Positions 1 to 54,751 of a stretch of DNA of 54,751 nt are shown piece after piece. How positions within the stretch are numbered: position 1 is the first letter of the stretch; each line of letters opens with the position of its first letter. The DNA comes from a virus (Duplodnaviria > Heunggongvirae > Uroviricota > Caudoviricetes): IMG/VR virus record IMGVR_UViG_2579779067_000001; one strand, written 5' to 3'. A program made the translations under genes and the position numbers. The notes under the pieces were generated by a model. That model saw only the letters and a list, made by a program, of their open reading frames with translations. It was not told the DNA's origin and did not search any database.

Positions 1-9492: not shown

Positions 9493-9983
9493 TCATGAGT
9501 CTGTTAAATGACGTTCAGAAATTCATTGAAGCCCATCCGGGGTGTACTTCCGGAGACATTGCTGATGCTTTTGCTGGTTACTCACGGCAGCGCGTTCTGC
9601 AGTCAGCAAGCAAGTTACGTCAGAGTGGGCGTGTGGCTCACCGTTGTGAAGGGGATACACGCAGACATTTCCCGCGCCTGACTGAGAGAGCGCAGGAGCC
9701 GGAACCACAACCAGTTCGTGAAACCAGACCTGTGCGCAATTTCTATGTCGGCACTAACGACCCCCGGGTGATTTTGTGCCTGACCCGCCAGGCTGAAGAA
9801 CTGGAGTCCAGGGGCTTATTCCGTCGAGCTGCAACGGTGTGGATGGAGGCATTCCGTGAAAGCCACTCCCAGCCAGAACGAAACAATTTTCTGGCGCATC
9901 GAGAGCGGTGCTTACGGAAAAGCAGCAAGCGCGCTGCATCGGGTGAAGAGTGGTATCTGTCAGGGAATTACGTGGGGGCTTAA
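9489..9983 (+). CDS. hypothetical regulator, C-terminal PerC/ANR-like motif
   Basis: 164 aa; LESRGLFRRAATVWMEAF resembles the PerC-family signature (memory). Confidence 0.4.
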   Translation: MIMSLLNDVQKFIEAHPGCTSGDIADAFAGYSRQRVLQSASKLRQSGRVAHRCEGDTRRHFPRLTERAQEPEPQPVRETRPVRNFYVGTNDPRVILCLTRQAEELESRGLFRRAATVWMEAFRESHSQPERNNFLAHRERCLRKSSKRAASGEEWYLSGNYVGA

Positions 9984-10636
9984 TGAGTAATAAATATTGC
10001 CAGGCGCTGGTGGAGCTGCGGAACAAACCAGCCCATGAACTGAAGGAAGTGGGCGATCAGTGGCGCACGCCGGACAACATTTTCTGGGGAATTAACACCC
10101 TGTTTGGCCCGTTTGTTCTGGATCTGTTCACTGATGGTGATAACGCCAAATGTGCCGCTTATTACACTGCGGAAGACAACGCGCTGGCGCATGACTGGTC
10201 AGAACGTCTTGTGGAGCTTAAAGGTGCTGCCTTTGGTAATCCCCCGTACAGCCGCGCCAGTCAGCATGAGGGGCAATACATCACCGGCATGCGTTACATC
10301 ATGAAACATGCCAGTGCTATGCGTGATAAAGGCGGGCGCTATGTTTTCCTGATCAAAGCTGCCACCAGCGAAGTTTGGTGGCCGGAAGATGCAGACCATA
10401 TTGCTTTTATTCGCGGGCGTATTGGTTTTGAACTGCCAGCCTGGTTTATCCCGAAGGATGAGAAGCAGGTGCCGACAGGAGCTTTCTTCGCTGGTGCTAT
10501 TGCTGTTTTCGACAAGACCTGGAAGGGACCGGCAATCAGCTACATCGGGCGCGATGAACTTGAGGCATGTGGTGAGGCCTTTCTGGCGCAGGTTCGCCAG
10601 CAGGCAGAAAAACTGGTCAGGGAGATGGTGGCATGA
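9983..10636 (+). CDS. phage DNA N6-adenine methyltransferase (Dam-like orphan MTase)
   Basis: internal ATG at 9983 (TAATG overlap, GGGGG SD); NPPY motif (FGNPPYS); phage N6-adenine-methyltransferase family look. Confidence 0.8.
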   Translation: MSNKYCQALVELRNKPAHELKEVGDQWRTPDNIFWGINTLFGPFVLDLFTDGDNAKCAAYYTAEDNALAHDWSERLVELKGAAFGNPPYSRASQHEGQYITGMRYIMKHASAMRDKGGRYVFLIKAATSEVWWPEDADHIAFIRGRIGFELPAWFIPKDEKQVPTGAFFAGAIAVFDKTWKGPAISYIGRDELEACGEAFLAQVRQQAEKLVREMVA

Positions 10637-10959
10637 CGACGTTAACTCAATGCCAGCAGCAGGTGCTGGATATGCTGATTTCTTATCAGAAAGAACGTGG
10701 CTTCCCGCCAACCAATCAGGAGGTGGCAACCATGCTGGGATACCGTTCAGTGAATGCAGCGGTAGAACATCTTCGCGCACTGGAGAAAAAAGGCGTCATC
10801 ACGATAAAGCGTGGCGTGGCCCTGGGCATCACGCTTCATACCGCGGTGAAGGACGACGACAGCGAGGCGGTCGGGATTATCCGCTCACTGCTTGTCGGTG
10901 AGGAAAACGCCAGGCTGCGTGCAGCCCACTGGTTACATGAGAGGGGCCTGAAAGTATGA
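10633..10959 (+). CDS. LexA N-terminal DNA-binding-domain protein (no peptidase domain)
   Basis: 108 aa; QQQVLDMLISYQKERGFPPTNQEVATMLGYRSVNAAVEHLRALEKKGVI parallels LexA [50 protein letters not shown]. Confidence 0.7.
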   Translation: MTTLTQCQQQVLDMLISYQKERGFPPTNQEVATMLGYRSVNAAVEHLRALEKKGVITIKRGVALGITLHTAVKDDDSEAVGIIRSLLVGEENARLRAAHWLHERGLKV

Positions 10960-11345
10960 AGCTGATCCTGCCTTTCCCGCCCAGCGTGAACACGTACTGG
11001 CGACACCCCAACAAAGGGGCGTTTGCAGGTAAGAGCCTGATAAGCGCGGCGGGGCGCAAATTCCAGAGCGCGGCGTGTGCAGCAATAGTTGAGCAGTTAC
11101 GTCGTCTGCCAAAACCAACGTCGGCACCTGCTTCAGTGGAGATCGTGTTGTTTCCTCCGGATAACCGGATCCGCGATCTGGACAACTATAACAAGGCGCT
11201 GTTTGACGCCCTGACCCACGCGGGTGTGTGGGAAGACGACAGTCAGGTGAAAAGAATGCTGGTGGAGTGGGGACCGGTTATCCCGGAAGGGAAGGTCGAG
11301 ATCACTATCAGTAAGTACGAGAAAACGGCGGGTGCAGCCGCCTGA
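10956..11345 (+). CDS. rusA: Holliday junction resolvase RusA
   Basis: 129 aa; typical RusA N-terminus MKLILPFPPSVNTYW and size. Confidence 0.85.
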   Translation: MKLILPFPPSVNTYWRHPNKGAFAGKSLISAAGRKFQSAACAAIVEQLRRLPKPTSAPASVEIVLFPPDNRIRDLDNYNKALFDALTHAGVWEDDSQVKRMLVEWGPVIPEGKVEITISKYEKTAGAAA

Positions 11346-11364
11346 TTAAGAGGAGAAACGAAGA

Positions 11365-12162
11365 ATGAATAATCTGATGGTCATTGATGGTATTGAAGTT
11401 CGTCGTGATGCTTATGGTCGTTACAGCCTGAACGATCTGCACAGGGCTGCCGGTTCTCTGGATAAGCATAAGCCTGCATTCTGGCTCCGCAATGAGCAAA
11501 CTGAACGTTTAATAAGCGAGTTGCAGATTTGCAACTCGGTCAATATAGAGCCAGTTAACGTTATTCGTGGCGGAAATAACCAGGGGACGTATGTCTGCAA
11601 AGAACTGGTGTATGCCTATGCAATGTGGATCAGCCCGTCATTCCATCTGAAGGTGATCCGTACTTTCGACATGGTAACCAGCGCACCTGAAAAATTATCC
11701 GGACAGGCTGCTGACAAGATGCAGGCTGGCGTGATTCTGCTGGACTTTATGCGCCGGGAATTAAACCTGTCTAACTCATCAGTGCTTGGTGCCTGTCAGA
11801 AACTCCAGGAGGCTGTTGGCTTACCGAATCTGGCACCGCGCTATGCCATTGATGCTCCTGCTGACGCGCCTGATGGCTCAAGTCGCCCCACGCTGTCGCT
11901 GAGTGCACTGCTGAAACAGTATGGTATCCGCCTGACGGCTAATCAGGCATATCACCAGATGGTGAAGCTGGGGATCGTCGAGCAGCGCGAACGATACAGC
12001 CGTACCGCGATTAACAACATCAAAAAATTCTGGTCGCTGACAGCGAAAGGCTGCATGTTCGGCAAGAACATCACCAGTCCCGCAAATCCGCGCGAGACGC
12101 AGCCGCATTTCTTCGAATCCCGATTCCCTGAGCTGTTAAAGCTGCTCGATACCGTTCATTGA
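11365..12162 (+). CDS. KilA-N domain protein (antirepressor-like)
   Basis: 265 aa; N-terminal KilA-N pattern (MVIDGIEVRRDAYGRYSLNDL). Confidence 0.65.
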   Translation: MNNLMVIDGIEVRRDAYGRYSLNDLHRAAGSLDKHKPAFWLRNEQTERLISELQICNSVNIEPVNVIRGGNNQGTYVCKELVYAYAMWISPSFHLKVIRTFDMVTSAPEKLSGQAADKMQAGVILLDFMRRELNLSNSSVLGACQKLQEAVGLPNLAPRYAIDAPADAPDGSSRPTLSLSALLKQYGIRLTANQAYHQMVKLGIVEQRERYSRTAINNIKKFWSLTAKGCMFGKNITSPANPRETQPHFFESRFPELLKLLDTVH

Positions 12163-12163
12163 G

Positions 12164-13159
12164 GTGACCGTGAGAGCACTACTGACTTCTGAAATTGCCC
12201 CGCGTATGGGGATCGTATTGTTCAGGCCAGGTTCAGAGCTGATGCCCCTGTTTATGCAGGGGCGTGTCCTGCTGGAGCCTGAGCCGGAACGTTATTCATC
12301 TTTCGCCAGTGGTGCCGTTCCGGCGGCATCACAACCGCTGGTGGATGATCCTGCCGTTCGGGCCGTGTTCCGCAATGAGGCAGTGATCCGTCGTGCTGGT
12401 GGCGTGGAATGTCTTGAAAGCTGGTTACTTCGTGAAAAGGGCTGTCAGTGGCCTCATTCCGACTGGCACAGCGAGAACATTACCACAATGCGACACGCTC
12501 CGGGCGCAATCCGTCTGTGCTGGCACTGCGATAACCAGCTGCGCGATCAGTTCACGGAACGGCTGGAATCAATGGCAACGGATAACTGTGCCCGCTGGGT
12601 GTTGTCTGTTGTGCGTCGGGATCTCGGTTTTGATGACAGTCACGTTGTGACAATGCCGGAACTGTGCTGGTGGCTGATTCGTAATGACCTGGCGGATGCC
12701 TTACCGGAAAGTGCAGCCCGTAAGGCACTGAGATTACCGAAGCCTGTTGTGCCGTCTGTCACCCGGGAAAGTGACCTTGTGCCTTCGGTTCCTGCCACCA
12801 GCATCATCCAGGATAAGGCGAAAAAGATGCTGGCGCTGAAAGTGGATCCGGAGTCGCCGGAGTCTTTTATGTTACGCCCCAAACGTCGCCGCTGGGTTAA
12901 TGAAAAGTACACGCGCTGGGTTAAGACGCAGCCGTGCGCATGTTGTGGAAAGCCTGCTGATGATGCCCACCACCTGATAGGTCACGGTCAGGGTGGAATG
13001 GGTACAAAAGCGCATGACCTTTTTGTGTTGCCTTTGTGCAGAAAGCATCACGACGAGCTGCATGCGGATACCGTGGTATTTGAAGAGAAGTATGGCTCCC
13101 AGTTGGAGCTGATATTTCGTTTTATTGATCGTGCGCTGGCAATTGGCGTGCTGGCCTGA
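12164..13159 (+). CDS. prophage protein with C-terminal Cys/His zinc-binding nuclease-like domain (DUF968/YbcO-like)
   Basis: 331 aa; GTG start; C-terminal CACCGKPADDAHHL...CRKHHDELH motif; nin-region position before Q. Confidence 0.5.
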   Translation: MTVRALLTSEIAPRMGIVLFRPGSELMPLFMQGRVLLEPEPERYSSFASGAVPAASQPLVDDPAVRAVFRNEAVIRRAGGVECLESWLLREKGCQWPHSDWHSENITTMRHAPGAIRLCWHCDNQLRDQFTERLESMATDNCARWVLSVVRRDLGFDDSHVVTMPELCWWLIRNDLADALPESAARKALRLPKPVVPSVTRESDLVPSVPATSIIQDKAKKMLALKVDPESPESFMLRPKRRRWVNEKYTRWVKTQPCACCGKPADDAHHLIGHGQGGMGTKAHDLFVLPLCRKHHDELHADTVVFEEKYGSQLELIFRFIDRALAIGVLA

Positions 13160-13173
13160 TTTGGTGGAGAAAG

Positions 13174-13524
13174 TTGATGCGTGATATGTATGAAGTATTG
13201 GACCGCTGGGGAGCATGGGCTGCAGCAGAAAATAGTGGTGTGGACTGGCAGCCGATAGCGGCTGGTTTCAAGGGACTTTTACCACACGGTAAAAAGTCAC
13301 GTCTCCAGTGTGATGATGATGAAGGCATCATGATAGATAGTTGTGTGGCTAGGTTGCGTAAATATAAGCCGGAAGAGTATGAGCTGATAATTGCTCACTT
13401 TGTTATCGGTATCTCATTACGCACTATTGCGAAGAAGAGAAAATGCTCTGATGGGACTATAAGAAAAAAGTTGCAAGCTGCATTGGGATTTATTGATGCA
13501 GTTATATATATAATACATGGGTAA
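13174..13524 (+). CDS. antitermination protein Q (QuuD-like small Q)
   Basis: 116 aa; strong resemblance to DLP12 QuuD (LERWGAWAA...IAAGFKGL...RLQCDDD); position just before lysis module. Confidence 0.75.
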   Translation: MMRDMYEVLDRWGAWAAAENSGVDWQPIAAGFKGLLPHGKKSRLQCDDDEGIMIDSCVARLRKYKPEEYELIIAHFVIGISLRTIAKKRKCSDGTIRKKLQAALGFIDAVIYIIHG

Positions 13525-13531
13525 TTTATTA

Positions 13532-13550
13532 GACGGCCATATTGGCCGTC
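13532..13550. terminator. bidirectional hairpin between convergent Q and moron genes
   Basis: perfect inverted repeat GACGGCCA-TAT-TGGCCGTC in AT-rich context. Confidence 0.5.
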
Positions 13551-14736
13551 AGCTAAATAAATATGTAATAGCATAAGGCGTAAGTAAAAAGTAGAATCTA
13601 AATGTAAGATATAAGCCACATAAAACTATAATTCCTAATGAGGCAAAAACAACTTTCTGAACAAGCAATCTTGTGGTTAAACTATCAAATGTATCCTTTA
13701 TATCTTCGTAAATAGCCTTGAAGTTATATTCTGCTTGTTGTTTTTTATGATTTAACTCATCATTTATTGCTGTTAAAGTTTGCCATTGATTAAATAGAAC
13801 AAATAGAATCATAATAGTGAAGAACAATGCACCCAACACTACAGCTGTGTTTATTAATGCTTGACTATCCCAACCATTAGCCTGCTTCATTTGAGTCGCA
13901 ACGATAATTGTTGCGACGGGGATACCTAATATCTGATTTTGTATGTCACTGAATACTTTATGTATTTTCCCCATCTCTTCTATTTTGGCTACTCGTAACT
14001 GATCCAGTATTTTCTCGTAAGAAAAACCAGAAACGAATACTTTGTATCCTTTTTGATAACTTTCATAAAGTTGTCCTAAATCCCTTAACATGAAGGAAAA
14101 AGAGGTTTCTTTAGTTTTAGATTCACATGATGATTTTATACTACTTGCTAAAATAGTAAGTTTTTGATCTTTATGCGTATCTTCTGCAAAGTTTGCGATC
14201 AAATTATGAATCAGATCTCCATTAACATTCATAAGATCATCGCTAGAATAATTTACTGGAATTTTTAGTACGTTGGATTCGACGAATACCAATTCAAAAT
14301 TTGTTTCATCTAAATAAGCAGAACAATCTTTGAATAAAGTAATTAAGCTCAAAACATCTCTGTACTTGGATATAATAGCAGGCGACTTTTTATCCCTGTT
14401 GTGATAATTAAGTTCGATTATAAAGAAGTTACTGGCTTCCTTTATCCTATTTTTAGGATTTTTTAAATACTCATTAAAAGAGAAATGTAGCTGCCCCAAT
14501 CGTAATTTGGGGGGGGTTATATGTAAGGTTATAGTTTGGCCTAACTCAATGTTGCCAGATTCAAGGGTGATGCCAAAATCATGGGGATTCTCTGTGATAT
14601 CGTTGATGATGTCACAGAGCTCCTCGTTTGAAAGAATGAGTGATGCTTCAGATAGGGTACCTGCAAATGTAGCGGCCTTGTAAATAGTCACTAAGTCTTT
14701 GAAGGTTCTCTGATTGTTACTGCTCATCCTCTTCAC
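13549..14736 (-). CDS. membrane protein of unknown function (soluble N-terminal domain + 2-3 C-terminal TM helices)
   Basis: 395-aa ORF; AT-rich; hydrophobic segments ALINTAVVLGALFFTIMILFVLF and VVFASLGIIVLCGLYLTFRFYFLL; 20-nt overlap with upstream gene. Confidence 0.7.
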   Translation of the reverse strand: MKRMSSNNQRTFKDLVTIYKAATFAGTLSEASLILSNEELCDIINDITENPHDFGITLESGNIELGQTITLHITPPKLRLGQLHFSFNEYLKNPKNRIKEASNFFIIELNYHNRDKKSPAIISKYRDVLSLITLFKDCSAYLDETNFELVFVESNVLKIPVNYSSDDLMNVNGDLIHNLIANFAEDTHKDQKLTILASSIKSSCESKTKETSFSFMLRDLGQLYESYQKGYKVFVSGFSYEKILDQLRVAKIEEMGKIHKVFSDIQNQILGIPVATIIVATQMKQANGWDSQALINTAVVLGALFFTIMILFVLFNQWQTLTAINDELNHKKQQAEYNFKAIYEDIKDTFDSLTTRLLVQKVVFASLGIIVLCGLYLTFRFYFLLTPYAITYLFS

Positions 14737-15751
14737 CTAATTCTGATAAGATCTCTGATCTTAGCGTATCCGGAATCTCGGTAAGTATCAATTTATCGTT
14801 TTCTGAATCATAAAGAACGCTGCCATCATGCAAGGCCGCACGCTCGAATTTCAGAGACCAATGTTTGGACTTTCCTTTGAAACTAACAAGCCCACGTATA
14901 ACGTTGCCATCAGGCACGAACCCATCAGAGAACTCCAGATCGTCATTGGTTAACTTTTCAACTAACAACTCAGGAGCAGTTGGCCATATCTCGTTTGCAA
15001 AAATTTGAGTGTCGAAAGTTTCACCAGAACGATTTAAATTTTTTAATTTTTCATGAGCCTTATTTAGGAACTCTTCACGTGCCTCTGGTTCAAAACCTCT
15101 TTCAGTAGCAAATTCTAAAAGTGCATTCCGTAATTTTGTTGTTTCTTGTTTGGCAATTAGAATATCGTTGCAACCTAAAAACTTTTTGAAATAACCTGCT
15201 ACTGAATTTTGCCCCTTTAGAAAGCTAATATATCTCTCTTTGCCATTCTGGCGCCCAGTTAAGTCAATTCGTCCCGCTACTCGAAGTTTAGCAATGTCTA
15301 GATATTCACTTTCTTGAATTTCAAAATCGTGGACTGAAGAGCCAACTGCTGATGTTAGGATTGCAACCATCAAATAATGATTTCCATTTACCTCATTATG
15401 GGCAATTATTACATAACCACCAGTAGACATTGATTCATCATCGGCTCTGGCTTTTAAATGATTGATCATTCGGATACTAGTATCATAAAAACTATGTGTT
15501 TTATTTACGAAATAATCATCAACGATATTACCCATAGGGTAACTATCGCGGTCATCTTCAAATTTCCCATATCCTTTACCTGCTCTCCCAGAGTACCTTT
15601 CAGTAAGTGCGTTAGAGAGGTCTTTTGATGCTTGCTGAACAGGTTTTTCTGAAGGACAAGGAATAATGGTGGCTAACCCCTGTTGTTCCTTGTTCATAAT
15701 GTGAACAATAAACTTATGAGTGATATTAGTGGGGGTCGCTGATGCAGTCAT
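14717..15751 (-). CDS. YejK/NdpA-family nucleoid-associated protein homolog
   Basis: 344 aa; by-eye alignment to E. coli YejK (GGYVIIAHNEVNGNHYLMVAILTS vs [30 protein letters not shown]...ERYISFLKG vs RIDLTE...TRYLTFLKG); AGGA SD before ATG. Confidence 0.75.
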   Translation of the reverse strand: MTASATPTNITHKFIVHIMNKEQQGLATIIPCPSEKPVQQASKDLSNALTERYSGRAGKGYGKFEDDRDSYPMGNIVDDYFVNKTHSFYDTSIRMINHLKARADDESMSTGGYVIIAHNEVNGNHYLMVAILTSAVGSSVHDFEIQESEYLDIAKLRVAGRIDLTGRQNGKERYISFLKGQNSVAGYFKKFLGCNDILIAKQETTKLRNALLEFATERGFEPEAREEFLNKAHEKLKNLNRSGETFDTQIFANEIWPTAPELLVEKLTNDDLEFSDGFVPDGNVIRGLVSFKGKSKHWSLKFERAALHDGSVLYDSENDKLILTEIPDTLRSEILSELGEEDEQ

Positions 15752-15867
15752 AACAACATCCTTTTAATGGTTTTGAACAATTGGTGTTGATAATACTTCA
15801 AAAAATACTAATGCGTACGCAAAAAATACAGTACTCTGTTAAGAGTGGTTACTTCGCCACACAGCTT

Positions 15868-15897
15868 AAACCCGCCGTCGAGCGGGTTTTGTCGTTT
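15868..15897 (+). terminator. tR'-like rho-independent terminator upstream of holin (Q target region)
   Basis: AACCCGC-CGTCGA-GCGGGTTTT hairpin plus T-run, about 150 nt upstream of holin. Confidence 0.5.
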
Positions 15898-16041
15898 CTG
15901 GGCTTTGGTATTCGTTGGGCTTGGTCTATCTAGCTCTTATCCATTGGCTCGGCTTCTTTTACGTTTCCGCTTCTGATTTGCGGTTCGTGGTACTCCCTCA
16001 ATTTGCACCTCTTGTATCGGCGAGGTGAGAGATAACTACAA

Positions 16042-16368
16042 ATGCCTCATAACCCAAATACTTGGCTGGAGTTGGTCCAGAGCTGGTGGCGTGGAGACAC
16101 ACCGCTGGGCGCAGTGATTATGTCGATTGTTATGGCTGGTTTGCGCATTGCCTATTTTGGCGGTGGTGGTGGCTGGAAGCGAAAAACACTCGAAATTCTA
16201 CTCTGTGGCGCTCTGACGCTGACTTTTGCATCCGCTCTTGAGTATGTCGGATGGCCTAAATCGCTTTCTGTTGCCATTGGTGGTGGGGTGGGGCTGATCG
16301 GTGTCGATGCTATTCGTGGGGCTGCAATGAGAGTAATCGGTAATAAGTTTGGTGGCTCTAAGGAGTAA
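16042..16368 (+). CDS. holin (lambda S-like)
   Basis: 108 aa; hydrophobic helices and charged C-terminus; precedes endolysin. Confidence 0.8.
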   Translation: MPHNPNTWLELVQSWWRGDTPLGAVIMSIVMAGLRIAYFGGGGGWKRKTLEILLCGALTLTFASALEYVGWPKSLSVAIGGGVGLIGVDAIRGAAMRVIGNKFGGSKE

Positions 16369-16371
16369 TTT

Positions 16372-16848
16372 ATGCAGGTACTAAATTCCCAGCGTAAAGC
16401 TTTCCTCGATATGGTGGCATGGTCAGAAGGAACGGATAACGGGCGACAACCGACACGTAACCACGGTTATGATGTGATTGTTGGTGGCGAACTGTTCACT
16501 GATTACTCCGATCACCCTCGCAAACTTGTCACGCTAAACCCAAAACTCAAATCAACAGCCGCCGGACGTTACCAGCTTCTTTCCCGTTGGTGGGATGCCT
16601 ACCGTAAGCAGCTTGGCCTGAAAGACTTCTCTCCAAAAAGCCAGGACGCTGTGGCATTGCAGCAGATTAAGGAGCGTGGCGCTTTACCGATGATTGATCG
16701 CGGTGATATTCGTCAGGCTATCGACCGTTGCAGCAATATCTGGGCTTCACTGCCGGGCGCTGGTTATGGCCAGTTCGAGCATAAGGCTGACAGCCTGATT
16801 GCAAAATTCAAAGAGGCTGGCGGAACGGTCAGAGAGATTAAGGTATGA
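16372..16848 (+). CDS. endolysin (lambda R-like lytic transglycosylase)
   Basis: 158 aa; near-identical in pattern to lambda R ([20 protein letters not shown]...). Confidence 0.95.
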
Positions 16849-17282
16849 GCAGAGTCACCGCGATTATCTCTGCTCTGATTATCTGCATCATCGTCTGCCT
16901 GTCATGGGCTGTTAATCATTACCGTGATAACGCCATCGCCTACAAAGAGCAGCGCGATAAAGCCACATCCATCATCGCTGACATGCAGAAGCGTCAACGT
17001 GATGTAGCAGAACTCGACGCCAGATATACAAAGGAGCTTGCTGATGCTAACGCGACTATCGAAAGTCTCCGTGCTGATGTTTCTGCTGGGCGTAAGCGCC
17101 TGCAAGTCGCCGCCACCTGTGCAAAGTCAACGACCGGAGCCAGCAGCATGGGCGATGGAGAAAGCCCAGGACTTACAGCAGATGCTGAACTCAATTATTA
17201 CCGTCTCCGAAGTGGAATCGACAGGATAACCGCGCAGGTTAACTACCTGCAGGAATACATCAGGACGCAATGCCTTCGATGA
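16845..17282 (+). CDS. i-spanin Rz
   Basis: 145 aa; N-terminal TM helix, coiled-coil; lambda Rz-like. Confidence 0.85.
17038..17229 (+). CDS. o-spanin Rz1 (embedded in Rz, +1 frame)
   Basis: lipobox LLGVSAC followed by Pro-rich stretch; embedded in Rz as in lambda. Confidence 0.6.
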
Positions 17283-17532
17283 TAGCGATAATTTTACTCA
17301 TCATCCTTCACATCTGGCTCTGTAGACAGGGTGGTGCTTACTTCTGGAGCGAATCCAGATTAAACATCTCATTGCTGATGCTTGATATTGAGCATCTGGC
17401 GCGCGGTAAGGGCTGTGTTGAGATAAGTGCCAGTTCATTACAAAGCTATATCTAATGGAGCCTGAAATAATTTGTCATTGTCATGACAAGAAAATTCATT
17501 AATGATGAGCTCTCATTATACGGGAGGTAGAT

Positions 17533-17781
17533 ATGGCATTTCGTTATTTTGAACTTACCGAAAATATTCCTTTTGAGGATGCAAGAGAGCTTCACGTACA
17601 GTTCAAACACCACTTAGAATATGTTGTAAAGGCGTTATTTATGCCAGGAACACATGAAAAGCATTTAATTGTTGAAGGCCGGGATGACGAATCGATAACA
17701 CAGATATTTGGTGGGCATGATGAAAAGTTTATGCATCTTTATCATATCGATGAATATGAAAAACGTGAAGACTTAATCTAA
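17533..17781 (+). CDS. hypothetical small acidic protein
   Basis: 82-aa ORF with GGGAGG SD; AT-rich; between lysis and packaging modules. Confidence 0.4.
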   Translation: MAFRYFELTENIPFEDARELHVQFKHHLEYVVKALFMPGTHEKHLIVEGRDDESITQIFGGHDEKFMHLYHIDEYEKREDLI

Positions 17782-17896
17782 CCTCCTACGACTGTTTTTA
17801 TTGCCATCATAAAAGCCATTCCTTGCAGAGTGGCTTTGATAATGGATATCCCAACAAGCGGATAAGACAATAAATATACCCACCAGGGGATAAACA

Positions 17897-18142
17897 ATGT
17901 CTAAAATCACGGTTACACCTGCATAGCAGATCCGCTTAAACCTGCTGGCGAAACTGAACTATGACACCGCCGCTGCAGCAGACGCGATTAAGTTTGTTGG
18001 TGAGGATCCGTTGAAGTATCAAATCTTTGTGAACCAGTTAAGCTGGGTAACATCTGAAAGCGGGCTGGTAGCCAGAACGACGAAAGCTATCAAAGAGTCG
18101 GAAGACACACTACTGTGGTTTGAAGCTGAATCTGGTTCATAA
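17897..18142 (+). pseudogene. hypothetical gene interrupted by in-frame TAG at codon 10 (17924-17926)
   Basis: ATG with AGGGGA SD; MSKITVTPA*QIRLNLLAKLNYDTAAAADAIKFVGEDPLKYQIFVNQLSWV...; frame open to TAA at 18140. Confidence 0.45.
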
Positions 18143-18190
18143 GTGAATGAATGTGGTAATTTAATCCTCCGCAAAAAAAAGGGGATAAAA

Positions 18191-18412
18191 ATGCCAAAGA
18201 ATGTCATAGCTATTTTACCGGGTGACGCGTTTGATCATGTTGTTGTCCAGGACGACCTGGAGATTGTTACCTTCAGGGGTGACAAGGGCGGCGTGCTTAC
18301 TATGCCTATCGAGGAGTACGAACTAGACGGGATAAGTTATAACGTCGCACGTTGTGACGGTATGGTCACTGACGAAAAAGTTGAGAAGGCTATCAGACAC
18401 TTCACCAAGTAA
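18191..18412 (+). CDS. hypothetical small protein
   Basis: internal ATG of track ORF 18143..18412 with AAGGGG SD; followed by terminator. Confidence 0.4.
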   Translation: MPKNVIAILPGDAFDHVVVQDDLEIVTFRGDKGGVLTMPIEEYELDGISYNVARCDGMVTDEKVEKAIRHFTK

Positions 18413-18430
18413 TAATCAGCTTCCGAACCA

Positions 18431-18453
18431 AGCCTCGCAATAGCGAGGCTTTT
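18431..18453 (+). terminator. rho-independent terminator
   Basis: GCCTCGC-AATA-GCGAGGC hairpin followed by TTTTT. Confidence 0.65.
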
Positions 18454-18466
18454 TAACGACAGAGGT

Positions 18467-18661
18467 ATGACAGTGGTTCTTACAGCTAAGCAGTTTGAAG
18501 ACCTTGCATCCTTCGCGAAGGAAGATAGCCAGCCTCAATACACCATCGCAACCGGAATAATCCTAGAATTCGAAGATGATTGTGAGTTTATCCCCGTTTA
18601 TGCCGGGCTCATCGCTTATTTAGAGTTACTGAATCACGGTGTATTGCAACTCGACCACTAG
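18467..18661 (+). CDS. hypothetical small protein
   Basis: 64-aa ORF with AGAGG SD. Confidence 0.35.
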   Translation: MTVVLTAKQFEDLASFAKEDSQPQYTIATGIILEFEDDCEFIPVYAGLIAYLELLNHGVLQLDH

Positions 18662-18735
18662 CGACATTACGCCAAGTATTCATCAAGTGCCTAGTTTAAT
18701 GTTAAATTATTCCCTCATTCATAAAAGGGAATGTT

Positions 18736-19137
18736 ATGAAAATAGATCACGAGTATTTGAAAGGTCTTTTGGAAGCTTTCGAGGCGTCTGAAGAGCCGCA
18801 TACTGATATAAAGCAGCTGCAGCTGGCTGGGTATGACTACAGCACCGATGAATTTTTATTCCATATGCGTTTATTGGCTGATCGTCAACTAATTGCTAGA
18901 ACAGACGGCAAGTATGGGTTTGGTTTCTCTGAGGCTGCTGATGGAGGATCATGGTTCGTTATACCGTTACGATTAACTTCAAGCGGTCATGACTTCCTTG
19001 AAGCTCTCAGGAATAAAGAGGTTTGGAATTCTCTCAAGACCGGCTTTAAAGATGCAAGCATTGGAACATTAGTTGACGTTTCAAGGCGTTTGCTGGATGG
19101 TTATATTCAGAAAAAAATTGACGACTTAATTGGCTAA
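18736..19137 (+). CDS. hypothetical phage protein (DUF2513-like, tentative)
   Basis: 133-aa ORF; own terminator downstream. Confidence 0.45.
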   Translation: MKIDHEYLKGLLEAFEASEEPHTDIKQLQLAGYDYSTDEFLFHMRLLADRQLIARTDGKYGFGFSEAADGGSWFVIPLRLTSSGHDFLEALRNKEVWNSLKTGFKDASIGTLVDVSRRLLDGYIQKKIDDLIG

Positions 19138-19155
19138 TATTTTATATAACCATCA

Positions 19156-19179
19156 GCCCCGCAATCGCGGGGCTTTTTT
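19156..19179 (+). terminator. rho-independent terminator
   Basis: GCCCCGC-AAT-CGCGGGGC hairpin followed by TTTTTT. Confidence 0.65.
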
Positions 19180-19271
19180 ATTGCCATTATGATGGCAGAT
19201 ACATTGCTATGGCGTAACAGGATTTCAACTATGAACCCAACAGAAGCAGCTACATCACCGAAGGACGGATA

Positions 19272-19622
19272 ATGCCACCACGCACACCAAAAGCCTGCAG
19301 TGTTCGCGGGTGCCGCCATACCACCACTGACCCGTCAGGTTATTGCGAAAGCCACAAAAGCGAAGGCTGGAAGCAATACAAGCCAGGACAATCCCGTCAT
19401 CAGCGCGGCTACGGTTCGAAGTGGGATGTTATCCGCGCGCGTGTGCTGAAGCGTGACAAAGGTTTATGTCAGTTATGTCTGCGTGCCGGTGTGGTGCGTG
19501 AGGCGAAAACCGTTGACCACATCATCCCTAAAGCGCATGGCGGCACTGATGCCGACAGCAATCTGCAGAGCCTGTGCTGGCCGTGTCATAAGGCGAAGAC
19601 GGCCCGTGAACGGTTGAAGTAA
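19272..19622 (+). CDS. HNH endonuclease (terminase-associated)
   Basis: 116 aa; Cys/His motif CQLC...VDHIIP...H...CWPCH; immediately upstream of terminase genes. Confidence 0.8.
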   Translation: MPPRTPKACSVRGCRHTTTDPSGYCESHKSEGWKQYKPGQSRHQRGYGSKWDVIRARVLKRDKGLCQLCLRAGVVREAKTVDHIIPKAHGGTDADSNLQSLCWPCHKAKTARERLK

Positions 19623-19738
19623 GAACCAGTTCCCACTGCCAGAGGGGAGGGGCGGGTCAAATCCCTGCGGCCTGACGTCTTCCGGACTGCCCGCCCCATC
19701 GTTTTTTTATACCCGCGAAAAATGAAATTTAACCAGGA

Positions 19739-20242
19739 GTGCCGCATATGGCTGGAACGGCGGGGCGTTCCGGGCGTCGCCCCAAGCCAACGGCGCGCAA
19801 GGCGCTGGCCGGAAACCCCGGCAAGCGAGCCCTGAATAAAGATGAACCTGTTTTTACGCCCATCAAAGGTGTTGAGCCACCGGAGTGGTTCGCTGAAGAA
19901 GATCTCCCTCTCGCCACGATCATGTGGCAACTGACAACCAAAGAACTCTGCGGTCAGGGCCTGCTGTGCGTGACTGACCTCGCGGTGCTTGAGCGGTGGT
20001 GTGTGGCCTATGAGTTCTGGCGACGTGCCGTGAAAAATATTGCCAGACAGGGCAACACCATCACCGGCGCAATGGGCGGTATGGTCAAAAATCCTGAGCT
20101 GACCGCCAAAAAAGAACAGGAGTCCGAGATGAGCAGTACGGGGGCAATGCTCGGACTCGACCCCAGCAGCCGCCAGCGTCTGATTGGCCTGGCGGGGCAG
20201 AAGAAAGCCACTAACCCGTTTCTGAAAATTATCGAATCATGA
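19739..20242 (+). CDS. terminase small subunit (P27 family)
   Basis: 167 aa; position and N-terminal basic region ([22 protein letters not shown]). Confidence 0.75.
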
Positions 20243-21972
20243 GCCGGAAATCTTACCCCAACGTAAATGCTGCCAATCAGTATGCCCGGGATGTCGTTCG
20301 CGGAAAGATTGTGGCCTGCCAGTTTGTGATTCAGGCCTGCCAGCGCCATCTTGATGACCTGATGGCGGAAAAAAGTAAGTCGTTTCGTTACCGCTTCGAC
20401 AAGGACCTGGCTGAACGGGCCGCCAAATTTATTCAGCTGTTGCCGCATACCAAGGGTGAGTGGGCATTCAAACGGATGCCCATCACGCTGGAGCCGTGGC
20501 AGCTCTTTGTGATCTGCTGTGCGTTTGGCTGGGTCAATAAAGGTACCCGGCTGCGCCGCTTCCGGGAGGTGTATACCGAAATCCCCCGTAAGAACGGCAA
20601 ATCGGCAATCTCTGCCGGTGTCGCCCTGTATTGTTTTGCCTGTGATAACGAGTTTGGCGCGGAAGTGTATTCCGGTGCCACGACAGAGAAACAGGCGTGG
20701 GAAGTCTTTCGCCCGGCGCGACTGATGTGTAAACGCACACCCATGCTGACGGAAGCGTTCGGGATTGAGGTTAACGCCTCAAACATGAACCGTCCGGAGG
20801 ATGGCGCGCGGTTTGAGCCGCTGATCGGTAACCCCGGTGATGGTTCATCACCCCACTGTGCGGTGGTGGATGAATATCACGAGCATGCCACCGATGCACT
20901 TTACACCACGATGCTTACCGGGATGGGGGCGCGACGTCAGCCACTGATGTGGGCCATCACCACCGCCGGGTACAACATTGAGGGGCCGTGCTACGACAAG
21001 CGGCGGGAAGTTCTCGAGATGCTCAACGGTTCGGTACCCAACGATGAACTGTTCGGGATCATCTATACCGTTGACGAAGGCGATGACTGGACCGACCCGC
21101 AGGTGCTGGAAAAAGCCAATCCAAATATTGGCGTGTCGGTTTATCGCGAATTTTTGTTAAGTCAGCAGCAGCGTGCGAAAAATAACGCCCGTCTGGCAAA
21201 CGTCTTTAAAACAAAACACCTCAATATCTGGGTGTCGGCGCGTTCGGCGTATTTCAACCTGGTGAGCTGGCAGAGCTGCGAGGATAAATCACTGACCCTT
21301 GAGCAGTTCGAGGGGCAGCCGTGCATTCTGGCCTTTGACCTGGCGCGTAAGCTGGATATGAACAGCATGGCGCGACTTTATACCCGAGAGATTGACGGTA
21401 AAACGCATTACTACAGTGTGGCCCCGCGTTTCTGGGTACCGTATGACACGGTGTACAGCGTCGAGAAAAATGAAGATCGACGGACAGCCGAACGCTTTCA
21501 GAAATGGGTGGAAATGGGCGTTCTGACCGTTACCGATGGTGCGGAAGTGGATTATCGCTACATCCTCGAGGAGGCCAAAGCGGCGAACAAAATCAGCCCG
21601 GTCAGTGAGTCACCCATCGACCCCTTCGGGGCGACCGGGTTGTCACATGACCTTGCTGATGAAGACCTGAATCCCGTCACTATCGTCCAGAACTTCACCA
21701 ATATGTCCGACCCGATGAAAGAGCTGGAAGCGGCGATTGAATCGGGACGTTTTCATCATGACGGCAATCCCATCATGACCTGGTGTATCGGCAACGTGGT
21801 CGGCAAAACCATTCCGGGTAACGATGATGTGGTGAAGCCCGTCAAAGAGCAGGCGGAAAACAAAATCGATGGTGCAGTTGCGCTGATTATGGCGGTTGGC
21901 AGAGCCATGCTGTACGAGAAAGAAGACACGCTGTCTGACCACATTGAGTCCTATGGGATCCGCTCGCTTTAA
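20239..21972 (+). CDS. terminase large subunit
   Basis: 577 aa; ATPase and nuclease regions; overlaps small subunit stop. Confidence 0.9.
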
Positions 21973-21983
21973 CTGAGGTAATT

Positions 21984-22166
21984 ATGATCATGCTGATTCT
22001 CGCGCCTCTGGTGGGCGTGCTGGGGGCGCTTTTGCTGGCGTATGGTGCCTGGCTGATTTATCCCCCAGCGGGGTTTGTTGTTGCCGGGGCGTTGTGCCTG
22101 TTCTGGTCGTGGCTGGTGGCGCGATATCTCGACCGTACACAGTCGTCTGCCGGCGGAGGTAAATAG
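21984..22166 (+). CDS. small membrane protein
   Basis: 60-aa ORF with two hydrophobic helices between terminase and portal. Confidence 0.4.
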
Positions 22167-23407
22167 TGTTCTTTTCGGGATTATTTCAACGAAAAAGTGA
22201 CGCACCGGTGACCACGCCAGCAGAGCTGGCGGATGCTATCGGGTTGTCCTACGACACCTATACCGGAAAGCAGATCAGCAGCCAGCGGGCCATGCGACTG
22301 ACGGCGGTTTTTTCCTGTGTCAGGGTGCTGGCGGAGTCGGTCGGGATGTTGCCCTGCAACCTGTATCACCTGAACGGCAGCCTGAAGCAGAGAGCCACTG
22401 GCGAACGTCTGCATAAGCTGATCTCCACGCATCCCAATGGCTATATGACGCCGCAGGAGTTCTGGGAGCTGGTGGTCACCTGTCTGTGCCTGCGGGGAAA
22501 CTTTTACGCCTACAAAGTGAAAGCATTTGGCGAAGTGGCTGAACTGCTGCCCGTCGATCCCGGCTGTGTGGTACCGAAGCTTAACAGTAGCTGGGAGCCG
22601 GTCTATCAGGTCACATTCCCGGATGGCTCCACGGATGTACTGAGCCAGGAGGATATCTGGCATGTGCGCACGCTGACGCTGGACGGACTGGTGGGGCTGA
22701 ATCCCATCGCCTATGCCCGCGAGGCAATATCGCTGGCGGCAGCGACCGAAGAGCACGGGGCCAGACTGTTCAGCAATGGCGCGGTGACGTCGGGTGTGTT
22801 GCGTACAGAGCAGACGCTGTCAGATCAGGCTTATGAGCGCCTGAAGAAAGATTTTGAGGAGCGTCACACCGGGCTTGGCAATGCTCACCGCCCGATGATC
22901 CTTGAGATGGGGCTGGACTGGAAGTCGATGGCGCTGAACGCCGAGGACAGCCAGTTCCTGGAAACCCGCAGGTTTCAGCTTGAAGAAATCTGTCGTCTGT
23001 TCCGGGTGCCGTTGCACATGGTGCAGAACACCGATCGCGCCACCTTCAACAATATCGAAGAGCTGGGGCTGGGATTTATCAACTATTCACTGGTGCCGTA
23101 TCTGACCCGCATCGAACAGCGGATCAACACCGGACTGGTACGAAAAAGTAAGCAGGGCGTTTATTACGCCAAATTTAACGCCGGGGCGTTACTGCGCGGG
23201 GATATGAAGTCCCGTTTTGAAGCCTACGCCACCGGGATCAACTGGGGAATTTACTCTCCCAATGACTGCCGCGACCTGGAAGATATGAATCCGCGTCCCG
23301 GTGGTGATGTCTATCTCACACCGATGAACATGACCACGAAACCCTCCGATGGCAGTAAAGCCGGTAAGCAGAAGGATAACGCCAATGCAGACGAAACAAC
23401 GTCTTGA
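22166..23407 (+). CDS. portal protein (HK97 family)
   Basis: 413 aa; position after terminase. Confidence 0.85.
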   Translation: MFFSGLFQRKSDAPVTTPAELADAIGLSYDTYTGKQISSQRAMRLTAVFSCVRVLAESVGMLPCNLYHLNGSLKQRATGERLHKLISTHPNGYMTPQEFWELVVTCLCLRGNFYAYKVKAFGEVAELLPVDPGCVVPKLNSSWEPVYQVTFPDGSTDVLSQEDIWHVRTLTLDGLVGLNPIAYAREAISLAAATEEHGARLFSNGAVTSGVLRTEQTLSDQAYERLKKDFEERHTGLGNAHRPMILEMGLDWKSMALNAEDSQFLETRRFQLEEICRLFRVPLHMVQNTDRATFNNIEELGLGFINYSLVPYLTRIEQRINTGLVRKSKQGVYYAKFNAGALLRGDMKSRFEAYATGINWGIYSPNDCRDLEDMNPRPGGDVYLTPMNMTTKPSDGSKAGKQKDNANADETTS

Positions 23408-24035
23408 TGTACCGCTGAGTCTGAAATCTGTCAGTGACTCCGGTGAGTTTGAAGGGTATGGCTCTGTCTTTGGTGTAAAGGACAGCCACGATGATGTGGT
23501 GATGTCCGGGGCATTTGCTGCTTCCCTGCGGGCGTGGAGTGACAGAAAAGCGTTACCTGCACTGCTCTGGCAGCACCGTATGGATGAGCCCATCGGTGTT
23601 TACACCGAAATGAAGGAAGACGATGTCGGGCTTTACGTCAGGGGGCGGTTGCTCATTGATGATGATCCCCTGGCAAAACGCGCACATGCACACATGAAGG
23701 CCGGTTCGCTAACCGGCCTTTCTATTGGGTACGTCCTGAAGGACTGGGAATACGACCGGACGAAAGAAGCCTTTCTGCTGAAAGAAATCGACCTCTGGGA
23801 AGTCAGTCTGGTGACGTTTCCGTCTAACGACGAGGCGCGGATCAGCGACGTCAAGAACGCGCTGGCCCGCGGGGAAATCCCCGAACAGAAAAAAATCGAA
23901 AGAGTCCTGCGTGATGTCGGACTCTCCCGTACCCAGGCCAAAGCATTCATGGCCGGGGGCTATGGCGCACTGTCCCTGCGCGACGCTGAGGATGTGGGCT
24001 CTGCACTGAATGCACTGAAAAATCTGAACTTCTAA
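23385..24035 (+). CDS. prohead protease (HK97 family)
   Basis: internal ATG 23385; position between portal and capsid. Confidence 0.75.
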   Translation: MQTKQRLDVPLSLKSVSDSGEFEGYGSVFGVKDSHDDVVMSGAFAASLRAWSDRKALPALLWQHRMDEPIGVYTEMKEDDVGLYVRGRLLIDDDPLAKRAHAHMKAGSLTGLSIGYVLKDWEYDRTKEAFLLKEIDLWEVSLVTFPSNDEARISDVKNALARGEIPEQKKIERVLRDVGLSRTQAKAFMAGGYGALSLRDAEDVGSALNALKNLNF

Positions 24036-24049
24036 TCAGGAGAAATACG

Positions 24050-25255
24050 ATGGCGGTTGATATTAAAGATGTCGAACAGGTCGCGCAGGAGCTGCAGCAG
24101 AAGTTTGACGACTTCAAAGCAAAGAACGACAAGCGCGTGGATGCGATTGAGCAGGAAAAAGGCAAGCTTGCCGGGCAGGTGGAAACCCTGAACGGGAAAC
24201 TCAGCGAGCTGGAAAATCTCAAAAGCGACCTTGAAAAAGAGCTGCTTGAGCTGAAACGTCCGGCAGGTGGTGCGCAAAATAAACTGGCCACCGAGCATAA
24301 AGAAGCGTTTGTGGGCTTCCTGCGTAAAGGCCGTGAAGACGGTCTGCGCGATCTGGAGCGTAAGGCATTGCAGGTGGGCACCGATGAAGACGGTGGCTAC
24401 GCCGTGCCGGAAGCGCTGGATCGCAACATTCTCAACCTGCTGAAAGATGAAGTGGTGATGCGTCAGGAAGCCACGGTGATCACCGTTGGCGGTTCCGACT
24501 ACAAAAAACTGGTGAATCTGGGCGGCACGGCTTCCGGATGGGTGGGGGAAACGGATACGCGATCCCAGACTGCCACCTCCAGACTGGAGCTGATTGAACC
24601 TCTCATGGGGGAAATCTACGGCAACCCGCAGGCTACCCAGAAAATGCTGGACGATGCCTTCTTCAACGTGGAAGCATGGATCAACAGCGAGCTGGCAACC
24701 GAATTTGCCGAACAGGAAGAAATTGCCTTTACCACCGGCGATGGTACCAAGAAGCCGAAAGGGTTCCTGGCGTATGAATCCACGGATGAAACCGATAAGG
24801 TCCGGGCGTTCGGCAAACTTCAGCATATTGTATCCGGCGACGCGACTGCGGTGACCGCTGATGCCATTATCAAACTGATTTACACGCTGCGAAAGGCACA
24901 CCGCACCGGCGCGAAGTTCATGATGAACAACAACAGCCTGTTTGCCATCCGTTTGCTGAAAGACACCGAGGGTAACTATCTGTGGCGTCCGGGGCTGGAA
25001 CTGGGGCAGCCGTCCTCTCTGGCGGGTTACGGTATCGCTGAAAACGAACAGATGCCGGATATCGCCGCTGATGCGAAAGCCATTGCATTTGGTAACTTCA
25101 AACGGGGTTACACCATCGTTGACCGTATCGGCACCCGCATTCTGCGTGACCCGTACACCAATAAACCGTTTGTCGGTTTTTATACCACCAAGCGCACCGG
25201 CGGGATGCTGGTCGATTCGCAGGCCATCAAACTGCTGAAGATTGCAGCGGCGTAA
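24050..25255 (+). CDS. major capsid protein (HK97 fold)
   Basis: 401 aa; N-terminal coiled-coil delta domain then capsid core; follows protease. Confidence 0.9.
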   Translation: MAVDIKDVEQVAQELQQKFDDFKAKNDKRVDAIEQEKGKLAGQVETLNGKLSELENLKSDLEKELLELKRPAGGAQNKLATEHKEAFVGFLRKGREDGLRDLERKALQVGTDEDGGYAVPEALDRNILNLLKDEVVMRQEATVITVGGSDYKKLVNLGGTASGWVGETDTRSQTATSRLELIEPLMGEIYGNPQATQKMLDDAFFNVEAWINSELATEFAEQEEIAFTTGDGTKKPKGFLAYESTDETDKVRAFGKLQHIVSGDATAVTADAIIKLIYTLRKAHRTGAKFMMNNNSLFAIRLLKDTEGNYLWRPGLELGQPSSLAGYGIAENEQMPDIAADAKAIAFGNFKRGYTIVDRIGTRILRDPYTNKPFVGFYTTKRTGGMLVDSQAIKLLKIAAA

Positions 25256-25304
25256 TCATTCAGGGGCGCGGAACCGCGCCCCCTGTTCTGACGGATGAAG
25301 AATC

Positions 25305-25505
25305 ATGATCCTGAAACAAGATCTGAAATGGTCACCGGACGGTATGCGTGTTGAGGTCATTCGGGCCGGTGAGTATGACGACGGGGCGCTGCCTGCCCGG
25401 GTGCAGGAGATTGCACTTCAGGCCGGGTTAGCAGAGCGCGGAACCAGTGCAAAAAGCAGTAAAGCGGCAAAAGAGAAAAAAGCCACGACCAGTAAAGAGG
25501 GCTGA
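25305..25505 (+). CDS. hypothetical small protein
   Basis: 66-aa ORF after capsid gene. Confidence 0.35.
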   Translation: MILKQDLKWSPDGMRVEVIRAGEYDDGALPARVQEIALQAGLAERGTSAKSSKAAKEKKATTSKEG

Positions 25506-25507
25506 GT

Positions 25508-25831
25508 ATGCTTCTGACAATGGAAGAGATTAAAGCCCAACTCCGGCTGGATGAGGATTTCGATACTGATGACCGTCATCTGCAACTGCTGGCCTGTGCG
25601 GCGCAAAAGCGGACGGAAACGTATCTGAACCGGAAGCTCTATGCACCGGATGAAAACATTCCGGACAGCGATCCGGACGGACTACACCTGCCGGATGATA
25701 TTCGTCTGGGGATGCTGATGCTTATCAGCCATTTTTACGAAAACCGCTCGTCGGTTACGGAAGTGGAGAAACTCGACATGCCGCAGAGTTTTGGCTGGCT
25801 TGTCAGCCCGTACAGGTACTTTCCGCAATGA
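25508..25831 (+). CDS. head-tail connector (gp6-like)
   Basis: 107 aa; typical N-terminus MLLTMEEIKAQLRLDEDFDTDD. Confidence 0.7.
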   Translation: MLLTMEEIKAQLRLDEDFDTDDRHLQLLACAAQKRTETYLNRKLYAPDENIPDSDPDGLHLPDDIRLGMLMLISHFYENRSSVTEVEKLDMPQSFGWLVSPYRYFPQ

Positions 25832-26238
25832 AAATTCGTCAGGCGCAGACCAGCGCAACCTACATCCTGCCGGACCCCGGCGAACTGAATAAACGCGTCC
25901 TGATCCGCCAGCGGGTGGATATGCCCGCGGATAACTTTGGCGTGGAGCCTCAATACCCGGTTGCGTTCCGGGCATGGGCGAAGGTTATCCAGACCAGTGC
26001 CACCACCTGGCAGGAAACCGCGCAGACCGGAGACGCCATCACCCATTACATCACCATTCGCTACCGCCGGGGGATCACTGCTGATTATGAGGTGGTCTGT
26101 GGTGACAGTGTGTACCGCGTGAAACGTCAGCGTGATCTGAACGGAGCGCGGCGCTTTCTGCTGCTGGAGTGTACGGAGCTGGGCGAATTTACGCAGAGTC
26201 ACGGAGGCAACAATGGCGACTTCCTTTTTGCACGTTGA
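25828..26238 (+). CDS. head-tail adaptor / head closure protein
   Basis: 136 aa; position and size. Confidence 0.65.
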   Translation: MKIRQAQTSATYILPDPGELNKRVLIRQRVDMPADNFGVEPQYPVAFRAWAKVIQTSATTWQETAQTGDAITHYITIRYRRGITADYEVVCGDSVYRVKRQRDLNGARRFLLLECTELGEFTQSHGGNNGDFLFAR

Positions 26239-26719
26239 TTTTCAGCAGCCCGCGGAGATGCGCTTTAACCGCGCCCGTGTCCGGCGGGCGTTTGTCACGA
26301 TTGGTCAGCGTCATATGCGTGATGCCCGTCGGCTGGTGATGCGCCGTGCGCGGTCGGCACCGGGTGAAAACCCCGGTTATCAGACCGGACGCCTGGCTCG
26401 TTCGATTGGTTACATGGTACCCAGAGCCAGTAAACATCGCCCTGGTTTTATGGCACGTATAGCCCCTAACCAGCGTAATGGAGAGGGAAACCGCCGTATC
26501 ACCGGTGATTTTTATCCGGCTTTTTTGTTCTATGGCGTGAGGCGAGGGGCAAAGCGTCGTCGCAGCCATCATCGTGGTGCATCCGGTGGCAGCGGCTGGC
26601 GACTGGCTCCACGTAATAACTTCATGGTGGAAACTCTTGAAAAGAACCGCAGCTGGACACGCTATTTTCTGGCGCGGGAATTGCGTAAATCACTGAAGCC
26701 GGAGCGACGACACAGATGA
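26213..26719 (+). CDS. tail component (HK97 gp10-like), basic
   Basis: 168-aa Arg-rich ORF; position. Confidence 0.5.
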   Translation: MATSFLHVDFQQPAEMRFNRARVRRAFVTIGQRHMRDARRLVMRRARSAPGENPGYQTGRLARSIGYMVPRASKHRPGFMARIAPNQRNGEGNRRITGDFYPAFLFYGVRRGAKRRRSHHRGASGGSGWRLAPRNNFMVETLEKNRSWTRYFLARELRKSLKPERRHR

Positions 26720-27276
26720 AACTGACGCCTGTTATTGCTGCACTGCGTGCCCGCTGTCCGTATTTTGAAAACCGGGTTGCAGGCGCGGCCCAGTTCAAAA
26801 ATCTGCCGGAGGTCGGAAAGCTGAAACTCCCGGCGGCATATGTTGTACCGGGTGATGATTCTCCGGGAGAAAACAAAAGCCAGACCGACTACTGGCAGGA
26901 GCTGAAAGAGGGTTTCTCCGTGGTTGTCATACTGAGTAACGGGCGTGATGAGCGCGGTCAGTTTGCCTCGTATGATGTGGTGGACGATGTCCGGCAGATG
27001 CTCTTTAAGGCTCTGCTGGGCTGGAACCCGGAGGCGTGCGGTAACCCGATTACCTATGACGGCGGCACGCTGCTGGATCTGAATCGTCATGAGCTGATTT
27101 ATCAGTTCGATTTTTCGGTCATCAGCGAGCTGACTGAAGACGATACCCGCCAGCAGGATGATCTGAACAGTCTGGATGAACTGCAAACGCTGGCGATTGA
27201 TGTTGATTATCTCGAGCCCGGTAACGGGCCTGACGGCGATATCGAACATCACACCGAAATAACCCTTCCTTCCTGA
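26716..27276 (+). CDS. tail terminator / tail completion protein
   Basis: 186 aa; precedes sheath. Confidence 0.5.
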   Translation: MKLTPVIAALRARCPYFENRVAGAAQFKNLPEVGKLKLPAAYVVPGDDSPGENKSQTDYWQELKEGFSVVVILSNGRDERGQFASYDVVDDVRQMLFKALLGWNPEACGNPITYDGGTLLDLNRHELIYQFDFSVISELTEDDTRQQDDLNSLDELQTLAIDVDYLEPGNGPDGDIEHHTEITLPS

Positions 27277-27284
27277 GGATCCTC

Positions 27285-27455
27285 ATGTTTGTCAAACCTG
27301 TTAAAGGGCGGTCAGTTCCTGACCCTGCCCGCGGCGACCTTTTGCCCGCCGAAGGGCGAAATGTTGACGAGAACAACTACTGGCTGCGCCGTGAAGCAGC
27401 GGGTGATATCCGGCGCGTGAATAAAAAGGTGAATACCGATGACGATAAGCTTTAA
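27285..27455 (+). CDS. small conserved Mu-like tail-region protein (about 56 aa)
   Basis: ATG 27285 to TAA 27453-27455; overlaps sheath start; below track cutoff. Confidence 0.4.
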   Translation: MFVKPVKGRSVPDPARGDLLPAEGRNVDENNYWLRREAAGDIRRVNKKVNTDDDKL

Positions 27456-28935
27456 CACCATTCCGTCGAATACGCTGGTTCCGTTGTTTTATGCGGAAAT
27501 GGATAACCAGGCGGCGAATACTGCACAGGACAGCGGAGCATCGCTGCTGATTGGTCATGCCAATAACGGTGCAGAGATTGTTGCCAACAGTCTGGTACTG
27601 ATGCCGTCGGCAGACTATGCACGCCAGATTTGTGGTGCGGGAAGTCAGCTGGCGCGTATGGTCGAGGCTTATCGCCAGACTGACCCGTTTGGCGAGCTGT
27701 ATGTGATTGCCGTTCCTGAATCCACAGGCGCGGCGGCAACGGTTACGCTGACGGTGACCGGGGCGGCAACCGAAACCGGCACGGTGAATGTGTATGTGGG
27801 ACGTACCCGCGTGCAGGCACCGGTGACTAACGGCGATAACGTCACGATGATTGCCAGCAGTATCCAGGATGCCATCAATGCCGTTCCGACCCTGCCGTTT
27901 ACGGCTTCATCTTCGGCAGGCGTGGTCACACTGGCCGCGCGTCATAAGGGGCTTTGCGGGAATGAAATTCCTGTCAGCCTCAATTACTACGGCTTTGGTG
28001 GGGGCGAAGTGCTGCCAGCGGGCGTACAGATTGCCGTGGCGACGGGTACCGCCGGAACGGGTGCTCCGGTTCTCACCGGCGCGGTAGCTGCAATGGCGGA
28101 TGAGCCGTTTGATTATATCGGCCTGCCGTTCAACGACACGGCCTCCGTTAACACGCTGGTGACCGAGATGAACGATACCAGCGGTCGCTGGAGCTATGCG
28201 CGTCAGCTGTATGGTCATGTGTATACGGCAAAGATCGGCACGCTGTCAGAACTGGTGACCGCAGGTGACCAGTTTAACCAGCAGCACATTACCCTGGCGG
28301 GGTACGAAAAAGACACCCAGACGCCTGCCGACGAGTTGGCGGCAAGCCGTACCGCCCGCGCAGCGGTGTTTATCCGCAACGATCCGGCACGTCCCACGCA
28401 GACCGGTGAGCTGGTGGGTATGCTGCCTGCGCCGAAGGGGAAACGGTTCACGATGACCGAACAACAGACCCTGCTGTCTCATGGCGTGGCAACGGCGTAT
28501 GTCGAAAGCGGGGTACTGCGCATTCAGCGTGATGTCACCACGTACAGGAAAAACGCTTACGGGGTTGCGGATAACAGCTACCTCGACAGCGAGACGCTGC
28601 ATACCAGCGCGTATGTACTGCGCAAACTGAAATCCGTCATTACCAGTAAGTACGGGCGTCACAAGCTTGCCAGTGACGGTACCCGCTTTGGTCCCGGTCA
28701 GGCGATTGTCACCCCGGCGGTGATCAAAGGGGAACTGCTGGCAACCTACCGTCAGCTCGAGCGTGCGGGGATCGTGGAAAACTACGAACTGTTCAAGCAG
28801 TACCTGGTTGTGGAGCGTGATGCCAGCGATCCGAACCGCCTGAACACGCTGTTCCCGCCTGACTATGTTAACCAGTTGCGTGTCTTTGCCGTGGTTAACC
28901 AGTTCCGTCTTCAGTATTCAGAGGAGTCTGCATAA
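27439..28935 (+). CDS. tail sheath protein (Mu gpL-like)
   Basis: 498 aa; order sheath-tube-chaperone-tape measure. Confidence 0.85.
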   Translation: MTISFNTIPSNTLVPLFYAEMDNQAANTAQDSGASLLIGHANNGAEIVANSLVLMPSADYARQICGAGSQLARMVEAYRQTDPFGELYVIAVPESTGAAATVTLTVTGAATETGTVNVYVGRTRVQAPVTNGDNVTMIASSIQDAINAVPTLPFTASSSAGVVTLAARHKGLCGNEIPVSLNYYGFGGGEVLPAGVQIAVATGTAGTGAPVLTGAVAAMADEPFDYIGLPFNDTASVNTLVTEMNDTSGRWSYARQLYGHVYTAKIGTLSELVTAGDQFNQQHITLAGYEKDTQTPADELAASRTARAAVFIRNDPARPTQTGELVGMLPAPKGKRFTMTEQQTLLSHGVATAYVESGVLRIQRDVTTYRKNAYGVADNSYLDSETLHTSAYVLRKLKSVITSKYGRHKLASDGTRFGPGQAIVTPAVIKGELLATYRQLERAGIVENYELFKQYLVVERDASDPNRLNTLFPPDYVNQLRVFAVVNQFRLQYSEESA

Positions 28936-29291
28936 TGGCCCGTATCGGGGGAACCTGTTATTTCAAAATTGACGGTCAGCAGCTATCGCTGACCGGTGGC
29001 ATTGAGGTGCCCATGAACAGGACGGTCAATGATGACATCATCGGCCTGGACGGTTCAGTGGACCGCAAGGAAACTCACCGTGCGCCTTATGTCAAAGGGA
29101 CCTTCAAGGTGCCGAAGAATTTTCCGGTGGGCAAAATCACCTCGTCTGATGAGATGACAATCACTGCCGAGCTGGCGAACGGTCAGGTCTATGTACTGTC
29201 GTCTGCCTGGCTGCACGGCGAAGCGAACCATAATGCCGAAGAAGGCACGGTTGATCTTGAGTTCCACGGTGAAGAAGGGGATTACCAGTAA
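28935..29291 (+). CDS. tail tube protein
   Basis: 118 aa after sheath. Confidence 0.8.
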   Translation: MARIGGTCYFKIDGQQLSLTGGIEVPMNRTVNDDIIGLDGSVDRKETHRAPYVKGTFKVPKNFPVGKITSSDEMTITAELANGQVYVLSSAWLHGEANHNAEEGTVDLEFHGEEGDYQ

Positions 29292-29560
29292 TGAAAGAGC
29301 TTGAGTTAAAGAAACCGATTACTGCGCATGGCGAGACACTCTCCGTACTGGAGTTTGATGAGCCCACCGGGAAGGATGTCCGCGAGCTGGGGTATCCCTA
29401 CCAGATGAATCAGGATGAGTCCGTCAGACTTCTGGCGCATGTGGTGTCGAAATACATTGTGCGGCTGGCGAAAGTGCCGCAAAGCTCTGTCGACCAGATG
29501 TCTCCGGCAGACCTGAATGCAGCGGCGTGGCTTGTGGCCGGTTTTTTCCTCCAGGCCTGA
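29291..29560 (+). CDS. tail assembly chaperone (frame 0 product)
   Basis: 89 aa; overlapping -1 frame ORF 29527..29709 with slippery site. Confidence 0.7.
   Translation: MKELELKKPITAHGETLSVLEFDEPTGKDVRELGYPYQMNQDESVRLLAHVVSKYIVRLAKVPQSSVDQMSPADLNAAAWLVAGFFLQA
29542..29548 (+). other. programmed -1 ribosomal frameshift slippery heptamer T_TTT_TTC
   Basis: in-frame GGT TTT TTC at the end of chaperone ORF; -1 frame continues to 29709. Confidence 0.65.
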
Positions 29561-29701
29561 CGGCTGAATACCTCACTGATCGCTTCTTTGACTGCGCCAG
29601 CTACTGGCGCATTAATCCTTTCGAATTGCTGAATATGTCGATCAGTGAAATTCCCTTACTGGTCAGTCAGGCAAACAGGATAGAGCAGGAGAAACGCACA
29701 C

Positions 29702-31534
29702 ATGGCTGAATTTGAGCTTAAGGCGTTGATCACCGGTGTCGACAGGCTTTCTCCCGCGCTGTCGAAAATGCAAAAGAAAATCCGGGGATTTAAACGCCAG
29801 GCGGAAGAAGCGTCACAGGGTGGGCTGGCGCTTGGTGGCGGACTGGCAGCGGGTCTGACGCTTTCCCTGAAATCTTATGCCGATCAGGAAAACGCCGCCA
29901 CCGGGCTGAAAGTCGCCATGATGGATGCGAACGGCGAGGTTGGAAAGAGCTTTCAGGACATCAATAAACTGGCTATTGGCCTGGGTAACCAGCTACCCGG
30001 TACAACGGCTGATTTCCAGAACATGATGCAGATGCTGGTGCGTCAGGGGATCCCGGCAGAAAACATTCTTGGCGGTGTGGGTAAAGCGACAGCTTATCTT
30101 GCGGTACAACTGAAAAAAACACCGGAAGCGGCTGCCGAGTTTGCCGCAAAGATGCAGGATGCTACCGGAACGGCGTCAGAAGACATGATGGGGCTGTTCG
30201 ACACTATCCAGAAGGCGTTTTATCTGGGCGTTGACGATACCAACATGTTGTCCTTCTTCACTAAAACCAGCTCTGTTCTGAAGATGGTGAACAAGGACGG
30301 TCTTCAGGCTGCACAGAGCCTTGCCCCCATCAGCGTCATGATGGATCAGATGGGGATGAACGGGGAGTCGGCAGGTAACGCCCTGCGAAAAGTTATCCAG
30401 TCCGGATTAAGCGTTAAGAAAATCAGGGACGTCAATAAAATCATGGCCCGCCAGAAACTCGGGGTACAGCTCGATTTTACTGACGGCAAAGGGAGTTTTG
30501 GCGGTCTTGATAACATGTTCAGGCAACTGGCAAAGCTGCGACAACTGACCGACGTTAAACGAACTGGTGTACTTAAGGCAATATTTGGTGATGATGCCGA
30601 AACCCTTCAGGTGGTCAATGCACTAATCGATAAAGGAAAGGATGGCTACGATCAGATCCAGCAGAAGATGAATAAACAGGCCAGCCTGAATAAACGTGTT
30701 CAGGCACAGCTTGGTACGCTGTCCAACCTGTGGGAGGCAATGACAGGGACCGCAACTAACGGCCTTGCGGCTATTGGCGGTGCATTTTCTGGTGACGCTA
30801 AAAATATCACGCAATGGCTGGGGGAGTTGGGGGAGAAATTCACGAAGTTTGCGGATGAAAATCCCCGGGTTATTCGCGGCGTCGTCGGGCTTGCTGCCGG
30901 TCTTGCGATTCTGAAACTGGGATTGATGGGCGTTGGCGGTGCCATCAGTATTGTCAGCAGGATCATGTCGATGACGCCGATTGGCATGATTGCGACGGCG
31001 ATAGCCCTGGCTGCGGGATTAATTATCACTAACTGGGATGTTGTCGGACCTTATTTTAAGAAACTCTGGGAAACCATTGGTCCTTATTTTGAGGCTGGCT
31101 GGGAACTCCTTAAGAAAGTTTTTGCCTGGTCGCCGCTGGGGATGGTGATCAATAACTGGGGGCCGGTTGTTAAGTGGTTTCAGGATATGTGGGACAAGCT
31201 GAAGCCAATTATTGAGTGGTTTACCGACAGTTCCGGTGACACGGTCGATGCCATTAACTCTGCGCAGTGGGGCGCGGGTGCTTATGATGCTTATGGGACG
31301 GGAATACCGGCGCGGGGATACACACCTTATCCGGCGGTGGATCTGGCTCAGTCAAACAACGCCTCCGATGCCACAGCCCCGAATCCCTTCATGATTAACA
31401 AAGCTTCTGCGCCAAAAGTTGATGGTGAGATCAAGGTCTCTTTTGTGAATTCGCCTCCGGGTATGCGGGTTATGGAAACACGTTCTAGTGACATTGATAT
31501 TAATCACGATGTTGGGTACACCAGATTTAGGTAA
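29702..31534 (+). CDS. tail tape measure protein
   Basis: 610 aa; Ala/Gly-rich with hydrophobic segments; follows chaperone. Confidence 0.85.
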   Translation: MAEFELKALITGVDRLSPALSKMQKKIRGFKRQAEEASQGGLALGGGLAAGLTLSLKSYADQENAATGLKVAMMDANGEVGKSFQDINKLAIGLGNQLPGTTADFQNMMQMLVRQGIPAENILGGVGKATAYLAVQLKKTPEAAAEFAAKMQDATGTASEDMMGLFDTIQKAFYLGVDDTNMLSFFTKTSSVLKMVNKDGLQAAQSLAPISVMMDQMGMNGESAGNALRKVIQSGLSVKKIRDVNKIMARQKLGVQLDFTDGKGSFGGLDNMFRQLAKLRQLTDVKRTGVLKAIFGDDAETLQVVNALIDKGKDGYDQIQQKMNKQASLNKRVQAQLGTLSNLWEAMTGTATNGLAAIGGAFSGDAKNITQWLGELGEKFTKFADENPRVIRGVVGLAAGLAILKLGLMGVGGAISIVSRIMSMTPIGMIATAIALAAGLIITNWDVVGPYFKKLWETIGPYFEAGWELLKKVFAWSPLGMVINNWGPVVKWFQDMWDKLKPIIEWFTDSSGDTVDAINSAQWGAGAYDAYGTGIPARGYTPYPAVDLAQSNNASDATAPNPFMINKASAPKVDGEIKVSFVNSPPGMRVMETRSSDIDINHDVGYTRFR

Positions 31535-31543
31535 AGACGAACA

Positions 31544-31561
31544 GGGAGGGCCGCCCCTCCC
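31544..31561. terminator. bidirectional hairpin between tape measure gene and antisense moron
   Basis: GGGAGGG-CCGC-CCCTCCC. Confidence 0.55.
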
Positions 31562-31566
31562 TGAAC

Positions 31567-31971
31567 TTACTGTGCGAACACGCAATTTCGGCCTGATGGG
31601 GAGCCGACAATTCTGGACATTTTTTCGCAAATAACAGTTACCTGTTCTCCTTTTTTAAGAGCAGCAGCTGTTGATTTTTCAGAGTCTTGCATCTCCATTC
31701 TTGCTGGCATGAATTCATTTTCAGTTCTGAATTTAATAATTATAGAGTCAGTAAAGTCCTTATCAATGGATTGTACGATACCTCTAACGGCGATTAATTT
31801 ACCTTTTAACTGTTCATCGGTAGCGACTTCATTTTCTTCATACTCTTTAAACAGCTGTCGAGCAGTAGTGTTGTAGATTTCTTTTTGCGGTGCCGCAGCT
31901 TCCGTATCGGATGAGTATGAAGAATTAGAGCCTTTATCGTTATTGCCTGCAAAATATCCAATAATCACCAA
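31567..31971 (-). CDS. antisense moron: putative secreted/membrane-anchored protein
   Basis: 134-aa track ORF (TTG start); frame stays open upstream to give KKLLKWILYIFIGLVIIGYFAG signal-anchor; AAGGTG SD 5 nt before an ATA codon at 32013-32011; AT-rich. Confidence 0.5.
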   Translation of the reverse strand: MVIIGYFAGNNDKGSNSSYSSDTEAAAPQKEIYNTTARQLFKEYEENEVATDEQLKGKLIAVRGIVQSIDKDFTDSIIIKFRTENEFMPARMEMQDSEKSTAAALKKGEQVTVICEKMSRIVGSPSGRNCVFAQ

Positions 31972-32123
31972 CCCGATGAAAATATATAAAATCCATTTTA
32001 ATAATTTCTTTATGTTATCACCTTAATGCTAATAATTTATATAGTTACAAATGGTAATGGCTACCACTACAAATTATGGCATTACCAGTAAATATTACTA
32101 CTGATAATAAATATGGGACTTAT

Positions 32124-33452
32124 ATGACGTGGAAAGACAGACTTCAGGATGCGTCATTTCGCGGCGTGCCGTTTAAGGTTGAAGAAGAAAGTGCGGGAAC
32201 CGGTCGTCGTGTGGAAACACATGAATACCCGAACCGCGACAAACCCTATACCGAAGACCTGGGGAAAATCACTTTCCGCCCGTCCATCACGGCTTATGTG
32301 GTGGGAGATGACTGCTTTGACCAGCGTGATCTCCTGATTGAAGCGCTGAATAAACCAGGTCCCGGCACGCTTGTCCACCCGACATACGGTGAGGTGAAAG
32401 TCTGTGTTGACGGGGAAGTCCGGGTCAGCACATCGAAGAGTGAAGGGCGTATTGTCCGCTTTGACCTGAAGTTTGTCGAAGCGGGAGAACTCTCTTACCC
32501 CACATCAGGCGTGGCGACGGCGCAGACGCTGATGTCATCCTGTTCTGCACTGGATGACTGCATCAGTGACAGCTTCAGCGGTTTCAGTATCGATGGCGTG
32601 GCGGATTTTGTGCAGAACGACGTTATCGGTAATGCCAGCACAATGCTTGGGTATGTTTCTGATGCGATGAAAGTGGTGGATTCTGCTGTATCGGATGCCG
32701 CCAGGCTGTTGCAGGGGGATATCTCGGTACTTCTGCCGCCGCCATCGTCAGGAAAAAATTTCGTTGAGCAGGTGCAGAAAATGTGGCGTACCGGTAAACG
32801 CCTTTATGGTAACGCCAGCGACCTGGTCACCATGATCAAAATGCTTTCTGGTGTCAGCCTCGGCAGCGATTTGCAACCGCGCGGCGTCTGGAAAACGGAC
32901 AGTAAAACCACCGCCACAGCGACGCAGCAGCGTAACGTGGTTGCCAGCACTCTTCGTACGACTGCAATCAGCGAAGCAGCGTATGCCGTCACACGATTGC
33001 CTGCGCCAACAACTCCCGCGGTGATGCAGAATGCCGCAGTGGGGCAGTCAACAACACCCGCGCAGAGCACCGGCTGGCCTTCCGTCACGCATCCGGCACT
33101 GAACAATGCACCTGCGGTGAAAAACACAGTTGACCTGCCAACGTGGGAAGAACTGACCGACATTCGCGACACACTGAATACGGCAATTGATAAGGAGTTG
33201 TCCCGTACAACCAGTGATGCGCTGTTTCTGGCGCTGCGCCGGGTGAAAGCAGATCTGAATGCGGATATCAACACGCGCCTTGAACAGTCTGCGCGGATCA
33301 TTCAGCGCACGCCGGATGAGGTTTTACCCGCGCTGGTGCTGGCGGCGACCTGGTTTGATAACGCGGCGCGTGACGTGGACCTTATCCGGCGTAATGCTAT
33401 TACGCATCCCGGCTTTGTGCCGGTGATCCCTCTGAAGGTGCCAGTGCAATGA
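32124..33452 (+). CDS. DNA circulation protein (Mu gp43-like)
   Basis: internal ATG at 32124 (MTWKDRLQDASFRGVPF...). Confidence 0.7.
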   Translation: MTWKDRLQDASFRGVPFKVEEESAGTGRRVETHEYPNRDKPYTEDLGKITFRPSITAYVVGDDCFDQRDLLIEALNKPGPGTLVHPTYGEVKVCVDGEVRVSTSKSEGRIVRFDLKFVEAGELSYPTSGVATAQTLMSSCSALDDCISDSFSGFSIDGVADFVQNDVIGNASTMLGYVSDAMKVVDSAVSDAARLLQGDISVLLPPPSSGKNFVEQVQKMWRTGKRLYGNASDLVTMIKMLSGVSLGSDLQPRGVWKTDSKTTATATQQRNVVASTLRTTAISEAAYAVTRLPAPTTPAVMQNAAVGQSTTPAQSTGWPSVTHPALNNAPAVKNTVDLPTWEELTDIRDTLNTAIDKELSRTTSDALFLALRRVKADLNADINTRLEQSARIIQRTPDEVLPALVLAATWFDNAARDVDLIRRNAITHPGFVPVIPLKVPVQ

Positions 33453-34528
33453 ACGACAATGTCACGCTACGGGTAAATGGCCGGGAGTGGAATGGCTGGA
33501 CATCGGTGCGCATCGGTGCCGGTATTGAACGGCTGGCACGGGATTTCAGTATGGAGATCACCCGCCAGTGGCCGGGAGATGAGGGTATCACCACGCTTCA
33601 GCCGCGTATTAAAAACGGTTCAAAAGTGGAAGTTCTGATTGGTGATGAGCTGGTGATCACCGGCTGGGTGGAGGCGACGCCCGTTCGTTACGATGCCCGT
33701 TCGGTCAGCACCGGTATTGCCGGACGCAGTCTGACCGCTGACCTGATTGACTGTGCAGCCGAACCGACACAGTTTAACGGACGATCGCTGGTACAGATTG
33801 CGCAGGCGCTTGCTGCGCCTTTCGGCATTGAGGTGGTGAACAACGGTGCGCCGTCGGGTGTTATTCCGGATGTCCAGCCTGATCACGGCGAAACGGTGAT
33901 CGAGGTGATCAACAAAATACTCGGTCAGCAGCAGGCACTGGCTTACGACGACCCGCACGGCAGGCTGGTGATTGGCGGTATTGGCTCAACGCGGGCACAT
34001 ACCGCGCTGGTACTTGGGGAAAACATCCTTTCCTGTGATACGGAGAAGAGTATCCGGGAGCGGTTTTCAGTTTACCAGGTGGCGGGGCAGCGTGCCGGAA
34101 ATGACGATGATTTCGGTGAGGCCACCACCACCGCGCTGCGGGCCCGCACAGAAGACGCATTTATTGCCCGTTACCGTCCGATGTATATCAGGCAGACAGG
34201 GCAGGCTACGGGGGCAGGCTGTATTGCCCGTGCGGACTTTGAAGCCCGGCAACGGGCGGCGCGGACGGATGAAACCACCTATGTGGTGCAGGGCTGGCGA
34301 CAGGGTAACGGTACGCTGTGGCAGCCCAACCAGCGGGTGATTGTCTTCGATCCGGTCTGTGGTTTCGACAATACCGAACTGCTTGTCTCGGAAGTCACGT
34401 TTACTCAGGACCAGAACGGCACCCTGACGGAAATCCGTGTCGGCCCACCTGATGCTTATCTGCCTGAACCCGAAGCCCCCGGCGCGCGGAAAAAGAAAAA
34501 AGCCAGAGTACAGGAGGACCCGTTCTGA
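33449..34528 (+). CDS. baseplate hub protein (Mu gp44/P-like)
   Basis: 359 aa; position in Mu-like tail order. Confidence 0.7.
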   Translation: MNDNVTLRVNGREWNGWTSVRIGAGIERLARDFSMEITRQWPGDEGITTLQPRIKNGSKVEVLIGDELVITGWVEATPVRYDARSVSTGIAGRSLTADLIDCAAEPTQFNGRSLVQIAQALAAPFGIEVVNNGAPSGVIPDVQPDHGETVIEVINKILGQQQALAYDDPHGRLVIGGIGSTRAHTALVLGENILSCDTEKSIRERFSVYQVAGQRAGNDDDFGEATTTALRARTEDAFIARYRPMYIRQTGQATGAGCIARADFEARQRAARTDETTYVVQGWRQGNGTLWQPNQRVIVFDPVCGFDNTELLVSEVTFTQDQNGTLTEIRVGPPDAYLPEPEAPGARKKKKARVQEDPF

Positions 34529-35076
34529 TGAGGACGATTGAAGCCATGCAGCGACAACTCCTCGGCCTGATTGGGCGGGCCGTGGTGAAAAGCATCAGTG
34601 CCGCCACGAAATGTCAGACCGTGGATGTGTCCCTGATTGCCGGTGAACCCAAAGCCGGGGTTGAACATCTTGAACCCTACGGTTTTACCGCAAGGGCAAA
34701 CAGCGGTGCGGAAGCGGTGGTGTTGTTTCCGGATGGCGATCGTTCTCATGCGGTGGTTGTTACGGTGTCGGACCGGCGCTACCGCCTGAAAGGGCTGCAG
34801 ACGGGTGAGGTGGCTGTCTATGACGATCAGGGGCAGTCCGTGACGCTGACCCGGGAGGGGATCGTGGTGGACGGTGCAGGTAAAACGATCACGTTTCGCA
34901 ATGCACCTGAAGCACGTTTTGAAATGGACCTTGAAGTGACCGGACAGGTGAAAGACCTGTGCGACTCCGGCGGCACCACCATGTCAGCGATGCGGCTTGC
35001 CTATAACGGGCATCGTCACAGAGAGAACGGTCAGGGCAGTAACACCGACAAACCTGATAAAGCGATGGAGGCATGA
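34528..35076 (+). CDS. baseplate spike / assembly protein V (Mu gp45-like)
   Basis: 182 aa; position. Confidence 0.7.
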   Translation: MRTIEAMQRQLLGLIGRAVVKSISAATKCQTVDVSLIAGEPKAGVEHLEPYGFTARANSGAEAVVLFPDGDRSHAVVVTVSDRRYRLKGLQTGEVAVYDDQGQSVTLTREGIVVDGAGKTITFRNAPEARFEMDLEVTGQVKDLCDSGGTTMSAMRLAYNGHRHRENGQGSNTDKPDKAMEA

Positions 35077-35501
35077 TGGAACTGTGGCTGACGGTGAACG
35101 GTAAACGCACCTGCGCCAGCGCACCGCTGGATCCGCTGACCCGCGCCGTGGTGATTTCCCTGTTTACCTGGCGGCGGGCGGAGCCTGATGACAATGCCGA
35201 CGTCCCGATGGGATGGTGGGGGGATACCTGGCCTACGGTACAGAATGACCGTTACGGCTCCCGACTGTGGCTGCTTCAGCGCAGCAAACTGACCAATCAA
35301 CTGGTGCAGGCGGTAAGGGGGTATATCCGCGAATGCCTGCAATGGATGATTGATGACGGCGTGGTGTCCCGCATTGATCTGGATATCCGCCGCACCGGGA
35401 TTAATGAACTGGGTAACAGTATCACTCTCTGGCGTCGTGACGGACCGGTAATGATTTCTTTTGATGATCTGTGGAGTGCGATAACGCATGGCGGACAGTG
35501 A
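35073..35501 (+). CDS. baseplate protein (Mu gp46 family)
   Basis: 142 aa; position. Confidence 0.7.
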   Translation: MMELWLTVNGKRTCASAPLDPLTRAVVISLFTWRRAEPDDNADVPMGWWGDTWPTVQNDRYGSRLWLLQRSKLTNQLVQAVRGYIRECLQWMIDDGVVSRIDLDIRRTGINELGNSITLWRRDGPVMISFDDLWSAITHGGQ

Positions 35502-36546
35502 ATTTCAGCGCCCGACGCTGGCAGAAAATATCAGTATGCTCCGTAACGATTTATTCGCCAGGCTGGACGTCAGCGACACGCTCCGGCGCATGGATGAAGA
35601 CGTGCGGGCAAAGGTGTATGCGGCGGCGCTGCATACGGTTTACGGGTACATCGATTATCTGGCAATGAACATGCTGCCTGACCTGTGCGATGAGTTCTGG
35701 CTGGCGCGACATGCTGCGATGAAACGGTGTCCGCGCAAGGGAGCCACGGTTGCCAGCGGGTATATGCGCTGGGAAGGTGTCAGCGATGGCCTGAAGGTGA
35801 CTGCCGGGAGTGTTATTCAGCGCGATGACCTGGTGCAGTACACGACAACTGACGATGCAATCAGCTCCGGTGGTGTCCTGCGCGTGCCGATCGCCTGCTC
35901 AAGTGCAGGTGCGGTCGGTAACGCTGACGACGGTACGGCATTAATCCTGGTCACGCCGGTGAATGGTCTGCCGTCTTCCGGTGTGGCTGACACCCTGACA
36001 GGCGGATTTGATACTGAAGAGCTGGAAACTTGGCGCGCCCGCGTCATTGAGCGGTATTACTGGACGCCGCAGGGCGGGGCTGACGGGGACTATGTCGTCT
36101 GGGCTAAAGAAGTGCCTGGCATTACCCGCGCATGGACATACCGACACTGGATGGGAACGGGGACTGTCGGTGTGATGATTGCCAGCAGTGACCTGATTAA
36201 TCCCATTCCGGAAGAATCAACGGAAACGGCGGCAAGACAACATATCGGGCCACTGGCCCCGGTGGCAGGCTCTGATTTGTATGTGTTCAGGCCGGTGGCA
36301 CATACGGTGGATTTTCATATCCGTGTGACGCCGGACACACCGGAAATACGGGCTGCCATCACCGCGGAGTTGCGTTCGTTCCTGCTGCGTGATGGTTATC
36401 CGCAGGGAGAACTGAAGGTGTCACGTATCAGTGAAGCGATTTCCGGTGCGAACGGGGAATACAGCCATCAGTTGCTTGCACCGGCGGACAATATCACCAT
36501 TGCGAAAAATGAACTGGCGGTTCTGGGGGCGATTTCATGGACGTGA
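35488..36546 (+). CDS. baseplate J-like protein (Mu gp47-like)
   Basis: 352 aa; position. Confidence 0.75.
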
Positions 36547-37121
36547 CAAACGATGATTACATCCGTCTGTTGTCAGCACTGTTGCCGCCCGGTCCGGCGT
36601 GGTCAGCCAGCGATCCGGCGATTGCCGGTGCGGCACCGTCATTAACCCGCGTTCATCAGCGTGCGGATGCCCTGATGCGGGAGCTGGATCCGCGCACCAC
36701 CACCGAACTGATAAATCGCTGGGAGCGTCTGTGCGGCCTGCCGGATGAATGTATTCCCGCAGGGACACAGACCCTTCGCCAGCGTCAGCAACGACTGGAT
36801 GCGAAGGTTAACCTGGCGGGCGGCATCAATGAGGATTTTTACCTTGCACAGCTTGCTGCCCTGGGCAGACCAGACGCTACCATCACGCGATACGACAAAA
36901 GCACGTTCACCTGCTCATCTGCCTGTACTGACGCGGTGAATGCGTCGGAATGGCGGTATTACTGGCGGGTCAACATGCCAGCCGCCACCAACACCACCTG
37001 GATGACATGTGGCGATCCCTGTGATTCCGCACTGCGTATCTGGGGGGACACCGTTGTCGAGTGCGTGCTTAACAAACTCTGCCCGTCGCATACCTACGTA
37101 ATTTTTAAATATCCGGAGTAA
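36537..37121 (+). CDS. tail protein (Mu gp48 / YmfQ-like, DUF2313)
   Basis: 194 aa; position before tail fiber. Confidence 0.7.
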
Positions 37122-37124
37122 TTC

Positions 37125-38051
37125 ATGCATCGTATAGACACGAAAACCGCGCAGAAGGATAAGTTCGGCGCGGGTAAGAACGGTTTTACCCGTGGTAACC
37201 CCCAGACCGGCACACCTGCCACCGATCTGGATGATGACTACTTTGACATGTTGCAGGAGGAACTTTGCAGTGTTGTGGAGGCATCCGGTGCCAGTCTGGA
37301 GAAGGGGCGGCACGATCAGTTGCTTACCGCACTTCGCGCGCTGCTGTTAAGCCGCAAGAATCCGTTTGGCGATATCAAATCGGACGGCACGGTGAAAACG
37401 GCTCTCGAAAACCTTGGTTTGGGAGATACAAGCGGATACGTGGGACGCTGGGTGAATACCCGGGTTTTCACGTCATCAGGTACGTACACCCCGACGCCAG
37501 GAACAAAACGGATCAGGGTCACAATAACGGGCGGCGGTGGCGGAGGGGGCGGCTGCAAGGCTATATCCAATAATGAAACGTTTTTCGGTGCTGGCGGCGG
37601 GGCAGGTGGGACAGTAATCACCACGCTGATCCTGACGAAGGATAGTTATCCTGTCACTATCGGCGCAGGTGGGGCCGGCGGCGTTAGTGCGACGAACGGC
37701 CTCAAGGGCGGTGATAGCTCGTTCGGATCGGTAATAGCCCCTGGTGGTGAAGGTGGTGGAAAATCAGGAGTCACAAACACGAACGGTGGTAACGGCGGTG
37801 TGCCAAGTACTGGCGGTATCAACATCATTGGTGGAAATGGAGGCGACGGTCAGTCCGGAAATATCGGCGTCAGCGGTGAAGGCGGAACATCGTACTGGGG
37901 GGGCGGTGGACGCGCAGGCGCTGGCGGTGGTGTTAGTGGTAAGGCATATGGTTCAGGTGGCGGTGGCGCATACGATGCCGGCTATAGCGGAACCAGTATG
38001 ACAGGCGGGAAAGGTGCTGCTGGGATTTGTATTATCGAGGAGTTTGCATAA
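37125..38051 (+). CDS. tail fiber protein (glycine-rich repeats)
   Basis: 308 aa; poly-Gly and GGxGG repeats; followed by tail fiber assembly gene. Confidence 0.7.
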
Positions 38052-38467
38052 TGAATGCGTCATATGCAGTTATTGAAAATGGGATGGTTGTGAATGTCAT
38101 TGTCTGGGATGGCGAGGCTGAATTCACAGTGCCGGATAATCAGCAGCTCATTGATATTTCTGATATCAGTGAGCATCCCGGAATCGGCTGGGGGTATTCA
38201 GACGGGGTATTTACTGCGCCGCTCCCTCCGGAACGTTCTCATGATGAACTGGTAGCTGACGCTGAACAGAAAAAACAGTCGCTGATAGACGCAGCAATGG
38301 CCAATATCAGCGTGATTCAGTTAAAGCTGCAGGCCGGGCGCAAACTGACGCAAGAAGAAACTACCAGACTTAACGTTGTGCTGGATTATATCGAGGCTGT
38401 GACGGCAACAGATACCAGCATTGCACCGGATATTGAGTGGCCGGATGAACCGTGCTTCGCTGAATAA
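38051..38467 (+). CDS. tail fiber assembly protein
   Basis: ATG at 38051 (TAATG overlap); [23 protein letters not shown] typical Tfa N-terminus. Confidence 0.75.
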   Translation: MNASYAVIENGMVVNVIVWDGEAEFTVPDNQQLIDISDISEHPGIGWGYSDGVFTAPLPPERSHDELVADAEQKKQSLIDAAMANISVIQLKLQAGRKLTQEETTRLNVVLDYIEAVTATDTSIAPDIEWPDEPCFAE

Positions 38468-38529
38468 AATCTGTTGAGGAGAAGCGGTTTAATTGTAACT
38501 CAATTCTTTTTGTGTAATAAAAGTAGGAT

Positions 38530-38572
38530 AAAACTGTGACACATAAAGCCTCGCAATGGTTTGCAAGGCTTT
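38530..38572. repeat. left copy of 43-bp imperfect direct repeat flanking cargo block
   Basis: AAAACTGTGACACATAAAGCCTCGCAATGGTTTGCAAGGCTTT; 3 mismatches to copy at 42483-42525. Confidence 0.7.
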
Positions 38573-38727
38573 GAACGCTTCTATATTGAGGATGTGACGC
38601 GGTTTCGTTTATTTCCATTCTATATATTGATGTCGATTTTTATGAATATAGAGCATACGGATAAACTGCAGTGTGATTAGAGTCAAAGTAATAGTTGTTG
38701 ACTCTAATCATTGCAAAGTGACTTTAC

Positions 38728-39795
38728 TTAATGAAATTTATCTCGGATGAATTGTTGCGATGGTTTTTCAATAAATATATATGACATATAGCTAATTGCC
38801 ATTAATGTAAGCATGAATAAAATGAATACCTTGGGGCTGTAAAAAAGATCGCGTCCATAGCCAATCTTGTCAGCTAAATAAACAACAATGATTTGCAAAG
38901 GAAAATGTAAAAGATAAGATGAATAACTGATATCGCCCAACCATTCAATTTTTTTTCCAAAATCGTTTCGTATTGCGCTAATTGATACAAGGAAAAAGAT
39001 TATGGAGGTAAATCCGAATAAGATAATTGAGAATATATCTGCTACTTGCAGGGTAAAGATAACTCCCCATGAGATCAATAGAAAAACACAAGCAAAAATA
39101 AAAAATAACTTTGCGCTAATATTTTTTATGGCCGCAATCGTAATTTTATAAGTCAGACCACCAATAAAGAAAGAGAATGCGCCGATCATTATGGGATTGT
39201 TAATTTTGAAAAAGTAGTACGACAATGCAACTATTAAAATTGATATGAATGTTGTTTTTGATGTGAACTTGCATAATATAAAAAATATCATGTACATAAG
39301 TACTTCAATCGACACGGACCATGTCGGGGCGTTGAAGGACCAACCTCGCTCAAATCCCCATGATTGAATCATCAATAAATTCAGAATGGCATGGTAAATG
39401 TCATTCATAGGATAAACAAAAAAATAATTATGACTTTTAAAGAAAATAATTTGTAATATTGCCACGGCAGCAAATGTAAATATATAAAGTGGATATAATC
39501 TACTGACACGGTTAACTATAAAAGTTTTTGCTGAGGTTTTATTGCTGTGTATATTGTCAGCGTATAGATAAAAAAATATGAATCCAGAAATCATAAAAAA
39601 CAATTCGACAGCATATAAACCGTAATGATAAAAGACGGAAAAAAATTCATAAAAAGGTTGGCGGTTTATGATTATGTCAGATGCAGCATTCTTTTTCATA
39701 AAAAAATGTTGCCAATGCCATAACACAACGGAAAGTGCGGCAAATCCTCTCAGAACATCCAGGGTATATATTCTCTTCCCAAAAACATTCGTCAC
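38728..39795 (-). CDS. acyltransferase family 3 membrane protein (O-antigen/LPS O-acetyltransferase-like)
   Basis: 355 aa; multi-TM; N-terminal LDVLRGFAALSVVLWHWQHFF signature; AT-rich; at prophage right end. Confidence 0.8.
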   Translation of the reverse strand: MTNVFGKRIYTLDVLRGFAALSVVLWHWQHFFMKKNAASDIIINRQPFYEFFSVFYHYGLYAVELFFMISGFIFFYLYADNIHSNKTSAKTFIVNRVSRLYPLYIFTFAAVAILQIIFFKSHNYFFVYPMNDIYHAILNLLMIQSWGFERGWSFNAPTWSVSIEVLMYMIFFILCKFTSKTTFISILIVALSYYFFKINNPIMIGAFSFFIGGLTYKITIAAIKNISAKLFFIFACVFLLISWGVIFTLQVADIFSIILFGFTSIIFFLVSISAIRNDFGKKIEWLGDISYSSYLLHFPLQIIVVYLADKIGYGRDLFYSPKVFILFMLTLMAISYMSYIFIEKPSQQFIRDKFH

Positions 39796-40266
39796 AACGA
39801 ACCTCTTTTAATAAAGTCAAGTGATAATGAAAGATAAATATTGTAAACGAAAAAGCACTGGACTGGAACATATATCTCTGCCTATAATTTAACCAGGATA
39901 ATTTTACTAACGCAGTCATAATTCGTTCATGTATACCAGATGAAAGTACATGTTCTATGAAATAGGGTTTTGCCTGGAGTTTGAAGGTTTTTAACGATTA
40001 TACCTGTTTAATCGACTCCCCATGTTTTTTGACATTATCCACCGCACACGATACTGGATGCCAGGCAAACTGATTTGCTGGCATAAAATCACTGAGAATT
40101 TTTTACCAACAATATCTTGCCACATCTTTTCCCGCACAGTTTCGGCAATAGAATCAGCGGGCAGCGGTCATCAATATTCATCAGACATTGATCTGCCGCA
40201 CTATCTGACCGATGTCCTGCTGAGAATACTAATTTCTTTTTTTGCAAGTGCTGTCCAATCATGATT

Positions 40267-40275
40267 GGGGGGGGG
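40267..40275. repeat. homopolymeric G9 tract
   Basis: nine consecutive G between GIY-YIG-like gene and acyltransferase gene. Confidence 0.8.
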
Positions 40276-40345
40276 CGGCGGAGTTGAAACCGCAGGTACG
40301 TTGTATGCAATAACGTGCTGCGGTTTAATCTTATCAATTGAATAC

Positions 40346-41215
<870 letters not shown>

Positions 41216-41757
41216 CTAACCCTTTGAATTTACATAGCGCAAAAAGATACCTTTCCTCATAATGTGAGCTAATTTTATGTTTCGTTTGATGATCGGATCG
41301 GTCTCGAAACCCGTAGCCACGTCGTATGCAAGAACGTGCTACGACTGGCTGGTGAACTTCCGATAGTGCGAGTATTGAATGATTTCCAACTGTTATCGAT
41401 TTTGCGTATTTTTTGCATGAGAGGATTTTTACCTCCTCCCACCGATCCTCCATGGCTTTACGCCAGTGTCTCTGGTCTGCTATGTGCCAGGAGCGGACGC
41501 TAACCTGATTGACGGGAAATCATATTAAGTCTGCATAAAAAATTAGAATATCTTTAGTTACTATTACTAATGTGTGTATAACTTATGCCTAATTTATCGC
41601 TCCGGCTGAGGGAATCTTGCCTCCGCTGTCACTTTTAGGCATGATAACGACTATTTTTACAGTGGTTCCGAGTTATACTATCTAACAGATTACTTGAACC
41701 GAGTCCGTTTATCAGTATGGCGTTTTATATGCTCAGAGTTCATCCAAGGAGTGACTT

Positions 41758-42234
41758 TTGAAATTTGAACGAATCTATAAAAATATTACTGGCCTTAGCT
41801 GTCCCATATTCGGGATTCAGTGGAACGCGCCAATAATAGAAGCTGACGAAGCAAAGAAGATCGTCATTTTTCTTGAGGACAAGCGCGTTCTTTTCAATCC
41901 TGTCGACATGGAGGGGGCTAGTCATTGCACTTCGAGTGTTATCAACATTAGATCTGAATTGACTAAAGTCCTACAAGGTTTGCCGAGCGATTCACATTTA
42001 GCGAAACAATTAAGGAAAATGAGAAAAGCATGCCAAGAATTCTGTGACAGCGTTGGCTCCCCTAACTTTATCCAACTTGATCATCCTGTTCAAATATCCA
42101 TACTTGAGCGAGCCCTTTTTAAACTGCGACAAAAGTGTGGTAACTCTCTGGCAGAAATAGCGGTTACCTATGGTCTTGATGTTGATGACGGATTAGCCAT
42201 TATTATCCCTTTTAATAATCCCAGTAACATATAG
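41758..42234 (+). CDS. hypothetical protein
   Basis: 158-aa ORF; TTG start preceded by AAGGAG SD; AT-rich cargo block. Confidence 0.45.
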   Translation: MKFERIYKNITGLSCPIFGIQWNAPIIEADEAKKIVIFLEDKRVLFNPVDMEGASHCTSSVINIRSELTKVLQGLPSDSHLAKQLRKMRKACQEFCDSVGSPNFIQLDHPVQISILERALFKLRQKCGNSLAEIAVTYGLDVDDGLAIIIPFNNPSNI

Positions 42235-42482
42235 CAATGACTATGAATTTGCTTGCTTGATTAATTATCATGCAATCGATAGTTTTGGGGCGGAAGCGGT
42301 TAGCAAATTAGTCATTAGTGAGTCGTTATGTCCGTTCATCGCTCATAACAGACATAAACTTCAGTTATGGCATAAAGGTATGCATGCTGGGTGGGGAAAG
42401 TATGAAGGAAAAGAAGACTGCTGCGCCGTTTGTCGTCACGTTTATCTTCATTGGCTATGCAAGTCGTAATACAAGGTGGGAC

Positions 42483-42525
42483 AAAACTGAGACACATAAG
42501 GCCTCGCAATGGCTTGCAAGGCTTT
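42483..42525. repeat. right copy of 43-bp imperfect direct repeat
   Basis: AAAACTGAGACACATAAGGCCTCGCAATGGCTTGCAAGGCTTT. Confidence 0.7.
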
Positions 42526-42601
42526 ACATGTTTTGATGTGGTGGGACGTGTGAGCGCAGTATTGATGGGGTAATGCTTTGAATTAGAAGCGGATTCTTAT
42601 A

Positions 42602-42647
42602 ATTCGTAATGCGAAGGTCGTAGGTTCGACTCCTATTATCGGCACCA
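42602..42647 (+). repeat. attR: 46-bp direct repeat of thrW 3' end
   Basis: identical to 1399-1444. Confidence 0.85.
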
Positions 42648-42811
42648 TCTCCACTTCTTCAAACATCCGTATTAATCCATAATCATACTGTTTTATAAAA
42701 GATTTTTTGTTCTTTTTGTCCATGTTAGTCCATAACCTTCCAGTGGAATCCAGTACTAAATGTGTATAGGATTATGTATATGTTCCTGTTCGATTATGGA
42801 ATTCTATACAC

Positions 42812-43978
42812 ATGCCCCTAAATGATATGCAGATTCGCCGTGCTAAACCTGAAGCTAAAGCCTATACACTTGGGGATGGGCAAGGGTTGTCTTTACTTGT
42901 AGAGCCAAATGGAAGTAAAAGTTGGCGATTTCGTTACCGCTATGCAGGTAAGCCTAAAATGATCTCGCTTGGTGTCTATCCAACGATCACACTTGCTGAA
43001 GCTCGTTCTCGCCGTGATGAGGCACGAAAAATAGTGGCCGAGGGAAAAAATCCTAGTGAGGTTCGAAAAGAACAAAAACTAGCATTAAGAATTCAATCTG
43101 AGAACGCATTCGAAAAGATTGCCAGAGAGTGGCATCAGATGAAATCGGCAAAATGGTCTGCTGGGTATGCCTCAGATATTATTGAAGCGTTCCAGAATGA
43201 TATTTTTCCGTATGTGGGGGCGAGGCCTGTAGGGGAAATTAAACCGCTAGAATTGCTAAATGTACTGCGTAAAATTGAGAAGCGTGGTGCATTGGAGAAA
43301 ATGCGCAAAGTGCGGCAACGTTGCTCAGAGGTTTTTCGATATGCCATTGCTACTGGAAGAGCAGAGTTTAATCCTGCGGCAGATCTGTCCAGTGCCCTTG
43401 AAGTTCATAAATCAAATCATTTTCCTTTCTTAAAATCAGATGAGATACCTGATTTTCTGCGTGCTTTAGATAGTTATACAGGAAGCCGACTTGTTCAGAT
43501 TGCCACAAAATTATTAATGGTTACGGGGGTTAGAACTATCGAGTTACGAGCAGCATTATGGCAAGAGTTTGATCTAGATAACGCTATTTGGGAAATTCCT
43601 GCTGAGAGAATGAAAATGCGTAGGCCGCACCTTGTCCCCTTATCGACGCAGGCGCTAGGCTTTCTTAATGAACTCAAATCTATGACAGGAAATTATCGTT
43701 ATGTTTTTCCTGGACGGAATGATCCAAATAAACCTATGAGTGAGGCAAGTGTTAATCAACTTATCAAACGAATAGGCTATGCTGGAAAACTTACAGGACA
43801 TGGGTTTAGGCATACATTATCAACAATTCTTCATGAAAATGGCTTTAATACCGCTTGGATTGAAATGCAACTTGCTCATGTAGATAAAAACTCTATAAGA
43901 GGAACATATAATCACGCCCAATATTTTGAAAAGCGAAAGGTGATGATGCAATGGTATTCAGATAATATTTTTAGTTAA
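42812..43978 (+). CDS. int: P4-type tyrosine integrase
   Basis: 388 aa; N-terminal GLSLLVEPNGSKSWRFRYRYAGK arm-binding pattern; C-terminal HGFRHT catalytic region. Confidence 0.9.
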   Translation: MPLNDMQIRRAKPEAKAYTLGDGQGLSLLVEPNGSKSWRFRYRYAGKPKMISLGVYPTITLAEARSRRDEARKIVAEGKNPSEVRKEQKLALRIQSENAFEKIAREWHQMKSAKWSAGYASDIIEAFQNDIFPYVGARPVGEIKPLELLNVLRKIEKRGALEKMRKVRQRCSEVFRYAIATGRAEFNPAADLSSALEVHKSNHFPFLKSDEIPDFLRALDSYTGSRLVQIATKLLMVTGVRTIELRAALWQEFDLDNAIWEIPAERMKMRRPHLVPLSTQALGFLNELKSMTGNYRYVFPGRNDPNKPMSEASVNQLIKRIGYAGKLTGHGFRHTLSTILHENGFNTAWIEMQLAHVDKNSIRGTYNHAQYFEKRKVMMQWYSDNIFS

Positions 43979-44024
43979 TATAATTGTTTTTTAGTTTTAG
44001 TATTTATTTTTTTATAAAAAAGAG

Positions 44025-44040
44025 AAGGGGCTAGCCCCTT
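44025..44040. terminator. bidirectional hairpin between convergent int and hotspot gene
   Basis: AAGGGGCTAGCCCCTT palindrome. Confidence 0.55.
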
Positions 44041-44049
44041 CGAAAATTA

Positions 44050-45645
44050 CTAATTATTGTCATCGTGAAATAAGTTTATGAAGACAATGTCATCCCTTTT
44101 CATATATTTATCTGCTATTGATTTTGTTTTTGTTATTAATTTTTTTGTGATATCTTCATTGTGATAACAATACATTATGTCTTCTAATTTTATACTGGGG
44201 TTAGACAGGTGATATTCATTTTTAGAGTAAACTCCTTTTCCGTTAATGGTGATTATAACAAGCACTATAAAATCACCTAGTTTAGTGGCGATAACTGCTA
44301 AACAACATGCATTTATTTCACTTGGAGGTGATTTTATTTTATTCTTAGATGTCAGTTTCATTGCTGGGGAATAATTTGGGTTACTTAGTAATTGCCCAAT
44401 TATGTTAGTATTATCACTATGTATACCCAATTTTGTAATAGTTGTCTTAACTTGCCCCTGAATACTTAATCGGTCAGATATAATAATAGCATTCTCTGTT
44501 GTATTTAATGCCTGAATACAGCTTTCAATTAATGAGGTGTCTTGTATTAGTTCTTTATTGGCATTTGTTATTAAAGTCATTGGGTTATGACTGTTAGAAA
44601 TATTTATTTCAAATTCCAGCATGTCCTTCTGTTCATAAATCCATCGCATGATGGTTAAATTATCTTTGATCTCAAATAGATTCAATATGTTGTCATATGA
44701 ATCAAATCGATATGTAAGGAGTCCTGTTTTAAGATAAATTAAAATGTCGAAATAAGAGGATTTTAATCTTGCTTTGATATGCTTATCTGGAGCATTGATG
44801 GATAGTGGACTAACATATAATTTACATTCGAGGCGAATGGTTTTTTTTGATGTCATGTTTGTTATTTTCAATATGGCATCTGTTTCAAAATTTTCAACCC
44901 CAAACGATAAATCGGCTTCAGAAAAACTCTTGTTCTCAAGAGGCATAGAGATATTAAATCGTTCGTCAAAGCACTTTATATTTCTAACTTTCGCTTTATT
45001 AACCCATCCAAGAGACGCATTGATCAGATTATCGTATTCAACTTCCGCTTTTGTCTGAAAAGTTAATTTATATCCTCCATTTTCATAACCTAAATTTTTT
45101 AAGTGATTTATTTTCTTTTCAGTATAAACTTCCATACCTTCATTTACGTATGATTCAATTGTAGACTTTAAATGTTCACCTGTTATTGCGTCTAATTTAT
45201 GGGTGCTGTCAAATGATACTGTAATGTTAATTTTGTTCAGTTTTTTGGGTTCTTTTAAAATAGAGTTTTCTCTGGCTCTTTGTAATGTTTTAAACATTAG
45301 ATTTTTATCAAAGTGTCTAACATAAACTGCTTGTGGAGTATTGCTTTTATTATACTCAATGAAAAAAAAGAAAGCGGGGAGCTTACTTCCGCATAAACGC
45401 ATCATATTTGATAAAGTAATTTGTACTTTTTTTGAAGTACCATCAGTTGCTTTGACTTGAATTTTACACTCGATAGGGGATGCACTTTTATCTATCATTG
45501 GGTGAGTTGAAAATTGTGTAGGGAAGTCAACAATGAAATCCCATCCAGCACTGTCTTTTAATGATGGGTTGTATATTAACCCAACAGATGCGCAAAGTTG
45601 CATAAATAATGCTTCGCCCATGCTTCCTAGATCCCGTTCTTGCAC
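44050..45645 (-). CDS. P4-hotspot protein of unknown function (possible N-terminal PD-(D/E)xK-like nuclease motif)
   Basis: 531 aa; very AT-rich; GTG start with AAGGTG SD; N-terminal GEALF...GWDFIVDF...ECKIQVK. Confidence 0.7.
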   Translation of the reverse strand: MQERDLGSMGEALFMQLCASVGLIYNPSLKDSAGWDFIVDFPTQFSTHPMIDKSASPIECKIQVKATDGTSKKVQITLSNMMRLCGSKLPAFFFFIEYNKSNTPQAVYVRHFDKNLMFKTLQRARENSILKEPKKLNKINITVSFDSTHKLDAITGEHLKSTIESYVNEGMEVYTEKKINHLKNLGYENGGYKLTFQTKAEVEYDNLINASLGWVNKAKVRNIKCFDERFNISMPLENKSFSEADLSFGVENFETDAILKITNMTSKKTIRLECKLYVSPLSINAPDKHIKARLKSSYFDILIYLKTGLLTYRFDSYDNILNLFEIKDNLTIMRWIYEQKDMLEFEINISNSHNPMTLITNANKELIQDTSLIESCIQALNTTENAIIISDRLSIQGQVKTTITKLGIHSDNTNIIGQLLSNPNYSPAMKLTSKNKIKSPPSEINACCLAVIATKLGDFIVLVIITINGKGVYSKNEYHLSNPSIKLEDIMYCYHNEDITKKLITKTKSIADKYMKRDDIVFINLFHDDNN

Positions 45646-46055
45646 ATTATCACCTTTCTAACAAATAATGTTCCATATCATCAGTTAACATCAAGTTTGA
45701 AAAACACAATTGATGCTGCGAACTAAGTTACAAGTATTCTAATAAAAAATTAAATTTGCAGGCAACAATGTATTGTAGTTGAACAAGATATGTAAAACAC
45801 GATGCAACATTGAAGTTATCCAATTCGAAACAAGTTTCCATTAACAGTGGCAGAATGCCTTTGCTGCAGTTGATTAAGATAACACCTTAGATGTCTTACG
45901 GAGCCAAGCCTTCTATGATCTATATCAGTTGTTTTCACACTATCTCCATTATGTAAAACATTATGTTTTATGACAGTTGAATGCGTTAGATTCCTTAGGC
46001 TCTTTTAGCTAAGGTATTTGGGGTTACTGGATTTCAATTTCCTTTTTAGCGCGCA

Positions 46056-46074
46056 GTGCTTTCCCCGCCTCGCC
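46056..46074 (-). other. P2/P4-type cos site (19-nt cohesive end sequence)
   Basis: GTGCTTTCCCCGCCTCGCC is the reverse complement of GGCGAGGCGGGGAAAGCAC (P2/P4 cos, memory). Confidence 0.5.
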
Positions 46075-46238
46075 CGCCCGCTTTGCGGGGCGGTTTTAAT
46101 GCAGTTGTACTGACACGCTCAGACTGCGCCGGGAATGGCGCGGTCTGCAGAAAATGAGGCAGGGAAACGCATGCAAAGCCATGCACCTTATCGATGCATG
46201 GCTTTTTTCAGTAAAAACGGGCGGATTTTCGGGGAATT

Positions 46239-46811
46239 TTACACAGACTGACGTGATGCCAGTTGCGCACTTTTACGCGAAAAAATCATGTTCTGCGCAG
46301 GGGTGAATTTTTCACGGCTGTCATCCACCGAAGCCGCGTCAGGCCTGAATCCGATGGTCGTTAAAATGTCGCTATCCTGTGCGGAATAATTAATTTTTTC
46401 CCCCTTCGCAAGCCAGGACAGAAGGGCTTCACGCAGGGCATCTGTGGCACGCTGTATGGCACAGTTTCGGGCAATGGCCGTCAGCTCACTGTAGCCCATC
46501 AGCTCCGGTGCCAGTGCCGCCGCCAGTGCTGTGCCGTGCTGCTGCATAAAATCATTCAGCCGGTCGCGGATGCTGATGTGCTGAACGGCTTCATGCGAAC
46601 GAATATAACGACCGGCGGCCTGATTCACCTGCCATTTTCTGACTTCGATAATATTGCGTAATTCGTCCAGGCGACTGACGTTTCTGCCTTCCCCGGACAG
46701 AAGCCGCAGATATTCCTGTTCGGCCGCAGCCAGCTCATTTTTGCGTTGCAGCCATGCTGCTTTGTTATTCTGACAGGTGTCAAAGGCCTGCTGTAAGGCT
46801 GTGCTTTCCAT
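46239..46811 (-). CDS. psu: polarity suppression protein Psu
   Basis: 190 aa, the size of P4 Psu; order sid-delta-psu. Confidence 0.8.
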   Translation of the reverse strand: MESTALQQAFDTCQNNKAAWLQRKNELAAAEQEYLRLLSGEGRNVSRLDELRNIIEVRKWQVNQAAGRYIRSHEAVQHISIRDRLNDFMQQHGTALAAALAPELMGYSELTAIARNCAIQRATDALREALLSWLAKGEKINYSAQDSDILTTIGFRPDAASVDDSREKFTPAQNMIFSRKSAQLASRQSV

Positions 46812-46884
46812 CGTTATCTCTTTCTCATCATGCTGAAGAATAAAAATACGGTGTGCGGCGACGGCCGGGGTTAACCGGCAGCCC

Positions 46885-47385
46885 TCATTCCAGACGCAGC
46901 GAATATGATTGTGTTTTTAACCGTACTGGCGGCAGTTCCTGTTTTTCATGCAGGCGTTCTGCCAGTTCGTCCGGCGTGACCGGGCGGACAATGAAGCGGG
47001 TGATGGTCTGAAGCGTTTTAAACACCAGACCACAGCCCGGATCCGTGCACACATAAAAACGCTCGGTGACTTCCTGAGACAGACGCCGCGATGTTCTTGA
47101 CAGTGCAAGGCCTTTACATCTCCGACAACAATATCCGGTAACAAGCATTCTTTTCGGGCGTTTCATGCTACCGGAGGCTGACGTCAGTGAATCGCGGTAT
47201 CTCTGTTTGCCTGAAATGTATTCCATTCCTGAATCTTTACAGTCAGAGAAAAAGCTTTCACTCGCTTCAAATGTCGCAGAGCAATAAATATTCCGGCACT
47301 GTGCAATCATTATCTTGGTGCCATCGTCCATGAAATGTGCGCGACGGGTGTGAGCAACATGTCCACACGACGGGCAGTAAATCAT
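46885..47385 (-). CDS. delta: late transcription activator Delta (tandem Ogr-type zinc fingers)
   Basis: 166 aa; CPSCGH...CRNIYCSATF repeated twice. Confidence 0.85.
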   Translation of the reverse strand: MIYCPSCGHVAHTRRAHFMDDGTKIMIAQCRNIYCSATFEASESFFSDCKDSGMEYISGKQRYRDSLTSASGSMKRPKRMLVTGYCCRRCKGLALSRTSRRLSQEVTERFYVCTDPGCGLVFKTLQTITRFIVRPVTPDELAERLHEKQELPPVRLKTQSYSLRLE

Positions 47386-48134
47386 GACAGCAGCCCTCTG
47401 GCCTTAAGCTCTGCTCCCTGCTGGTCTATTTTGTCCTGCCACACCTTGCGCTGTGCCGGTGTGCCTGCCACCTCATAATCCATGTGCGGAAGTGTTGCCG
47501 CTGACAGTCCGGTCAGCCGGAGAACCGGCTCGCCGGTGAGGCTGATTTGCATCTGTTTAATTTTCTGTTCCAGCGATGATTTCACCTGCTGCATGACAGC
47601 CTTTTCCGGTGCGACGCAGCCCTGATGGCCGGTGGTGTTGGCGAGCGGATTTTCCTGTACCAGGATACTCAGATGCATTGCCCGGACAAGCGCCTCACAG
47701 GTTTCATTCAGGGCGTGTTCCAGCTCATGCTCTGCATACAGACTCAGAAGGTGATGATGTGCCTTCCGGTAGGCGGTGGCCGTGCTGTCACACGCCCCTT
47801 TCAGGCGTTCACGTTCAAAATTCAGCACCACGGCCAGATTGTCATATTCCTGTACCAGCTCCCGGCGTGCCACGCGCTCAATGTGGCGCTGTTTCAGCTC
47901 GTCGCTCAGGACACCACCGGCTGCACGAAAGGCCGTGCGCCAGTCGTCAGCGTCGTTTCCGTCGGCCTGCGCCAGCGCATTTTTTTCCTGCTCTGCCCGT
48001 TCAATGGCCGTGACGGTCTCATCCATCAGGCGGGCGTTCTCAAGATGGGCGGCTCTGGCCTTTTCCAGTTGTGCCAGCGCGGGTTGCAGATATTCAGGGA
48101 TGGTGTTGTCAGACATTTTCCGGCTCCTCGTCAC
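47382..48134 (-). CDS. sid: capsid size determination protein Sid
   Basis: 250 aa, alpha-helical; position upstream of delta and psu. Confidence 0.75.
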   Translation of the reverse strand: MTRSRKMSDNTIPEYLQPALAQLEKARAAHLENARLMDETVTAIERAEQEKNALAQADGNDADDWRTAFRAAGGVLSDELKQRHIERVARRELVQEYDNLAVVLNFERERLKGACDSTATAYRKAHHHLLSLYAEHELEHALNETCEALVRAMHLSILVQENPLANTTGHQGCVAPEKAVMQQVKSSLEQKIKQMQISLTGEPVLRLTGLSAATLPHMDYEVAGTPAQRKVWQDKIDQQGAELKARGLLS

Positions 48135-48283
48135 TTCAGGTTAAGAAAATTGTGACGTACACCGGACAACAACACGACGCATTGCAGATGTGCCAGCCCT
48201 GACACAGGAGACTCATCCTCAGACCGGCAAGCCAGGAAAAGGTCGCAGGAAAAACCGGCTTACTGTTTGTTTTTTTATATTTT

Positions 48284-48390
48284 ACTGTTCACCTCTGTTC
48301 ACCATAAGAAAAAAGATAAGTAATACAGTAAGTTAAAGGGTGAACAATCGCAGTAATGACTGTTCACCGTCTGTTCACCACTGTTCACCC
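48284..48390. repeat. P4 ori-like iteron cluster (six TGTTCACC octamers)
   Basis: TGTTCACC at about 48286, 48295, 48338 (reverse), 48360, 48371, 48381. Confidence 0.65.
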
Positions 48391-48668
48391 GTTGATGGGC
48401 TTTTTGTGCTGTTTATTACTGTTTGTTTTTATTAATTCGCCGGGAATGAATAAGAAAAAACGATTTGTATTTCACTATAAAAATTACGAATTGCTTTAAG
48501 TGGCTTTAAATGACTTTAAGTGGAGATGAACAAAAAACACACAAGCATTGTAAGGCTGCCGGAACAAATCCCCCCTGTTGCGTCTGCTGAAAATATTCAC
48601 AAAATAAAGCGCTACCCGAAGCCGGACGGACTTATCCGGTGCTGTATGGACATTAACGAGGTAGCCCG

Positions 48669-48935
48669 ATGCAAGCTGTTTTTTCTTCCCCGTCTCCCGC
48701 CCCTGTGACGCCACTGATGCCGCTGCCGGACATCACGCAGGAGCGTTTTTTACGTCTGCCGGAAGTGATGCACCTGTGCGGCCTGTCACGCTCGACCATC
48801 TACGAACTCATCCGTAAGGGGGAATTTCCGCCGCAGGTGAGTCTTGGCGGTAAAAATGTGGCCTGGCTGCACTCTGAAGTCACCGCATGGATGGCCGGGC
48901 GCATTGCCGGACGCAAACGGGGGTACGACGCATGA
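48669..48935 (+). CDS. Vis/AlpA-family HTH regulator (P4 orf88-like)
   Basis: 88 aa; [28 protein letters not shown]lpA-type HTH. Confidence 0.7.
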
Positions 48936-49531
48936 TGATGCCTGTTCTGCAAAAAGTCCCTTTTTCTGGCTTGCCTTTTTCCGGCATTTGCGGATATAGT
49001 TTTTCCGCTGCCGCAAAATCGGCAGCCGGGCGTGAGAACCCGAGTATGTTATCGGCGACATATGACGCGCCATGCGTCTTTTTTTGTGTCGCAATCAACG
49101 CCACAGAGCGCCAGATTATGGTGTGGTGTGTGGTCAGTCGAGCAGATGGCACTCCGTGCATCCTGCCCGCGTCCGCTCATTATGCCGCAGAGTCAATGGT
49201 AGCTCAGGCGGGGCAGCCTCCGGGCTGGCCGGTATCCGTTAGAGCCGGTATTTCCACCCCCGTCTGGGCTATCGCCATCGAGCGTGGAAACTCCGGCGAT
49301 AGCGTAACCTGCTATCTAACGGAGGCTGCCATCATGGCTACAACCCTTACCCCTTCACACCCTGAATTTGTCTTTGTGTTTGCGGCTGTCCGTCGCGCAG
49401 ACCGTCATCCCCGTATCTGTATGCTTCGCACCGTCGCCGGTGATGAACGCAGTGCCCGCCGTTCCCTTGTCCGTGACTATGTGCTCTCCCTTGCTGCCCG
49501 TCTGCCGGTGGTGGAGGTGTCCCGTGCGTAA
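48932..49531 (+). CDS. hypothetical P4-like protein (199 aa from internal ATG)
   Basis: ATG at 48932 gives 199 aa, matching a P4 ORF size (memory). Confidence 0.4.
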
Positions 49532-49811
49532 TAAAAAAGCCCCTCAGACCGTCTCAGCACGTCATGACGCCCGTGAACACCTCAGCATTGAGGCTTACCA
49601 TAAGCTCAACCGCGCCAGCGCCGTATCCCAGTTTGTTGGGGGGGATTTGATTCACCGTGAACTCTCCGGCCTGCATCAGCTCTACATTCCGCATATTTTC
49701 AGCTACCTGAATGAAGATATTGATTTTGTGCTGAATGAGCTGAAAGCCAAAGGCCTGTGCCGCGATTTTCTCGCCCAGCAGAAAGACCGGGGAGACAGGA
49801 CGCATGTTTGA
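49524..49811 (+). CDS. hypothetical P4-like protein (about 95 aa, GTG start)
   Basis: GTG overlapping upstream stop; protein-like segment of track ORF 49368..49811. Confidence 0.4.
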
Positions 49812-50259
49812 TTTTCCCCAGCCCGGTGAGATTTACCGTTCTGCCGGTTTTCCCGATGTGGCCGTGGTCGGCATTCTGGAAGACGGTATTCCGTGGGAAA
49901 TGCCGTACCGCTGCCCGGAAATTGTCTGGAACCCGTACCGCCGTAAATTCAGTATCCTTGTGCGTATCCTCGCCGACGGGCGCACCACAGACATCCCGCT
50001 GGGGCGTTTTCTGCGGGAATTTACCTGTGACCGTCCTGACCTGTTTAAACGCAGCCCCGTAAACCGGCATGCGGTACTGAAAGAAATGGCCGGAGACCCG
50101 GAATTACAGAAATGGCGGGAGAAATATCTGGATATTTACCCGCAGGACCCTGTTCCGGCCAGCCGGGCGGCACCGGTGGCGCGGGAATGGCGGGAAATTC
50201 CCTGCACGGAGCCTGACCCGGAAATCACCCCGGATAACAGTTACCGCAATTATCTGTAA
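49804..50259 (+). CDS. hypothetical P4-like protein (151 aa)
   Basis: 151-aa ORF; size matches P4 orf151 (memory). Confidence 0.5.
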   Translation: MFDFPQPGEIYRSAGFPDVAVVGILEDGIPWEMPYRCPEIVWNPYRRKFSILVRILADGRTTDIPLGRFLREFTCDRPDLFKRSPVNRHAVLKEMAGDPELQKWREKYLDIYPQDPVPASRAAPVAREWREIPCTEPDPEITPDNSYRNYL

Positions 50260-50394
50260 TTAAAAAACGACACCCGAAAAATTAAATGTGCGTATTCGCG
50301 CAGGGATACGCACGTCTTCAGGAGACGCAGATATGCCTTATCAGTTAATGCAACCGGCACGGAATGCAGTCATCTGTCACAGGGAGGAACACAA

Positions 50395-50715
50395 ATGAAA
50401 ACACCCTTACCGCCCGTCTTACGCGCTGCCCTTTACCGTCGCGCTGTCGCCTGTGCCTGGTTGACCGTGTGCGAACGTCAGCACCGCTACCCGCATCTCA
50501 CCCTTGAGTCACTGGAGGCGGCCATCGCCGCTGAGCTGGAAGGCTTTTATCTGCGCCAGCACGGTGAGGAAAAAGGGCGTCAGATAGCCTGTGCCCTGCT
50601 GGAAGATTTAATGGAATCCGGCCCCCTGAAGGCCGCGCCGTCGCTGTCCTTTCTCGGGCTGGTTGTGATGGATGAACTCTGTGCCCGTCACATAAAAGCG
50701 CCGGTACTGCACTGA
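50395..50715 (+). CDS. hypothetical P4-like protein (106 aa)
   Basis: ORF directly upstream of alpha. Confidence 0.45.
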
Positions 50716-50729
50716 AGGAGAACAACACC

Positions 50730-53063
50730 ATGAAAATGAACGTAACCGCCACCGTCAGCCATGCGCTCGGCCACTGGCCGCGTATTCTCCCGGCGCTGGG
50801 GATTCAGGTGCTGAAAAACCGTCATCAGCCCTGTCCGGTCTGTGGCGGGAGTGACCGCTTCCGTTTTGATGACAGGGAGGGGCGCGGCACCTGGTACTGC
50901 AATCAGTGTGGTGCCGGTGACGGCCTGAAACTGGTTGAAAAGGTGTTTGGTGTTTCCCCGTCCGACGCGGCCACAAAGGTGGCTGCCGTGACCGGCAGTC
51001 TGCCCCCGGCTGACCCGGCAGTGACGGCTGCCGCCGTTGCTGAAACAGACGCTGCCCGGAAGAACGCTGCCGCACTGGCACAAACCCTGATGGCAAAAAC
51101 CCGTCCCGGAACCGGTAACGCCTACCTGACCCGCAAGGGCTTTCCCGACCGGGAATGCCGGATGCTGACCGGCACACACAGAGCCGGTGGCGTGAGCTGG
51201 CGCGCCGGTGACCTTGTGGTGCCACTGTATGACGACAGCGGCGAACTGGTTAACCTTCAGTTAATCAGTGCTGACGGCCGTAAGCGCACCCTGAAAGGCG
51301 GACAGGTCAGGGGCACCTGTCACACCCTTTAAGGACAGAATCAGGCCGGAAAACGTCTGTGGATAGCGGAGGGATACGCGACCGCACTTACCGTGCATCA
51401 CCTGACCGGTGAAACGGTGATGGTGGCGCTTTCTTCCGTGAACCTCCTTTCTCTGGCCAGCCTTGCCCGGCAGAAGCATCCGGCCTGTCAGATTGTCCTT
51501 GCCGCTGACCGTGACCTCAGTGGTGACGGCCAGACAAAAGCCGCCGCAGCCGCAGATGCGTGTGAAGGTGTTGTTGCCCTGCCGCCGGTCTTCGGTGACT
51601 GGAATGATGCCTTCACGCAGTACGGCGGGGAAGCCACCCGTAAGGCCATTTACGATGCCATCTGGCCACCGGCTGAAAGCCCGTTCGACACCATGAGCGA
51701 AGCGGAGTTTTCCGCCATGAGTACCAGCGAAAAGGCCATGCGTATCTATGAGCATTACGGCGAGGCGCTCGCGGTCGATGCCAACGGCCAGCTTCTGTCC
51801 CGCTATGAAAATGGTGTCTGGAAGGTGCTGCCGCCACAGGACTTTGCCCGGGATGTGGCCGGGCTGTTTCAGCGGCTGCGTGCGCCGTTCTCCTCCGGGA
51901 AGGTGGCCTCCGTGGTGGACACCCTGAAGCTGATTATTCCGCAGCAGGAAGCCCCCTCCCGCCGCCTGATTGGCTTTCGTAACGGCGTGCTCGACACGCA
52001 GAACGGCACGTTCCACCCGCACAGTCCGTCACACTGGATGCGCACCCTGTGCGATGTGGATTTCACCCCGCCGGTGGACGGTGAAACGCTGGAGACCCAC
52101 GCCCCCGCGTTCTGGCGCTGGCTTGACCGTGCCGCCGGTGGCCGTGCGGAAAAACGCGACGTGATTCTGGCCGCACTGTTTATGGTGCTGGCAAACCGCT
52201 ACGACTGGCAGCTCTTTCTGGAGGTGACCGGTCCCGGCGGCAGCGGCAAAAGTATCATGGCCGAAATCGCCACCCTGCTGGCCGGGGAGGATAACGCCAC
52301 GTCGGCCACCATCGAGACGCTGGAATCCCCGCGTGAACGTGCCGCGTTAACTGGCTTCTCACTGATACGCCTGCCGGACCAGGAAAAATGGAGCGGCGAC
52401 GGTGCCGGACTCAAGGCCATCACCGGCGGTGATGCGGTGTCCGTTGACCCGAAATACCGGGATGCGTACTCCACGCATATCCCGGCGGTGATTCTGGCCG
52501 TGAACAATAACCCGATGCGCTTCACCGACCGCAGCGGCGGCGTGTCACGCCGGCGGGTGATTATTCACTTCCCGGAACAGATAGCCCCGCAGGAGCGCGA
52601 CCCGCAGCTTAAGGACAAAATCACCCGCGAGCTGGCGGTCATCGTGCGTCACCTGATGCAGAAGTTCAGCGACCCGATGCTCGCCCGGTCACTGCTTCAG
52701 TCCCAGCAGAACTCAGACGAGGCGCTGAACATCAAACGGGATGCCGACCCGACGTTTGATTTTATCGGCTATCTGGAAACCCTGCCGCAGACCAGCGGCA
52801 TGTATATGGGGAACGCCAGTATCATCCCGCGTAATTACCGTAAATACCTCTATCACGCCTATCTGGCCTACATGGAGGCAAACGGCTACCGGAATGTACT
52901 CAGTCTGAAAATGTTCGGGCTGGGGCTGCCGGTGATGCTGAAGGAATACGGACTGAATTACGAGAAGCGCCATACCAAACAGGGGATACAGACCAACCTG
53001 ACGCTGAAAGAGGAAAGCTACGGCGACTGGCTGCCAAAATGTGACGACCCTGCAACAGCCTGA
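50730..53063 (+). pseudogene. alpha: P4 alpha primase-helicase with in-frame TAA at 51330-51332
   Basis: track ORFs 50730..51332 and 51393..53063 share one frame; total 777 codons, the size of P4 alpha; N-terminal zinc finger CPVCGGSDRFRFDD...CNQCG. Confidence 0.75.
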
Positions 53064-53070
53064 CCCACCT

Positions 53071-53096
53071 GACCGGCATCTGCCGGTCTTTTTTTA
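53071..53096 (+). terminator. rho-independent terminator after alpha
   Basis: GACCGGCA-TC-TGCCGGTC hairpin followed by T7. Confidence 0.7.
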
Positions 53097-53112
53097 TCCC
53101 TGAATTCCCCGA

Positions 53113-53412
53113 AGGTGAACAATCCACTGTTCACCCTTCACCGTGTATTCACCCGTTATCATACTGAAATTAGAAGAGAAAAACGAAAGGTGAACAGTGT
53201 GAACAATCAAATCAAAAAAAACTTTTTTCTTCCTGAGTGATTTCAGCACGGGAAATTAATCCCCTGCACGAGTCACACCGGCAGAATGCCGGAGGTGAAG
53301 AATCGAATGTTCACCCTTCACCCATTATTCACCACCTATCATACTGAAATAAAAGGAGAAAACAGAAAGGTGAACAGTGTGAACAGTTCTTCCGAAAAAA
53401 AACTTTTTTCTT
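53113..53412. repeat. P4 crr-like region: two about 120-bp direct repeats with TGTTCACC/GGTGAACA iterons
   Basis: 53113-53232 and 53293-53412 nearly identical, separated by about 60 bp. Confidence 0.75.
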
Positions 53413-53529
53413 ATTTTTAATTGTGTAAAAAACAAGCGATGCGCGCAGTGTGTATAGATATGTGTATAGTTATATTTTTTGAATATGATAATCTATTATA
53501 AATCAATGCTTTAACTTGTAATATTCATT

Positions 53530-53562
53530 CCTATTATCGCACCATTTAAATCAATAAGTTAC
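53530..53562 (+). repeat. degenerate copy of the thrW 3' end plus prophage-1 attL arm
   Basis: CCTATTATCG-CACCATTTAAATCAATAAGTTAC matches 1429-1462 with a 1-nt deletion. Confidence 0.75.
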
Positions 53563-53700
53563 CTCACATTTCAGTAAACTACGTTCTCCTCTTGTGCCTT
53601 TGATTTTGCTCGCGTGCGCGGTGAAATGCCTGACTGAAAGGTGAGCATATCGACGAACCATTTCGAGAGTTTCCCATCCGCTCATTTTTAAGTGCAAGCA
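53563..53700 (-). pseudogene. integrase 3' remnant
   Basis: minus-strand reading ...[14 protein letters not shown]...* parallels prophage-1 integrase ...[14 protein letters not shown]...; 28-bp identity to 1568-1595. Confidence 0.6.
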
Positions 53701-54136
53701 GGGAAACACCGGACTAAACCAATCAGCTGTTCGAAAATGGCAAGCGGATTAATATGCCATGGCGGCTTTGAGCCGCACGTATGGGGTGTGGCAAGCCTGA
53801 TGGATGTTGCTGTGCTTGTGGTGGCGTCTTTGCTGGTCTGGTTGTTGGTTAATCGCGAAAATCATTATGCCAGAGGAATACCACAGGACGTTCAGGTTTT
53901 GCATAAAAAAGCCCACCATTAAGGTGGGCAAAAGGAATGATTTATATTCTCTGAGAGAAACATTACATTTCTCCTTGTCACTTCTAACATAAAAATATGG
54001 AGAAATAATGGAGCTTATATTAATTGGCGATTAGGTAACCATGTGGTTATACAAAACAATACAGTTCTTTACATTTGCCTTGTTTTATGAATACTCCTGA
54101 AGAGGTGTACAACATAATTAAACAAACAGGGTAAAT

Positions 54137-54751
54137 ATGAATATATTTGAACAAACTCCACCGAACCGCAGACGTTATGGTCTTGCTGCATTCATTGGGC
54201 TGATTGCTGGCGTTGTTTCCGCATTTGTGAAGTGGGGGGCTGAAGTTCCATTGCCGCCACGTAGCCCGGTGGATATGTTTAATGCAGCGTGTGGTCCGGA
54301 ATCATTAATCAGGGCTGCTGGGCAAATTGATTGCTCCCGTAATTTTCTCAATCCTCCGTATATTTTTCTTCGAGACTGGCTGGGGCTGACAGATCCCAAT
54401 GCGGCTGTTTATACCTTTGCCGGGCATGTCTTTAACTGGGTTGGTGTTACGCACATTATCTTTTCGATAGTGTTTGCTGTCGGTTATTGTGTGGTCGCTG
54501 AAGTATTTCCAAAAATTAAACTCTGGCAGGGCTTACTGGCAGGTGCTTTAGCCCAACTTTTTGTTCATATGATTTCATTCCCTCTCATGGGACTGACGCC
54601 ACCTCTGTTTGATCTCCCTTGGTATGAGAATGTTTCTGAAATTTTTGGACATTTAGTCTGGTTCTGGTCCATTGAAATTATTCGCAGAGATTTACGAAAC
54701 AGAATTACTCATGAGCCAGACCCTGAGATCCCTTTAGGCTCAAACAGATAA
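54137..54751 (+). CDS. yagU: inner membrane protein YagU (DUF1440)
   Basis: 204-aa ORF recognisable as E. coli YagU; chromosomal flank. Confidence 0.8.

Follow-up and report, generated by a model that had tools for sequence, protein, structure and literature searches.

The satellite gene at 44050..45645 (minus strand) is proposed to encode a self-contained, single-protein anti-phage nuclease of the abortive-infection type that a P4-like element carries in its hotspot, a reading to which a probability of roughly 55% is assigned. The window, that is, the whole stretch of DNA that was analyzed, comprises 54,751 nucleotides. The position of the gene in the satellite, the fold and catalytic motif at the N-terminus of its product, the size of its family, its solitary genomic status and a steep conservation gradient along the protein carry the argument, as set out below.

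The P4-Like Satellite and Its Hotspot

The attL of the satellite (42602..42648, plus strand) repeats exactly the last 47 nt of tRNA-Thr (1399-1445), and its right end is marked by an att core repeat (53539..53562, plus strand). The hotspot is bordered on the left by the P4-type tyrosine integrase gene int (42812..43978, plus strand), identified from the ORF list and annotation. Its right border is a cos core of the P4/P2 type (46056..46074, no strand assigned), which reads GTGCTTTCCCCGCCTCGCC and was recognized from Table S2 of Rousset et al. 2022, where the quoted P4 sequences contain its reverse complement, GGCGAGGCGGGGAAAGCAC. Past cos, the minus strand carries the backbone genes psu (polarity suppression / capsid decoration protein; 46239..46811), delta and sid, in that order. 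The alpha gene contains a nonsense codon, and the satellite is therefore degenerating. The slot between psu/cos and int is the P4 defense hotspot of Rousset et al. 2022, who argue that the genes it carries contribute to competition between viruses. A HEPN protein, an ORC/CDC6 ATPase or other cargo fills the slot in other E. coli strains, so that comparison across P4-like elements bears out the variable region which the sequence-only reading of this DNA had recognized.

The Gene and Its Expression Signals

The complete ORF of 531 codons plus stop is the only cargo of the hotspot, as judged from the ORF list, RefSeq and full-length homologs. RefSeq labels the 1596 nt a hypothetical protein. Its GC content is 0.29-0.31 (about 30%), compared with 0.52-0.65 for the backbone of P4. 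Random sequence with the composition of the ORF would have a stop at about 8% of its codons, and the calculated probability of 531 open codons is about 1e-19. Since full-length homologs are moreover known in many phyla, the ORF is not a product of chance. The start codon is GTG; it is supported by the sequence AAAGGTGAT(A/G)ATGTG, invariant among orthologs of 70% identity, and by the family-wide conservation of R4-D5-L6-G7, which precedes the first ATG (M9).

A leader (45646..45830, minus strand) is conserved with the 70%-identical orthologs and travels with the gene. It includes a conserved Shine-Dalgarno sequence, AAAGGTGA, at 45650-45657 and candidate sigma-70 promoters at 45796-45767 and 45765-45736 (minus strand), proposed by match to the consensus. 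At the other end of the gene, a hairpin with a 7-bp GC-rich stem, GAAGGGGC-TAGC-CCCTTC (44024-44041), precedes a minus-strand T-run, and the two together therefore constitute the intrinsic terminator of the gene (44014..44041, minus strand). The gene and int are convergent. The description given earlier, of a single AT-rich minus-strand gene that lies between int and cos and faces int across a palindromic terminator, was accordingly correct in every part.

The Nuclease Domain and Family Assignment

Residues 1-113 (45307..45645, minus strand) form a DUF4365/DREN-type PD-(D/E)xK nuclease domain, with E11, D31, G34, D36, E/D40, Q63 and K65 as key residues. In an alignment of 88 homologs (A3), D31, G34, D36, Q63 and K65 are invariant (88/88 each), while E59 is conserved in 63/88 and K61 in 65/88. 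The sequence-only reading had seen a PD-(D/E)xK core around ECKIQVK; the nuclease domain is supported, but the motif within that stretch is Q63-x-K65 and not E59-x-K61. The conserved signature of the DUF4365 HMM is DxGxD...QxK (PMC11297309). The signature and the catalytic D, Q and K are present in the family, with a spacing in the 531-aa protein (D-x-x-G-x-D) that is one residue longer than DxGxD. Structure models predict a PD-(D/E)xK fold with Hjc-like topology, whose closest solved neighbor is I-Ssp6803I, in agreement with the nuclease-like fold that had been anticipated. Family profiles run against the PDB returned nothing relevant, and no solved SPARDA chain was matched at the sequence level.

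Membership of DUF4365 became apparent only when many homologs were scanned. The 531-aa protein itself gave no match to PF14280 (gathering threshold 24.3 bits) even at E<=10, and nothing significant, with no hit reaching threshold, in Pfam, PADLOC, NCBIfam or PHROGs. Its homologs, in turn, match PF14280 weakly in 9/20 and 50/88 cases (best E 2e-5), and several are named 'DUF4365 domain-containing' in UniRef. From these homolog matches, the motif and the fold, the protein is considered a weak member of Pfam DUF4365. Two other candidates were rejected. The 'DUF4365' protein #113 of P2 hotspots is unrelated to the family by hhalign. PADLOC PDC-M02 gene A is matched by 13/88 members at E>=1.4e-5, within the nuclease domain (residues ~6-100) in the two matches examined, and no partner gene is conserved beside the family.

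Domain Layout and Conservation Gradient

The nuclease domain is followed by a mostly helical, basic linker of pI 9.5 (residues 114-185; 45091..45306, minus strand), delimited by AF2 secondary structure, conservation and pI. Here L121 is invariant, and Y174 and K178 are nearly so. A beta-rich middle region of moderate conservation (residues 186-320; 44686..45090, minus strand) was defined from alignments A1 and A3 and from AF2 models. It contains the invariant G186 and R229, the near-invariant G213 and F230, and the motifs GYENG, SLG, RFG and YxSP. The remainder (residues 321-531; 44053..44685, minus strand) is hypervariable and is proposed to serve as the sensor or to set specificity; part of a predicted RNase H-like subdomain probably falls within it. 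Mean pairwise identity declines from 44% in the nuclease domain to 27-29% in the middle region and ~17% in the last 210 residues. No match to known domains was obtained for the C-terminal part.

Family Size, Spread and Genomic Context

The family comprises at least 1374 clusters at 50% identity (E<=1e-30), distributed over many phyla, and its members are about 510-540 aa long throughout. For profile A1, a second, word-index protein search returned only the same 24 proteins. The gene is solitary: no family of neighboring genes is common to more than 5 of ~76 loci, and no conserved partner, whether Argonaute, APAZ, methylase or other, was found across them. The family recurs in P4 hotspots, P2 hotspots and defense islands. 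Orthologs of 70% identity fill the corresponding slot in other P4-like elements, a 38% homolog adjoins a portal gene, where the P2 hotspot lies, and a Rouxiella copy lies in a defense island together with an OLD-like ATPase and AbiTii. Relatives are also present on nine IMG/VR contigs.

Within E. coli the gene is rare, occurring in 9/5426 complete genomes, or 9/2381 of those matching the int-psu query region. In the nine genomes the ORF is intact and >=99.7% identical. IS5 interrupts the gene in one strain, and truncated copies exist in several other genomes. Such rarity, interruption and truncation fit a costly, dispensable gene, although a role in defense is not proved thereby.

The same protein had already been catalogued in 2022 and is thus not a first sighting. 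It corresponds to P4 hotspot system #15, 'DUF4365/PDDEXK_5', in Table S1B of Rousset et al. 2022, whose listed sequence, as far as it is displayed, is identical from residue 9 of the 531-aa ORF onward. System #15 accounts for 82 of 5,251 loci (rank 15) and bears the remark 'N-terminal nuclease domain'; protein and slot are the same, with no difference. The protein had been called unfamiliar in the sequence-only reading. As it matches a known family and a listed system, the novelty so implied is reduced. No anti-phage test of it was found in the literature, and it is absent from the tested systems of Rousset et al. 2022 (Table S2). The gene was likewise not found in the accessible part of the supplements of a 2026 P4/P2 preprint. 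As a precedent for a role in defense, 6/8 randomly chosen unannotated P4 hotspot loci, Aernus among them, protected against phages (10.64898/2026.02.27.708500).

Comparison with Known Systems

The DREN domain of SPARDA (NbaSPARDA, TmuRE-Ago) offers the closest parallel in catalytic site and layout. The triad D41/Q60/K62 of Nba, with Q62/K64 in Tmu, corresponds to D36/Q63/K65 here. I-Ssp6803I is the closest solved neighbor of SPARDA DREN, as the models predict for the 531-aa protein, and both proteins consist of an N-terminal nuclease, a linker and a large regulatory part. SPARDA, however, has a short Argonaute partner, whereas none adjoins the present gene in ~76 loci, and no PIWI-family gene appears in the annotated contexts of its relatives. 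Nor was an APAZ domain detected C-terminal to the nuclease. Owing to the lack of an adjacent Argonaute and of a detectable APAZ, nothing points to a mechanism based on a guide RNA. The C-terminal 418 residues constitute instead an unannotated module unrelated to SPARDA.

Several characterized DUF4365 proteins were also compared. Aernus is a validated P4 hotspot system composed of protein 5A and the MtlR-like 5B; 5A also occurs alone near integrases, and strong protection against Drexlerviridae is reported (10.64898/2026.02.27.708500). Protein 5A resembles the 531-aa protein in being P4 hotspot cargo with a DUF4365 PD-(D/E)xK domain, whose top structural matches are Holliday-junction resolvases. 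It carries in addition AbiGii (PF16873) and has an MtlR-like partner, neither of which was seen for the 531-aa protein. With no AbiGii signal, no MtlR neighbor and no match to the present DNA in the accessible part of the supplements, the identity of the two proteins leans negative. Another validated system, Divona, is a cassette with one gene in the chromosomal integron of V. cholerae; it likewise fuses an N-terminal DUF4365 nuclease to a further domain, and its E. coli homologs lie within 20 kb of integrases, as the authors report (Darracq, Littner et al., 10.1101/2024.07.02.601686). The further domain is crr6 (PF08847) by the authors' HHpred, and no match to PF08847 was obtained here. Family and Vibrionaceae-subfamily profiles, applied together with a genome scan, yielded no V. 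cholerae homolog, and the family profiles did recover members from V. splendidus, V. fluvialis, Photobacterium and Shewanella. That Divona belongs to the same family is therefore improbable in our judgment, the comparison being by description and profiles.

EAT16, an eCIS-associated Photorhabdus toxin, is cytotoxic in E. coli, and this effect is lost in mutants of the DxGxD...QxK motif (PMC11297309). It too joins an N-terminal DUF4365 domain with that motif to a second domain, but is the secreted toxin of a contractile injection system, in contrast to hotspot cargo. I-Ssp6803I and archaeal Hjc, at 119-148 residues, consist of a single domain; they share 9-15% identity with the 531-aa protein and differ from it in their biology. 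Hjc carries the E-x-K form of the motif, not Q-x-K.

Proposed Mechanism

By analogy with SPARDA and from the conservation pattern, we infer the following course of events. D36 and Q63 would hold a metal ion and K65 would complete the active site. As in SPARDA, the DREN domain would be inactive as a monomer. Only when copies assemble, most likely into a tetramer, may it become an indiscriminate DNase and possibly also an RNase. The C-terminal ~400 residues would stand in for the APAZ-Argonaute sensor found in SPARDA, with the conserved middle part serving as a signal transmitter or assembly scaffold and the hypervariable last ~200 residues detecting an infection cue, either a protein made by the phage or a nucleic-acid structure. 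Sensing of the cue would lead to oligomerization, and the clustered nuclease domains would then degrade phage and host DNA so that phage replication stops. The nuclease activity, the switch from monomer to oligomer, the sensor role and the defense phenotype are all proposed in this sense. A broader and more tentative extension, which we hold to be possible but doubtful, is that the whole family is a widespread defense in which DREN, as a collateral nuclease, has become independent of Argonaute. In that case the new ~400-residue module would act as both infection sensor and higher-order scaffold, and would combine a catalytically dead RNase H/PIWI-like subdomain with the hypervariable C-terminus.

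Alternative Explanations

The hypervariable C-terminus would also suit the DNA-specificity domain of a restriction-like enzyme. The protein might thus be a solitary restriction-type endonuclease, either Type IV modification-dependent or site-specific, whose DREN-like domain cuts directly at targets set by the variable part, with neither triggered assembly nor collateral damage. This is regarded as unlikely. No methyltransferase is present in any genomic context examined, which speaks against restriction-modification, and no known reader fold for modified bases or DNA recognition of the Type IV kind was detected, a new fold being possible. A further step down in probability is a role in competition between elements, the protein being an anti-plasmid, anti-prophage or anti-satellite nuclease, or an addiction-type toxin that stabilizes its element. 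The gene is always located on integrated mobile elements or islands, SPARDA is reported as an anti-plasmid defense in one study, and the inter-viral role argued for hotspot cargo by Rousset et al. 2022 points the same way. Against this alternative stand the lack of a small antitoxin-like ORF adjoining the gene and of any known RNA element in its conserved leader. In practice it overlaps with the anti-phage nuclease preferred here, because the two would share a molecular mechanism and be told apart by their favored target.

Very improbable, finally, is a function in the P4 life cycle or DNA processing, a free-standing homing endonuclease, or a function already lost. The structural neighbors, the resolvase Hjc and the homing endonuclease I-Ssp6803I, do act in recombination or homing, and the satellite is degenerating. 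The gene is missing, however, from P4 itself and from all 50,697 phage records, and its presence in so few of the int-psu-matching E. coli genomes argues that it is not a backbone function. Its integrity and near-identity in the nine genomes run counter to decay. The length of 520 aa far exceeds that of homing endonucleases of this fold (the I-Ssp6803I chain has 148 residues), and the uniform architecture across phyla in ~1400 clusters indicates that all 520 aa are under purifying selection. This group of explanations is largely refuted by the distribution of the gene.

Implications

The entry fills in one of the commoner unannotated cargos of E. coli P4 hotspots. With 1.6 kb and a leader of ~200 bp, the anti-phage nuclease proposed here is a compact and tractable candidate, which could show how DREN is silenced and triggered without a guide and could also reveal what the 'dark' C-terminal module recognizes. 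Most work on DREN to date concerns its part as the effector in SPARDA, where it serves collateral cleavage and nucleic-acid detection; in the present family, one polypeptide would couple that nuclease to an entirely different, uncharacterized sensor. If this is true, the C-terminal module might sense nucleic-acid structure without a guide, and DREN activation gated by a filament or tetramer would be a general effector logic that extends beyond guide-RNA systems.

Position and distribution of the gene

The open reading frame singled out in the sequence-only reading is real and lies at 44050..45645 on the minus strand, as claimed, encoding 531 aa from a GTG start in the ORF list; the chance of a 531-codon open frame at this base composition was calculated as ~1e-19. 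The GTG start is supported because the sequence at the start of the gene, AAAGGTGAT(A/G)ATGTG, is invariant in orthologs only 70% identical in protein, and because the whole family conserves residues 4-7, which precede the first ATG. The AT-richness claimed for the gene was borne out (GC of 0.29-0.31 vs 0.52-0.65 in the P4 backbone), as was its convergence with the P4-type integrase, which ends at 43978, and its palindromic terminator, a GC-rich hairpin (44024-44041) and then a T-run located 3' of the frame on its own strand. A leader of 410 bp, for which no significant Rfam match was found, reaches upstream to the P4/P2 cos core GTGCTTTCCCCGCCTCGCC (46056-46074; compared with the P4 sequences of Rousset et al. 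2022), beyond which psu, delta, sid and the remaining P4 backbone are located.

Placement in the P4 variable region also agrees with previous work, in which the psu-int locus was defined as a defence hotspot (Rousset et al. 2022, PMC9122126), and with the presence of a HEPN protein or an ORC/CDC6 ATPase, among other cargo, in the same slot of other strains. The int-psu query region, taken whole, has matches in 2381 genomes; the gene itself occurs in 9 of 5426 complete E. coli genomes, each with one chromosomal copy of at least 99.7% identity. The protein is annotated as hypothetical in RefSeq. In Table S1B of Rousset et al. 2022 (PMC9122126) the exact protein appears as system #15 under the name ‘DUF4365/PDDEXK_5’; it is recorded 82 times and annotated ‘N-terminal nuclease domain’, so that observation and interpretation both precede the sequence-only reading and the protein is a candidate catalogued in 2022. 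The table of tested systems in that study contains neither its sequence nor its domain name, and no functional test of it was found in the literature. In E. coli G3/10 (genome match H4, NZ_CP060075.1 3904435-3909733), the gene is broken by IS5 and annotated as two hypothetical proteins, and truncated copies are observed in several further genomes (e.g. loci L013, L016, L060, L061 and L062); such copies suggest that the gene may be dispensable or costly.

The P4-like satellite (~10.9 kb) is situated in tandem behind a ~41-kb prophage (1445-42601) that occupies the tRNA-Thr(CGT) gene (~1369-1445). This order follows from the repetition of the tRNA-Thr 3' end or its core, an exact 47-nt copy (42602-42648) bounding the satellite on the left and a shorter att core of 24 nt (53539-53562) on the right; in the comparison strain 4750, unlike the window, the satellite lies directly at the tRNA. 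The P4-type alpha primase-helicase gene (50730-53063) contains an in-frame TAA at 51330-51332 in place of the GAA of strain 4750; beyond this stop the frame is unchanged, the pieces being 200 and 556 aa. This satellite copy is probably replication-defective, with the hotspot gene intact. An 85-nt stretch directly beyond the right end of the satellite shows 74% identity to the stretch directly beyond tRNA-Thr (53551-53709; 1532-1616), and a short ORF near that end resembles a tyrosine recombinase in its C-terminal part; strain 4750 has a pseudogene, ‘Arm DNA-binding domain, incomplete’, at the equivalent place. The stretch is probably the remnant of an earlier element integrated at the same site. 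The right end of the prophage holds, beside its tail-fibre assembly genes, a gene for a LEM-3-like GIY-YIG domain protein (40346-41170, minus) and a DUF6650 gene (41758-42234, plus), both named from the annotation of E. coli genomes that match; they may belong to its moron or defence genes. Six direct repeats spaced 15 nt inside the prophage (8839-8961, consensus about TCAAAATCTGACCCG) resemble iterons, possibly at an origin or regulator-binding region.

The nuclease domain and the C-terminal region

Searched alone, the protein gave no significant match in Pfam, PADLOC, NCBIfam or PHROGs; PF14280 (DUF4365) was matched by 9 of 20 and by 50 of 88 homologs scanned singly, with a best E of 2e-5. 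In the family alignment of 88 sequences from many phyla, D31, G34, D36, Q63, K65, L121, G186 and R229 are invariant, E11 is present in 87, and position 40 is E or D throughout. The segment ‘ECKIQVK’, earlier proposed as part of a nuclease-like core, does hold the catalytic motif; this is Q63-x-K65 and not E59/K61, because Q63 and K65 are invariant, whereas E59 and K61 are kept in only 63 and 65 of the 88 sequences. The invariant residues agree with those known for DUF4365/DREN nucleases. The DUF4365 signature is DxGxD...QxK, mutation of which makes the eCIS toxin EAT16 non-toxic (PMC11297309); in the DREN (DUF4365) domain of SPARDA, the short-Argonaute system, the catalytic residues are D41, Q60 and K62, of which D41 and Q60 bind the metal ion, D41/Q60 mutants are without activity, and the counterparts of Q60 and K62 in TmuRE are Q62 and K64. 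The closest solved structural neighbour of the N-terminal domain is I-Ssp6803I, which was likewise named as the nearest structural relative of DREN in the NbaSPARDA structure study; further neighbours are the N-terminal domain of Eco15I, VRR-NUC and tRNA-splicing endonuclease subunits. Judged by these residues, the nuclease is of the DREN type with a D/Q/K triad, and motif and location together support the earlier interpretation of a nuclease-like N-terminus in P4 hotspot cargo.

The C-terminal three quarters are without counterpart in known domains or solved structures. A separate model of residues 114-531 (pLDDT 84, pTM 0.69) gave no Foldseek match at E<=0.001 against all PDB chains to April 2026, with TM-scores <=0.11; no APAZ-containing chain was among the structural matches listed, and no Pfam family recurred among 19 C-terminal sequences. 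From the order of secondary structure we infer an RNase H-like subdomain at approximately residues 291-392; conserved acidic residues are absent there, so such a fold would be catalytically dead. Mean pairwise identity falls along the chain, from 44% in the nuclease to 29% in the basic helical linker, 27% in the beta-rich middle and 17% in the last ~210 residues.

Family and genomic context

When 1.84 billion representative proteins were scanned in full with HMMER, 2266 of them matched at E<=0.001, of which 1374 also passed E<=1e-30; the top 150 are nearly all 500-545 aa long and aligned end to end. Genome matches extend over Gamma-, Beta- and Alphaproteobacteria, Desulfobacterota, Cyanobacteria, Planctomycetota, Bacteroidota and Myxococcota. 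A 3.5-kb contig labelled ‘MAG: Lachnospiraceae bacterium’ (L004, JABUSY010000043.1) encodes a protein 100% identical to that of E. coli, and is almost certainly mis-binned Enterobacterales and not a Firmicutes homolog. When every ORF within 5 kb was clustered across ~76 loci, no gene family was common to more than 5 of them, from which it follows that the protein is a solo unit; the largest clusters consisted of a frameshifted fragment of the family gene and of housekeeping genes in synteny among closely related Acinetobacter strains, and no Argonaute, methyltransferase or antitoxin partner was found. At L045 and three other loci, a small same-strand ORF resembling an XRE-type helix-turn-helix protein lies ~70-95 bp upstream; it is absent at the E. 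coli locus and may serve as a regulator in particular lineages. A partner confined to one lineage is hinted at only by a ~330-aa ORF that shares a few bases with the beginning of the homolog at L069 and three other alphaproteobacterial loci.

The contexts of the family are typical for defence cargo. In other P4-like elements the psu-int slot is filled by orthologs of 70% identity, a 38% homolog adjoins a portal gene, which is the P2 hotspot position, the Rouxiella copy lies beside an OLD-like ATPase, AbiTii and IS110, next to proA, and the Desulfobulbus copy is in an element with an integrase. Relatives are present on nine IMG/VR contigs, and no match was found among 50,697 phage records, P4 itself included. 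Among the 70% ortholog loci, the degraded P4-like remnants L084-L086 carry fragments of a Type I R-M subunit (EcoR124_C) and a GmrSD_N protein after psu, which indicates several defence genes stacked at one island.

Mechanism and relation to known systems

According to the NbaSPARDA structure study, DREN by itself is an inactive monomer; when the Argonaute of SPARDA recognises its target, a filament forms in which four DREN domains make up a D2 tetramer, and this degrades DNA indiscriminately. The most economical reading, to which we give a probability of roughly 55%, is that the 531-aa protein would work as an effector in the manner of SPARDA but with another sensor, contained in its own chain. 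By this analogy, the C-terminal region would sense an infection cue, the protein would then form a higher-order assembly, and the clustered DREN domains would degrade DNA, aborting the infection. A sensor co-evolving with phage targets would fit the conservation gradient, because the effector is constant and the tail variable. Its main rival, a stand-alone enzyme of restriction type that reads DNA or a modified base through its C-terminus, is unlikely: the unfamiliar C-terminal fold may represent a reader of a new kind, but a known reader fold is not present and the characterised DUF4365 nucleases in the literature consulted are all non-specific. A role chiefly in competition between mobile elements, with the same chemistry, is held to be distinctly improbable, and the distribution of the gene makes it very unlikely that it serves the P4 life cycle, encodes a homing endonuclease or has lost its function.

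Assignment to SPARDA itself was rejected, Argonaute and APAZ features both having been looked for and neither found. Two validated systems, compared through their published descriptions, share the DUF4365 N-terminus: Divona, a V. cholerae integron cassette with a crr6 domain and E. coli homologs near integrases, and Aernus 5A, a P4 cargo with AbiGii and an MtlR-like partner, Aernus having strong activity against Drexlerviridae. Identity with Divona is tentatively disfavoured because the crr6 signal was not seen in the present family and no V. cholerae protein was found in profile searches that retrieve V. splendidus, V. fluvialis, Photobacterium, Aeromonas and Shewanella members. Identity with Aernus is likewise tentatively disfavoured because no AbiGii signal or MtlR neighbour was found in the family and no nucleotidyltransferase fold was detected in the 531-aa protein.

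The protein was already known as a P4 hotspot candidate from the 2022 catalogue. New here are the precise DREN-type assignment with its putative triad, the large family of uniform architecture, free of Argonaute and partners, and the C-terminal region that matches neither known domains nor solved structures. Whether or not Divona or Aernus is identical to this family, DUF4365/DREN appears to be an effector module, put to use repeatedly with varied partners in the hotspots of mobile elements.

Follow-up and report, generated by a model that had tools for sequence, protein, structure and literature searches.

A single in-frame ochre codon in the alpha gene of a P4-like satellite prophage of Escherichia coli UCI 57

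Why is the replication gene of a P4-like satellite read as two open reading frames, and what would that mean for the satellite? The question is raised by positions 50730-53063 (+ strand) of the window, by which we mean the whole 54,751-nucleotide stretch of viral DNA that was analysed. An earlier note, made from the letters alone, had read this locus as a P4-type alpha gene broken by one nonsense codon, with the sites on which the alpha protein acts left in place. We compared the locus with P4, with intact relatives and with large genome collections, and weighed the other ways in which such a codon could arise or be tolerated.

One reading frame, one internal stop

Translation identifies 50730-53063 (+) as the P4 alpha primase-helicase gene, with 778 codons including the terminal TGA. 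The two ORFs on which the earlier note was built appear at exactly its coordinates in both the ORF list and the translation, and they share one frame:

50730..51332, + strand: 5' part of alpha, 200 codons and a premature TAA; zinc ribbon and an Ala/Pro-rich variable linker
51330..51332, + strand: the ochre codon TAA, codon 201 of alpha
51393..53063, + strand: 3' part of alpha, a 556-aa ORF from GTG V222, in the same frame as the 5' part

The TAA at codon 201 is the only internal stop in the alpha frame. Over the same interval the other two frames contain 38 and 37 stops, so alpha is a real long reading frame that has been broken once. Counting through the interruption gives 200 + 1 + 20 + 556 = 777 codons. 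This is the length of P4 alpha, as had been claimed, and the indel-free comparison with P4 leads to the same figure. By megablast against phage records, all 2334 nt of the gene align to P4 (NC_001609 4636-6969, reverse complement) at 98.6% nucleotide identity; base by base there are 32 substitutions, 22 of them in synonymous codons, and 0 indels. The P4 protein (NP_042036.1, a primase, SF3 helicase and origin-binding protein of 777 aa) shares with the window's alpha the zinc ribbon, the EGYATA and DxD motifs, the Walker A motif and the C-terminal domain. The neighbours are also shared, with cnr upstream and t_alpha and crr downstream. The two differ at codon 201 and at 8 further amino acids, 5 of which fall in the linker (residues 82-140). 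Identity, equal length and equal domain order together bear out the view of a P4 alpha interrupted by exactly one ochre codon.

Alignment with P4 alpha, which the earlier note had proposed as a way of identifying the residue at codon 201, gives GAA (Glu). The same codon stands there in all relatives examined, and the lesion is thus a single G>T at 51330. The base that follows the ochre codon is G (TAAG). The gene is alpha by descent and a pseudogene in its present state.

P4 cannot replicate without alpha (PMC8628076, citing Ziegelin 1993), whose domain organisation has been summarised (PMC2777425). We mapped the domains of P4 alpha with Pfam and located the corresponding motifs in the window:

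P4 alpha residues 30-66: Zn_Ribbon_Prim
P4 alpha residues 210-299: Toprim_3
P4 alpha residues 336-467: D5_N
P4 alpha residues 500-608: helicase core (DUF5906)
P4 alpha residues 670-768: Pox_D5 C-terminal domain, origin-binding
50817-50927, + strand (aa 30-66): zinc ribbon, Pfam PF08273, E = 3.4e-19
51369..51386, + strand (codons 214-219): EGYATA, first motif of the Toprim domain, bearing the catalytic Glu214
52230-52253, + strand (aa 501-508): Walker A motif GPGGSGKS of the SF3 helicase

The zinc-finger primase N-terminus that had been assigned to the 200-aa ORF is indeed there: the Zn_Ribbon_Prim match is accompanied by cysteines in CPVCGG (35-40) and CNQCG (57-61). The Toprim, D5_N, helicase and Pox_D5 domains all lie downstream of codon 201, and the 200-aa product retains the zinc ribbon only. 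The ochre codon sits at the end of the Ala/Pro-rich linker, 13 codons upstream of the catalytic Glu of EGYATA. Because the first canonical restart codon comes only after this motif, EGYATA is encoded but belongs to neither predicted polypeptide. The DxD motif (DRD, 260-262) is found in the 3' part, and the Toprim_3 match in the 556-aa ORF covers profile positions 19-93 only. No translated product therefore unites the catalytic Glu with DxD, since the first ends at residue 200 and restarts fall at 222 or 231. The SF3 helicase with its Walker A motif and the P4-family C-terminal domain are present in the downstream ORF only, where D5_N, DUF5906 and Pox_D5 all score above the Pfam cut-offs and TIGR01613 (P4-family primase) reaches 110 bits against a cut-off of 108.7. 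With the internal TAA at codon 201, there is no uninterrupted polypeptide of ~777 aa that combines the three activities. The positions of E214, a primase residue in the P4 literature, and of G506/K507, NTPase residues there, agree with the window sequence.

The remainder of the satellite

The gene belongs to a P4-like satellite prophage of ~10.9 kb that extends from attL at 42601 to attR at 53544 and is integrated in E. coli UCI 57 at an att site derived from thrW. P4 4291-11624, the segment reaching from crr by way of psu to the right cos end, aligns to window 53409-46075 at 98.1%. The other features of the satellite are as follows:

42601-42647: attL, a 47-nt copy of the thrW 3' end
42812-43978, + strand: tyrosine integrase, 388 aa
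46056-46074, - strand: cos, 19-nt end, 19/19 identical to P4
46239-46811, - strand: psu, full length
46885-47385, - strand: delta, full length
47382-48116, - strand: sid, 244 aa, full length
48286-48389: P4 ori, six type-1 iterons (TGTTCACC), all identical to P4
48494-48523: P4 ori, three type-2 repeats, all identical to P4
48669-48935, + strand: alpA/orf88, 88 aa
48932-49531, + strand: Ash/Icd-like ORF
48994-49279, + strand: isrK, c4-a1b1 and C4 (P4 CI) RNA (Rfam); immunity RNA and targets intact
49524-49811, + strand: epsilon (derepression protein, 95 aa)
49804-50259, + strand: orf151
50395..50715, + strand: orf106/cnr (DUF5375), copy-number regulator, 106 aa, intact and directly upstream of alpha
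53071..53095, + strand: Rho-independent alpha terminator, all 25 nt as in P4
53109..53408: cis replication region (crr) with two direct repeats of 120 bp; ten type-1 iterons identical to P4
53529..53544: attR core, TCCTATTATCG-CACCA, of the same form as the right end of the intact UTAK-1 element

The cognate cis sites are complete: 16/16 type-1 iterons (six in ori, ten in crr) and 3/3 type-2 repeats match P4 exactly. The ori iterons, crr repeats and alpha terminator had all been called intact, and each is so to the base. The integrase, Psu, Delta, Sid, AlpA, Ash ORF, derepression protein, orf151 and cnr have lengths equal to those in P4 or in the UTAK-1 element, and the left operon genes upstream of alpha (48669..50259) are as long as in intact relatives. 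Following Moura de Sousa & Rocha, the core set of a P4-like satellite comprises int, psu, delta, sid, alpA, epsilon/ash and alpha. All of it (int, Psu, Ogr_Delta, sid, AlpA, Ash, derepression protein and alpha) is found here in P4 order, together with cos and att at both ends, and alpha is present as a split gene only. In the UCI 57 satellite, visible damage is confined to alpha.

The thrW element of E. coli UTAK-1 (NZ_CP157165.1) is a sister of the UCI 57 satellite, with the 388-aa integrase, a 531-aa hotspot gene, the att form and gene order and lengths in common. Its alpha is uninterrupted, has GAA at codon 201 and differs from the UCI 57 allele at 36 nucleotides. The surroundings also differ: the UTAK-1 element adjoins thrW and is followed downstream by the pao operon, whereas UCI 57 lacks the pao genes and has a 41-kb prophage separating thrW from the satellite. 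This adjacent prophage carries head genes of the HK97 type and tail genes like those of Mu, and its annotation does not mark it as P2-like. We found no P2-type helper within the window, where the only tRNA is a tRNA-Thr. The 531-aa hotspot gene has no match in Pfam, PADLOC or NCBIfam.

Distribution and age of the TAA allele

The TAA codon is present in the E. coli UCI 57 assembly GCA_000692835.1, whose scaffold KK736542.1 is identical to the window over a 14-kb overlap; window position 51330 falls at about 94161 of that record. There the two parts of alpha were deposited as KDG88030.1 ('hypothetical protein AE16_00119'), the 200-aa 5' half, and KDG88031.1 ('hypothetical protein'), a 3' half of 547 aa starting from ATG M231 at 51420. 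The exact 200-aa product occurs on one contig only, KK736542.1. A 301-nt query from alpha detected this segment in 1,005 of 5,426 complete E. coli genomes, the best match being 1 mismatch away. Using a 45-mer centred on the TAA, designed such that megablast seeding is impossible unless the central base matches, we recovered no match in the same 5,426 genomes. The corresponding test with the K269T variant, a positive control, recovered 210 genomes, which indicates that the test detects shared alleles. We also scanned metagenome, GTDB and IMG/VR contigs with a degenerate 36-mer in which codon 201 opened with K (G or T). The loci found, on 69 metagenome, 4 GTDB and 51 IMG/VR contigs, have GAA in 124 of 124 cases. 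The TAA allele is private to one assembly.

Three missense changes in the UCI 57 alpha (G140D, K269T and R312W) had looked private against seven references before the wider search. G140D is shared with strain GDAR2-2 and K269T with the 210 genomes mentioned above; R312W, at 51663, is a second change without a match elsewhere.

The sequence beyond codon 201 bears on the age of the lesion. Synonymous/non-synonymous differences downstream of the stop, against four intact alleles, number 16/3, 14/3, 16/4 and 21/5, and among intact alleles they range from 8/1 to 25/4. No further stops or frameshifts occur downstream of codon 201 in alpha. An old lesion followed by relaxed selection is unsupported, as the downstream ratios are like those of intact alleles and R312W is the sole missense change without a match. 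As no decay is measurable beyond the stop, the mutation is either recent or, with lower probability, an artefact; on this pattern of differences, the event that inactivated alpha was probably recent.

The artefact reading holds that natural alpha is intact and that the TAA stems from an error in sequencing or assembly, or from a change in the lab stock used for sequencing. Its attraction is that the allele is confined to a single draft assembly among the searched collections while the remainder of alpha and of the satellite is flawless. We nonetheless think it unlikely. The change is a substitution and not a homopolymer indel, the 4.67-Mb scaffold points to a good assembly, and consensus-level substitution errors are rare in assemblies of such quality. 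The unmatched R312W on the same allele fits a real, slightly diverged lineage. A real lesion is also not improbable a priori: among 106 full-length alpha copies in fetched loci, 5 were frameshifted and 1 was 5'-truncated (~5%, some of which may be assembly errors). A natural two-gene arrangement, with a zinc-ribbon protein and a separate helicase protein, or a programmed read-through or recoding of the stop, is highly improbable. The split does fall at a domain boundary, where the variable linker ends 9 residues ahead of the Pfam Toprim match. Against this, all close homologs have one 2334-nt CDS with GAA at codon 201, and the split deprives both products of the catalytic Glu, so that it is neither conserved nor one that leaves complete domains in each product. 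UAA is the stop codon least prone to read-through, we know of no recoding signal that would apply at codon 201, and the window, with tRNA-Thr as its sole tRNA, contains no suppressor tRNA. Alpha is a single 2334-nt CDS in 8 of 8 annotated or compared relatives, and this, together with the 45-mer result and the uniform GAA in the contigs, leads us to reject the natural two-gene split.

Consequences for the satellite, and precedent

We consider it likely that one recent loss-of-function point mutation in alpha of the UCI 57 satellite stopped its autonomous replication. The G>T at 51330 turned Glu201 (GAA) into ochre (TAA) in alpha of the resident satellite. Translation from the native start ends after 200 residues, giving a zinc-ribbon product devoid of the Toprim catalytic centre, the SF3 helicase and the winged-helix domain, through which alpha binds the iterons of ori and crr. 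Since the helicase and the origin-binding domain are not joined to a start codon, the satellite would not be able to fire ori/crr. Neither derepression nor infection by a helper would let it initiate replication by itself, even with its cis sites and other genes intact. The most that a helper infection might bring about is its excision and packaging as one copy that has not been replicated. We infer from the sequence both this loss of replication and the persistence of the satellite as a largely immobile island, which would still carry its immunity region and the hotspot cargo gene. No in-frame ATG, GTG or TTG lies between the stop and V222, and no promoter-like site was found inside alpha for the downstream ORF.

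The stop could instead be tolerated, with replication proceeding at reduced efficiency. Ribosomes that have stopped at TAA, or that bind anew, might restart at ATG M231 or GTG V222 to make a primase-less helicase and origin-binding protein that works with host DnaG, or a second P4-like alpha might act in trans. In-frame starts follow the stop at 61 nt (V222) and 88 nt (M231). M231 is preceded by GGUGA, a moderate anti-SD match at spacing 6 with -7.6 kcal/mol, where the native start has -8.8 and all ATG/GTG codons in alpha average -4.6. The resulting 547-aa product would retain D5_N, the helicase, Pox_D5 and the TIGR01613 P4-family domain, and the downstream part of alpha shows no excess of damaging changes. 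As for supply in trans, E. coli genomes carry up to 4 P4-like alpha copies, and primase-null and helicase-null alpha are said to complement each other. The primase function is reportedly essential only without active DnaG, a primase-null alpha supporting P4 replication when host DnaG is active; given this DnaG rescue, the loss of replication may be incomplete. Several points weigh against restart. A local hairpin is predicted to enclose the start region of M231. Leaving 1.7 kb of mRNA untranslated favours termination by Rho, and alpha has no internal promoter; UAA followed by G is an efficient termination context. The arrangement also occurs in no other genome searched and thus shows no sign of having been selected. 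On balance, tolerance of the stop seems unlikely to us. More doubtful still is an elaboration of it, in which the ochre codon yields a free zinc-ribbon peptide and an M231 helicase and origin-binding protein that binds the identical ori and crr iterons. This would be a functional variant retained by the host, either for DnaG-supported replication or for a trans-dominant block of incoming P4-type satellites with the same iterons; we regard it as quite improbable.

Loss of alpha function by a single base, the reading we prefer, has close counterparts. Laboratory P4 alpha amber mutants, which are reportedly replication-defective in non-suppressing hosts, likewise have a nonsense codon in alpha. 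Unlike these, the UCI 57 lesion is a natural ochre codon in a prophage that resides in a clinical isolate. Defective P4-like satellites of Enterobacterales (PMC8628076, PMC13586616) resemble UCI 57 in missing a functional alpha. Alpha-less variants are among the frequent incomplete types of P4-like satellites (PMC8628076), and in defective elements no P4/P2 core gene is found as a pseudogene more often than the primase, with loss of replication suggested as a possibly important inactivation step (PMC13586616). The sole visible defect of the UCI 57 satellite, in its replication gene, fits this published pattern of primase loss. It differs from the defective elements in having its other core components, cos and the two att sites undamaged, and its lesion is a single base and not the mark of an eroded remnant. 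The UCI 57 satellite is the earliest recognisable stage of decay.

This is gene inactivation of an already known, common kind, in an ordinary single-base instance. Beyond annotation it has little weight, and serves as a tidy example of the first step in domestication or decay. The satellite could possibly provide a natural alpha-null control, either for satellite mobilisation or for the action of defence-hotspot cargo in the absence of satellite replication. For annotation, KDG88030.1 and KDG88031.1 should be merged into one alpha pseudogene with an internal stop.

Variation and disruption of alpha

The satellite's alpha allele, with its premature TAA at codon 201, carries a second change, CGG>TGG at 51663, which gives R312W at codon 312. 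Like the TAA, R312W was absent from all 5,426 complete E. coli genomes when searched as a 45-mer. Two other differences were considered as private changes and ruled out, K269T being a shared polymorphism common to 210 genomes and G140D a polymorphism that strain GDAR2-2 has as well. Between alpha alleles, most amino-acid differences are concentrated in an Ala/Pro-rich stretch that separates the zinc ribbon from the Toprim domain.

50940-51150 (codons 70-140): variable Ala/Pro-rich stretch of alpha

The stretch has the character of a flexible linker under weak constraint. Upstream of codon 201, in-frame indels also occur in some metagenomic alpha copies.

On metagenome, GTDB and IMG/VR contigs we observed alpha disrupted at other positions, with a frameshift or 5' truncation in 6/106 full-length copies (loci L020, L028, L083, L095, L102 and L111). 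Disrupted alpha genes, or else errors of assembly, thus make up a background of roughly 5%. Four short GTDB MAG contigs (L081-L084), labelled Clostridiales, Ferruginibacter, Ruminococcus and 'bacterium', hold an alpha gene containing the same 36-mer around codon 201 that was used for retrieval. The two of these copies that were aligned share ~98-99% amino acid identity with P4 alpha, and alpha in these MAGs is almost certainly binning contamination derived from E. coli.

Tandem elements at thrW

A prophage of ~41 kb, lying within 1369-42647, follows the tRNA gene thrW. It encodes lambdoid regulators, an HK97-type head, and Mu-like contractile tail and baseplate genes. Its right boundary is a 47-nt copy of the thrW 3' end (42601-42647) that doubles as attL of the P4-like satellite, and the two elements are therefore in tandem at thrW.

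1369-1444: thrW, tRNA-Thr (CGT)
38728-39795 (-): acyltransferase, assigned from its position and length in comparison with strain EC01307
40346-41170 (-): GIY-YIG protein, a hit to PD-T4-3, a PADLOC defence model (E = 2.6e-140)
41758-42234: DUF6650 ORF

The GIY-YIG protein is encoded at the right end of the prophage, adjoining the DUF6650 ORF. Judged by its annotation, the ~41-kb prophage is not P2-like, and because of this it is probably not the helper of the satellite.

Satellite immunity, cargo and right junction

Rfam matches to c4-a1b1, isrK and the C4 immunity RNA fall within a region that gene callers label as a 199-aa Ash/Icd-like ORF, and the RNA-based immunity of the satellite appears intact.

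44050-45645 (-): 531-aa ORF occupying the satellite's int-psu defence hotspot
48994-49279 (+): c4-a1b1, isrK and C4 antisense RNA (the P4 CI immunity RNA)
53551-53709 (-): short ORF between attR and yagU, within 53545-54136

The hotspot ORF has a GC content of ~30%, compared with 52-64% in the satellite core, and strain UTAK-1 has it too, in an intact sister element. Searches of Pfam, PADLOC 2.0 and NCBIfam returned nothing for it. The gene is an uncharacterised candidate for an anti-phage function.

To the right of the satellite, UTAK-1 and EC01307 have a LysR remnant and the paoABCD operon, whereas both are missing from 53545-54136 in UCI 57, which points to either a deletion or another junction there. 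The short ORF found there gave no match in Pfam; its sequence is similar to the C-terminus of a tyrosine integrase.
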